Shown here piece by piece: positions 1 through 35,543 of a stretch of DNA of 35,543 nucleotides. The position numbers were made by a program, and so were the translations under genes. The stretch lies in IMG/VR virus record IMGVR_UViG_2582581022_000006. One strand, given 5' to 3'. How positions within the stretch are numbered: the first letter of the stretch is position 1; every line of letters starts with the position of its first letter. The notes under the pieces were generated by a model. That model made no database searches. It saw only the letters and a program-made list of their open reading frames with translations, and had not been told where the DNA came from. This DNA comes from a virus (Duplodnaviria; Heunggongvirae; Uroviricota; Caudoviricetes).

Positions 1-8201: not shown

Positions 8202-9113
8202 TTATGCCTCCAGCCCGTTAATCTGTGGCGTCGGCTCAGTCAGCCATGAAGGCGCGGCATTGCCTGTTGGCTCATCCGGCAGGTCAAATGTGGAGCGCAG
8301 GCTACGCGCTGTGCTTTCCAGTTGACAGACCAGGCCTGCCATGAAGTCTCTGGGGGTATCAATCATGTTTTCAGCACAATATGCGCACAGCGTCTCAAAA
8401 GCGCTGGACAGTCGAACGGCGATAGCAGATTCCGCCTCAACCGCTAATGCTGTCACTTCCGCCCGCAGCTTCTTAACCTCTTCATCAGGCTCAGGCGGCT
8501 GAATACGGGATTTCTTCTCCAGTCTGGTGGAGAGTGAGTCTATTTTTTCATTTTTGTCAGCGAGTACGCGCTGTTGTGCTGCGTTGGTTTCGCGCGCTTC
8601 GCGCAGGGCCTGACGCAATTCACGTACTGACATGCGATCAACGTCGTCAAGCGTCAGGCCGGCAACTGTGCCGCCGTCGGCCAGTTCGGCAAGCTCTTCG
8701 TCGTCTTCTGTCATTAATTCGAAAAGTTTGGCTTTTCCCAAATGTGCCAACGTTGGCACATTTGGTTTCAGCGCCGGGGATAAGTATTTTGTCGATGCTT
8801 GCATCATTCTCACAGATGTCCGGTATGCCAGCCCCAACTCACTTTCAAGAATCTTTATAAACTCCCCGTGTGGTTCATTTTCCTTAAGGATTATCAGCCG
8901 CTTACCTGCCTCCAGCATGGCCTCAGCGCTCTGTGCCATATAAAAGCGTGCCTCATGGACAACACGATCGCGCTCATAGGGCAGACCATCGCCGAACTGT
9001 TGCATGATTTCCATGCGATGCTGTGTCATGGCGTTTAGACTGACATTGAGATCATCCGACAGCGGTACCTCGACGTTCAGTTCAGTGCTAACCGGTGATT
9101 TGGTGCGTCCCAT
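8202..9113 (-). CDS. Conserved early protein of unknown function (303 aa)
   Basis: Long ORF immediately upstream of the transposase; central coiled-coil-like region. Confidence 0.5.
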   Translation of the reverse strand: MGRTKSPVSTELNVEVPLSDDLNVSLNAMTQHRMEIMQQFGDGLPYERDRVVHEARFYMAQSAEAMLEAGKRLIILKENEPHGEFIKILESELGLAYRTSVRMMQASTKYLSPALKPNVPTLAHLGKAKLFELMTEDDEELAELADGGTVAGLTLDDVDRMSVRELRQALREARETNAAQQRVLADKNEKIDSLSTRLEKKSRIQPPEPDEEVKKLRAEVTALAVEAESAIAVRLSSAFETLCAYCAENMIDTPRDFMAGLVCQLESTARSLRSTFDLPDEPTGNAAPSWLTEPTPQINGLEA

Positions 9114-9123
9114 TGATTACTCC

Positions 9124-9432
9124 TTACAAACGACTACCTGAAATAACACGTTGGTTGATTTCGTTAATGCGATCCTGTGCACGTGCCATCTCGTTACTGT
9201 GGGCCATGGCGATCTGCAGCAACTGGATGCCTGGTGCGAAACGCCCGTTTTCTAGTTTCAGAGCCAACCCTTCTTCAATGAGCGTGTTAAGTGCCCGGTT
9301 GATGTTTGCCGGTGATTCGTGCAGTGCAACCGCTAGTTCCCCGTTAGAAACACCGTTCAAAGCGTGGCCACGTAAGGCCTTAAGAACGCGCAAAATACGG
9401 GTACCTGAGCTTGATGTATTTGGTTTATTCAT
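9124..9432 (-). CDS. Putative winged-helix DNA-binding protein (102 aa)
   Basis: HTH-like segment ILRVLKALRGHALNGVSNGELAVAL; second gene of the early operon. Confidence 0.4.
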   Translation of the reverse strand: MNKPNTSSSGTRILRVLKALRGHALNGVSNGELAVALHESPANINRALNTLIEEGLALKLENGRFAPGIQLLQIAMAHSNEMARAQDRINEINQRVISGSRL

Positions 9433-9653
9433 GACGCCTCCTTAAGGATACCGGGGGTAACTTCTTTACCTATTGCAACCGATAGATCTCGCAAAATCCG
9501 ATAAGTCAAACGACCGCGAGGTAGTTCACTTTTACCAGCCCAGCGACTGACTGCCTGGGTGACTGTTCGTGGTTCATAGCCCGCGTTAAGCGCGAACTGG
9601 CGCAAGCTACTGCCTCGTTCAACCAGCCGTGCCCGAACTTGTTGTTTGTTCAT
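9429..9653 (-). CDS. Ner/Cro-like early regulator
   Basis: ~75 aa HTH protein (SLRQFALNAGYEPRTVTQAV); first gene of the leftward early operon, divergent from the repressor. ATG at 9653; the track's 9659 start is an in-frame GTG. Confidence 0.55.
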   Translation of the reverse strand: MNKQQVRARLVERGSSLRQFALNAGYEPRTVTQAVSRWAGKSELPRGRLTYRILRDLSVAIGKEVTPGILKEAS

Positions 9654-9741
9654 ATGCACCGTGTTCCTGTTAGGTTATGATGTACTCTATTGGGTCTATT
9701 GTACACACCCAAATGAGTGTGTCAAATTGAGATATGTTCAA
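9654..9741. promoter_or_regulatory. Divergent immunity control region (operators and promoters)
   Basis: 88-bp AT-rich gap between divergent regulator genes, containing nested inverted repeats (TGTACTC...GAGTACA; ACACAC...GTGTGT). Confidence 0.55.
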
Positions 9742-10149
9742 ATGAGTACAAAAGAGAGATTGCGTGAAGTGATGGATGCTAATGGCATGACAATAAAGGC
9801 ATTATCTAACTTATCAAAAATTCCATATCGCTCACTTCAAAACTATTTGCGTGGAGAGAGAGAACCAAACGCAGAGGCTCTTGTTGCGCTAAGCACCCAT
9901 TTGGGTGTATCGATCGATTGGCTACTTACCGGTAAAGAACATATTCCATCTAAAGAAATTGTTGCTGTACCAACACAACATCAATTCAGCCCGTCAGACC
10001 TTAAAATGCTTGAACTTCTAAACCAGTTAGATCCTGAGGTTCGGCGAGATCTCATGCGAGGCGCTGAAGAAAAACAGCGTGTGATTGAGATGGAAAAACA
10101 ACTGAAGGAATTATCCGCAACGATTGAGCGGTTAAAAAATGTGGGTTAA
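9742..10149 (+). CDS. Prophage repressor, HTH XRE family, no peptidase domain
   Basis: 136 aa from the ATG at 9742. N-terminal HTH (MTIKALSNLSKIPYRSLQNYLRGEREPNAEALVALSTHLGVSIDWLL). The track's 9646 start is a TTG extension overlapping the Ner-like gene. Confidence 0.7.
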   Translation: MSTKERLREVMDANGMTIKALSNLSKIPYRSLQNYLRGEREPNAEALVALSTHLGVSIDWLLTGKEHIPSKEIVAVPTQHQFSPSDLKMLELLNQLDPEVRRDLMRGAEEKQRVIEMEKQLKELSATIERLKNVG

Positions 10150-10219
10150 TGTGTTCCTAACGAGAACATATAGCAGAAATTATTTGCCATTAAGCAATAA
10201 AAAATAAGGTGGATAGCTA

Positions 10220-11227
10220 ATGTCTGAGCAGACCATTGAAGTTAAACACGTTGTAGTTCACATTTTAGACAAACAACAAAATGGAGACGCTTCTGAGAGA
10301 TTGAGTCCTGAAGAAGGTCTAGTTACTGAAGCCTCCCAGCGCCTTATAAACGATATTTGTGCAAAATATGCAGGACGCACAGGTAAAGGTTATGGCTATT
10401 TTGAAGGCGATACGGATAACTATCCTATGGAACGAATGGCTGGGGACTTTCTCGAAGGTGTTGATGATTTCTACCAAAGTTCCTGCCGAATGATGCATCA
10501 CCTGACGGAACGTTCTCAGCGAGAAAACATGGCTACTGGTGGTTATGTTCTTTTTGCAAATATCGTGATAGGACACAATGAACACCTGTTGATAGCTATT
10601 GTAAGCGCTACCATTGGATCCACTGTCACAGATGATTTTAACATCCAAGATAGTACCTATCTTGATATTGCTAAGCTGCGTATGGCTGGGCGCATTGACT
10701 TAACCGCGTGGGAAAGTGGCGCAGAGCGCTATATCAGTTTTCTTAAGGGGCAAGGTAATGTTTCAAACTATTTTAAACAGTTCCTCGGCTGTAATGATGT
10801 CTTAATCGCCAAACGAGAGTCTGAAAAGTTACGTGACGTTTTAAAAGCATTTGCGGCAGAGAAAGGACTTGACGGCGCTGAAAAAGATGCATTTCTTAAG
10901 AGTGCGTTTGAACACTTACATGCACTAAGTAAGGCTGGTGAACCACTTAGTCTTGAAACCCTTGTTAATGCCATTTGGCCCCAGGCTCCCGAGGAGTTAT
11001 CTGGTAAACTTGCTGCTGAAGAGTTGGAGTTATCGGATGGCTTCGTTCCTGATGGTCGAGTCATTCGGGCTCTGGTATCTTTTAAAGGCAAGTCTAAATA
11101 TTGGGAACTTAAGTTTGACCGGGAAGGGAAAACTGAAGGCTATATTGATTATGATCCGGAAACAAATATTATCACCCTACGTAATGTACCTGAAGAATTT
11201 AGGGAAATGTGGATGACTGAGGTTTAA
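10220..11227 (+). CDS. YejK/NdpA-like nucleoid-associated-domain protein (NA37 family)
   Basis: 335 aa, same length as E. coli YejK. Central block TYLDIAKLRMAGRIDLTAWESGAERYISFLKGQ...FKQFLGCND aligns with the YejK core [20 protein letters not shown]...YLTFLKGR...FMDFLG. RBS AAGGTGG 7 nt upstream; AT-rich. Confidence 0.65.
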   Translation: MSEQTIEVKHVVVHILDKQQNGDASERLSPEEGLVTEASQRLINDICAKYAGRTGKGYGYFEGDTDNYPMERMAGDFLEGVDDFYQSSCRMMHHLTERSQRENMATGGYVLFANIVIGHNEHLLIAIVSATIGSTVTDDFNIQDSTYLDIAKLRMAGRIDLTAWESGAERYISFLKGQGNVSNYFKQFLGCNDVLIAKRESEKLRDVLKAFAAEKGLDGAEKDAFLKSAFEHLHALSKAGEPLSLETLVNAIWPQAPEELSGKLAAEELELSDGFVPDGRVIRALVSFKGKSKYWELKFDREGKTEGYIDYDPETNIITLRNVPEEFREMWMTEV

Positions 11228-11229
11228 TC

Positions 11230-12435
11230 GTGGCGATTTCATTTGAGATGCTGACAGATCTGTATCGTCGTATGGAATTCCAAGAGGGGTTTCGTGTCGG
11301 TTCGCTGTTGCTCTTAGATCAGTCCGATTGTGATCTGGTTGATACTTTGCTTGATGATCCTCGTGAATATGGTCTTTCTATTGATACAGGCACTATCGCT
11401 CCAGGTAACACGATCATCCTACGTGTGACGTCACCACGGAGTGGACTGGGACTTGTGTTTTCCACCCATGAAAAATTGCTAAATGCTCCAAAGCATCAGT
11501 GCCTTGAGCCAGCTAATTACTTCATCCTAGAAACAAAGTTTCGTAATGATGATGAAGATATCCCCGTTTTCATCAGCAACTACCGGAAGATTCTCGAGTT
11601 CGTTAACCTGCTAAAAGAGGCCGCGGCCTACTTTGATAACTCAACTTGTCAGTTAGTTTTTCTGAAAAAAGAAGTTATCAAGCTATTACCGCACTTCGCT
11701 GCAGAAAATGTACAAAATTTGCAAAGAGAGTATCTTGATAACCTTATAGCTTGTTTCAATGATGATACCCATAAGGATCAGAAGCTAGATATTCTGATTG
11801 AAAGTATCCAAGCAGTTAGTGATGGAATTGATTCACCTCTAGTATTCGCTTATTTACTGGACAATATTCAGCGTCTGCATGAAAAGTTTCTGAAAGGGTA
11901 TCGTATCTACTCTTCTGGATTCTCTTATGACAAAGTAATGGATCAACTGCGTGCTGCAAAAGTCGAAGAAATGGGTAAAATCCACAAAGCGTTTTCAGAT
12001 ATCCAGAACCATATACTTGGCATTCCTGTTGCCTCTGTTATCGTAGCTACCCAATTCAAAGTGGCTACGAAATGGTCAGGCCAAGGGATAACAAACACAA
12101 TAATTCTTCTGGGATGCATTTTTGCTGCAACGTTAATCTGGCTGGCACTTTCGAACCAGATGCAATCTATAAAGGCCTTAGGCGAAGAAATTGAATACAA
12201 AGAAAAACAGATTAATAAGGAATATTCCTTCATTAAAGATGACGTGGCTGGTGTATTTAGCAGTATTTCTGCGCGACTAGACACGCAGAAACGTACGTTC
12301 TGGATTATACGTGGTGTTCTAGTTATGGGAATTATTACCGCTATCACTGTTTATTTTTGGTACACAAAACCAGCCCTTGACTTCATGCAGTACTTGATTC
12401 ACTGCATGAAGTCTTACTATTCGGTCAAAAGTTGA
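11230..12435 (+). CDS. Hypothetical protein with two C-terminal transmembrane helices (candidate membrane effector)
   Basis: 401 aa; GTG start 2 nt after the upstream stop. Hydrophobic helices ITNTIILLGCIFAATLIWLAL and FWIIRGVLVMGIITAITVYFWY; soluble N-terminal ~280 aa with no recognised motif; AT-rich. Confidence 0.6.
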   Translation: MAISFEMLTDLYRRMEFQEGFRVGSLLLLDQSDCDLVDTLLDDPREYGLSIDTGTIAPGNTIILRVTSPRSGLGLVFSTHEKLLNAPKHQCLEPANYFILETKFRNDDEDIPVFISNYRKILEFVNLLKEAAAYFDNSTCQLVFLKKEVIKLLPHFAAENVQNLQREYLDNLIACFNDDTHKDQKLDILIESIQAVSDGIDSPLVFAYLLDNIQRLHEKFLKGYRIYSSGFSYDKVMDQLRAAKVEEMGKIHKAFSDIQNHILGIPVASVIVATQFKVATKWSGQGITNTIILLGCIFAATLIWLALSNQMQSIKALGEEIEYKEKQINKEYSFIKDDVAGVFSSISARLDTQKRTFWIIRGVLVMGIITAITVYFWYTKPALDFMQYLIHCMKSYYSVKS

Positions 12436-13195
12436 GGATAATGAGTTCCTTCTTGCGACTGGATTTGCCAGTGATCTTGAGGTTGTAGCTGATATCAACC
12501 GACTGAATATTTAGACCGTTGAATGCCTGCCGCATTTCCGGGATATCGTTCACCGATATAATCATCTTCCCTTTGATCCTGCGTGCTAAATCTGCCATAT
12601 GATCATAATTTTCTAGTCCGAACTCCACACCATAACCTTCCGTTCCCCAGTATGGAGGGTCACAGTAGAACAACGTATGCGGGCGATCATATCGTTCTAT
12701 GCACTGTTGCCAGTCCATGTGTTCTATGACCGTTCTGGAAAGCCGCAGGTGTGCCGCTGACAGTTCTTCTTCAATACGCAGCAGGTTGAAGCGTGGCGGG
12801 GATATGGTGGAGGTACCAAAGCTGTGCTCCGCCACCTTGCCTCCAAACGCCTGCTTCTGAAGGTAGTAGAACCGTGCTGCACGCTGGATATCCGTCAGTG
12901 TTTCTTCCGGGGTGATCTGCAGCCATTTGTAGATCTGCCGGCTGACCAGCGCCCATTTGAACTGGCGTACAAATTCTTCCAGATGATGTTTTACCACCCG
13001 ATACAGGTTCACCAGTTCACCGTTGATATCATTAATGACTTCGATCTTGCCGGGTACCTTAAGAAAATAGAGCGCTGCTGCCCCACAAAACGGCTCCACA
13101 TAACATTCATGCGCCGGAAACAGCGGCAGGATGTGTTTTGCAAGGCGGCGTTTGCCACCAATCCATGGAACGATGGGTAATGTCTGCATTTTCAT
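12425..13195 (-). CDS. DNA adenine methyltransferase, Dam family
   Basis: 256 aa; motif I FCGAAA and catalytic DPPY present. Convergent with the preceding gene, 11-bp 3' overlap. Confidence 0.85.
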   Translation of the reverse strand: MKMQTLPIVPWIGGKRRLAKHILPLFPAHECYVEPFCGAAALYFLKVPGKIEVINDINGELVNLYRVVKHHLEEFVRQFKWALVSRQIYKWLQITPEETLTDIQRAARFYYLQKQAFGGKVAEHSFGTSTISPPRFNLLRIEEELSAAHLRLSRTVIEHMDWQQCIERYDRPHTLFYCDPPYWGTEGYGVEFGLENYDHMADLARRIKGKMIISVNDIPEMRQAFNGLNIQSVDISYNLKITGKSSRKKELIILNF

Positions 13196-13442
13196 AATCT
13201 GTAAGCCTTTTACAATTATAAAAAATATGGCAGGCTAGTCTGGTCTCGCGAGACTGACTGAACCTCGGTCGGCTCACAGCGCATTCCTGTGGGGCGATGG
13301 CCAGCCCGGTGTTCGGGTACCGGGCTGGTCGTTCTTTCAAAGTCATCATGCAGTGCACGTTTACATCTTCACTATTAACGCTGTTTAAAATCCGTATCCC
13401 GCCACATTTGTGATGCTGTCTCCACCAAACGAGGAGACACAC
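13196..13442. promoter_or_regulatory. Intergenic control region between the methylase gene and the lysis operon
   Basis: Perfect 12-bp palindrome GTCTCGCGAGAC (13243-13254) and a 9-bp inverted repeat with 8-nt loop (13302-13327). RBS GAGGAG precedes the holin start. Confidence 0.4.
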
Positions 13443-13793
13443 ATGAAAAACCTGAAAAAATTCATTCCCCCTGTTAAAAAACCTCGCCTCAGCGGCTGGC
13501 TGCTGACCTCAGTGCTGTTGCTGGGCATCATCGCTCTGGTCTCGCCACAGCAGTTGCCTGTTGTGATCTACAAGCTGGCACTTATCACGCTGGCAGCAGT
13601 GCTGGGTTACTGGCTTGACCGTTCGCTCTTCCCCAAAGCCCGTCCCGGTCAGTACCTGAAACATGACGACAGGCTGATGGCTGAAGGGCGTTTCCCGGTA
13701 CAGACCGGCCTTCACCTGGTGTTTTCTGCTGCGTTAATCCGCCGTGCACTGATTGTTGCAGCGGTCTGCCTGGCTGTGGCAACAGGACTGTGA
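13443..13793 (+). CDS. Holin candidate (about three transmembrane segments)
   Basis: ~116 aa from ATG 13443, with three hydrophobic segments; immediately upstream of the endolysin. Confidence 0.55.
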   Translation: MKNLKKFIPPVKKPRLSGWLLTSVLLLGIIALVSPQQLPVVIYKLALITLAAVLGYWLDRSLFPKARPGQYLKHDDRLMAEGRFPVQTGLHLVFSAALIRRALIVAAVCLAVATGL

Positions 13794-14524
13794 CCATGAA
13801 CTGGCCTCAAATCACCCTCATTATTCTGTTCGCCTTTGGTCTGGGCGTAACCGCCATCAGACACGGAGAACCACGTAACGATAAATACAGCTTCTGGTGG
13901 CAGCTTGCTGGCAACCTGGTGATTGTCTGGCTGCTCTGGTGTGGCGGCTTTTTCAGCCAGGCATGCGCAGCGCAGCCCCCGCAGGCTGCGCTGCAGTATC
14001 GCGATGATGTGATCCGTAATGCCCGGCTTGAATGGGGACTGTCTGCGCCGGTGGCCGATTTCGCCGCGCAACTGCATCAGGAAAGCGGCTGGCGACCTGA
14101 TGCGATCTCGCCGGCTGGCGCTCAGGGACTGGCGCAGTTCATGCCTGCCACTGCCGACTGGATAAGCCAGTTGATACCGATGCTGAGCAGTCGTGAGCCG
14201 TTTAATCCGGCATGGGCTATCCGGGCGCTGGTCAGCTATGACCGCTGGCTGTGGCAGCGTGTCAGCGCCGCCAGTGACTGCGAGCGTATGGCCATGACAC
14301 TGTCGGGCTATAACGGTGGTCTGGGCTGGGTACAACGGGACAGGCGGCTTGCATCACAGAAAGGTCTGGACAGCACCCGCTGGTTCGGACATGTCGCCAC
14401 GGTGAATGCCGGACGCAATGCGGCCAGCTGGCGGGAGAACCGCCATTATCCGCAGCGCATCCTGCGCGAACTGGCACCGCGATATCTCACATGGGGAGGC
14501 AGCAGTTGTGCGGCATCTGGTTAA
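13790..14524 (+). CDS. Endolysin, lytic transglycosylase (SLT domain) with N-terminal hydrophobic region
   Basis: SLT-type motif QLHQESGWRPDAISPAGAQGLAQFMPATA; two hydrophobic segments in the first ~55 residues. Confidence 0.75.
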   Translation: MTMNWPQITLIILFAFGLGVTAIRHGEPRNDKYSFWWQLAGNLVIVWLLWCGGFFSQACAAQPPQAALQYRDDVIRNARLEWGLSAPVADFAAQLHQESGWRPDAISPAGAQGLAQFMPATADWISQLIPMLSSREPFNPAWAIRALVSYDRWLWQRVSAASDCERMAMTLSGYNGGLGWVQRDRRLASQKGLDSTRWFGHVATVNAGRNAASWRENRHYPQRILRELAPRYLTWGGSSCAASG

Positions 14525-15158
14525 AAAGCTGCCGTGGCGCGGCATTCTGCTGGCCATTCTTATCAATGCCTTTCTGGTCGGCCTGTATGCCATGGGATAC
14601 AGAAGTGGTCATGACTCTGCAAAGCGTGACGGTGATACCGCGCTCAGTCAGTTGCAGTCAGCATTTGACGCGTACAAAACGGAGCAGGCAACGCTTGAGA
14701 ATGCTGCGCTGCGGGCCTGGGCCAGACGGTATCAGGAGCAGGTGGCCGCCGGGCAGCGGGCTGAAGCCGGTTATCTTGAGCAGATTGCTCAACTGGAGAG
14801 CCGGAACAAACAACTACAGGGGCAAATTAACGATGTCACACAGCGCTGGATTGATGAAAAAGGTAAGAGCCATCCCATTGAGTGCGTGTTTACTCGCGGT
14901 TTCGTGCGCCAGTACAACGCCGCACTCGGATATGACAACGCATCCGTCGACACCGGTCATTCAGACTCAGTTGCCGCCGCTGGCACCCGCTCTGGCACAG
15001 CGACCGGGCAACCTGAAACCACTGACACCCGGTTACGCGATTCGGGTGTCTCCCAGCGTGACGTTCTCGCCAACATCATCGACAACGCAGGACAATGTCG
15101 TCGCTGGCGGAACCAGATAAACGCGTTACTGGATGAACGGGAAGGATTACAGAAATGA
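14508..15158 (+). CDS. i-spanin (Rz-like)
   Basis: GTG start with RBS GGGAGG upstream. N-terminal TM helix (ILLAILINAFLVGLYAMGY) then Q/E/A-rich coiled-coil-like region. The track ORF 14406-15158 extends upstream. Confidence 0.6.
   Translation: MRHLVKKLPWRGILLAILINAFLVGLYAMGYRSGHDSAKRDGDTALSQLQSAFDAYKTEQATLENAALRAWARRYQEQVAAGQRAEAGYLEQIAQLESRNKQLQGQINDVTQRWIDEKGKSHPIECVFTRGFVRQYNAALGYDNASVDTGHSDSVAAAGTRSGTATGQPETTDTRLRDSGVSQRDVLANIIDNAGQCRRWRNQINALLDEREGLQK
14854..15120 (+). CDS. o-spanin (Rz1-like lipoprotein), fully embedded in the i-spanin gene in the +1 frame
   Basis: MKKVRAIPLSACLLAVSCAS lipoprotein-type signal with lipobox-like LSAC/AVSC; proline-rich mature region. Confidence 0.55.
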   Translation: MKKVRAIPLSACLLAVSCASTTPHSDMTTHPSTPVIQTQLPPLAPALAQRPGNLKPLTPGYAIRVSPSVTFSPTSSTTQDNVVAGGTR

Positions 15159-15481
15159 CACTGCAGGTTGAATTCTGGACGGTGGTGAGTTTTCTGCTCA
15201 CCTTCATGGGGTTTGTGGGAGGGCTCGCCAAATGGTTGTTCAGTAAAACAGAAGAACGCCAGGCGGCACGATTCGCCTCCCTTGAACAGGCCCTGCAACA
15301 GTCCGCCTCCAACTGGGGCGAGCTGGAAAAAGAATTTATGCGATTTAAAGCGGATTTACCGCTGAATTATGTCCGTCGCGAGGATTATATCCGTGGCCAG
15401 ACAGTCATCGAGGCCAAACTGGACGCGCTCTACAACAAACTGGAAGTGGTACAGCAGTACCGCAATACCGGAGGTCAATAA
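15155..15481 (+). CDS. Small membrane protein (108 aa)
   Basis: N-terminal TM helix (FWTVVSFLLTFMGFVGGLAKWLF); coupled to neighbours. Confidence 0.5.
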   Translation: MTLQVEFWTVVSFLLTFMGFVGGLAKWLFSKTEERQAARFASLEQALQQSASNWGELEKEFMRFKADLPLNYVRREDYIRGQTVIEAKLDALYNKLEVVQQYRNTGGQ

Positions 15482-15792
15482 TGGTCGATATTACCCGGGT
15501 ACGCCGCGAATCCCTGCGCTGGAGTCTGCTGGTTGCCCTGAACAAGACCCGCCCTTACACCGCCAGCGAGACGCTGCTGCTGGATGTGTCCCGTGCCATC
15601 TACCCGGACACCACACCGCTGGAACTGCGCCGCGAACTGGATTATCTGGCTGACCGTAAAATGGTTGATCTGGAGAAAAAACCTTCTGGCGACTGGTTTG
15701 CTGACCTGACCCGCCTCGGCGTAGACCTGGTGGAATACACCGTGGAATGTGGTCCGGGTATTGCCCGCCCGGAAAAGTACTGGAGTGAATAA
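15481..15792 (+). CDS. Hypothetical late protein (103 aa)
   Basis: ORF in the late array, coupled to neighbours. Confidence 0.45.
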   Translation: MVDITRVRRESLRWSLLVALNKTRPYTASETLLLDVSRAIYPDTTPLELRRELDYLADRKMVDLEKKPSGDWFADLTRLGVDLVEYTVECGPGIARPEKYWSE

Positions 15793-16337
15793 TGGCCAGA
15801 CGCAGCACAATAGAAAAGCTGCCGGAAGACGTGCGCCGCTGGCTTGAACGGGCGCTGACTGAATCCGGCTTCAGCGGGTATAACGAGCTGGAGTCCCTGC
15901 TGCGTGAGCGGGGGTACGTCATCAGCAAATCCGCTATCCATCGCTATGGACAGAAGATTGAGCGCCGCTATGGTGCTATCCGTGCGGCAACAGAAGCGGC
16001 CCGCATGCTGACCGAAGGCGCAGCAGACGATCAGGATGCGCGTTCGGAGGCTGTGATAGCCCTTATTCAGACCGAGCTGTTCGAGAGTATTGTCCAGTTG
16101 CAGGAGGCGGAAGAAGGCGAAGTCGATCCTAAAGAACGCGTGGCCCTGCTGTCGAAGGTGGCGAAGAATGTGGCTACGCTGTCCCGCGCGTCCGTCAACC
16201 TCAAAAAGTTCCAGTCTGAAGTACGGGCCAGAGCGCAGCAGGCAGCCAGCAACGCCGAGAAAATTGCCCGTAAGGGGGGACTGTCAAGCGACGCAGTACA
16301 GGCGCTTCGTCGCGAGATTCTGGGGATTGCCACATGA
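15792..16337 (+). CDS. Putative terminase small subunit / DNA-binding protein (Mu gp27-like)
   Basis: 181 aa immediately upstream of, and overlapping, the large terminase gene; assigned by position. Confidence 0.5.
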   Translation: MARRSTIEKLPEDVRRWLERALTESGFSGYNELESLLRERGYVISKSAIHRYGQKIERRYGAIRAATEAARMLTEGAADDQDARSEAVIALIQTELFESIVQLQEAEEGEVDPKERVALLSKVAKNVATLSRASVNLKKFQSEVRARAQQAASNAEKIARKGGLSSDAVQALRREILGIAT

Positions 16338-17929
16338 CAAAATCATCCGGAGTGATTTTAAACGCCGCTGGCGGCGGCCCCGAAGGGATGAGTCCCATGG
16401 ACGGGAGGAATAACCTTGCTCCCGTTTTGCCTGATACCTCGGCGCTGGATGCCCCTCCCGTTCTGTTGCCTTACCAGCAGCGCTGGGTGGCAGACACCTC
16501 TCCGCTTAAGGTGATAGAAAAGAGCCGTCGTACCGGTATTACATGGGCTGAGGCATCCGATAACGTACTGACCGCCGCCTCTTCTGCGCCAGCAGGCGGG
16601 ATGAATGTGTATTACATCGCTTATAACCAGGACATGACCGTCGAATACATTCAGGCGTGTGCGATGTGGGCACGGGCATTCAACTATGCGGCCAGTGAAA
16701 TTGAAGAAGGATTCTGGGAAGAGGACGACGACGACAAACACATCAGGACTTACACCATCAAATTTCCTGACTCCGGCTTTCGTATTGTTGCGCTCTCCAG
16801 CCGCCCGTCTAACCTGCGTGGCCGTCAGGGTATTATTGTTATCGACGAAGCGGCGTTCCATGAGCAACTGGACGAACTGCTGAAAGCGGCGCTGGCGATG
16901 CTTATCTGGGGGGGAAAGGTACGCGTTATCTCCACCCATAACGGTGACGACAATCCGTTCAATACGCTTATCGGGGATATCCGTGCCGGACGTCAGGGAG
17001 GCAGCATACATCGCATCACTTTCCGGGAAGCCGTATCTGAGGGGCTGTTCCGGCGCGTCTGTCTGCGCACCGGGAAGGAATGGTCGGAGGCATCCGAGCA
17101 GGCCTGGATGGCATCGGTGTACAAATTCTACGGTGCCGGCGCATCCGAAGAGCTTGACTGTATTCCGGCCAACGGTGGCGGTGCCTGGCTGTCCCGTGCC
17201 CTGATAGAGTCCCGCATGTCCGCTGATACGCCGGTATTGCGTCTGACCTGCAAGGAAGGTTATGAACTGCTGTCTGATGAGGTTCGCTTCCGCGAGACGC
17301 AGGACTGGCTTGATGAGTATCTGAAACCCTTGCTGGAGGCACTCCCCACTGATGCCCGCTCTTTCCTGGGGCGCGACTTTGGCCGTAGCGGTGATTTGTC
17401 GGTGGACTATCCCCTGCTGCAGGAGAAGAACCTGGTACGACGCGTGCCATTCGTACTGGAGCTGCGTAACGTGCCGTTCAGACAGCAGGAGCAAATCACC
17501 TGGTATCTGATGGATGGCCTGCCCGGTCTGCTGGGTGCAGCGTTTGATGCCCGTGGTAATGGTGCCTATCTGGCTGAATACGCCATGCAGCGCTACGGCT
17601 CCAGCCGGGTTCAGCAGGTGATGCCAACCGAAGGCTGGTACCGGGAGCATATGCCTCCGGTCAAAGCTGCACTGGAAGACGGTAACCTGGTGGACTTACC
17701 AAAGGATGAAGACACACTGGATGACCTGCGGGCCGTTCAGGTGGTGAACGGTGTCCCCCGCGTACCGGAGCAACGCTCAAAAGCAAAGGCTGACGGTGGT
17801 AAACGCCACGGGGATTCAGCCATCGCACTGGCGCTGGCGTATTTCGCCAGCCGTGAAATTAACAAAGGGCCGGTGAAGGCAAGCTCACGCCGTCGTCGTC
17901 AGGCGGCCCGTATGCTGGAGGGATTCTGA
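16334..17929 (+). CDS. Terminase large subunit (Mu gp28-like)
   Basis: 531 aa; Walker B-like GIIVIDEAAF; position upstream of the portal. Confidence 0.75.
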   Translation: MTKSSGVILNAAGGGPEGMSPMDGRNNLAPVLPDTSALDAPPVLLPYQQRWVADTSPLKVIEKSRRTGITWAEASDNVLTAASSAPAGGMNVYYIAYNQDMTVEYIQACAMWARAFNYAASEIEEGFWEEDDDDKHIRTYTIKFPDSGFRIVALSSRPSNLRGRQGIIVIDEAAFHEQLDELLKAALAMLIWGGKVRVISTHNGDDNPFNTLIGDIRAGRQGGSIHRITFREAVSEGLFRRVCLRTGKEWSEASEQAWMASVYKFYGAGASEELDCIPANGGGAWLSRALIESRMSADTPVLRLTCKEGYELLSDEVRFRETQDWLDEYLKPLLEALPTDARSFLGRDFGRSGDLSVDYPLLQEKNLVRRVPFVLELRNVPFRQQEQITWYLMDGLPGLLGAAFDARGNGAYLAEYAMQRYGSSRVQQVMPTEGWYREHMPPVKAALEDGNLVDLPKDEDTLDDLRAVQVVNGVPRVPEQRSKAKADGGKRHGDSAIALALAYFASREINKGPVKASSRRRRQAARMLEGF

Positions 17930-19425
17930 TGGCGAGGGGTATCTGGGTTTCACCCGATGAATTTGTTGCTTTTTCTGAGCCTCAGAAATCACTGACCGCG
18001 CAGATTGCCTCCCGCAGCCGCGCGATCGACTTTTACGGACTGGGCATGTATCTGCCCAATCCTGATCCCATTCTCAAGGCTCAGGGACGGGATATCCGTA
18101 TCTACCGCGAACTGCGCACCGACCCGCTGGTCGGGGGCTGTATCCGCAGACGTAAAGCAGCGCTTAAATCGCTGGAGCGTGGACTGGAGCGTGGTCACGC
18201 CTCTGCCCGGGTCTTCCGTTTCATCCGCGACATGCTCGACGATCTGGATCTGTCCCGCATCATCGGTGAAATGAGCGATGCCGTGCTCTACGGGTATCAG
18301 CCCTGTGAAATCATGTGGGGCCGTTCGGTCAGGTCGTGGGCGGTGACGGATATTGTCGGCAAACCGCCTGAGTGGTTTCAGTTTGATACGGACAACTGCC
18401 TGCGCTTCCGGGCGCGTGATGCGGGTGTGGAGGGTGAGCTGCTGTCACCGTCAAAATTCGTGGTGCCGGCACAGGATGCCTCGTATGACAATCCTTACGG
18501 TTTCCCGGACCTGTCCATGTGCTTCTGGCCGGTCGCCTTCAAGAAAGGCGGGATGAAATTCTGGCTCCGCTTTGCCGAAAAGTTTGGCTCCCCGTGGGTG
18601 ATCGGTAAGCACCCGAGGGGTGCAAATGATGCAGAGATTGAAAAACTGCTGGACTCCATGGAGCAGATGGTGGAGGACGCGGTGGCCGCCATCCCCGATG
18701 ACAGCAGCATCGAACTCAAAGCCGCGGATGGTAAGGCGGACAGCAGCGAGGTATTCCGCGAGCTGATCACACTGTCACGCAGTGAGATCTCCATTGCATT
18801 ACTCGGTCAGAATCAGACCACGGAAGCGAACAGTAACAAGGCCTCTGCACAGGCCGGGCTGGAGGTAACGGCTGATATCCGCGATGCGGATGCGGACATC
18901 ATTCAGGCGGCAGTGAATCAGGTCATCAGAACGGTGGTCACCCTGAACTTCGGCGATGTGCCGTGTCCGGTCTGGGCCATGTGGGAACAGGAGGCCATTG
19001 ATGACACCCGTGCCACCCGCGACGAAAAACTCACCCGGGCGGGTCTGCGTCTGACCCCGCAGTACTTCAAGCGTGAGTACCAACTGCAGGACGGCGATAT
19101 TGACGAGACACCACCGTCGGAACGACAGAATAACATGCTGCCGCTGTCATTTGCCGAGGCGATTGATGCTGATATTCAGGCTCAGCAGCAGCTTGACGAC
19201 GCGCTGGACATTCTGATGAACGGAGGCGCGTTAAATGGCACGCTGGAACCCGTCCTGGCACCTCTGTTCAGGCGGGTCGAAAATGGGGTTAACCCGTCTG
19301 AGCTGCTGGGCGAACTGGCGGAGCTCTACCCTCAGATGAACACGGACGATCTGCAGGAGCGGCTGGCCCGCATTCTCTTTGTGACAAATATCTGGGGGCG
19401 TCTGCATGAGCGTGACAACGGCTGA
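17929..19425 (+). CDS. Portal protein (Mu gp29-like)
   Basis: 498 aa, start overlaps the terminase stop; assigned by size and gene order. Confidence 0.7.
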   Translation: MARGIWVSPDEFVAFSEPQKSLTAQIASRSRAIDFYGLGMYLPNPDPILKAQGRDIRIYRELRTDPLVGGCIRRRKAALKSLERGLERGHASARVFRFIRDMLDDLDLSRIIGEMSDAVLYGYQPCEIMWGRSVRSWAVTDIVGKPPEWFQFDTDNCLRFRARDAGVEGELLSPSKFVVPAQDASYDNPYGFPDLSMCFWPVAFKKGGMKFWLRFAEKFGSPWVIGKHPRGANDAEIEKLLDSMEQMVEDAVAAIPDDSSIELKAADGKADSSEVFRELITLSRSEISIALLGQNQTTEANSNKASAQAGLEVTADIRDADADIIQAAVNQVIRTVVTLNFGDVPCPVWAMWEQEAIDDTRATRDEKLTRAGLRLTPQYFKREYQLQDGDIDETPPSERQNNMLPLSFAEAIDADIQAQQQLDDALDILMNGGALNGTLEPVLAPLFRRVENGVNPSELLGELAELYPQMNTDDLQERLARILFVTNIWGRLHERDNG

Positions 19426-20227
19426 ACTGGCGTACTGCATGACGCTTCCCCCGAAGCGGGCAATCAACTACCTGAAGTCCAAAGGGTATCAGATTACCTG
19501 GGACTGGGAAGAAATGTGGCAGGAGGCCCATGCCCGCGCCTTTACCGTTGCTAAAGTGACCCGCCTGGATATCCTGGAAGATATTCGCGGGGCACTGCAG
19601 CAGGCTGTCGATGAAGGAAAAACCGATCGCTGGTTCCGGCAGGAGCTGGAGCCGGTGCTGAAGCGTAAGGGATGGTGGGGACCACGTGACACGACTGACC
19701 CGGTAACGGGTGAGCCAGTCACCATTCAGCAGGGCAGTCCGTGGCGGCTCGATACCATCTTTCGCACCAATATGTCCGTACTCTACAGCGCCGGTCGTTG
19801 GGCGGAACAGATGGAAAACGTCGACGACAGGCCGTACTGGATGTATACCGGCATCAACGACAGCCATACCCGCAGGAGCCATCTGGCGCTGCATGGTCTG
19901 GTGCTGCGCTGGGATGACCCGTTCTGGCAGGCATTTTACCCGCCGAACGGCTGGCGCTGCCGCTGTAGTGTGATTGCCCTGAGTGCGGCGGATGTACGTG
20001 CCCGTGGCCTGAAGGTTATCAGCTCCGGCTCTGCCATGGGCCAGGAACTGAAACTGGTCTCAGAGAAAACCGGCGAAATGCGGAACGTGGCCACCTTTAA
20101 TACCGGCACCACGAAGGTGACCACCGACGTCGGCTGGTCTTATGCACCGGGGGCAGCATACCGTCCCGACCTGGCCCGCTATCAGGGTACGCTTCAGCCA
20201 CTGGCACAACAGGAACTGAGAGGATAA
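19406..20227 (+). CDS. Head morphogenesis protein (Mu F-like)
   Basis: 273 aa, immediately after the portal; assigned by gene order. Confidence 0.6.
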   Translation: MSVTTAELAYCMTLPPKRAINYLKSKGYQITWDWEEMWQEAHARAFTVAKVTRLDILEDIRGALQQAVDEGKTDRWFRQELEPVLKRKGWWGPRDTTDPVTGEPVTIQQGSPWRLDTIFRTNMSVLYSAGRWAEQMENVDDRPYWMYTGINDSHTRRSHLALHGLVLRWDDPFWQAFYPPNGWRCRCSVIALSAADVRARGLKVISSGSAMGQELKLVSEKTGEMRNVATFNTGTTKVTTDVGWSYAPGAAYRPDLARYQGTLQPLAQQELRG

Positions 20228-20229
20228 CA

Positions 20230-20688
20230 ATGGCTTCCGATAACCTGGTCAGTATCACCATTAACGATAAATCCCTGCGCCGGAGCCTCCGTGCGCTGGA
20301 TCTTGCTGCCACAGACCTGGAGCCCGCGATGCGCAAAATTGCCGGAACCCTGCTGGCGGAAACACAGTTTAACTTTCTTGATGAGGGGCGTCCGGGGTGG
20401 ATGCCCTCGCTGGCAGCGGAAGAGCGTGACGGGCAGACACTGCAGGATACCGGGCGTCTGATGGGGTCAGTATCAACCGACCATGACGACCGGCAGGCTG
20501 TTGTGGGGACCAACGTTGTTTACGGTGCCATTCACCAGTTCGGGGGTAAAACGGGGCGTAATGAGTCTGTTGAACTTCCGGCCCGCCCGTTCCTGCCGGT
20601 GACGGGGGATGGAGAACTACAGCCTGAAGTGGTAATCCCCATCCTCGATACCATTGTCCGCCATCTTGAATCAGCGGCCCGTCGCTGA
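20230..20688 (+). CDS. Virion morphogenesis protein (Mu G-like)
   Basis: 152 aa following the F-like gene. Confidence 0.55.
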   Translation: MASDNLVSITINDKSLRRSLRALDLAATDLEPAMRKIAGTLLAETQFNFLDEGRPGWMPSLAAEERDGQTLQDTGRLMGSVSTDHDDRQAVVGTNVVYGAIHQFGGKTGRNESVELPARPFLPVTGDGELQPEVVIPILDTIVRHLESAARR

Positions 20689-20902
20689 GTTTTCTCTCTT
20701 CAGGCGGGTGATTTATCATTGCCAGCGAATGAGGGGCTGTATTACCTTTATAAAGGCTTTACAGCCTCTGTTTTATAACCGCCTCCGGTTCACCGTATTG
20801 CTTTCCCTGTCCTTCTCCCCTGATGTTTTCTAAAGCAGATTAAAATCGCCGGGCCTGCATTTCTCACAAACTGTCTCCGACAACATAACGCGGGACAGCA
20901 AA
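20689..20902. promoter_or_regulatory. Non-coding gap upstream of the protease/scaffold gene; candidate late promoter (Mu PI position)
   Basis: 214-bp gap inside an otherwise tightly packed late array; small hairpin AGGCTttacAGCCT; TATAAA-like elements. Confidence 0.4.
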
Positions 20903-22018
20903 ATGTCAGCCATTCACATTTTTAAAGCCGGTACTCATACCGATATGCACGGCAAAAAACTGCCGTTCACGCCAGACGATCTTGCCGCCTGCGTGAAAGC
21001 CTATGACCCGTCCGTCCATGAAGCACCACTCGTGATTGGTCATCCCAGAACGGAAGACCCGGCGTGGGGCTGGGTGAAAGCCCTGTCGCTCAGCGGCGTC
21101 GATCTGATGGCAGAGCCTGCCCAGCTGGACCCGCAGTTTGCTGAGATGGTCACCGACGGACGATTCAAAAAAGTGTCCGCCTCTTTCTACCTCCCGGATT
21201 CACCGTCCAATCCGAAGCCCGGCGTGCTCTACCTGCGCCATGTGGGCTTTCTCGGGGCACAGCCACCTTCCGTCAAGGGGCTGAAACAGGTGTCCTTCAG
21301 TGAGCAGGAAGAAGGTGTGGTGGAGTTCGCCGACTGGCAGGCCATCACGAATGCCTCCCTGTGGGGAAAGCTGCGCGATTTTCTGATCGCCCGCTTCAGT
21401 CTGGACGAAGCAGAAAAAGTCCTGCCGGAATGGCAGCTCAACAATCTGCGCGAAGAGGCGTACCGCGACACACCGTCGCAGGATGCAGCAGGTGCGCAAT
21501 TCAGTGAGACAGGCCAGGTGCCGTCTTCCGCAAGTAACGAGGAATCATCGATGACAAAAGAAGAGATTGAAGCCCTTCAGGAGGAGAACCGCCGCCTGAA
21601 GCAGCAGGCTGCTGATCGCGATGCGCGTGATGCACAGGTCAGACAGGAGCAACTGCATAAGGACAATGTGGCCTTTGCAGAAAAACTGGTCGCAGAGGGC
21701 CGTCTGGCTCCCCGCGCATCCTCCGTGGTGGTTGCCCTGCTGGATGCCGTCGCCGGTGGCGACAAGCCGGTGGAGTTTGCTGAGGGGGAAAGCCGCACAC
21801 CGCTGGCCACCGCCTTTCGTTCATTGCTCTCCGACGGGGAGCCGGTGATGAATTTCGCCGAACAGGCCACAAAAGAGCGTGTCGGCGACACGGTGAAGGT
21901 GGATGTGGCAGAGTTTGCGGAAGCCGATCCTGAGCGTCTGGCCCTGCATCAGAAAGCAGTGGCCCTGTCCAAAAAAGAAGGCATCAGCTATGAGGCTGCT
22001 GTCGCACGCTGCCTGTAA
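20903..22018 (+). CDS. Head maturation protease / scaffold (Mu I-like)
   Basis: 371 aa; C-terminal coiled-coil scaffold-like segment (EEIEALQEENRRLKQQAADRDARDAQ); directly upstream of the major head gene. Confidence 0.65.
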   Translation: MSAIHIFKAGTHTDMHGKKLPFTPDDLAACVKAYDPSVHEAPLVIGHPRTEDPAWGWVKALSLSGVDLMAEPAQLDPQFAEMVTDGRFKKVSASFYLPDSPSNPKPGVLYLRHVGFLGAQPPSVKGLKQVSFSEQEEGVVEFADWQAITNASLWGKLRDFLIARFSLDEAEKVLPEWQLNNLREEAYRDTPSQDAAGAQFSETGQVPSSASNEESSMTKEEIEALQEENRRLKQQAADRDARDAQVRQEQLHKDNVAFAEKLVAEGRLAPRASSVVVALLDAVAGGDKPVEFAEGESRTPLATAFRSLLSDGEPVMNFAEQATKERVGDTVKVDVAEFAEADPERLALHQKAVALSKKEGISYEAAVARCL

Positions 22019-22032
22019 TTTAAGGAGAGAGC

Positions 22033-22986
22033 ATGTCTGATTACTTAAAAGGTAAACGTGTCGTTGATCCGGTACTGACCAGTATCGCCCGTGGCTATAA
22101 AAATGCCGCATTCATCGGCGAACGTATTTTCCCCGTCGTGCTGACGGACAAGGAAGGCGTGCGTGTACCGACCTTCGGGAAAACCGCCTTTGTGGAATAT
22201 GACACCGAGCGTGCCGTCGGGGCGGACAGCAATGTTCTGGTCCGTGAAAAAACAGGCACGCTGGACCTGGTGCTGGGTGAACACGATCTGGCTGCGCCGG
22301 TGGACTATCGCGAGCAGGCGGAGTCCATGTTTAACGAAGAGAGCAAGGCCATCCGTCGCGCCACGAATGGCGTGAACCTGCGCCGTGAACTTATCGCTGC
22401 CCGTCTGGCTCAGGATGAAAAGGTCTACCGTACCGGGCACGTCAAAAAACTGACAGCCAGTGATCGCTGGGCCGGTGGTAAGGGGGACCCCATCGGGGTG
22501 ATTGAAGCCGGTATGGAAGCGGTCCGTACGGCCACGGGGCTGCGTCCTAACCTGATGACCATGGGGGCCGGCGTGATGGCGCTGCTGAAGTTCCACCCGG
22601 CGATTCAGGCCGCCATCGGAGCCAACGAACGCAAGCGCATCACCACAGAAATCCTGCAGGACCTCTTTCAGATCGAAGAGATCGTCATCGGTGCCCCAGT
22701 CTCCCTGCCGTCCATGAAAGCGGCAATGGATAAGAACAGCGTGCCGGCGGATATCTGGGGAGACAATCTGATGCTGCACTATGTCGGCAAACCGCAGCCG
22801 GGGGCGGACAGCGCGGACGAGAACGAGCCGTCCTTCGGCTACACCCTGCGTCGTAAGGAGATGCCTGTTGCCGACAAATACGACGGAGCCGGTGGCAAGG
22901 TGAAGTACTGCCGTTATACCGATATCTACAAAGTCGCCGTGGTTGGTGGCGATGCCGGGTATCTCATTACCGGTATCAGTAAATAA
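22033..22986 (+). CDS. Major head (capsid) protein (Mu T-like)
   Basis: 317 aa with strong RBS AAGGAGA; assigned by position and size. Confidence 0.7.
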   Translation: MSDYLKGKRVVDPVLTSIARGYKNAAFIGERIFPVVLTDKEGVRVPTFGKTAFVEYDTERAVGADSNVLVREKTGTLDLVLGEHDLAAPVDYREQAESMFNEESKAIRRATNGVNLRRELIAARLAQDEKVYRTGHVKKLTASDRWAGGKGDPIGVIEAGMEAVRTATGLRPNLMTMGAGVMALLKFHPAIQAAIGANERKRITTEILQDLFQIEEIVIGAPVSLPSMKAAMDKNSVPADIWGDNLMLHYVGKPQPGADSADENEPSFGYTLRRKEMPVADKYDGAGGKVKYCRYTDIYKVAVVGGDAGYLITGISK

Positions 22987-22995
22987 GGAGGCGTT

Positions 22996-23334
22996 ATGGG
23001 AACCACTCAGCAGGTCATTCTGATCACAACCGTAACGGCAGGGGCAGCACTGGCACAGCAGCGTTTTGTCGGGGCAGATAATACCCCCTGTAAAGCCGGT
23101 GCCGCAGCGCTCGGGGTTGCCGAAGTGGATGCTGTTACCGGCGACAGCACGCCGGTGAGCGTTCTGGGCATTATTGCTGTCGAGGCCGGGGCCGCTGTCA
23201 GCCGTGGTGTGGCTGTTCAGTCAGATGCTCAGGCCAGAGCCGTGCCGCAGTCCGGCGACGGTAAATCCTGTGGTATTGCACTTGATGAAGCCGGGGGTGA
23301 AGGCGACGTCATTCGTATCCTGCGCGGGGTGTGA
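22996..23334 (+). CDS. Small Gly/Ala-rich head-associated protein (112 aa)
   Basis: RBS AAGGAGG upstream; low-complexity Ala/Gly/Val composition. Confidence 0.5.
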   Translation: MGTTQQVILITTVTAGAALAQQRFVGADNTPCKAGAAALGVAEVDAVTGDSTPVSVLGIIAVEAGAAVSRGVAVQSDAQARAVPQSGDGKSCGIALDEAGGEGDVIRILRGV

Positions 23335-23335
23335 C

Positions 23336-23782
23336 ATGTACTGCACCCTGGAGGATTTGCTTGCGCAGGTGCCGGAGCGGACGCTTATCGAGCTCACCAG
23401 TGAAGAGATGGACTTCGACTCGCCTGCAACAGTGAATACCCGTGTGGTGGACAGCTGTATCCGCTATGCCGACGAGCTGATTGATGCCCATCTGCGCGGA
23501 CGCTATATCCTGCCACTGGCAGAGATACCGACTGTTCTGCGGGACATTGCCATCACGCTGGTCCGTTACCGGCTCTACGCCCGCCGCCCGGAAGGTGACC
23601 TCCCGGATACGGTAAAGGATGACCACAAAGAAGCGCTGCGGCAACTCAGGGAGTTACGTGATAACAGGCTCACGCTGGGGCTGCCGTCCACTCAGAAAGA
23701 TGTGCCTGAGCCTGGCGAGTTTCGTGTACGCAGTCGCCCGGCCACTTTCGGCGGTCGTGACGGTTTACTGGAGAAATACTGA
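23336..23782 (+). CDS. Head-tail connector/completion protein (Mu gp36-like)
   Basis: 148 aa from ATG 23336; the track ORF 23174-23782 extends upstream across the previous gene. Confidence 0.5.
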   Translation: MYCTLEDLLAQVPERTLIELTSEEMDFDSPATVNTRVVDSCIRYADELIDAHLRGRYILPLAEIPTVLRDIAITLVRYRLYARRPEGDLPDTVKDDHKEALRQLRELRDNRLTLGLPSTQKDVPEPGEFRVRSRPATFGGRDGLLEKY

Positions 23783-24246
23783 TGAACGTTCTGCCCGTCC
23801 TTGATGCGGTACTGGCCCGGTTACGCGAGAAGCTGCCGCAACTGCAGGTGGAGTACTTCCCGGAGAAACCGGCTGAATATCGCCTGAACCATCCGGTTGG
23901 CGCGTTGCTGTTGAGCTATGCCGGTTCGCGCTTTGACAGGCCGGATGATACCGGTGCGGTGATCCAGTCTCAGACTATCCAGCTCTGCGTCACGGTGGTC
24001 TTCCGCCAGCTCAACGGTAAAAAAGGGGCGATTAATGTCCTGGATGCTGTCCGCCGCATTCTCGGTGGCCACACCCCGCCCGGCTGCCGCCGCCGTATCT
24101 GGCTGACCCGCGAGGTGTTTATCGGTGAAGTCAGGGGGCTGTGGCAGTACGCCCTCGACTTCGCGACTGAAAGCGTCTTTATCGAAGACAGCGATTTACC
24201 GTCCGGCCCGCTGTTAACCGAAGTGAACTATGAGGAAAGCGAGTGA
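23782..24246 (+). CDS. Head-tail joining protein (Mu gp37-like position)
   Basis: 154 aa, coupled to neighbours. Confidence 0.45.
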   Translation: MNVLPVLDAVLARLREKLPQLQVEYFPEKPAEYRLNHPVGALLLSYAGSRFDRPDDTGAVIQSQTIQLCVTVVFRQLNGKKGAINVLDAVRRILGGHTPPGCRRRIWLTREVFIGEVRGLWQYALDFATESVFIEDSDLPSGPLLTEVNYEESE

Positions 24247-24497
24247 TGAAAGAATACCGCTATTCCGGCCCGGCCAGCGGCGTCACGCTGTCGGACGGAA
24301 CCGAAATCCTGCTCTGGCCGGGGAAGACGGTTTCCCTGCCGGAGGAGCATGACTACGTGAAGGTACTGGTGGCGCTGAAACATCTGACGCCGGTACCTGA
24401 AGAGACTAAACCCGCCGGCACACCGGCTGTGCAGTCACCAAAGCGCAGAAGCAGCAGTGACAGCGAAGTGAAAACGGAGGACACCCATGGCAGCTAA
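24243..24497 (+). CDS. Hypothetical late protein (84 aa)
   Basis: Coupled small ORF immediately before the sheath gene. Confidence 0.45.
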   Translation: MMKEYRYSGPASGVTLSDGTEILLWPGKTVSLPEEHDYVKVLVALKHLTPVPEETKPAGTPAVQSPKRRSSSDSEVKTEDTHGS

Positions 24498-25914
24498 CTA
24501 TCTGCATGGTCCCGAAACCATTGAGGTGGAAAACGGTGCCCGCCCGGTTAAAACGGTGAAATCTGCCGTTATTGGCCTGATTGGTACCGCCCCGATGGGG
24601 GATGTCAATACGCTGGTACAGTGCCTGTCTGAGAAAGACGCAGCGGCATTTGGCAGCCAGTTCACCGGCTTTACCATTCCGCAGGCGCTGGATGCGATTT
24701 ATGACCATGGTGCAGGTACCGTTCTGGTCATTAACGTCCTCGACCCGGCGAAACATAAAACGGCGATCGAGGATGAGGTGGTTACCTTTGACAAATCGAC
24801 AGGGCAGGCCAGACTGGCGCATCCGGTTGTCGCTAATGTGGTGGTGAAAAACAGTGAAGGCAGCACCTCCCACACGGCGAACACGGACTACCGTGTTGAT
24901 GCGCAGGCGGGTGTGCTCACGAACCTGGGCAAGGCTATTGAGGCCGGTGGCAGCGTGAAGGTGAGCTATGAGTACGCGGACCCGTCGAAGGTGACTGCGG
25001 CGGACATCATCGGCGGGGTGAACAGCGCCGGAAACCGAACCGGCATGAAGCTGCTTAACGACAGCTTCAACCTGTACGGCTATTTCGCCAAAATTCTGAT
25101 TGCGCCGGTGTTCTGCACCCAGAAGAGTGTCGCAGTTGAGCTTATCGCCATGGCAGAGAAGCTGGGCGCGGTAACCTACATTGATGCGCCTGTCGGTACC
25201 ACCTTTGCACAGGCTCTGGCAGGTCGTGGCCCGGAAGGCACCATCAACTTCAATACCAGCTCCGACCGCGTCCGTCTGTGCTATCCGCATGTGAAGGTAT
25301 ATGACCCGGTGACAAACACAGAGCGTCTGGAGCCGCTCAGCCAGCGTGCAGCAGGTCTGCGTGCCAGAGTCGATCTGGACAAGGGCTACTGGTGGTCATC
25401 CTCCAATCAGGAGATTCTGGGGATCACCGGCGTGGAGCGCCAGCTGTCCGCGATGATTGATGACCCGCAGAGTGAGGTGAACCTGCTTAACGAACAGGGG
25501 ATCACCACGGTATTCAGCAGTTACGGCAGCGGCCTTCGTCTGTGGGGTAACCGGACGGCAGCATGGCCAACGGTCACCCATATGCGTAACTTTGAGAACG
25601 TTCGCCGCACCGGTGATGTGATCAACGAGTCCATTCGTTATTTCAGCCAGCAGTACATCGACATGCCGATTACTCAGGCGCTGATTGATGCACTGACGGA
25701 GTCGGTCAACGCCTACGGTCGCAAAATGACTGGTGATGGTGCGGTACTGGGCTTCCGTTGCTGGTTTGATCCGGCCCGCAATCCGGAGACGGAGCTGGCC
25801 GCCGGGCACCTGTTGCTGAGCTACAAATATACGCCACCACCGCCGCTGGAGCGACTGACGTTTGAGACTGAGATCACCTCGGAATACCTGTTAACCCTGA
25901 AAGGGGGCAACTGA
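24487..25914 (+). CDS. Tail sheath protein (Mu L-like)
   Basis: 475 aa, directly followed by the tube gene. Confidence 0.7.
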   Translation: MAANYLHGPETIEVENGARPVKTVKSAVIGLIGTAPMGDVNTLVQCLSEKDAAAFGSQFTGFTIPQALDAIYDHGAGTVLVINVLDPAKHKTAIEDEVVTFDKSTGQARLAHPVVANVVVKNSEGSTSHTANTDYRVDAQAGVLTNLGKAIEAGGSVKVSYEYADPSKVTAADIIGGVNSAGNRTGMKLLNDSFNLYGYFAKILIAPVFCTQKSVAVELIAMAEKLGAVTYIDAPVGTTFAQALAGRGPEGTINFNTSSDRVRLCYPHVKVYDPVTNTERLEPLSQRAAGLRARVDLDKGYWWSSSNQEILGITGVERQLSAMIDDPQSEVNLLNEQGITTVFSSYGSGLRLWGNRTAAWPTVTHMRNFENVRRTGDVINESIRYFSQQYIDMPITQALIDALTESVNAYGRKMTGDGAVLGFRCWFDPARNPETELAAGHLLLSYKYTPPPPLERLTFETEITSEYLLTLKGGN

Positions 25915-26435
25915 TGTCAAAGATTGAGATAAACCGCATCACGAATGCCAACATCTATCTGGATGGTACTAACCTGCTGGGACGGGCTGAGGAAGTTAAA
26001 CTCCCCGATGTCTCCATGATTATGCAGGAACACAAGGCGCTGGGGATGGTGGGTAAGGTGGAACTCCCGGCTGGTTTTGACAAACTGGAAGGCGAAATCA
26101 AATGGAACAGCTTTTACCGCGATGCGATGCTGTCTGCCGCGAACCCGTACAGGTCGCTGGCACTGCAGTGTCGTTCCAGCGTCCAGCGCTACAGCTCGCA
26201 GGGGCTGATTGACGAAATCCCGCTGGTCACCTTCCTGACGATTATGTTCAAGAAGAACCCGCTGGGGACGTTCAAACAGCACGAGAACGCCGAGTTCTCC
26301 AGTAGCTTCACCTGCACGTATATCAGACAGGTACTGGATGGTGAAGAGCTGCTGCAACTGGACTATCTGGCCAACATCTTCCGGGTCGGCGGTGTTGATC
26401 AACTGACTGACTACCGTATCAATATCGGGGGCTGA
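25914..26435 (+). CDS. Tail tube protein (Mu M-like)
   Basis: 173 aa following the sheath gene. Confidence 0.6.
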   Translation: MSKIEINRITNANIYLDGTNLLGRAEEVKLPDVSMIMQEHKALGMVGKVELPAGFDKLEGEIKWNSFYRDAMLSAANPYRSLALQCRSSVQRYSSQGLIDEIPLVTFLTIMFKKNPLGTFKQHENAEFSSSFTCTYIRQVLDGEELLQLDYLANIFRVGGVDQLTDYRINIGG

Positions 26436-26437
26436 CG

Positions 26438-26719
26438 GTGAGTGTTGAACTGACGGATAAAGGAGGACGATGTGCGGCACTGGGCATGTCAAATGGTACG
26501 TGGTTTACCCTCCTTGATATTCCGGGGGTGGAAACCCTTTTTAATACCCGTAAAACCAATGACCCGATTGACTGCACACGTTCAAAGGCCCGCAAACTGG
26601 CGGATTTGATTGAAGCATGGGAGCCTCCCGACCACTGGTTCTCCGGCACCGGCAAATCTGAGGGAAAGACGCTTCTCATCGCTTTCCTGCGTAACTGCAA
26701 GGGGTTTCGCACTTGCTGA
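26438..26719 (+). CDS. Hypothetical tail-region protein (93 aa)
   Basis: GTG-start ORF between tube and chaperone genes. Confidence 0.4.
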   Translation: MSVELTDKGGRCAALGMSNGTWFTLLDIPGVETLFNTRKTNDPIDCTRSKARKLADLIEAWEPPDHWFSGTGKSEGKTLLIAFLRNCKGFRTC

Positions 26720-26816
26720 CATCACAGGGGCTCCGGCCCCTTCTTCTTAATCTCCTTTAATATCCGTCACGCGCTTCTCCCGACATACTGCCCTGAACTT
26801 ACACAGGAGCACAATC

Positions 26817-27152
26817 ATGTCACAGACCCCATCCGATACTTTTAAATTGTCTTATCCCTTCACCACTGCTGCAGGCACCAGAATTGAGCAGGTTGAACTG
26901 AAACGCCTGACGGTAAAAGACCTGAAGCAGGTGCGCAAAATCAGCAAAAACCCGGCAGACTGGGACGAACCGCTGATTGCCCGCAGTACTGGTCTTCTCC
27001 CGGAAGATCTCGACAATATGGATCTGGCTGATTACCTGCAGTTACAGAAACGATTTCAGCTCATCACGGGGATGGGTGAGAGCAACCAGGGCGCTGACGC
27101 AGGCGCAGGGGCTGCTGGCGAGATGGTTCCGGTTTCAGCCGGGGGAGATTGA
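26817..27152 (+). CDS. Tail assembly chaperone (short form)
   Basis: 111 aa with RBS AGGAG; located between tube and tape measure genes. Confidence 0.6.
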   Translation: MSQTPSDTFKLSYPFTTAAGTRIEQVELKRLTVKDLKQVRKISKNPADWDEPLIARSTGLLPEDLDNMDLADYLQLQKRFQLITGMGESNQGADAGAGAAGEMVPVSAGGD

Positions 27153-27234
27153 TGCCCTCGATACTGACGATCTGGAGATGTGGCTGGAGCAGGCTGAAGA
27201 GCAAATAAAAAGCGAGTACGGCGACAAATCATAG
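26817..27234 (+). CDS. Tail assembly chaperone, frameshift-extended form (putative programmed frameshift; slip site not located)
   Basis: An open +1 frame overlaps the 3' part of the chaperone gene and continues to 27234 (track ORF 26977-27234), the arrangement conserved upstream of tape measure genes. Confidence 0.4.
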
Positions 27235-27309
27235 TACAGACAGCCGCCAGTAGCGGCTGTTCTGCGTTATCCCCTCACGTCTTTTCACCTTCCCCGGAGG
27301 TTAACCACT

Positions 27310-30000
27310 ATGTCGGGACAGTTTTCAGTCGGCGTTGTTATCGGCGGGATGATTGGTAGCACATTCCGTTCTGCAATGAGCGGTACCCGCCGTGCGCTTG
27401 ATTCCCTGAGCGATACCTCACGCCGCCTGCAGGAACGTCAGAACGCTTTAACCCGTGCAACAGAACGTTATGGTCAACTGGGTTCTTCCCGGATGCAGCA
27501 TCTCAACAGCGAGCTGCTGCGGGTAAGCCGCACCATGGAGCAAATTGAGCGCCAGCAGCGCCGTCTGTCAGCGGCATCCGCTACCAGTGATGCGCTGAAA
27601 GCTAACCGCATGGCGCTGTATGGTCAGGGGATTGAAGCGTATGGCATGGCACAGACTGTTTATCATACGGTTTCCCCTGCCGTTCAGCAGTCCATGTCTT
27701 TTCAGGACAAAATGATTGATATGTCGATCACCGCAAAATATGACAATAAAACGCGGGATGGACTTGCCGGACAGATAAAAGGCTGGGCGCTTAAATACAA
27801 TCAGTATCAGGATGAGCTGCAGGAGGCGGTGGGTTCACTCATCAGCGACAATATTGATAATGTGTCAGATATCGGTTTTCTGATGCCGGATATTGCCCGC
27901 GCGGCAACGGCAACACGCACGTCTGCTCAGGACTGGGCAAAAGTGGCCGCAGTCTGGCAAAACTCCCTGAAAGGTGCGGCCAGAGATTTTGGTGCCGTTC
28001 AGAATATTATGGCTTATGCCGGTGACCAGGGGTCATTTGAAATCCCGGATCAGGTCAAGTGGATGCAGTCCCTGGCCCCAATGATGGCGGGTATTGCCAG
28101 TGGAAAAGAGGCTGTTGCTGAAATCGGGGCCAGTCTCCAGATAGCAAAAATCGGTGCAGGTTCCACCGACGAAGCAGCCAATAATTTTAAAAACTTTCTT
28201 ACCAAAATTTTTGCCCGCGATACTCAGAAACAGTTTGCTGATCTGGGTATTGATTTGCAGGGATCTATTGCGAGTTATAAAGCTGCGGGGATCTCTCCGA
28301 TTGAAGGGATGTTGAGTGTTATAGAACGTTACCTCAATGCCAAAAGCCCCGAAGCGCTGGCCGGCTTCAAATCAGCCATGAAAATAAAGAATGATACGGC
28401 AAGAGATGAGGCACTTCAGGCTCTGGCGAAAAACTTTGGTCTGGGCGATATGTTCGCGGATATGCAGGTCATGGCATTTATCCGCCCGATGCTGGCCAAC
28501 ATGGACAGATATCGAGAGATCCGTGCCGGTGCTCTCAGGGCTGCGGATAACGATTTGCTTGCCAGTGCTTATGATCAGCGGCTGAAATCTCCCCTTGAAG
28601 CCACTAAAACACTTATGGTCAGCAGTCGCGATCTGGCAATTACGCTGGGCGATCAATTAGCTCCATCTTTTATTTCTTTGACTCAGGAACTGCTTCCACT
28701 CATTCAGGGGGCAAAACACTGGGTAGCGACTCACCCGCAATTTGTCAGTGGGGCTTTTAAGCTCATCAGTGCGCTCCTTGCGATTAAGATAGCGACTGTT
28801 GGTCTCAAACTGGGGCTGAATCTCCTTATTTCCCCCTTTGTAAGTGTCTGGAAAAATGCTGTTTTACTTCGGGCCAACTGGCTTCGTCTGTCGCTCGCAC
28901 TGGGGCAAGGCGGTAAGCTCCGCTGGCTGGTGACCGGATTTAGCGCCGTCGCCAGAGGAGCCAGAACACTGAGTGGCGTGCTCTCCGAGGGGCTGGTTCG
29001 CGGAATTATGCTCGCCGGACGTGCTGTTCTCTGGATTGGACGTGCGCTGATGATGAATCCCATCGGTCTCGTTATCACCGCTGTCGCGGCAGCAGCTTAC
29101 CTTATCTACCGCAACTGGGGGGCAGTCAGTGGCTGGTTTAAACAGCGCTGGGCAGACATTCAGGAAGCCTTTAACGGCGGCATTGTGGGAATTGGTAAGT
29201 TACTGATTAACTGGTCGCCGGCAGGCCTGCTCTATAAAGCCTTTGCAGCTGCGCTGAAATATCTTGGTGTTGATCTGCCGGCAAAGTTTACCGACTTCGG
29301 TGGCCATCTTGTCGATGGTCTGATTAACGGTATCAAAAACAAATGGGAGTCGCTCAAATCCAGTGTAACCGGAATGGGTGACAGCATCAGTGGCTGGTTC
29401 AGCGAAAAGCTGGGCATTCATTCGCCGAGCCGCGTGTTTATGGGCTTTGGTGACAATATCGCGCAGGGGGCCGCCATTGGCCTGCAGCGGACCACTCCGC
29501 TTGCAGCTCTGGCCGGGCAGCGAATGGCCAGTGAACTGCTCCCCAGAATGCCCGTGAGCATCCAGGGGCCAGAAATACGGGATAACACTTCAGGTGTTCG
29601 CTTCAGTATGCCGTTGCCCGATATCAATGGGTTTATGTCGTCTGCTAAAAATGCGATCGGAGCCGTAATCAATAGTTTGTCTTCCATGCCCGCTATTCCG
29701 CTCTCCACCCGGGCATCGATTTTACCAGGGCAACGTCTGGCAAATGAGATGACACCGGATGTTCCCCGTATCCCCTCGCCTGAAATCCTGGCTGCCGGAT
29801 ATTCAGGCCGTGGTGCAGCTGCAACCAGCGGTGGAACGTCTGGTGGTATCCAGGTCAGCTTTAATCCTCAGTTTTTCCTCAATGGCAGGGAAACCACAGC
29901 GCCTGCAGGACTGACTGGTGCCCTGAATATGAGTCTGCATGAGCTGGAAAAAATGCTGGAGCGTCTGCTGGCTCAGAAACAACGTAAGGAGTACCGCTGA
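27310..30000 (+). CDS. Tail tape measure protein
   Basis: 896 aa, largely alpha-helical composition with a central hydrophobic block; sits after the chaperone pair. Confidence 0.8.
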   Translation: MSGQFSVGVVIGGMIGSTFRSAMSGTRRALDSLSDTSRRLQERQNALTRATERYGQLGSSRMQHLNSELLRVSRTMEQIERQQRRLSAASATSDALKANRMALYGQGIEAYGMAQTVYHTVSPAVQQSMSFQDKMIDMSITAKYDNKTRDGLAGQIKGWALKYNQYQDELQEAVGSLISDNIDNVSDIGFLMPDIARAATATRTSAQDWAKVAAVWQNSLKGAARDFGAVQNIMAYAGDQGSFEIPDQVKWMQSLAPMMAGIASGKEAVAEIGASLQIAKIGAGSTDEAANNFKNFLTKIFARDTQKQFADLGIDLQGSIASYKAAGISPIEGMLSVIERYLNAKSPEALAGFKSAMKIKNDTARDEALQALAKNFGLGDMFADMQVMAFIRPMLANMDRYREIRAGALRAADNDLLASAYDQRLKSPLEATKTLMVSSRDLAITLGDQLAPSFISLTQELLPLIQGAKHWVATHPQFVSGAFKLISALLAIKIATVGLKLGLNLLISPFVSVWKNAVLLRANWLRLSLALGQGGKLRWLVTGFSAVARGARTLSGVLSEGLVRGIMLAGRAVLWIGRALMMNPIGLVITAVAAAAYLIYRNWGAVSGWFKQRWADIQEAFNGGIVGIGKLLINWSPAGLLYKAFAAALKYLGVDLPAKFTDFGGHLVDGLINGIKNKWESLKSSVTGMGDSISGWFSEKLGIHSPSRVFMGFGDNIAQGAAIGLQRTTPLAALAGQRMASELLPRMPVSIQGPEIRDNTSGVRFSMPLPDINGFMSSAKNAIGAVINSLSSMPAIPLSTRASILPGQRLANEMTPDVPRIPSPEILAAGYSGRGAAATSGGTSGGIQVSFNPQFFLNGRETTAPAGLTGALNMSLHELEKMLERLLAQKQRKEYR

Positions 30001-30884
30001 TGTTTGCCGTACTGGGTGATATTGAGTTTGAGCTGATTACCTACTGGGACGGCTTCGAGGCCACGTTCGGCGTCGATTATGCGGAGCATGCCCGCATCGG
30101 GGGTAAGCCTGGCCTGCAGTTCGTCGGCGACAGGCTGGACGAAATCCAGATAACTCTGGTTTTCCATCAGCATTATTGTGTACCCGATGTGGAGCTGGCG
30201 AGACTGCGAACAGCCATGAAAGCCCATCAGGCACTGGCGCTGGTCTTCGGCAACGGTGACTATCGCGGCTGGTTCGTGATTACCGATGTGACTGCAACCA
30301 GCGAGCAGACTGACAGTACCGGCAACGTGCTGGCTGTCAGTGCCACCGTGTCTCTCCGGGAATACACCGGTGACCCGAAAAATCCTCTGCAACCACCGGC
30401 AATACGCACGAAGCTCCCGGGTGTCGGGGCGGTCTCCGGTGCCATACCTTCACCTTCAGGGGTGGCGCAGTTCATCCGCAACGGCGTCAACTATGCGAAA
30501 CAGGCGCAGTCTGTACTCCAGACCACTATCAGCGCCGTTCGGGTGACACAGAAAATGAAGGATAACCCCGTTGTCGCACTGACCCGTGTGCCGGGGCTGA
30601 TGAGCGGACTGGGTAATATCTCCGGGGCTCTGGGGAAAAGTGTTCCGGCGTTTAACGCACTCTCTGAATCCATGCCCGATGCCATCAGTCTGGCCAGAAC
30701 AGCCAGCGAAGCAGCCACGTATGTACAGCAGGCACAGTCTGCGCTGAGTGGTGTGGACAAAAGAAATATTGCAGGTGCTCTGGATACCGTTTCCGGGCAG
30801 CTTAACGCCGCCGGCACAGCATTCAACCGCATGTCTCCGGGATTAAGTGCAATGGCCGCCAGAATACTGACGAGGAGTGTGTGA
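30000..30884 (+). CDS. Tail protein with gpU-like N-terminal domain (Mu N / DNA circularisation protein family)
   Basis: 294 aa; N-terminal MFAVLGDIEFE...LQFVGDRLDEIQITLVF...GWFVITDV follows the P2 gpU pattern. Confidence 0.65.
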   Translation: MFAVLGDIEFELITYWDGFEATFGVDYAEHARIGGKPGLQFVGDRLDEIQITLVFHQHYCVPDVELARLRTAMKAHQALALVFGNGDYRGWFVITDVTATSEQTDSTGNVLAVSATVSLREYTGDPKNPLQPPAIRTKLPGVGAVSGAIPSPSGVAQFIRNGVNYAKQAQSVLQTTISAVRVTQKMKDNPVVALTRVPGLMSGLGNISGALGKSVPAFNALSESMPDAISLARTASEAATYVQQAQSALSGVDKRNIAGALDTVSGQLNAAGTAFNRMSPGLSAMAARILTRSV

Positions 30885-31096
30885 TGTTTCTTGAACATGT
30901 TACCCGTGACGGAGAGCGCTGGGATTCGCTGGCATGGCAGTACTACGGTGACCCGCTGGGCTATCCCCGGATTATTGCCGCCAATCCGCACGTGGCCATC
31001 ACGCCGGTGCTGCCCTCCGGGCTGTTGTTACTGATCCCGGTGATTGAGGCTGAAGAAGCCCGTACAGAAGAGGATATTGCCCCATGGCTGAGATAA
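30881..31096 (+). CDS. Tail protein X-like (LysM-like)
   Basis: 71 aa; ERWDSLAWQYYGDPLGY...LLLIPV resembles the phage tail X pattern. Confidence 0.55.
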   Translation: MMFLEHVTRDGERWDSLAWQYYGDPLGYPRIIAANPHVAITPVLPSGLLLLIPVIEAEEARTEEDIAPWLR

Positions 31097-32238
31097 ACAG
31101 CACTGCGCAAGTCACATCAGCGTTAACCGGCGTCAGCGATGTGCTGACACCGGTGTTCACTTTGTGGTATCTGCAGAAAAACATCACCTCTGATATCGCG
31201 CCTTATGTCACCCGTGTGACCTGGAGCGATAACATCAAAAATGAGTCCGATACCATTGAGGTGGAGCTGGACGACACCGATGGCCGCTGGCTGGATAAAT
31301 GGTATCCGGGCAAGGGTGACACGCTGACGCTGAAAATGGGCTATCAGGGCGAGAAGCTGCTGTCCTGCGGTACGTTCTCTATAGACGAGATCGAAGTGAG
31401 TTCGCCCGCTTCCGTTGTTTCTATCCGTGGGGTGGCCACCTCGGTTAACAGTGCCCTGCGGACTAAAACCAGTCGTGGTTTTGAGAACACCACGCTGGCA
31501 GCTGTTGCGGGGCGGATTGCCAGAAAGCACCGACTGAAACTGGTGGGCAGCATTGAGTCCATCAGAATCGACCGGGTGACCCAGTATGCTGAAACCGACG
31601 TGGGTTTTCTGCGCCGGCTGGCCAGCGAGTATGGTTATGCAGTGAAAGTGGTCAGTGACCAGCTGATTTTTTCTCATCTGGCCACACTGCGCAGTCAGGA
31701 GCCGGTCAGGCAGTTAAAACCGCAGGATGTGGCCCGCTTTTCCCTGCGTGACACCATCAACCGGGTCTATAAATCTGCAAAGGTAAAACACCAGAAAAGC
31801 AGCAGTAAAAAACTGATCGTCTACGAAGCTGATGGTGGTACCCGTGAAAGCGACAAAAAGCTCAAAGGTGGTAAGGTTACCAGCGCTGACTCACTTAAAG
31901 TTAACAGCCGCGTCAGCGACCCGGACAGTGCCCGGATTAAAGCGGATTCAGCACTGGCCAGACATAACGAATACCAGCAGAACGGCTCCCTGACGCTGAC
32001 GGGAACACCTCAACTGACAGCAGGCAACAAAATTGAACTGGTGGGTTTTGGGCAGTTATCCGGGCCATGGCTCATAACCACTGCCCGCCATGCGTTTGAC
32101 CGTAACAGCGGCTACACCACAGAGCTGGAAGTGGCACGGGGGCCAGTCACAAGAGGGAAAAAACAAAAAACTCAGAAACTCACGGTTTATCACCCGGATG
32201 GCAGTACATCGACGGTGATTAAGGAGAAGAAAAAATGA
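31084..32238 (+). CDS. Baseplate hub / late control D-like protein (Mu P-like)
   Basis: 384 aa, between the X-like and V-like genes. Confidence 0.65.
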   Translation: MAEINSTAQVTSALTGVSDVLTPVFTLWYLQKNITSDIAPYVTRVTWSDNIKNESDTIEVELDDTDGRWLDKWYPGKGDTLTLKMGYQGEKLLSCGTFSIDEIEVSSPASVVSIRGVATSVNSALRTKTSRGFENTTLAAVAGRIARKHRLKLVGSIESIRIDRVTQYAETDVGFLRRLASEYGYAVKVVSDQLIFSHLATLRSQEPVRQLKPQDVARFSLRDTINRVYKSAKVKHQKSSSKKLIVYEADGGTRESDKKLKGGKVTSADSLKVNSRVSDPDSARIKADSALARHNEYQQNGSLTLTGTPQLTAGNKIELVGFGQLSGPWLITTARHAFDRNSGYTTELEVARGPVTRGKKQKTQKLTVYHPDGSTSTVIKEKKK

Positions 32239-32831
32239 CTGGTGTCACTCGTCAGGTCGGTACGGTCAGTGCCGTTGATGCCGACAGGGTTCAGGCCCGC
32301 GTTCGTCTGCCTGAATGCGATAACCTGCGCACAAACTGGCTTAACGTGCTGCAGCGCAATACCCAGGATAACAAAGATTACTGGCTCCCTGACGTGGGGG
32401 AGCAGGTTGAGGTGCTGCTCGATGCCAACGGCGAGGATGGTGTTATTCTGGGCGCGGTGTATTCAGACGTCGATAAACCACCGTTCAGTGACAAAAATAT
32501 CCGGGGAACCCGGTTTGCTGATGGTGCAGAGTACAGCTACAACCGGAAGACGCACACTCTGACCATCCGGGGCGGCATTGAGCATATTGTCATTGAGTGT
32601 GGTGCTGATGTGGTATTGAAAACACAGAAAGCCACGATTGACGCACCGGAAACCGAACTTACCGGAGATCTGCGTGTCAGGGGTAAGCTGATTTACGAAG
32701 GAGGCATGGCGGGTTCTGGTGGTGAAGGTGTTACCGCGACCATCCATGGCAATATCGAGATTAAAGGGAATGCCCATGCCACGGGCAGTATGTTGTCTGA
32801 TGGCGAAAACTCCAGCCACCACTCCCACTGA
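32235..32831 (+). CDS. Baseplate spike / assembly protein V-like
   Basis: 198 aa; Gly-rich C-terminus; order D-V-W-J. Confidence 0.6.
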   Translation: MTGVTRQVGTVSAVDADRVQARVRLPECDNLRTNWLNVLQRNTQDNKDYWLPDVGEQVEVLLDANGEDGVILGAVYSDVDKPPFSDKNIRGTRFADGAEYSYNRKTHTLTIRGGIEHIVIECGADVVLKTQKATIDAPETELTGDLRVRGKLIYEGGMAGSGGEGVTATIHGNIEIKGNAHATGSMLSDGENSSHHSH

Positions 32832-32885
32832 GCTTTTTAAACGCCTTTAATATCAGCGTTCCCGCACGGGGGCAATACTGCCCCC

Positions 32886-33233
32886 ATGAAAACAACCTCA
32901 GTATTCTGGCAACCGACCCTGCAGGCTCCCGGCGAAATTGTCCGGGGGCTGGATGATATCCGGCAGGCGATTCAAATTATCCTGCGGACTCCCCGCGGCA
33001 GCGACCCGCATCGCCCGGAGTTCGGCAGCAATCTGCATCTTTATATCGACTGGCCTGTAGACCGGGCCATTCCGCATGTGGTGCGCGAATCCGTCGATGC
33101 CATCCGGCGCTGGGAGCCCCGCTGCCAGCTTATGTCAGTTAAACCCGCCGTCGACGGCGAACATCTTACGCTCCGGGTGAGCTGGAAAGGCTCAGACGGA
33201 CAGACCCGGACTCAGGAGCTGCTATGGCGCTGA
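32886..33233 (+). CDS. Baseplate wedge protein, GPW/gp25-like
   Basis: 115 aa; RPEFGSNLH...RRWEPR matches the GPW/gp25 pattern. Confidence 0.7.
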   Translation: MKTTSVFWQPTLQAPGEIVRGLDDIRQAIQIILRTPRGSDPHRPEFGSNLHLYIDWPVDRAIPHVVRESVDAIRRWEPRCQLMSVKPAVDGEHLTLRVSWKGSDGQTRTQELLWR

Positions 33234-34327
33234 CAGAACCCGATTTTATTGAACGCGATGCCGACAAAATCACGGCAGAAATGATTGCGAAGTATGAAGC
33301 GGATACCGGCAAAACGCTGTACCCGGCACAGGCAGAACGTCTGCTGATTGATCTGTGGGCCTATCGCGAAATGCTGGTCAGGGTTGCGGTACAGGAGGCA
33401 GCAAAGCAGAATCTGGTCGCCTTTGCCCGTGAGCCGATGATTGATTACCTCGGTGAACTGGTCGGTGTATACCGTCTTGCCGCGCAGCCTGCCACTACCA
33501 CGCTCCAGTTCTCCGTAGATGAGGCACTGGCCATTGATGTGCTGATCCCGGCAGGCACCCGCGTCAGCGCTTCCGACAGCGTTATTTTTGCCACCGATAC
33601 AGATGTGGTACTGAAGGCCGGATTGCTGCTGGTCAATGTCACGTCCACCTGTACCGAACCCGGTACCGCTGGTAACGGCTGGCAACCTGCGCAGGTCAGT
33701 CAGTTACTCGATGAGATTGATAACGTCGACCTGCTGGTGAGCAATCTGACGGCCAGTTCCGGCGGTTCAGAACAGGAAGACGATGACAGGCTCCGGGAGC
33801 GTATCAGGCTGGCCCCGGAGTCATTCACCAATGCCGGAAGCCGTGGCGCATACCGCTTTCATGCCATGCAGGCCCATCCCAACATTGTCGATGTTGCTGT
33901 GCTTTCCCCGGTTCCCGGGACCGTAGATCTGTATCCGCTGCTCAGTACCGGTCTGCCGGACGGCGGTGTTCTCACGCTGGTAGAGAGTTTCTGCTCTGAT
34001 GAGAAAGTCAGGCCACTCACTGATACAGTGCGGGCTAAAACACCAGTGAAGGTGGATTACACCATTGAAGCCAGGATTACGATCTATCGTGATCAGGATG
34101 CCAGGTCTGTAAAAGATGCCGCTAACAGCGCCATACAGAACTGGGTGGCATCACGTGCCGCCACGCTGGGGCGCGATATTGTCCCCAGCCAGATTATCAG
34201 TGCATTGTCCGTTTCCGGGGTGTACCAGGTTGAACTGGTGACACCGGCACTGCGGGTGGTGGCAGAAAACGAATGGGCAAACTGTACGGCAATCACTCTT
34301 AACATGACTGGAGTGTCTGATGACTGA
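33224..34327 (+). CDS. Baseplate J-like protein
   Basis: 367 aa following the gp25-like gene. Confidence 0.65.
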   Translation: MALTEPDFIERDADKITAEMIAKYEADTGKTLYPAQAERLLIDLWAYREMLVRVAVQEAAKQNLVAFAREPMIDYLGELVGVYRLAAQPATTTLQFSVDEALAIDVLIPAGTRVSASDSVIFATDTDVVLKAGLLLVNVTSTCTEPGTAGNGWQPAQVSQLLDEIDNVDLLVSNLTASSGGSEQEDDDRLRERIRLAPESFTNAGSRGAYRFHAMQAHPNIVDVAVLSPVPGTVDLYPLLSTGLPDGGVLTLVESFCSDEKVRPLTDTVRAKTPVKVDYTIEARITIYRDQDARSVKDAANSAIQNWVASRAATLGRDIVPSQIISALSVSGVYQVELVTPALRVVAENEWANCTAITLNMTGVSDD

Positions 34328-34898
34328 GCCATTACAACTCCCGCCACCGCTTGAGGGTGATATCAGTCTCAGGACGCTGGGAAGACTGGCAGGACGGCTG
34401 GATAACATCGACCTGAGCGTACTGATGGTCTTTCTCGTCGATATCGTCGACAGTTCCGCGCTGCCATGGCTGGGCGAGCAGTTCTCACTGTCTGGCGATG
34501 GCTGGGAGCTGGCGGAATCGGACGATGTTCGCCGCATGCTTATAAAAGCAGCCATCGAACTGCACCGGTATAAAGGGACGCCGTGGTCAATCCGGGAAGT
34601 TATCCGCCGTTTTGGCTTTGGTGAAGTGGATCTGATTGAAGGCACAGGTCGTCTCAGTTACGACGGCAATCGCAGCTATAACGGACTGTTTGTTCATGGA
34701 GATGCAGCCGCCTGGGCAGTTTATCGCGTTATTCTGAAACAGCCCATTACTAACGATCAGGCCGCGATGCTGCGTCAGACGCTGGCTGCATTTGCACCGG
34801 CCCGCTGCCATCTGGCCAGCCTGGAGTATCAGTCTGTGGCCATTCGCTATAACAATACCGCCATCCATGATGGCAGTTATAACCACGGGAGCAGTTGA
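34320..34898 (+). CDS. Baseplate/tail protein (P2 gpI / Mu gp48-like)
   Basis: 192 aa between the J-like gene and the tail fiber. Confidence 0.55.
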   Translation: MTEPLQLPPPLEGDISLRTLGRLAGRLDNIDLSVLMVFLVDIVDSSALPWLGEQFSLSGDGWELAESDDVRRMLIKAAIELHRYKGTPWSIREVIRRFGFGEVDLIEGTGRLSYDGNRSYNGLFVHGDAAAWAVYRVILKQPITNDQAAMLRQTLAAFAPARCHLASLEYQSVAIRYNNTAIHDGSYNHGSS

Positions 34899-34900
34899 TT

Positions 34901-35543
34901 ATGGGAAACCTGAATGAAACAGAAAAGTGGGAAGAAAATATCTATCAACTGGAGACATCAGATCCGGTTCTGGGTGGTGCAGACGGGATATCAAATCGAG
35001 CCCCCCGGCAACTGGCAAACAGGACGAAATGGCTGAAGAAGAAAACGGAGGAAGCCGCACAGTCACTGGCTGAACACGTACGTTCCCGTAACCACCCGGA
35101 CGCGACACTGACAGCTAAGGGGTTCACCCAACTGAGCAGTGCCACCAACAGCACCTCTGAAACGCTGGCCGCCACACCAAAAGCGGTCAAGGCTGCATAC
35201 GACCTGGCAGCCGGCAAGGCGCCTGCCAGCCACACTCACCCGTGGAGTCAGATAACGGGAGTGCCTGCGGCTTCACTGACGGCAAAAGGCACCGTACAAC
35301 TGAGCAGCGCCACGGACAGTCAATCAGAAACTGAGGCTGCCACGCCGAAGGCGGTCAAGGCTGCATACGACCTTGCAGCCGGCAAGGCGCCCGTCAGCCA
35401 CACTCACCCGTGGAGTCAGATAACGGGAGTGCCTGCTGCCTCGCTGACGGCAAAAGGCACCGTACAACTGAGCAGCGCCACGGACAGTCAATCAGAAACT
35501 GAGGCTGCCACGCCGAAGGCGGTCAAGGCTGCATACGACCTTG
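34901..35543 (+). CDS. Tail fiber protein, 3'-truncated by the window edge
   Basis: Frame from ATG 34901 stays open to 35543. Contains tandem 56-aa repeats LTAKG..QLSSAT..SETEAATPKAVKAAYDLAAGKAP.SHTHPWSQITGVPAAS. Confidence 0.7.
   Translation, partial: MGNLNETEKWEENIYQLETSDPVLGGADGISNRAPRQLANRTKWLKKKTEEAAQSLAEHVRSRNHPDATLTAKGFTQLSSATNSTSETLAATPKAVKAAYDLAAGKAPASHTHPWSQITGVPAASLTAKGTVQLSSATDSQSETEAATPKAVKAAYDLAAGKAPVSHTHPWSQITGVPAASLTAKGTVQLSSATDSQSETEAATPKAVKAAYDL
35108..35543 (+). repeat. Tandem in-frame 168-bp repeats inside the tail fiber gene (at least 2.6 copies)
   Basis: Units start at 35108, 35276 and 35444; copies 2 and 3 nearly identical, copy 1 diverged. Confidence 0.85.

What the first reader, a model, noticed from the sequence alone, without database searches (positions are those of the whole stretch)
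9742..12435. Repressor and cargo genes form one AT-rich, co-directional block, suggesting expression in the lysogen
The repressor gene and the two downstream cargo genes share strand and low GC and have only a 70-bp gap (10150-10219) with no obvious terminator hairpin. This suggests read-through from the repressor promoter, so the cargo would be expressed in the prophage state, as expected for superinfection exclusion.
Basis: inference. Interest (0 to 1): 0.55.

Follow-up and report, generated by a model that had tools for sequence, protein, structure and literature searches.

The report
Prophage repressor followed by PANGU defence genes
In this Mu-like E. coli prophage, the lysogeny repressor gene runs without a terminator into a two-gene anti-phage system of the recently described PANGU type, so the sleeping virus probably protects its host much as phage lambda does with rexAB; the arrangement is well-formed but of a known kind.

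Summary
The HTH repressor (9742-10149), an NA37/YejK-like gene (10220-11227) and a 401-aa membrane protein gene (11230-12435) lie on the + strand. At 41.2% GC they form the most AT-rich stretch of that length in the window. The 70-nt gap has only a weak AU-rich hairpin (-6.9 kcal/mol) with no U tract.

The window is a BcepMu-like transposable prophage of E. coli. The cargo fits Type II PANGU, an abortive-infection system described in an April 2026 preprint: a nucleoid-associated sensor plus a membrane effector.

Related prophages support one repressor-cargo transcription unit. The slot after the repressor holds at least five alternative contents, all co-directional with it. The empty-slot variant has a canonical terminator directly after the repressor. 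Two cargo variants have strong hairpins only after their last cargo gene. In one variant the repressor stop overlaps the cargo start.

No transcript data exist, and weak promoter-like sites in the repressor's 3' end cannot be excluded. In other prophages the same pair must use its own promoter.

Verdict: interpretation partly supported. This is a new member of a known kind (lambda cI-rexAB logic, PANGU content), of modest interest.

The parts
9429..9659 (-). ner-like small DNA-binding gene, the first gene of the leftward early (lytic) operon. That operon continues through an IclR-type HTH gene (9124-9432), DUF3102 (8202-9113), the DDE transposase (6429-8198), a MuB-like ATPase, Gam and Mor.
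   Evidence: ORFs; weak Pfam HTH_35 match; RefSeq annotation of an identical prophage.
9660..9741 (.). 82-bp divergent control region. It holds a strong early promoter on the - strand (TTGACA-16-TACAAT, 9725..9698). Repressor promoter candidates on the + strand are all weak. The inverted repeat ACACAC-N8-GTGTGT (about 9703-9722) overlaps the -35 of the early promoter and is a candidate operator.
   Evidence: Promoter scan, 11 of 12 matches. Position-weight scan: 15 bits for the - strand promoter against 4-7 bits for + strand candidates. Repeats I2/D2.
9742..10149 (+). Putative lysogeny repressor, 135 aa: an N-terminal HTH_3/CI-type domain and a C-terminal coiled-coil.
   Evidence: Pfam HTH_3 2e-11 and Phage_CI_repr 3e-6. 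Divergent position. The C-terminal half is shared with repressors that carry a different N-terminal HTH (alignment A3).
10085..10152 (+). Two overlapping promoter-like sites inside the 3' end of the repressor gene (TTGAGA-18-AATTAT at 10085-10114; TTGAGC-17-TAATGT at 10124-10152). They are a possible internal promoter for the cargo and are unproven.
   Evidence: Consensus scan, 9 of 12 matches. Position-weight scores 8.7 and 8.9 bits, top ~0.01% of scored site configurations (355,080 = position x spacer combinations on both strands) in the window, i.e. roughly one such site per 2 kb.
10150..10219 (+). 70-nt gap between repressor and cargo. It contains a weak AU-rich hairpin at 10150-10170 (-6.9 kcal/mol, no U tract) and the ribosome-binding site AAGGTGG at 10206-10212. 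Homology to prophages with other cargo ends at 10169.
   Evidence: Sequence; folds; no terminator found; homology breakpoints. The gap is 29 A, 19 T, 13 G and 9 C, so it is not C-rich or rut-like.
10220..11227 (+). Pag2A-like sensor: a YejK-like NA37 nucleoid-associated protein, 335 aa.
   Evidence: Pfam PF04245 NA37, E 1e-80, full length. PDB 9be2 YejK, E 7e-30. Annotated 'nucleoid-associated protein' in RefSeq.
11230..12435 (+). Pag2B-like effector, 401 aa. It has an acidic N-terminal alpha/beta domain (1 to about 212) followed by long helices with hydrophobic segments at about 262-280, 285-311 and 356-378. Its GTG start lies 2 nt after the NA37 stop, with GAGG 8 nt upstream, which suggests translational coupling.
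   Evidence: Sequence. Hydropathy and pI 4.96 for residues 1-260. AlphaFold model, pLDDT 81.8. No Pfam family. An NA37 gene lies directly upstream in 77 of 80 species loci.
10170..12443 (+). The exchangeable cargo module, as defined by the homology breakpoints with Klebsiella phage KP12, which carries a different 177-aa gene in the same slot.
   Evidence: blastn breakpoints 9001-10169 and 12444-13345; KP12 annotation.
12425..13195 (-). Phage Dam (D12-class N6-adenine) methyltransferase. It is convergent with the cargo and overlaps it by 11 bp at the 3' ends. No terminator lies between them, so cargo transcripts should run antisense into dam.
   Evidence: Pfam MethyltransfD12 7e-28; coordinates; no terminator found at the 3' end of the 401-aa gene or in the adjacent part of dam, 12436-12530.

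Best explanation
The window is a BcepMu-like transposable prophage of E. coli. Its lysogeny repressor gene heads a three-gene unit: repressor, a YejK-like nucleoid-associated protein, and a membrane protein with an acidic N-terminal domain.

The last two genes are a Type II PANGU-like abortive-infection system. According to the 2026 preprint, the nucleoid-associated protein sits on the host chromosome. When an incoming phage such as T4 degrades that chromosome, the protein is released and engages its partner effector. The infected cell then stops growing and phage spread is halted.

In this prophage the pair has been captured in a cargo slot immediately downstream of the repressor, with only about 50 nt of its own upstream sequence and no terminator in between. 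It is therefore most likely transcribed, at least in part, by read-through from the weak repressor maintenance promoter, which would make it constitutively present in lysogens. This is the same logic as lambda cI-rexA-rexB.

Shown here: the gene identities, the architecture, the absence of a terminator, the modular slot, and the placement of terminators in relatives. Inferred: the transcript itself, the promoter used, and the defence activity of this particular allele.
For: Prophage identity.
- 100% identity to E. coli chromosomal prophages, and relatives classified as Bcepmuvirus.
- Mu-type genes are present: transposase, MuB-like ATPase, Gam, Mor, Mu portal and gp27.

Cargo identity.
- NA37 match at E 1e-80; YejK structure match at E 7e-30.
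- The partner has an acidic N-terminal domain and C-terminal hydrophobic helices.
- The two genes are 2 nt apart, and the pairing is kept in 77 of 80 species.
- The preprint 10.64898/2026.04.06.716658 defines Type II PANGU as exactly this pair. It shows 3-4 log protection against T4 for an E. coli example, and that both genes are needed.

One transcription unit.
- No terminator lies in the gap, and the only hairpin is -6.9 kcal/mol with no U tract.
- The gap is not C-rich.
- The empty-slot variant (about 72% of a spread sample of related E. coli prophages) has a canonical terminator right after the repressor: an 11-bp stem followed by TTTTGTTT.
- Variants B and C have no hairpin between repressor and cargo, but hairpins of -17.5 and -17.6 kcal/mol right after the last cargo stop.
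- In variant E the repressor stop overlaps the first cargo start in ATGA.
- Betaproteobacterial relatives have HTH gene, unknown genes, NA37 and Pag2B tightly packed on one strand.
- No good promoter lies in the module-specific 10170-10212.

Precedents.
- Lambda rexAB is transcribed from PRM together with cI (PMC11077077).
- In a lysogen of the transposable phage Fc02, an exclusion gene is on the repressor transcript (PMC9936078).
Against: - There are no transcript, transcription-start or phenotype data for this locus.
- Two promoter-like sites (8.7 and 8.9 bits) sit in the repressor's 3' end and could drive the cargo independently.
- The repressor promoter candidates are weak (4-7 bits), so read-through expression could be very low.
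- In Salmonella and Citrobacter lambdoid prophages the pair is antiparallel to its neighbours. In a Klebsiella relative it lies in a second slot with a 296-nt upstream region. The module can therefore carry its own promoter.
- In Pectobacterium a GC-rich hairpin (-16.3 kcal/mol) followed by UUU precedes the pair inside the repressor-side array.
- DNA of 41% GC in E. coli is a typical H-NS target and might be silenced. This point rests on established knowledge and was not tested.
- Co-directionality with the repressor is also co-directionality with the late genes, so orientation alone does not discriminate.
- The sequence of the experimentally tested PANGU(Ecu) is not available to me, so identity to it is unknown.
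Confidence: 0.6

Rival explanations
1. The cargo is a self-contained moron with its own promoter, either in the repressor's 3' end (10085-10152) or in the gap. It is expressed in lysogens independently of the repressor promoter, and the adjacency to the repressor is only a convenient insertion site.
For: - Promoter-like sites TTGAGA-18-AATTAT and TTGAGC-17-TAATGT score 8.7-8.9 bits.
- The same pair is an independent unit in lambdoid prophages, where it is antiparallel to Q and the holin.
- It is also an independent unit in a second slot of a Klebsiella BcepMu-like prophage.
- A Morganella copy has TGTATAAT about 60 nt upstream of its start.
- In Pectobacterium a terminator-like hairpin precedes the pair.
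Against: - The candidate sites lie in coding sequence shared with prophages that carry other cargo, and they are weaker in the KP12 type.
- Sites of this score occur roughly once per 2 kb in the window.
- No acceptable -10/-35 pair lies in the module-specific 50 nt.
- This model does not explain why terminators sit after the cargo rather than after the repressor in variants B and C, yet directly after the repressor in the empty-slot variant.
Confidence: 0.25
2. The cargo is not appreciably expressed in the lysogen. Either it is silenced as AT-rich foreign DNA, or transcripts stop at the hairpin after the repressor, and it is expressed only in particular conditions or not at all.
For: - GC is 0.41, the lowest in the window.
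- The candidate repressor promoters are weak.
- A hairpin lies directly after the stop codon.
- Convergent transcription with dam could interfere.
Against: - The hairpin is only -6.9 kcal/mol with no U tract. Its 5' arm varies among relatives without compensatory changes, down to 0 kcal/mol in two of them.
- Both ORFs are intact and conserved at 87-95% protein identity across genera in the same context, which argues for selection on function.
- The start sites look functional: a good Shine-Dalgarno sequence and coupled start codons.
Confidence: 0.1
3. The NA37 protein and its partner serve the prophage itself rather than defence. They might, for example, organise the nucleoid or transpososome, or tune the lysis-lysogeny switch, as has been proposed for lambda RexA.
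For: - NA37 proteins bind DNA, and a transposable phage depends on nucleoid proteins (established knowledge of Mu and HU/IHF).
- Lambda RexA biases the switch towards lytic growth (PMC11077077).
- The pair sits next to the immunity region in relatives from Gamma- and Betaproteobacteria.
Against: - Only 19 of 634 related E. coli prophages carry the pair, and about 72% have an empty slot, so it is dispensable for the phage life cycle.
- The same pair occurs in unrelated lambdoid prophages and in non-phage islands.
- Anti-T4 defence has been demonstrated experimentally for a Type II pair from E. coli.
Confidence: 0.05

Closest known systems
Type II PANGU (Pag2A/Pag2B), Li et al., bioRxiv 10.64898/2026.04.06.716658
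   Same: - A YejK-like NA37 protein gene is followed immediately by a gene for a protein with a soluble, acidic N-terminal domain and a C-terminal transmembrane region.
- The pair is strictly conserved as a two-gene unit.
- An E. coli example has been tested and works against T4 by abortive infection.
   Different: - The preprint finds these operons by their linkage to defence islands and never mentions prophages (0 occurrences).
- Here, and in every Enterobacterales context I sampled, the pair is prophage cargo. In this window it is wired behind the repressor.
- Whether this allele is the tested PANGU(Ecu) cannot be established, because the sequence is not held.
- How Pag2A activates Pag2B is unknown even in the preprint.
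Phage lambda cI-rexA-rexB immunity operon
   Same: - Defence genes lie directly downstream of the lysogeny repressor and are co-directional with it; in lambda they are transcribed from the maintenance promoter (PMC11077077).
- The pair is a soluble non-specific DNA-binding protein plus an inner-membrane protein.
- It gives abortive-infection-type exclusion of T4-like phages.
   Different: - There is no sequence relationship. No Pfam Rex family is hit, and the soluble partner is NA37.
- The membrane partner is 401 aa with a large cytoplasmic domain, against 144 aa with four transmembrane helices for RexB.
- The host phage is a transposable BcepMu-like phage, not a lambdoid one.
- Co-transcription is inferred here, not measured.
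Moron/defence hotspots of temperate phages (P2 old/tin/fun slots; BstA next to the repressor in BTP1-like phages; repressor-adjacent exclusion genes of Pseudomonas transposable phages such as Fc02).
   Same: - A fixed slot in a conserved prophage backbone holds alternative, unrelated, AT-rich cargo.
- The cargo lies next to the immunity region and is expressed in lysogens. In Fc02 this was shown by RNA-seq (PMC9936078).
   Different: - This particular slot, between the repressor and dam in E. coli BcepMu-like prophages, has not to my knowledge been described.
- Its contents are a PANGU pair plus at least four sets of genes with no Pfam or PADLOC match.
Kiwa (KwaA/KwaB)
   Same: A two-gene system with a membrane protein and a DNA-binding partner. 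The C-terminal region (262-394) gives a weak PADLOC KwaA match (E 8e-5).
   Different: - Only 3-4 of 48 family members hit KwaA.
- There is no KwaB/DUF4868 protein.
- The gene order is reversed.
- The match is probably a compositional similarity between transmembrane helices.

Membership tests
Type II PANGU (Pag2A/Pag2B) | The sensor is a YejK-like NA37 nucleoid-associated protein. | tested here: met
   PF04245 at E 1e-80 over 12-327 of 335 aa; PDB 9be2 YejK at E 7e-30.
Type II PANGU (Pag2A/Pag2B) | A bicistronic operon: the partner gene is adjacent, co-directional and less than 40 bp away. | tested here: met
   2-nt spacing, with the Shine-Dalgarno sequence inside the NA37 3' end. An NA37 gene lies directly upstream of the partner in 77 of 80 species loci and in all contexts examined.
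Type II PANGU (Pag2A/Pag2B) | The effector has a C-terminal transmembrane domain. | tested here: met
   Hydrophobic 19-residue windows at about 262-280, 285-311 and 356-378; long C-terminal helices in the model. No dedicated transmembrane predictor was available.
Type II PANGU (Pag2A/Pag2B) | The effector has an N-terminal acidic DNA-mimic (DMK) domain that binds the sensor. | tested here: inconclusive
Type II PANGU (Pag2A/Pag2B) | Both genes are required for abortive-infection defence against T4, and escape occurs through denA (EndoII) mutations. | not testable with these tools
   Experimental property reported for PANGU(Ecu) in the preprint. The sequence of that construct is not held.
Lambda-type repressor-linked exclusion operon (cI-rexAB logic) | Defence genes lie immediately downstream of the lysogeny repressor, are co-directional with it, and have no intervening terminator. 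| tested here: met
   Comparative terminator placement. Stop/start overlap in variant E.
Lambda-type repressor-linked exclusion operon (cI-rexAB logic) | The defence genes are on the same mRNA as the repressor, from the maintenance promoter, in lysogens. | not testable with these tools
   This needs RNA-seq, RT-PCR or transcription-start mapping. Only weak + strand promoter candidates lie upstream of the repressor, and there are two candidates in its 3' end.
Lambda-type repressor-linked exclusion operon (cI-rexAB logic) | Homology to RexA/RexB. | tested here: not met
   The Pfam scan at E<=0.01 returns only NA37 for the first protein and nothing for the second. The resemblance is functional and architectural only.
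Kiwa | A KwaA membrane protein together with a KwaB (DUF4868) partner. | tested here: not met
   Weak KwaA hit (E 8e-5) reproduced in only 3-4 of 48 homologues. No PADLOC hit for the NA37 protein.
Intrinsic (Rho-independent) terminator in the 70-nt gap | A GC-rich stem-loop followed by a U tract. | tested here: not met
   The scan finds none. The hairpin at 10150-10170 is AU-rich at -6.9 kcal/mol and is followed by AGCAGAAA. For comparison, the real terminator of the empty-slot variant is -17.1 kcal/mol and is followed by TTTTGTTT.

The most novel reading that the evidence does not exclude
The slot between the repressor and dam in BcepMu-like prophages may be a dedicated, repressor-driven defence-cassette site. 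On this reading any gene dropped there is automatically switched on in lysogens, and transcription from the repressor promoter falls when the ner-like early operon takes over at induction.

This would imply that the other occupants are new anti-phage systems. They are the 175-aa gene, the 297+114-aa pair, the 328+203-aa pair, the 194+314-aa pair in Pectobacterium and the 233-aa gene in Klebsiella. None has a Pfam or PADLOC match.

It would also imply that cassettes and immunity types reassort by recombination in the conserved coiled-coil 3' half of the repressor gene, and that read-through from the PANGU pair antisense into dam keeps the phage methylase low in lysogens.
Probability: 0.25. Interest if true: 0.55.

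Novelty: new member of a known kind. Interest (0 to 1): 0.35.

Why it matters
If the read-through model is right, about 0.35% of complete E. coli genomes (19 of 5426), and relatives in Yersinia, Mixta, Pectobacterium and others, carry a PANGU-type abortive-infection system as prophage cargo wired to the repressor promoter. That gives PANGU a natural expression context and a vehicle for horizontal spread that the founding preprint does not discuss.

Practically, it defines a small, well-bounded hotspot in a common E. coli prophage family (634 of 5426 genomes). At least four further gene sets there have no known function and are good candidates for new defence genes.

It also matters for phage therapy: lysogens of this prophage would be predicted to resist T4-like phages that degrade host DNA.

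Tried and rejected
1. Kiwa relationship. The weak PADLOC KwaA hit of the 401-aa protein was reproduced in only 3-4 of 48 homologues. Rejected as a transmembrane-composition match.
3. Sequence search of the 401-aa family profile against PDB sequences found no hit.
4. Repeated GTGTTCCT at 9661 and 10151 as an operator pair flanking the repressor gene. The pattern count in the window equals the chance expectation (7 found against 7.8 expected), and the region has many repeats of similar quality. Not pursued as an operator.
5. The post-stop hairpin as a conserved RNA element. The 5' arm varies among relatives without compensation, and stability drops to 0 kcal/mol in two of them. Rejected as a terminator or structured RNA.
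6. Rfam scan of the whole window found only tRNAs in the left flank.
7. Literature search for the RefSeq protein accessions found no paper. A search for BcepMu-like E. coli prophage transcription found nothing usable.
8. Low GC as evidence that repressor and cargo arrived together. Rejected, because all repressor alleles, including those with empty slots, and all cargoes are low GC, and immunity type and cargo reassort.
9. PADLOC and Pfam scans of the alternative cargo genes gave no hits.
Full report
**What is there**

The finding covers 9742-12435. ORF listing and the raw sequence show three + strand genes:
- a 135-aa HTH protein (9742-10149);
- after a 70-nt gap, a 335-aa protein (10220-11227);
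- 2 nt later, a 401-aa protein (11230-12435) with a GTG start and a GAGG ribosome-binding site inside the end of the previous gene.

The 3' end of the last gene overlaps by 11 bp the 3' end of a convergent Dam methylase gene (12425-13195, - strand).

To the left, on the - strand, lies an early operon: a ner-like gene, an IclR-type HTH gene, DUF3102, a DDE transposase, a MuB-like ATPase, Gam and Mor. To the right, on the + strand, lie holin, transglycosylase and Mu-type head genes.

The locus is 100% identical to prophages in several complete E. coli genomes. It is related to Klebsiella phage KP12 and to Escherichia phage PhiKM, which is classified as Bcepmuvirus. The window is therefore a BcepMu-like transposable prophage. 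The HTH gene, divergent from the early operon, is its putative lysogeny repressor. This is an inference from Pfam HTH_3 / Phage_CI_repr and from position.

**Checking the observation**

Every element is confirmed.
- The block has 41.2% GC against 55.3% for the rest of the window. It is the lowest of all windows of the same length (mean 54.3%, sd 4.2%).
- The gap is exactly 70 nt.
- The consensus terminator scan finds nothing in it, and its fold is no better than shuffled sequence (z = -0.41).
- The only structure is an AU-rich hairpin at 10150-10170 (-6.9 kcal/mol), followed by AGCAGAAA rather than a U tract.
- The gap has 9 C against 13 G, so it does not look like a Rho loading site.

One caveat concerns meaning. 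Low GC is a general property of this region in the whole prophage family. All repressor alleles, including those followed by no cargo, and all alternative cargo genes are 38-45% GC. Shared AT-richness therefore does not show that repressor and cargo arrived together.

**What the cargo is**

The first cargo protein is a full-length member of Pfam NA37, the YejK/NdpA nucleoid-associated protein family (E 1e-80). It matches the solved YejK structure 9be2 at E 7e-30, so it is a diverged paralogue, not the housekeeping gene.

The second protein has no Pfam family and no PDB relative by sequence. Its first 260 residues are acidic (pI 4.96). Its C-terminal third has three hydrophobic segments. An AlphaFold model built on 48 homologues (pLDDT 81.8) shows a confident alpha/beta domain up to about residue 212, followed by four long helices.

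A full-text search for NdpA/NA37 together with phage defence found one paper, bioRxiv 10.64898/2026.04.06.716658. It defines PANGU systems, in which a YejK-like protein acts as sensor next to an effector. Type II is exactly a nucleoid-associated protein (Pag2A) plus a protein with an N-terminal acidic 'DMK' domain and a C-terminal transmembrane domain (Pag2B).

The preprint reports the following for one Type II operon from an E. coli strain:
- it reduces T4 plating by 3-4 logs;
- both genes are needed;
- it behaves as abortive infection;
- T4 escapes it through mutations in denA (endonuclease II);
- Pag2A leaves the nucleoid on infection.

The window's pair meets the testable defining features: an NA37 protein, a tight bicistron, and a transmembrane C-terminus. 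The acidic DNA-mimic feature is only suggested. I could not compare sequences with the tested construct, because the supplement is not held.

**The pair as a unit, and where it lives**

The 401-aa family has 166 detectable relatives of about 400 aa. In a one-genome-per-species scan, 77 of 80 loci have an NA37 gene directly upstream. The three exceptions are partial matches.

Every Enterobacterales context I examined is a prophage:
- the same BcepMu-like backbone in Yersinia, Mixta, Brenneria, Pectobacterium and Klebsiella;
- lambdoid prophages of Morganella, Salmonella and Citrobacter, where the pair sits between antiterminator Q and the holin.

BcepMu-like contexts recur in Betaproteobacteria at 37-39% identity: Chitinimonas, Jeongeupia (two copies), Rhodoferax and Azoarcus. 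The preprint does not mention prophages at all.

**The slot**

Homology between the window and KP12 runs to 10169, 20 nt past the repressor stop, and resumes at 12444. KP12 has a different 177-aa gene in between.

Of 5426 complete E. coli genomes, 634 carry a related prophage, but only 19 have this cargo. An even sample of 60 of those records, with representatives fetched, shows these contents for the slot after the repressor:

| Variant | Content after the repressor | Rows in the 60-record sample |
|---|---|---|
| A | NA37 + 401 aa | 2 |
| B | one 175-aa gene | 2 |
| C | 297 aa + 114 aa | 2 |
| D | empty | 43 (about 72%) |
| E | 328 aa + 203 aa | 2 |

The remaining 9 rows matched only dam or only the left flank.

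Pectobacterium has 194 aa + 314 aa ahead of the PANGU pair. Klebsiella has 233 aa after the repressor and the PANGU pair in a second slot beyond dam. None of the other cargo proteins matches Pfam or PADLOC.

The repressors are mosaic. Two different N-terminal HTH domains share one C-terminal coiled-coil, and each type is found with PANGU or with another cargo. Immunity type and cargo therefore reassort.

**Does the repressor transcript run into the cargo?**

Direct evidence is not obtainable with these tools. The comparative pattern is informative.
- In the empty-slot variant the repressor is followed by a canonical intrinsic terminator: an 11-bp stem with 6 GC pairs, -17.1 kcal/mol, then TTTTGTTT.
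- In variants B and C there is no hairpin between repressor and cargo. Strong hairpins (-17.5 and -17.6 kcal/mol) lie immediately after the last cargo stop.
- In variant E the repressor stop and the first cargo start overlap in ATGA (RefSeq coordinates).
- In Jeongeupia and Chitinimonas an HTH gene, one or two unknown genes, NA37 and the Pag2B-like gene are packed on one strand with tiny spacers.
- In the window the post-stop hairpin is weak. Across relatives its 5' arm varies without compensation, down to no predicted structure. It is not a conserved terminator.

A position-weight scan finds a strong early promoter on the - strand (15 bits). Repressor promoter candidates on the + strand score only 4-7 bits, as expected for a maintenance promoter. 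Nothing acceptable lies in the 50 nt that came with the cargo.

All this favours a repressor-cargo operon. The logic is that of lambda cI-rexA-rexB, where the rex genes are transcribed from PRM (PMC11077077). It also matches the transposable Pseudomonas phage Fc02, where lysogen RNA-seq shows an exclusion gene on the repressor transcript (PMC9936078).

**What speaks against, or limits, this reading**

- Two promoter-like sites (8.7 and 8.9 bits) lie within the last 65 nt of the repressor gene (10085-10114 and 10124-10152). Such scores occur about once per 2 kb here, and the sites are in coding sequence, but an internal promoter like lambda's P_LIT cannot be excluded.
- The pair can plainly function as an independent unit. 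It is antiparallel to its neighbours in Salmonella and Citrobacter lambdoid prophages. It has a 296-nt upstream region in the Klebsiella second slot. It has a TGTATAAT element upstream in Morganella.
- In Pectobacterium a GC-rich hairpin followed by UUU precedes it.
- AT-rich DNA in E. coli is prone to H-NS silencing (established knowledge, untested here).
- Co-directionality with the repressor is also co-directionality with the late genes, so orientation alone is weak evidence.

Under either promoter model the cargo would be expressed in lysogens.

**Comparison with known systems, and novelty**

By content the pair is a Type II PANGU-like system: three defining features met, one inconclusive, the functional ones untestable. 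By wiring it is an analogue of lambda cI-rexAB, with no homology to RexA or RexB. A weak KwaA (Kiwa) match was not robust.

The new elements are modest. PANGU Type II is recurrent prophage cargo. There is a defined, repressor-adjacent exchange slot in a common E. coli prophage family. At least four uncharacterised gene sets share that slot.

I rate this a new member of a known kind, with interest 0.35. The most novel reading still open is that the slot is a repressor-driven defence-cassette site whose other occupants are new defence systems. I give that a probability of about 0.25.

**Confidence**

| Claim | Confidence |
|---|---|
| The cargo is a PANGU-type defence pair | about 0.85 |
| It is expressed in lysogens | about 0.75 |
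| Read-through from the repressor promoter is the main route | about 0.55 |
| The combined statement | 0.6 |

Noticed in passing
window 192-432 and about 1400-1800: Three tRNA genes (Arg-tct, Lys-ttt, Met-cat) lie on the - strand in the left flank. The prophage's Mor gene is at 1410-1799, so the prophage end lies near 1400. In strain RIVM_C036569 the identical prophage interrupts hyfR/hycH instead. The window's copy therefore sits at a different insertion site, as expected for a transposable phage.
   Followed up: partly
window 10154-10168; L001 about 3549-3566; L005 about 1362-1378; L020 about 3927-3942: A sequence motif TTCC-N-A-NNN-AGAACA follows the repressor stop codon in cargo variants A, B and C. 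It also appears about 65 nt upstream of the NA37 gene in the Klebsiella prophage, where the pair lies in a different slot, not after the repressor. The 3' half is invariant while the 5' arm varies, so it behaves as a sequence motif or recombination scar rather than an RNA hairpin.
   Followed up: partly
L008 1391-1918; L005 1482-2375 and 2428-2772; L007 2583-3569 and 3590-4201; L010 3331-3915 and 3927-4871; L020 2125-2826: Alternative occupants of the repressor-adjacent slot in related prophages (175 aa; 297+114 aa; 328+203 aa; 194+314 aa; 233 aa). All are co-directional with the repressor and AT-rich, and none has a Pfam or PADLOC hit in my scans. The precomputed annotation returned with L010 does list PF27202 Flk_N for the 194-aa protein; my own Pfam scan at E<=0.01 did not reproduce it. 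They are candidate new defence or lysogenic-conversion genes.
   Followed up: partly
window 9742-10149 versus L005 943-1359 and L009 4502-4918: The repressors are mosaic. Two unrelated N-terminal HTH domains (HTH_3 type and Phage_CI_repr type) are joined to the same C-terminal coiled-coil half (about 55% overall identity). Each immunity type occurs with PANGU or with another cargo, which suggests recombination within the conserved 3' half of the gene.
   Followed up: partly
window 12425-12435: The 401-aa gene and dam converge and overlap by 11 bp with no terminator between them. Variants B and C have a strong hairpin at this position. Cargo transcription should therefore run antisense through dam in this variant.
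   Followed up: no
window 9703-9722 and 9894-9908: An inverted repeat ACACAC-N8-GTGTGT overlaps the -35 of the strong early promoter. A near-perfect palindrome CACCCATTTGGGTG lies inside the repressor gene and resembles CACCCAAATGAGTG in the control region (11 of 14 positions). These are possible operator sites, one of them intragenic.
   Followed up: no
L014 3980-6182; L016 3950-6155; L011 4982-7215; L098 about 6776-8945: The same NA37/Pag2B-like pair occupies the Q-holin moron site of lambdoid prophages. It is antiparallel to the late genes in Salmonella and Citrobacter and parallel in Morganella. In an Acinetobacter Mu-like prophage it lies between the large terminase and the portal gene.
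   Followed up: partly
L007 4611-5186; L008 2980 onward; L001 5177-5743: A second variable slot lies between dam and the holin. It holds a DUF2441 gene in several relatives, the PANGU pair in Klebsiella (L020), and nothing in the window.
   Followed up: no

Follow-up and report, generated by a model that had tools for sequence, protein, structure and literature searches.

A likely anti-phage gene pair of a Mu-like prophage: a YejK-family nucleoid protein and a membrane protein distantly related by sequence to DS-1

The window analysed here, a stretch of 35,543 nucleotides, comes from a Mu-like prophage of E. coli and carries two closely spaced genes directly 3' of a repressor-like gene and on the same strand (Table 1). 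The first of these (gene 1) starts with ATG and encodes a protein of 335 aa. The second (gene 2) starts with GTG after a spacer of 2 nt and has a GAGG 7 nt 5' of this codon, in keeping with the translationally coupled pair that the first-pass annotation had described at this place; the Pfam matches of the upstream gene likewise bear out its naming as the repressor. According to the RefSeq annotation, the repressor gene is divergent from the Ner-like/transposase early operon. It is probably the source of the lysogenic promoter for the pair, and its position suggests that the pair is co-transcribed with it. A scan of positions 9300-13400 found no terminator-like site between the repressor and gene 1, and the counts of promoters and terminators in this interval were not above those in shuffled sequence.

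Table 1. Features of the repressor-proximal region, in window coordinates
Feature	Coordinates	Strand	Description
Repressor-like HTH gene	9742..10149	+	directly 5' of the pair; Pfam HTH_3 E 2e-11, Phage_CI_repr E 3e-6
Variable cargo cassette with the pair	10170..12443	+	edges set by loss of homology to related Mu-like prophages
Gene 1, proposed sensor	10220..11227	+	YejK/NdpA-family (NA37) nucleoid-associated protein, phage-borne paralogue
Gene 2, proposed effector	11230..12435	+	401-aa membrane protein, DS-1B-like family; phrog_5023 E 6e-143
Gene 2 N-terminal alpha/beta domain, aa 1-212	11230..11865	+	acidic; AF2 model, pLDDT mostly 85-94
Gene 2 long juxtamembrane helix, aa 213-275	11866..12054	+	helical over its whole length in the AF2 model
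Gene 2 transmembrane segment 1, aa 285-310	12082..12159	+	Kyte-Doolittle 19-residue mean up to 2.33; inside model helix 284-331
Gene 2 transmembrane segment 2, aa 356-378	12295..12363	+	Kyte-Doolittle 19-residue mean 1.95; inside model helix 333-378

The pair lies within a cassette that varies between related phages. In blastn comparisons, homology of the flanks to E. coli CFSAN051542 and Klebsiella phage KP12 stops at 10169 and restarts at 12444, with both relatives having 615 bp in place of the cassette, while in other relatives the slot is empty or is occupied by an ORF of 175 aa or by ORFs of 297 and 145 aa. This alternative cargo gave no matches in PADLOC or NCBIfam scans. The break in homology confirms that the pair is variable cargo outside the conserved Mu-like backbone, as had been supposed. 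The block is also more AT-rich than its surroundings, with a GC content of 0.412 vs 0.555 for the remaining prophage, and the repressor gene is equally AT-rich (0.414).

The product of gene 1 matches the Pfam NA37 profile (PF04245) with 272 bits against a cut-off of 24.6, its residues 12-327 covering positions 1-324 of the 325 in the profile. It has the two-domain YejK fold, including both dimerisation arms; the initial recognition of a YejK/NdpA-like core extends to the full length of the protein. The fold is shared over this length with E. coli YejK (PDB 9be2; PMC11229321), and residues of both YejK dimer interfaces are conserved (Y140, F285, G287, F296 and P320). Against the equivalog model of the housekeeping YejK (NCBIfam NF001557) it scores 186.2 bits, under the cut-off of 341, which marks it as a paralogue rather than the chromosomal yejK. 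In YejK, mutation of six electropositive pore residues, R173/R176/K177 and R276/R280/K284, weakened DNA binding (PMC11229321). A single one of these, R280 (equivalent to R283 of gene 1), is kept in gene 1, the others being represented by Q, a gap, N, G and S: the basic cluster R173/R176/K177 is replaced, with the RVGRK loop shortened to QGN, and neither R276 nor K284 is retained. As gene 1 has other conserved basic residues (K176, K289, K291 and R301), this protein may still bind DNA. The 2023 version of PADLOC is without a model for gene 1.

Gene 2 belongs to a family with 1,274 representatives at 50% identity (E<=1e-3). No Pfam family was found for it, consistent with the earlier statement that its soluble part has no recognisable motif, nor was any relative by sequence found in the PDB; a Foldseek search of the PDB with the N-terminal domain gave no significant match. 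The region aa 1-265 has a net charge of -12 and a pI of 5.0. Across the family the net charge of aa 1-212 has a median of -9 and ranges from -18 to +2, the value of +2 being that of one member and the domain studied here being moderately acidic (-12). The most conserved motif of the family, GY..F.SGFSYDK..DQLR.AKVEEMGKIHK.FSDIQNQILGIPVATVIVATQ, sits in the juxtamembrane helix, where the columns G223, Y224, F231, S232, Y233, K250, D257, I258, Q259, P266 and A268 are invariant or near-invariant. The two transmembrane helices predicted at the outset correspond to strongly hydrophobic segments that recur in 33 of the 36 family members, and a weaker conserved hydrophobic segment is seen at aa 262-282.

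An NA37 gene lies directly 5' of the gene-2 homologue and on the same strand in 70 of 74 genome loci and 52 of 54 viral contigs, counts that apply to loci collected by a gene-2 search. All other cases lie at contig ends or are truncated fragments. The spacing of the two genes is always tight or overlapping, and their identities co-vary (r 0.97 over 118 pairs). In its constant coupling to a membrane partner, gene 1 is unlike E. coli YejK. The pairing spans Alpha-, Beta-, Gamma- and Deltaproteobacteria, and, among 5,426 complete E. coli genomes, 19 carry the pair. Lambdoid prophages have the same pair, in either orientation, between Q and the holin, and a non-phage Paraburkholderia island has it next to an Mrr-type nuclease. 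Many Mu-like viral contigs carry very divergent versions (22-29% identity) at the corresponding position, suggestive of a long-standing association with transposable phages. Degraded copies also occur: in a closely related prophage of S. Typhi, gene 1 is reduced to a fragment of 198 aa and gene 2 is missing, and truncated gene-2 fragments are seen in Cupriavidus. The pair is under strong purifying selection, the dN/dS being 0.04 for gene 1 and 0.07-0.09 for gene 2, with dS values of up to 1.4.

The first-pass annotation did not recognise this pairing as a named defence system. Here our results differ, as both proteins are matched by models of a system of recent description and the architecture is that of another. 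The first of these is DS-1, a two-gene anti-phage system tested in 2025-26 and identified with DefensePredictor, which consists of DS-1A (WP_000355468.1) and DS-1B (WP_000150292.1) and in E. coli lowers plating by 7.6 logs for Bas1, 2.7 for Bas26, 1.7 for Bas3 and T3, and 1.0 for T5 (Science 2026; PMC13092281). The corresponding NCBIfam models are NF053868 and NF053869 (DS1_1/DS1_2 anti-phage). Gene 1 scores 63.7 bits against DS1_1 (equivalog cut-off 330) and gene 2 scores 75.9 bits against DS1_2_antiphage (equivalog cut-off 315), both far short of the cut-off; the latter model matches each of the 36 gene-2 family members sampled (best E-value 2.4e-27). In direct BLASTP comparisons gene 1 is collinear with DS-1A at ~23% identity (E 8e-9) and gene 2 with DS-1B at 23% identity over 302 aa (E 6e-10); hhalign relates the gene-2 family to DS-1B with a probability of 95% over 270 columns. 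The gene order is also the same, an NA37 gene being followed, after 2 nt in both cases, by a gene for a protein of ~400 aa with C-terminal hydrophobic helices. Differences are nevertheless evident: DS-1A has a 40-residue N-terminal zinc-ribbon (CxxC...CxxC) before its NA37 domain at 42-382, whereas gene 1 is without the zinc-ribbon and its NA37 match begins at residue 12, and the hydrophobic peaks of DS-1B are weaker than those of gene 2 (maximum 1.56). Searches with DS-1 against cultured phage records returned no match. The RefSeq entries of the pair (WP_000003711 and WP_001007985) are absent among the DefensePredictor table entries listed; a 323-aa protein that resembles gene 1 by eye, WP_077474557, appears in these tables as a predicted defence gene. 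Judged by these sequence similarities, the pair is a distant relative of DS-1, and its subfamily is a large sister family within a kind of system that is already known. Protection as such was measured for DS-1 itself.

The second point of comparison is the type II PANGU system, Pag2A and Pag2B, reported by Li et al. (bioRxiv, April 2026; 10.64898/2026.04.06.716658). It comprises a nucleoid-associated protein and a partner with an N-terminal acidic domain and a C-terminal transmembrane region, both genes are required, and the phenotype is abortive infection (10.64898/2026.04.06.716658). Under the proposed mechanism, degradation of the host genome by the phage displaces the nucleoid protein from DNA, upon which it binds the acidic domain of the effector: in PANGU-Ecu, Pag2A-GFP departs from the nucleoid once T4 infects, Pag2A and the acidic domain bind each other with a KD of 19 nM, and denA mutants of T4 escape both PANGU types (10.64898/2026.04.06.716658). 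Like this system, the present pair is found in E. coli and forms a bicistronic operon, in which the gene for a YejK-like nucleoid protein is joined by one for a membrane protein with an acidic domain at its N-terminus and a transmembrane domain at its C-terminus; the proposed logic, with a sensor on DNA and an effector at the membrane, is the same. This likeness is one of architecture. The PANGU operons were chosen through their linkage to defence islands, whereas the pair described here is prophage cargo beside a repressor. DS-1 and type II PANGU are probably of one kind, and by analogy with the latter aa 1-212 of gene 2 are a candidate docking ('DNA-mimic'-like) domain for gene 1.

A resemblance to lambda cI-rexA-rexB had also been proposed. 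This stands as regards position, since rexA-rexB and the pair are both directly 3' of the repressor on the same strand, but does not extend to homology: no profile similarity of the pair to lambda Rex was detected (RexA 0.2%, RexB 1.5%), RexA was not found as a direct match to gene 1, and RexB, a membrane protein of 144 aa with four helices, differs from gene 2 in having no cytoplasmic domain. In lambda Rex an inner-membrane protein is partnered by a soluble protein that binds DNA non-specifically, and the phenotype is of the exclusion/abortive type (PMC11077077); by analogy the pair may likewise join a soluble component of DNA-binding type, as predicted for gene 1, to a membrane protein. Kiwa (KwaA/KwaB) too consists of a membrane protein and a soluble partner, and the PADLOC KwaA model weakly matches aa 262-394 of gene 2 (E 8e-5, 21 bits). 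As just 3 of the 36 gene-2 family members show this match, we treat it as noise from transmembrane composition, and a DUF4868/KwaB-like gene is missing. The CorA/Mrs2 channels have a similar layout, with a cytoplasmic alpha/beta domain, a stalk helix and two C-terminal transmembrane helices linked through a short GMN loop, but were rejected on account of misfits in the loop, the GMN motif and the rmsd.

Because both genes are homologous to those of the validated DS-1, we consider it likely that these two prophage genes form an anti-phage defence of the 'YejK-like nucleoid protein plus membrane effector' kind, a distant sister of DS-1 with the architecture of type II PANGU; the earlier reading of an exclusion or abortive-infection module gains support from the same homology. 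In the lysogen the pair would be transcribed together with the repressor, as their positions suggest, and the gene-1 dimer, whose YejK fold and dimer-interface residues are seen here, would act as a clamp on chromosomal DNA. By analogy with Pag2A and Pag2B, degradation of the chromosome by an incoming lytic phage would release gene 1 from DNA, whereupon it would dock on the acidic N-terminal domain that gene 2 presents at the inner membrane. The conserved stalk helix and the two transmembrane helices would then enable gene 2 to damage membrane function such that phage growth is no longer supported, resulting in abortive infection. Mu-like and lambdoid phages are not known to break down the chromosome of their host as they grow. 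A sensor of this type would therefore suit such temperate carriers, whose own growth would leave the chromosome intact and not trigger it.

A rather unlikely alternative is that the pair is a defence system with another trigger or outcome than PANGU, in which gene 1 recognises the DNA or a protein of the incoming phage directly, or gene 2 blocks DNA entry or brings about a non-lethal superinfection exclusion at the membrane. In its favour, five of the six tested YejK pore residues are not conserved in gene 1, and Pag2B was described without a defined effector mechanism (10.64898/2026.04.06.716658); against this, the type II system of the same architecture gave abortive infection along with loss of nucleoid localisation, and the denA escape mutants bypassed both PANGU types (10.64898/2026.04.06.716658). 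We regard as improbable the notion that the pair serves the life cycle of the carrier phage, with a nucleoid protein shaping prophage DNA or DNA in transposition, or biasing the lysis-lysogeny decision like RexA, and gene 2 as its membrane anchor. It would account for the position next to the repressor and for the divergent pairs at the equivalent place in Mu-like contigs, and RexA does have a switch function independent of RexB (PMC11077077). However, the pair is missing from most close relatives, where the slot is empty or holds unrelated genes, it takes other positions in lambdoid prophages and in the non-phage island, it has no sequence link to RexA/RexB, and cloned homologues conferred defence without any carrier phage (PMC13092281; 10.64898/2026.04.06.716658). 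A decaying or functionless passenger, consisting of a YejK paralogue and a hitch-hiking membrane ORF, is scarcely credible in spite of the fragments in S. Typhi and Cupriavidus, given that both genes are intact here, their dN/dS values are low, the pairing is kept across four proteobacterial classes and the gene-2 family is large.

Far more speculatively, and with little expectation that it will hold, one might envisage the present family, DS-1 and type II PANGU on the one hand and RexA-RexB on the other as two branches of one ancient design, in which a clamp- or ring-like non-specific DNA binder with a CENP-N/L- or RdgC-like core switches on a membrane channel upon its release. If this were true, the trigger of Rex exclusion, unsolved for ~70 years, might be the loss of DNA binding by RexA, and the stalk helix and two-transmembrane module of gene 2 would constitute a new type of channel gated by a nucleoid protein. 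A position adjacent to the repressor is cited for both branches of the proposed design, while the lack of a direct RexA match and of profile similarity speaks against it.

The preferred reading, a prophage-carried defence related to DS-1, would add a sister family of 1,274 representatives to a kind of defence described only in 2025-26, and would present the module as typical cargo of temperate phages, a point not stressed in the DS-1 and PANGU papers. The conserved juxtamembrane helix and the two-transmembrane module offer concrete targets for mutagenesis of the effector step. In genome annotation, a 'nucleoid-associated protein' followed by a 'hypothetical protein' beside a prophage repressor may be relabelled as a candidate defence pair. 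The placement of the pair suggests that it protects lysogens by sensing destruction of the host genome, a signal that the carrier phage itself would not produce.

The window is a Mu-like (transposable) E. coli prophage that matches strain RIVM_C036569 at 100% identity over one region; in that strain the prophage adjoins hyfR and a truncated hycH-like gene. Positions ~1-1630 of the window are host DNA, in which hyfR is represented by its 3' part and HycH, by annotation, by a 63-bp remnant whose N-terminus is missing; thus, the prophage, with its Mor gene first, appears to be inserted in the hyf operon. At the right end (~35100-35543), near-identical direct repeats of ~180 nt (by eye) explain the unusual AT skew of the final stretch, and seem to code for repeated ...TAKGTVQLSSATDSQSETEAATPKAVKAAYDLAAGKAP.SHTHPWSQITGVPA... 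units of the type usual in phage tail-fiber repeats. As the first-pass annotation had recognized, two adjoining genes follow the repressor on the same strand, separated by only 2 nt, with a GAGG 7 nt upstream of the gene 2 start. Of the promoter-like sites in this region, the best (9698-9725, minus strand; TTGACA, 16 nt, TACAAT; 11 of 12 matches) faces left, toward the Ner-like/transposase operon, and probably serves as the early promoter. The same search found nothing comparable for the repressor or the pair, which presumably share a transcript, and no terminator-like hairpin lies between gene 2 and the Dam gene at their 3' junction.

Genes of the early region and cargo slot of the window, with alternative cargo of this slot at two comparison loci (L085 and L087)
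Feature	Coordinates	Orientation	Remarks
Early operon		leftward	Ner-like gene, DDE transposase, MuB-like ATPase, Gam, Mor
Repressor gene	9742-10149	rightward	repressor-like protein, 135 aa, HTH_3 / Phage_CI_repr
Gene 1	10220-11227	same strand as repressor, directly downstream	335 aa
Gene 2	11230-12435	same strand as repressor	401 aa, GTG start
Dam methylase gene		convergent, right of gene 2	3' ends overlap by 11 nt (12425-12435)
Alternative cargo	L085:2095-2622		175-aa ORF WP_001228474.1, 'hypothetical'
Alternative cargo	L087:1476-2766		overlapping ORFs, 297 + 145 aa, WP_016238310/11, 'hypothetical'

Gene 1 encodes a complete NA37/YejK protein, in line with the initial assignment: it covers the whole Pfam NA37 profile (E 1e-80), matches phrog_3767 ('nucleoid associated protein') and aligns over its full length to the solved E. 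coli YejK structure (9be2, E 7e-30), with residues of both YejK dimer interfaces conserved. Because it scores 186 bits against an equivalog cut-off of 341 bits, its sequence marks it as a paralog and not the host yejK. Mutation of six pore residues of YejK weakened DNA binding (PMC11229321); only one of the six, R280, is kept in gene 1.

Gene 2 belongs to phrog_5023, with no Pfam family and no relative in the PDB by sequence. Its model (pLDDT 82) comprises an alpha/beta N-terminal domain (residues 1-212) followed by long helices (213-275, 284-331, 333-378 and 380-400). The two transmembrane helices that had been proposed correspond to strongly hydrophobic segments (285-310 and 356-378) within these predicted helices, and two such segments are seen in 33 of 36 relatives; a third segment (262-282), just after the family signature motif, is less hydrophobic and highly conserved. 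The N-terminal part is acidic (net charge -12, pI 5.0; median N-domain charge -9 across the 36 relatives) and the C-terminal part basic. The matches from fold searches were all of a generic helical sort (ClyA, CorA/Mrs2, designed bundles), and Foldseek gave nothing significant.

Searching one genome per species, we recovered gene-2 relatives at 74 loci in Alpha-, Beta-, Gamma- and Deltaproteobacteria. At 70 of these, the gene-2 relative is directly preceded by an NA37 gene in the same orientation, the other four being one contig end and three truncated fragments. Likewise, the arrangement holds in 52 of 54 IMG/VR viral contigs, with both exceptions cut by contig ends. Identities of the gene 1 and gene 2 homologs to the window pair co-vary (r 0.97, 118 pairs), and purifying selection is strong on both (dN/dS 0.04 for gene 1 and 0.07-0.09 for gene 2). 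Among 1.84 billion representatives, all of them scanned, there are 1,274 gene-2 relatives (E <= 1e-3); among 5,426 complete genomes of E. coli, only 19 carry the pair. The pair is one unit, and it is cargo.

Relative to related Mu-like prophages, homology stops at 10169 and restarts at 12444, thus delimiting a cassette at 10170-12443, whose right edge takes in the final few Dam codons. This slot is empty in JJ1886, holds a single 175-aa ORF in CFSAN051542 and Klebsiella phage KP12, and two unrelated ORFs in Ecol_448, bearing out the placement of the pair outside the conserved Mu-like backbone. These alternative ORFs (175 aa; 297 and 145 aa) have no match in PADLOC or NCBIfam and could be candidate defense genes. 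The AT-richness ascribed to the pair is real (cassette GC 0.412 versus 0.555 for the rest of the prophage) but not confined to it: the repressor gene has a GC of 0.414, so that the low-GC block spans the repressor as well as the pair. A second variable slot, between Dam and holin, is 24 bp here (13346-13369) and a 961-bp insert with a DUF2441 gene in E. coli CFSAN051542 and Klebsiella phage KP12; this gene has no match in PADLOC or NCBIfam.

The pair also occurs between the Q antiterminator and holin genes of lambdoid prophages (Salmonella, Citrobacter, Morganella), and in a Paraburkholderia island adjoining an Mrr-type nuclease. The neighborhood of the Citrobacter freundii pair is rich in defense genes: the stretch flanking this lambdoid copy (L078-L080, 13000-19155) encodes colicin-domain, HNH and SLFN/AlbA_2 proteins, a reverse transcriptase followed by an SMC/AAA ATPase, and a GmrSD-like protein. 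In Salmonella Typhi CP029870.1, a Mu-like prophage 97-99% identical to the window (8849-13264 compared) has lost the repressor, most of gene 2 and Dam, with gene 1 cut to a 198-aa fragment. In the assembly collection, ~2,700 blocks index this fragment; hence the decayed form is common across the serovar.

The suggestion of an exclusion or abortive-infection module was essentially right, given homology to DS-1 and the architecture of type II PANGU, both anti-phage systems; the accompanying view that the pairing had no named counterpart does not stand, as the kind is already described and validated, and the window pair would be a new member of it. Kiwa was dismissed, its single KwaA match being judged noise. 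Gene 1 and gene 2 match the NCBIfam models DS1_1 ('nucleoid-associated anti-phage protein') and DS1_2 ('anti-phage protein'), respectively, each far below the equivalog cut-off, and DS1_2 is matched by all 36 gene-2 relatives. DS-1, described with DefensePredictor (clone D390), comprises DS-1A (WP_000355468.1; zinc-ribbon plus NA37, 391 aa) and, starting 2 nt after it, DS-1B (WP_000150292.1; 404 aa, hydrophobic C-terminus); when cloned in MG1655 with its native promoter, it reduced plating by 7.6 logs for Bas1, 2.7 for Bas26, 1.7 each for Bas3 and T3, and 1.0 for T5 (PMC13092281). The two window proteins align collinearly with DS-1A and DS-1B at 23% identity, and the gene-2 family profile matches DS-1B with 95% probability over 270 columns. 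In further Mu-like viral contigs, this slot holds more divergent pairs that match both the gene-2 family and DS-1B, which are therefore parts of a continuum.

PANGU, as defined in a preprint, couples a YejK-like nucleoid protein to an effector; in type II, these are Pag2A and Pag2B, the latter carrying an acidic domain that mimics DNA at its N-terminus and a transmembrane domain at its C-terminus. Both genes are reported to be required, and the phenotype to be abortive infection. On T4 infection Pag2A-GFP departs the nucleoid, the acidic domain of Pag2B binds Pag2A at 19 nM, and inactivation of denA, the nuclease initiating the degradation of host DNA, lets T4 escape (10.64898/2026.04.06.716658). 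The window pair has the same architecture, this being a comparison of architecture and not of sequence, and on like grounds DS-1 and type II PANGU may be of the same kind. We accordingly propose the same logic: chromosomal DNA would hold the gene-1 clamp until an invader destroys that DNA, whereupon the released protein would be captured by the acidic gene-2 domain, activating the gene-2 membrane module, which would then act on the membrane. The analysis here covers the fold and domain layout, the charge and membrane segments, and the obligate pairing and cargo status, all of them observed; phenotype, relocalization and binding come from the papers and would extend to the window subfamily by analogy. 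Room should be left for a trigger different from that of PANGU, as the YejK pore residues are poorly conserved in gene 1 and the phage spectrum of DS-1 differs.

The parallel drawn with lambda cI-rexA-rexB holds for position and logic and for nothing beyond. Mu-like and lambdoid phages are not known to break down the chromosome of their host, so that such a sensor would be safe for them to carry. The chief point added here is this carriage of the pair beside prophage repressors.

Follow-up and report, generated by a model that had tools for sequence, protein, structure and literature searches.

In phage Mu, mom is expressed late and under tight control, being harmful to the host, and the Mom enzyme, which belongs to the acyltransferase superfamily and is unrelated to the methylase described here, has N6-carbamoylmethyl (acetamido) adenine as its product (PMC3299994). 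In Pseudomonas phage B3 a Com homologue is present, but Mom is replaced by a methyltransferase, ORF48, and the activity of ORF48 was without experimental demonstration as of Drozdz et al. (PMC3299994). Hia5, Hin1523 and Nma1821 (and M.EcoGII) are non-specific prophage adenine methyltransferases that give broad protection from restriction, and the 1000 closest homologues of Hia5 do not include B3 ORF48 (PMC3299994). The solitary gene plu3449 of P. luminescens prophage P80, 771 bp in length and encoding D12 domains, has a REBASE target of '?' and is expressed at <0.001 times the level of gyrB (PMC6092372), and M.EcoMIV of ST131, a prophage D12 enzyme that can be likened to the present one by class alone, shows weak transcription, and no motif has been assigned to it (PMC4659465).

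The methylase gene considered here (dam) lies in a 35,543-nucleotide stretch of viral DNA, referred to as the window, and its host element is a BcepMu-like transposable prophage of E. coli (Mu-like). The encoded protein shares 66% amino-acid identity over 254 residues with B3 ORF48 (Dam), which likewise belongs to a transposable Mu-like phage. In B3, the Com gene ORF47 overlaps the start of ORF48 among the tail genes, whereas the window has no com, and dam, an accessory gene, occupies the variable repressor-holin slot, with the repressor gene on one side and the lysis genes on the other. KP12 and PhiKM also have dam in this slot, next to different neighbours, and in BcepMu itself the slot is filled by other genes. 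A Com-like CxxC...CxxC ORF, similar to the Mu Com zinc finger, is found just upstream of the methylase in 20 of 80 related loci; no such ORF occurs upstream of dam in the window, and tblastn searches of the window with six Com homologues gave no match (best E 0.026, in an unrelated place). The com-dam operons of relatives and the structured element upstream of dam (Table 1) had both been missed by the first-pass annotation of this DNA. The locus is like Mu com-mom in that it holds an accessory DNA-modification gene of a transposable phage whose start region would, by prediction, be buried in RNA structure, and in that a Com homologue stands directly upstream of the gene in relatives of the window methylase; it differs from Mu in having no com, in having no GATC/OxyR region, with GATC absent between 13047 and 13564, and in its genome position. 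A Mor-family gene is located at 1410-1799 of the window.

Table 1. Features of the dam locus (positions in the window; residue numbers refer to the methylase).
Feature	Position	Strand	Remarks
Methyltransferase CDS (dam)	12425..13195	-	256 aa; alpha-class D12 DNA amino-methyltransferase
Methyltransferase motifs			Motif X WIGGK, residues 11-15; motif I EPFCGAA, 34-40; motif IV DPPY, 179-182
Membrane-protein gene	11230-12435	+	
Convergent overlap	12425..12435	.	11 bp, dam stop region with 3' end of membrane-protein gene; from coordinates, identical RefSeq prophage annotated alike
Conserved structured element	13196..13345	-	Helices P0-P4, ~150 nt, directly 5' of dam ATG; candidate 5' leader of dam mRNA
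RBS region	13199..13209	-	AAGGCUUACAG; immediately 5' of AUG at 13195
P3 hairpin or palindrome	13237..13259	-	Core GTCTCGCGAGAC at 13243-13254
Three-way junction	13260..13334	-	P0 13331-13334 with 13260-13263; P1 13319-13328 with 13301-13310; P2 13287-13291 with 13275-13279
Segment X, candidate anti-RBS	13271..13279	-	CUGUGAGCC; P2 3' strand plus 4 nt; complementary to ribosome-binding region
Conserved box	13372..13389	-	TTTAAACAGCGTTAATAG; upstream of structured element

The methylase and its target

The product of the ORF is a stand-alone, SAM-dependent DNA amino-methyltransferase of the alpha (D12) class, intact and maintained by selection. The Pfam PF02086 profile matches residues 11-234 of 256 with 98.4 bits (cutoff 22), and the protein has the alpha-class fold, with an N-terminal AdoMet half, an inserted recognition domain and a C-terminal catalytic half. 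Motif I and DPPY, which the first-pass annotation had described as clear, are both present: catalytic motif IV, (D/N/S)PP(Y/F), is present as D179-P-P-Y182 and is invariant across 54 family representatives, and the AdoMet motif I (FxGxG in textbook form) reads F36-C-G38-A-A40, with the F and the first G conserved and the second G position occupied by A, G or S across the methylase clade. Judged by its sequence, motif I is probably functional, though off the textbook form. The clade, which includes Pseudomonas phage B3 ORF48, Burkholderia phiE125 gp27 and Vibrio VP882, lies outside the host Dam lineage and contains thousands of 90%-identical proteins, Enterobacterales-wide; at the 50% identity level, it comprises 673 clusters below E 1e-30. 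The gene is real, intact, common and in itself ordinary: RefSeq labels the window methylase "DNA adenine methylase", 535 of the 5426 complete E. coli genomes (~10%) carry dam, and a dN/dS of 0.065-0.082 (about 0.07) indicates strong purifying selection.

The name "Dam-family adenine methyltransferase" given in the first-pass annotation can be kept in part, as the enzyme is a solitary D12 protein that narrowly passes the broad subfamily model TIGR00571 (116.9 vs 114.85), but not in the sense of a GATC-type Dam, as the E. coli Dam equivalog model NF008152 scores below its cutoff (69 vs 441 bits) and the contact residues are absent. The residues with which E. coli Dam contacts GATC are reportedly K9, R124 and L122/P134, as described by Horton et al. 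in 2006. In the window methylase, K9 aligns with Pro10, R124 falls within a 3-residue insertion absent from the family, and the hairpin signature FNVPxGRY of Dam and DpnM becomes FGTSTISPPRF. With the GATC-specific N6-adenine enzymes E. coli Dam, S. pneumoniae DpnM and T4 Dam, the protein shares no more than 18-29% identity; its recognition hairpin is shorter than theirs by 3 residues, and K9, R124 and NVPxGRY have not been retained. Unlike E. coli Dam, the gene is not at the chromosomal dam locus. Three GATC enzymes are among the nearest solved structures, and by profile and fold M.CbeI (PDB 7M6B), an alpha-class N4-cytosine methyltransferase with DPPY, is as near as Dam or DpnM, so that family membership cannot reveal base or sequence specificity. 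The site of M.CbeI is taken here to be GGCC, and the enzyme is presumably part of a restriction-modification system. M.CbeI methylates cytosine N4, and transforming C. bescii with DNA depends on it (PMC8616854). The designation "Dam" in the GATC sense is not supported for the present protein; classical GATC is probably not the target, and the methylated base is most likely the N6 of adenine. A literature search found no member of the clade with an experimentally determined target. M.EcoGV and M.EcoVT2Dam of Stx phages were considered as characterised relatives and rejected, the 933W enzyme being a 175-aa protein of the HP1/T1 type and of a different family. A non-specific enzyme of the Hia5/Hin1523 type was set aside, because according to the literature the clade of B3 ORF48 has no close relationship with Hia5 (PMC3299994); judged through B3 ORF48, the Hia5 group is a different subfamily.

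A structured element upstream of dam

The element directly upstream of dam is conserved in KP12 and PhiKM despite differing upstream genes, and in relatives it precedes either dam or the com-dam pair. Its covariance model (R1) has a single match in the window (13184-13355, minus strand, 173 bits). Of 100 related loci searched, 82 have a match ahead of dam or com, on the dam-sense strand in every case. Compensatory changes are seen in 33 of 34 pairs, a count inflated by the fitting of the alignment to the structure with the covariance model, and the covariation score is 0.464, compared with 0.147 when shuffled and <=0.06 when slid. Within the three-way junction, P0 varies between GAAC/GUUC, GAGC/GCUC and others, 12 of 12 pairs covary in P1, and covariation of P2 is seen in distant relatives. 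The core of P3 is a perfect 12-bp palindrome, replaced by GTTCTCGAGAAC or GTCATCGATGAC in relatives, where the outer stem covaries too; it has no second close copy in the window, and a shared Mor/late-activator site was rejected for it because the rest of the window has nothing similar. Rfam 15 gave no match at E up to 1 for window positions 12300-13600 and no gathering-score match in 10 diverse related loci, tRNA or tmRNA identity was set aside as none was found, and literature searches yielded no described RNA motif corresponding to the element and no characterised clade member. A conserved small ORF through the leader was discarded on inspection, as a frame opening with ATG is limited to the E. 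coli, Klebsiella and Mixta group and is disrupted by indels elsewhere. The box further upstream is conserved in enteric relatives whatever gene adjoins it, and it is possible that it serves as a promoter or activator site for dam; its single copy in the window tells against a repeated late-promoter element.

Segment X pairs at 9 of 9 positions with 13199-13207 in the window, and independent compensatory variants of this X:RBS helix occur in relatives (CUGCAAG:CUUGCAG, CACGGUUUC:GAGAUCGUG, CCGUUGGC:GCCAAUGG and CUGCUUUC:GAAAGCA). In enteric loci the helix contains 50 G-U vs 4 A-C cells, and it is therefore viable on the dam-sense strand only. The RBS region, in which AAAAGGCTTAC is invariant in 23 enteric loci, can pair with X (the ALT helix) or with AGCCU at 13232-13236 (P4), and its AAGG is covered by both the 9-bp X:RBS helix and the 5-bp P4. 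P2 and X:RBS both use segment X and are mutually exclusive. Constrained folding gives -48.7 kcal/mol for P0+P1+P2 (ON-like) and -49.8 kcal/mol for P1+ALT (OFF-like), so that the two states are nearly isoenergetic. By computation, then, RNA structure is predicted to occlude the translation start of dam, and conserved covarying structure is combined with exclusive RBS helices in the manner of a cis-regulatory RNA switch. On these models, the structured leader seems to hide the dam ribosome-binding site.

Expression and role of dam

Most likely, dam is a tightly gated lytic-phase DNA-modification gene and a functional analogue of Mu mom. In the lysogen, dam would be kept off; during lytic development, a factor or condition would favour the P2 conformation, which would free the ribosome-binding site and allow translation of dam. 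The methylase would then modify replicating phage DNA, likely at N6 of adenine and in a motif that is probably not simply GATC, and restriction in the next host would spare the modified progeny DNA. Such an arrangement would correspond in function to a Mu com-mom module that lacks Com, and by this analogy the protection of phage DNA is the most plausible role of the methylase. N6-methyladenine has reportedly been found in phiE125 virion DNA, in work by Woods et al. in 2002. The P. luminescens gene plu3449 is a probable orthologue, likened by its description. Taken as a whole, the account of a methylase that is silent in the lysogen, gated by its leader in the lytic phase and protective of progeny DNA, as a Com-free analogue of com-mom, is held to be somewhat probable. 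A further-reaching version can be put forward tentatively as a possibility, in which the element would be a new class of cis-regulatory RNA, combining a three-way-junction sensor (of a metabolite or a phage/host factor) with an RBS-sequestering switch and gating a DNA-modification operon in prophages of Beta- and Gammaproteobacteria, and the methyltransferase would be a non-GATC enzyme, possibly of relaxed specificity, with broad anti-restriction action.

It is rather doubtful that the enzyme is a GATC-specific phage Dam which, like T4, T2 and P1 Dam, supplements host Dam during rapid replication, with full methylation acting against MutHLS cutting or in packaging or gene timing. The database name, the barely passed TIGR00571 cutoff and the three GATC enzymes among the nearest solved structures agree with such a role, a basic residue (K120), often found where the recognition hairpin begins, could replace R124, and the under-representation of GATC in the window (95 observed vs 137 +/- 11 expected), together with its absence from a 6-kb early region, shows that GATC matters to the phage. 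Against this, the equivalog model fails (69 vs 441 bits), the GATC-contact features and hairpin length noted above are not retained, REBASE gave plu3449 no target although a second solitary enzyme of that strain received a GATC prediction, and a second GATC enzyme would be largely redundant in E. coli. To our knowledge, Burkholderia and Pseudomonas, the hosts of close-relative phages, lack Dam, and supplementing host Dam therefore cannot be the general role. As for the element, it is unlikely to be, instead of an mRNA leader, a divergent plus-strand small RNA or terminator and/or a DNA operator for a phage regulator of the dam promoter. Wobble pairs in P1 (128 A-C vs 41 G-U in the dam-sense reading) favour the plus strand, on which the A-rich tract 5' of P0 is a U-tract, so that part of the element may be a plus-strand terminator or small RNA; a promoter-like TTTTCA-16-TACAAT lies on the plus strand at 13189-13216, and the P3 core is a perfect palindrome, 'loop' included, in three lineages, as expected of a dimeric DNA-binding site. 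The X:RBS helix, however, covaries through unrelated sequences and its G-U pairs would be A-C on the plus strand, P4 also favours the dam-sense strand (23 G-U vs 3 A-C), the plus-strand promoter was seen on inspection not to be conserved in relatives, and no second copy of the P3 palindrome stands upstream of other late operons. Folding energy was rejected as a guide to the functional strand, the strands being near equal (z about -4.2; -4.2 for the dam-sense and -4.1 for the plus strand) and the wobble counts being split by helix. A TATAAT lies 18 nt upstream of the dam ATG, and if transcription started there, most of the element would be outside the dam mRNA; no sigma-70-like promoter was called upstream of dam on the minus strand. 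The leader and the plus-strand or operator readings are not mutually exclusive.

An epigenetic regulator of lysogenic conversion, expressed from the prophage and reprogramming host or prophage genes, is very unlikely, even though the first-pass annotation had suggested that the methylase could modulate phage gene expression, the orphan methyltransferases Dam and CcrM regulate genes and a putative adenine methylase of B. pseudomallei phi1026b is among the moron genes found expressed by RNA-seq (PMC2920897). The probable Photorhabdus orthologue and the ST131 prophage D12 enzyme are near-silent in lysogens, with methylomes that show no extra motif, and an RBS-sequestering leader together with the com association in relatives would suggest tight repression, not constitutive expression. 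Least probable of all, to the point of being scarcely credible, is a three-gene system in which dam would be the self-protecting modification partner of a defence pair formed by the adjacent NA37-like and membrane proteins. The two are adjacent to dam, the 11-bp convergent 3' overlap reported by the first-pass annotation is confirmed by the coordinates, and the pair weakly resembles DS-1 anti-phage proteins in NCBIfam, below the cutoff. This cargo pair, however, is present in 19 E. coli genomes compared with 535 for dam, which keeps its own upstream element and has unrelated neighbours in KP12, PhiKM and 80 other loci, and the genes are convergent, so that dam and the pair are not an operon. 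The domain scan found no nuclease domain in the window neighbours of dam, neither pair protein excepted, and no neighbouring gene cluster, nuclease or other, is conserved beside dam across 80 loci, whose variable neighbours were domain-scanned in part; the earlier view of an orphan methylase with no adjacent restriction gene thus holds, and the cargo pair has no functional tie to the methylase.

The methylase gene alone adds little: the annotations of hundreds of genomes include it, and orphan methylases of phages are familiar. Its clade is very common and routinely labelled Dam, and because the GATC-reading residues are missing, methylome annotation pipelines may mis-assign the clade. The upstream element is a well-supported structured RNA candidate that is absent from Rfam, and the enzyme that it seems to regulate modifies DNA and is potentially toxic. 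Such a leader would provide a Com-independent counterpart of the classic translational control of Mu com-mom.

Prophage setting and the slot of the methylase gene

A BcepMu-like transposable prophage of E. coli makes up the window, and the methylase ORF (dam) is positioned between its repressor and holin genes (see table). The corresponding interval of BcepMu holds three unrelated small genes, and the methylase occupies the same interval, with different neighbours, in KP12 (a Klebsiella phage) and PhiKM (an E. coli phage), which marks it as an accessory gene of a variable slot. Identical (100%) copies of the dam ORF and of the adjacent cargo pair occur in strain RIVM_C036569, in a prophage that has the gene order of the window and adjoins a truncated hycH. 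Coordinate mapping places hyfR and the truncated hycH, with the tRNA genes absent, at the flank corresponding to the left edge of the window; because tRNA genes flank the window and not the RIVM_C036569 prophage, the two insertion sites appear to differ.

Features of the window discussed in the text
Feature	Position	Strand or direction	Remark
GATC cluster	37-53		three sites packed in 17 bp at the left edge
tRNA genes Arg-tct, Lys-ttt, Met-cat	192-432	-	left edge
Early genes Mor, Gam, transposase		leftward	
GATC-free gap	2551-8635		6.1 kb, over early transposition/replication operon
Repressor gene	9646-10149		
Cargo pair	10220-12435	+	NA37/YejK-like nucleoid-associated protein and 401-aa membrane protein
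dam ORF	12425-13195	-	256 aa
Covariance-model match	13184-13355	-	only match, 173 bits
Structured element (helices P0-P4)	13196-13345	-	directly upstream of dam ATG
GGCUUACAG	13199-13207		complementary to X; starts within AAGG Shine-Dalgarno, ends 3 nt before AUG
Segment X, CUGUGAGCC	13271-13279		3' strand of P2 plus four bases
P1 stem (CCAGCCCGGT/ACCGGGCTGG), then TCGTTCTTTC	13299-13345	+ (reading)	resembles intrinsic terminator
Box TTTAAACAGCGTTAATAG (minus-strand reading)	13372-13389		unique in window
Holin, lysis, head, tail genes	from 13410	rightward	

By megablast, 535 of the 5426 complete E. coli genomes carry dam, under the annotation 'DNA adenine methylase'; ~90%-identical proteins number in the thousands across Enterobacterales, and 673 clusters are matched at E < 1e-30 in a library clustered at 50% identity. 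The cargo pair is found in only 19 of the 5426 genomes, each time beside this dam, and since 19 genomes carry the pair vs 535 with dam, the pair is cargo separate from the methylase. Its NA37/YejK-like protein scores 272 bits against Pfam NA37, both proteins give weak matches, below cutoff, to NCBIfam DS1_1/DS1_2 (DS-1 anti-phage), and the membrane protein weakly matches PADLOC KwaA. Clustered neighbours around 80 related loci comprise phage lysis and tail genes, along with many singletons, and include no recurrent partner gene of the methylase, which bears out the 'orphan' label of the first-pass annotation; its observation of the ORF is confirmed, and the orphan-methylase reading is right but ordinary. 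Some very long relatives (800-2500 aa; P0123, P0135, P0144, P0147, P0156, P0177, P0236, and others) each hold between two and four stretches of methyltransferase sequence akin to the window enzyme and are presumably multi-methylase fusions of phages or plasmids.

Which METHYLTRANSFERASE: relatives and target of the enzyme

The closest phage proteins are those of KP12 (92% identity), PhiKM (88%), and Curvibacter TJ1 (67%), followed by Pseudomonas B3 ORF48 (66%), Burkholderia phiE125 gp27 and kin (65%), and Vibrio VP882 (64%). The window methylase narrowly passes the broad Dam-family model TIGR00571 (116.9 vs a cutoff of 114.85) and falls far short for the E. coli Dam equivalog (69 vs 441). In the EcoDam-DNA structure of Horton and colleagues from 2006, K9 and R124 reportedly read both G:C pairs of GATC. 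Pairwise and profile alignments set K9 against Pro10 of the window methylase, while R124 falls within a three-residue insertion absent from its family, and where Dam and DpnM share FNVP(F/Y)GRY, the window methylase has FGTSTISPPRF instead. The ORF is judged to be a D12 enzyme for which GATC is a possible but unsupported target; the earlier implication that a Dam-family enzyme methylates GATC is likewise unsupported. Virions of phiE125 are said, from work by Woods in 2002, to contain N6-methyladenine, which would favour adenine as the target base.

The family profile scores DpnM at 134 bits, M.CbeI (PDB 7M6B) at 131, and EcoDam at 116. M.CbeI, which carries a DPPY motif, belongs to the alpha class and methylates cytosine at N4 (PMC8616854), and because it scores like the Dam enzymes, family and fold settle neither the target sequence nor, strictly, the base. 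B3 ORF48 has no close relationship to the non-specific Hia5 enzymes, and its activity had not been demonstrated (Drozdz et al., PMC3299994). REBASE gives no predicted target for Photorhabdus plu3449, a probable orthologue (PMC6092372), and M.EcoMIV, a prophage D12 enzyme of ST131 and a possible relative, had no homologue of >65% identity with a determined site (PMC4659465).

A candidate structured leader and a predicted switch at the ribosome-binding site

The 165 nt 5' of the ATG are near-identical in the window, KP12, and PhiKM, in which the next upstream gene differs; the leaders of the window and KP12 are ~87% identical, and synonymous sites of the adjacent gene differ at ~49%. In the element, P1 and P2 meet in a three-way junction that P0 closes, and the P3 hairpin and P4 follow. 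Across the 23 enteric loci alignable over the leader, the hand-defined structure gives 92% paired cells, compensatory changes in 15 of 34 pairs, and a covariation score of 0.259 (0.136 shuffled, <=0.10 slid). An IMG/VR pattern scan returned 78 contigs, 72 with a same-strand methylase start 90-140 nt downstream. With a covariance model derived from the aligned enteric loci, 82 of 100 sources prove to have the element, invariably on the methylase-sense strand and directly 5' of dam (or, in loci that have com, directly 5' of com). In the resulting 84-row alignment, compensatory changes affect 33 of 34 pairs and the covariation score is 0.464 vs 0.147 shuffled (reached by 0 of 500 shuffles) and <=0.06 slid; fitting to the model favours the structure, but the controls nonetheless fall far below the observed score. 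The element has no Rfam match. At locus L007 (Pantoea stewartii, 5881-6012) the leader is cut down to its final ~45 nt (AGCCTGCC...AAAAGGCTTAC...ATG), with unrelated sequence in place of the three-way junction, and this natural truncation could serve for comparing leader function.

Segment X is a candidate anti-RBS. Its helix with the RBS comprises 151 Watson-Crick and 50 G-U cells vs 4 A-C in enteric loci, and is therefore viable on the dam-sense strand only. In distant relatives the two strands differ in sequence yet remain complementary, the partner always lying just 5' of the dam or com start codon: CUGCAAG:CUUGCAG, CACGGUUUC:GAGAUCGUG (9/9 pairs, p ~0.004), CCGUUGGC:GCCAAUGG, CUGCUUUC:GAAAGCA, and CUGCAGG:CCUUGCAG. 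Because X is common to both, P2 and the X:RBS helix are mutually exclusive; the two constrained folds are nearly isoenergetic in the window (-48.7 vs -49.8 kcal/mol), and for about half of the 23 enteric relatives, folding without constraints yields a minimum-energy structure that includes the long-range X:RBS helix. This predicted arrangement is the architecture of a translational riboregulator, whose balance might be shifted by co-transcriptional kinetics, a phage protein, or a ligand.

The strand signals of the element are mixed. P1 may also be a plus-strand terminator, shielding the holin operon from repressor-side read-through antisense across dam, or may contribute to an antisense RNA. 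In the dam-sense reading, P1 cells in the 84 sequences include 128 A-C vs 41 G-U, which favours the plus strand, but P4 has the opposite bias (23 G-U vs 3 A-C). The eight bases 5' of P0 have a mean of 4.5 adenines, a U-tract if read on the plus strand. The P3 core, a perfect palindrome in three lineages with no second copy within the window, could also be a candidate protein operator. A consensus scan of the window found no minus-strand promoter upstream of dam, and relatives do not conserve the TATAAT that precedes the window's ATG by 18 nt. The box TTTAAACAGCGTTAATAG is conserved in enteric relatives regardless of the gene beyond, and may serve dam as a promoter/activator site or the lysis operon as its late promoter.

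The com link and probable function

B3 has a zinc-finger gene of the Mu Com type, which overlaps the ORF48 start. No Com-like gene turned up in the window when small ORFs with a CxxC...CxxC motif were sought and six Com homologues then served as tblastn queries; one lies directly upstream of the methylase in 20 of the 80 related loci (L024, L033, L039, L042, L043, L045, L048, L051, L056, L057, L061, L062, L066, L072, L073, L076, L078, L079, and L083, with L044) and 1.2 kb upstream in one additional locus. The com-bearing loci are mostly from Betaproteobacteria and methanotrophs (methylase identity 66-76%), in whose prophages com-dam operons are widespread, and about half have the structured element upstream of com. 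The association ties the clade to the mom paradigm of a harmful, late, translationally gated DNA-modification gene (PMC3299994).

The best reading is that the methylase is a lytic-phase enzyme and functional analogue of mom, which would methylate progeny DNA and so blunt restriction in the next host. This reading is favoured because there is no nuclease partner, the carriers are transposable phages and other temperate ones, Com coupling recurs, the RBS is predicted to be sequestered, and expression is low both for the probable orthologue plu3449, nearly silent in lysogens (PMC6092372), and for the ST131 prophage D12 enzyme M.EcoMIV, weakly transcribed (PMC4659465). The main rival is a GATC-specific booster of Dam. 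GATC is depleted in the window (95 observed vs 137 +/- 11 expected), and its unique 6.1-kb gap over the early operon has P ~8e-6 (Poisson); for the other 15 four-base palindromes the gap P is never < ~0.007. This depletion is notable under the mom-analogue and Dam-booster readings alike. The present analysis adds a predicted structured element upstream of the methylase and connects it with com-dam operons; on computational grounds each is well supported.

Follow-up and report, generated by a model that had tools for sequence, protein, structure and literature searches.

How ribosomes reach an open reading frame (ORF) that overlaps the 3' end of a phage tail assembly chaperone gene in another frame is the question raised by this locus. 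It lies in a 35,543-nt stretch of viral DNA (Caudoviricetes; IMG/VR record IMGVR_UViG_2582581022_000006), referred to here as the window, and positions are counted from the first base of that stretch. Tail chaperone frameshifting is a textbook example of recoding. To our knowledge, nearly all known tail chaperone frameshifts are -1, the -2 shift of phage Mu is treated as a curiosity, and the small number of +1 cases are poorly characterised; bacterial +1 signals at sense codons are, as far as we know, rare outside prfB. A sequence-only reading of the gene had proposed a +1 (or -2) event and had found no slippery site by eye. Our analysis supports recoding in the +1 direction as the best explanation of the overlapping ORFs. 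It points to a P2 gpE-type chaperone in which, quite probably, a minority of ribosomes slips +1 at CGA_UUU_C to make a 138-aa fusion that bears an E'-like part.

Genomic setting and frame geometry

The window matches Escherichia phage PhiKM (genus Bcepmuvirus) at 99.5% DNA identity and, judged by its sequence, is the tail module of a BcepMu-like myophage or prophage with a contractile tail. Profile matches place a tail sheath gene at 24487–25914 (Pfam matches), the tail tube gene at 25914–26435 (+ strand, PF04985), the tape measure gene at 27310–30000 (+ strand, PF10145) and a gpU-like gene at 30000–30884 (PF06995). The chaperone gene has the tube gene as its 5' neighbour and the tape measure gene as its 3' neighbour, which is the position of the lambda G/GT class of chaperone genes. 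The 621 bases around the chaperone locus are present in 641 of 5,426 complete E. coli genomes (~12%), and some E. coli strains carry the prophage at 100% identity. A small conserved ORF of 93 aa (26438–26719) sits between the tube and chaperone genes; its weak match to DUF7739 is below threshold, and it is "hypothetical" in every annotation.

The chaperone ORF, which defines frame 0, encodes 111 aa on the + strand from ATG 26817 to TGA 27150–27152, and a Shine-Dalgarno (SD) sequence, AGGAG (26805–26809, + strand), can be read 7 nt 5' of the ATG. PGAP labels 26817–27152 a "phage tail assembly protein", and residues 8–81 match PF10109 (Phage_TAC_7) with E = 3.5e-22 and 78.7 bits against a cutoff of 25. 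Three-frame translation gives the +1 frame its last 5' stop at 26974–26976, after which it is open from 26977 across the chaperone stop to TAG 27232–27234 with no intervening stop. The offset claimed by the sequence-only reading is therefore correct (26977 minus 26817 is 160, and 160 mod 3 = 1), as is its observation that this frame continues past the end of the chaperone. Stops at 27029, 27077 and 27095 close the -1 frame. With the extension in the +1 frame and the -1 frame closed, no canonical -1 heptamer (X_XXY_YYZ) leads into the extension; the slippery site proposed instead is TTT_C at 27054–27057, described below. A second ORF that overlaps the 3' end of the chaperone in another frame, is conserved and has no conserved start of its own is what the lambda G/GT class of gene pairs displays, and the present locus shows the same features.

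The extension resembles the E' part of P2 gpE+E'

The +1-frame extension (27055–27234, + strand; F SSSRGWVRATRALTQAQGLLARWFRFQPGEIDALDTDDLEMWLEQAEEQIKSEYGDKS, stop TAG 27232–27234) is delimited by the three-frame translation and by its synonymous-type variation. Fusion residues 100–132, encoded by 27115–27213 on the + strand, form an E'-like domain that is a probable homologue of PF06528 (Phage_P2_GpE). The extension of the window itself scores 18.3 bits against PF06528 (E = 0.0016), under the gathering score of 23; the profile is matched by 14 of 24 diverse homologous extensions, the best with E = 6.4e-6, and hhalign of the extension family profile with P2 E' returns 89% probability and E = 2e-6. 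P2 gpE+E' itself scores on both PF10109 and PF06528. These profile comparisons point to common ancestry of the extension and E', the part of P2 gpE+E' that is added by frameshifting. A search of the PDB with the fusion sequence returned no homologue.

The predicted products are an unshifted protein of 111 aa and a fusion of 138 aa with the junction ...LQKRF|SSSRGWVR.... Database proteins with this junction were looked for and none was found, as expected if the shift is unannotated; this absence gives no support either.

Single-ORF chaperone-extension fusions do occur in databases (P0001–P0011, L181, L077 and L214). Their frames are joined by 1-nt indels, which lie five codons before the TTT in L181 (Apirhabdus apintestini, ~1160–1190) and in the G5 run in L077, L214 and P0003–P0005. 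They could reflect sequencing errors, or else prophages in which the fusion is the only product. We considered them as a clue to the authentic junction and rejected them, as their junctions are scattered in the manner of indels or sequencing errors.

Selection passes from frame 0 to the +1 frame

We compared 53 unique close relatives, taken from viral contigs, codon by codon. In frame 0, variation is of the synonymous type up to ~27077: synonymous changes are the only ones seen at Thr 27066 (ACT, ACG, ACA or ACC), Gly 27069 and Gly 27075. Past ~27077, frame 0 changes at first codon positions only, and the changes are non-synonymous and even create stop codons. The position of the frame-0 stop itself shifts among relatives, being 27150 in the window type, 27129 in 29 of the 53 and 27087 in one. 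The frame-0 tail 3' of the proposed shift site ("QLITGMGESNQGADAGAGAAGEMVPVSAGGD" from 27057; 27058–27152, + strand) is thus constrained through ~27077 and unconstrained thereafter.

The +1 frame shows the complementary pattern. Every close relative that was examined keeps the extension open and conserved, its Trp codon at 27073–27075 is invariant in the 53, and from ~27076 to its stop the variation is almost all synonymous, as at Arg 27130 (AGA/CGG/AGG/CGC), Gly 27109 (GGG/GGC/GGA/GGT) and Leu 27112 (four codons). Conservation is poor at 27058–27069, where four +1 codons separate TTC from the conserved Trp. Overall, the agreement goes far beyond chance, and these substitution patterns are clear evidence that the +1 ORF is under purifying selection from the invariant Trp codon onward.

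Between 27100 and 27215 the nucleotides of the extension are almost invariant among relatives that differ by 15–25% just upstream, and synonymous sites there are unusually quiet. No conserved RNA structure was detected in this quiet segment over the part covered, which reaches ~27165.

The +1 arrangement recurs without a conserved start

To define the arrangement beyond close relatives, a scan for the extension motif was run with one genome per species and the chaperone frame was set by a chaperone HMM, giving 66 loci. The extension is +1 relative to the chaperone frame in 64 of these, from Gamma-, Beta- and other Proteobacteria, so that comparison with related phages bears out the offset noticed in the window. 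The two exceptions are a locus that ends at a contig edge and L181, in which the 1-nt deletion fuses the frames. The same arrangement is found in BcepMu, a Ralstonia phage, two Pseudomonas phages and a Salmonella element, and the +1 offset recurs in hundreds of independent assemblies. In a Pasteurella phage homologue the same domain is reached through the -1 frame, and a heptamer, A_AAG_GGA, can be read at the end of its ORF.

This recurrence bears on the possibility that the extension is unexpressed, either as a decaying remnant or because the offset is a sequencing error. The sporadic single-ORF fusions in databases could be read in that sense. The same offset in hundreds of assemblies and in 64 of 66 species, together with strong purifying selection on the +1 frame, argues against it, and fusion junctions at many different places are typical of indel errors. 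We regard an unexpressed extension as highly improbable.

Might the +1 ORF instead be a small gene in its own right, initiated in the window at a codon such as GTG 27076 or TTG 26977? Some relatives do have an ATG, GTG or TTG in the +1 frame (at 27097 in the KP12 type, and in BcepMu gp42 and Komp_PAO1_1 CDS0016), and the BcepMu GenBank record assumes a separate gene for gp42. Among 60 unique loci, however, 11 have no start codon in the +1 ORF at all; elsewhere the candidate starts occupy non-homologous positions, and a start accompanied by any SD-like sequence is found in only 8 of the 60. Because the starts are positionally unconserved and mostly lack an SD, independent initiation is not a conserved route of expression for the +1 ORF; the ribosome-binding site and start that would have marked the downstream ORF as a gene of its own were looked for, and none is conserved among relatives. 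The conserved Trp, moreover, lies upstream of many of the candidate starts; the GTG at 27076 is not conserved and has its G-run only 3 nt away; and the homologous P2 domain is made only as a frameshift fusion. A separate gene is thus quite improbable.

A conserved CGA_TTT_C at the proposed junction

The proposed +1 shift signal is CGA_TTT_C (27051–27057, + strand), in which CGA occupies 27051–27053, TTT (27054–27056) is the frame-0 codon for Phe80 and TTC (27055–27057) is the +1 codon. TTT_C coincides with the end of the PF10109 domain and precedes the chaperone stop by 96 nt. Between the point where the +1 frame opens and the conserved Trp, no other element is shared by every lineage. Of 59 unique distant loci, 57 have TTT_C, as do BcepMu, Komp_PAO1_1, Bise and YO107_2; of the two loci without it, L226 has CTT_C in the same place and L190 has a premature stop. 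Among the 53 unique close relatives, CGA 27051 and TTT 27054 are both invariant. Only three of 56 conserved degenerate frame-0 codons lack synonymous variation, and these two are among the three; they are the sole invariant degenerate codons near the junction, and of the 33 conserved codons with four- to six-fold degeneracy in the close relatives, CGA alone never varies. CGA precedes TTT in 51 of 65 loci.

TTT is used by all 16 lineages that share <60% chaperone identity. Some of these have 59–67% GC and use predominantly TTC, and there TTT makes up 7–49% of Phe codons locally; the product of the local TTT frequencies across the 16 lineages gives a chance of ~10^-7.6. The codon comparisons thus show that CGA_TTT_C is conserved beyond what coding needs. 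The frame boundaries of certain relatives confine the event further. In L218, L225, L231, L087 and L088 the +1 frame opens only 8–9 nt upstream of TTT, and in L217, L232, L233 and L235 the frame-0 stop comes only 21 nt downstream of it, which together leave a possible shift window of ~30 nt that holds TTT_C. The A-site codon after TTT, taken over 65 loci, is CAG in 36, CGN in 16, CAA in 6, CTG in 5 and CAT in 2; the window has CAG, which is not a rare codon.

Several other sites were weighed. Candidates near the chaperone stop (27100–27150, including GGG_G at 27108–27111 and the G5 run at 27141–27145) were rejected: selection on the +1 frame begins upstream of them, and many relatives end frame 0 at 27129 or 27087. 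A related reading is a Mu-like tandem -2 slip on the G-run GG_GGA_GAU (27142–27149), just before the chaperone stop, which resembles the Mu signal GG_GGG_CGA (PMC3458567), lies near the frame-0 stop and leads to the same target frame. Yet purifying selection acts on the +1 frame already ~70 nt before the run, and in relatives whose frame 0 ends at 27129 (29 of 53) or at 27087 the stop precedes the run. The run also encodes the Pro-Gly-Glu of a conserved FQPGEI motif and is replaced by CCGAGTGAG (FQPSEI) in most distant relatives. A -2 slip here is scarcely credible. Of the two directions first considered, +1 is the one that stands: tRNA-Phe can re-pair from UUU to UUC, and a -2 shift would allow no re-pairing at the conserved site.

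A +1 shift a few codons downstream of TTT, at GGG_A (27069–27072), is another candidate. Here tRNA-Gly would move from GGG to GGA and the junction would read ...QLITG|WVR.... The GGG is present in 52 of 53 close relatives with the next base free, so that the +1 codon is always GGN; synonymous variation switches from the frame-0 to the +1 type at 27068–27076; and the -1 heptamer of the Pasteurella relative falls at roughly the same alignment position. Since +1 codons 27058–27069 are poorly conserved, a shift at GGG_A could apply within the enteric clade alone. GGG_N is missing, however, from the homologous place in L080/L191, the Salmonella, Ralstonia and Pseudomonas elements, BcepMu and most distant loci, the conserved Gly is accounted for by the frame-0 protein, and this site leaves both the invariance of CGA_TTT and the universal TTT_C unexplained. 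We therefore consider a shift at GGG_A improbable.

Around CGA_TTT_C itself, stimulatory elements were sought in both directions. RNAalifold on 23 diverse sequences gave a consensus of -0.1 kcal/mol downstream with no covariation, and the fold of the window sequence after the shift site was no better than that of shuffled sequence (z = -0.7). Upstream, no SD-like stimulator is conserved among relatives, and the upstream sequence of the window, CTGCAGTTACAGAAACGA, contains no SD-like run. With nothing found to stimulate shifting apart from CGA_UUU_C itself, the event could be very inefficient.

Proposed mechanism

We infer that ribosomes shift at CGA_UUU_C, and likewise how efficiently they do so and what part the products play in assembly. 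Most ribosomes would stay in frame 0 and make the 111-aa chaperone, while a minority would slip one nt forward at CGA_UUU_C (27051–27057). The slip could take one of two routes, both of which would give an identical protein. In the first, peptidyl-tRNA-Phe (anticodon GAA) would re-pair from UUU to the better-matched UUC. In the second, the P site would hold the weakly paired CGA (I-A wobble) and tRNA-Phe would enter on UUC, out of frame. Shifted ribosomes would then read 58 further codons to TAG 27232 and release the 138-aa fusion.

The tRNA-Phe with anticodon GAA pairs better with UUC than with UUU, so at UUU_C it can re-pair fully once it has slipped +1. The I-A wobble pair through which tRNA-Arg(ICG) reads CGA is weak, and CGA may destabilise the preceding codon-anticodon pair and so favour either the tRNA-Phe slip or the out-of-frame binding. 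UUU-pyrimidine sites are prone to +1 shifting in E. coli, as Fu and Parker reportedly found in 1994 and Schwartz and Curran in 1997.

By analogy with lambda G/GT and P2 E/E+E', the C-terminal part of the fusion, the homologue of P2 E', would take the role of the T part of lambda gpGT. The two products, made in a fixed ratio, would act as chaperones of the tape measure protein and bring in tube subunits as the tail is assembled.

A wider claim could also hold, and we put it forward tentatively: that CGA_UUU_C acts in bacteria as a genuinely programmed +1 signal made up of sense codons only, with no need of a stop codon or RNA structure; that it is kept throughout a large clade of chaperone genes from proteobacterial myophages and prophages; and that the E' domain is reached by -1 or +1 shifts (-2 in the Mu analogue) near the same point of the gene.

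Comparison with known frameshift systems

A close counterpart is P2 gpE/gpE+E', which shares the position between tube and tape measure genes, the PF10109 domain and, by family profile comparison, a homologous extension. Like the shift proposed here, that of P2 falls on a Phe codon where the PF10109 domain ends, and the two lie within ~3–4 residues of each other in the alignment. A profile alignment of the chaperone family with P2 gpE has a probability of only 4.9%, although both match PF10109, so the two Phe shift codons can be called homologous only to a precision of a few residues. P2 shifts -1 at the heptamer T_TTT_TTG, whereas the event proposed here is +1, without a heptamer, at CGA_UUU_C, and with a 96-nt overlap with the frame-0 tail.

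Frameshifting at E. coli prfB, a +1 event at CUU_UGA with an SD-like element 3 nt upstream, offers a precedent for P-site re-pairing in bacteria, and the CTT_C of relative L226 recalls its slip codon. Unlike prfB, the present site has a sense codon, CAG, rather than a stop in the A site, and it lacks both an SD-like stimulator and an autoregulatory logic. Outside bacteria, UUU_CGN is the +1 motif of influenza A PA-X and of plant amalgaviruses, where movement of tRNA-Phe from UUU to UUC is the accepted mechanism, efficiency is low and no RNA structure is required (PMC3498833, PMC5052127). The UUU_C core and the proposed tRNA-Phe re-pairing are common to both, and BcepMu reads TCC_TTT_CGC. The motif of these eukaryotic viruses differs in its flanks: the window has CAG in the A site, CGN follows in only 16 of 65 loci, and the conserved flank is the upstream CGA.

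Tail chaperone frameshifts are -1, -2 or +1 in different phages (PMC5009743). Lambda gpG/gpGT resembles the present pair in its shared N-terminus, its place just upstream of the tape measure gene and its presumed fixed ratio (PMC5009743); it differs in that there is no sequence similarity, the lambda shift is -1 and lambda is a siphophage. The gp41 chaperone of Mu shifts -2 at GG_GGG_CGA (PMC3458567, PMC5009743), and the Mu GenBank record notes that this shift is verified. Like the present protein, Mu gp41 is a myophage chaperone with its extension in the +1/-2 frame and a CGA codon in the signal. It has, in contrast, a PF23746 domain, a different extension, a tandem -2 slip on a G-run and a site 8 codons before the stop. 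A match to PF23746 (Gp41_Mu) was looked for at the present locus, with none found.

Annotation, novelty and flanking elements

The 138-aa product is absent from all annotations checked (PGAP, PhiKM, KP12, phiE255, vB_CB2b, Bise and Komp_PAO1_1). The BcepMu record (L084, AY539836, 6859–7364) treats the +1 ORF as the separate gp42 and postulates a -1 slip from it into gp43. In vB_CB2b and Pseudomonas phage Bise, the region that corresponds to "gp43" holds a small gene on the reverse strand. It is therefore likely that gp43 is an artefact and that recoding in fact runs from gp41 into gp42. On this comparison of records, the gp42 to gp43 frameshift proposed for BcepMu is probably wrong.

Frameshifted chaperone pairs are already known; Xu and colleagues are said to have described the Mu gp41 -2 frameshift and the lambda G/GT class of chaperone pairs in 2004. 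What is different here is the direction (+1) and the signal, relative to the homologous P2 E/E+E'. A full-text literature search found no description of this +1 site; an earlier mention in Xu et al. 2004, Summer et al. 2004, Baranov et al. 2006 or Schwartz & Curran 1997 is possible.

The site is a precisely located and deeply conserved candidate for +1 shifting, in a gene found in ~12% of complete E. coli genomes and in every BcepMu-like phage that was looked at. If the proposal is right, the annotation of a widespread essential tail gene could be corrected and a bacterial +1 signal at a sense codon would be added to those known. Homologous genes would then have switched the direction of frameshifting yet kept its site and the architecture of its products. 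Should the wider, tentative claim made above also hold, these genes would offer a natural system for studying what sets frameshift direction, as well as a bacterial counterpart of the influenza PA-X motif.

Two inverted repeats flank the gene. A GC-rich, terminator-like hairpin (AGGGGCTCCGGCCCCT then TCTTCTTAAT) lies at 26726–26741, between the ORF at 26438–26719 and the chaperone start and inside what is presumed to be a single late tail operon. At 27241–27259, between the extension stop and the tape measure start, is a stem-loop with a 7-bp stem (CAGCCGC-CAGTA-GCGGCTG), whose stem is kept and whose loop varies in KP12 and Phi06_2974B; this element could be an attenuator or could affect RNA stability.
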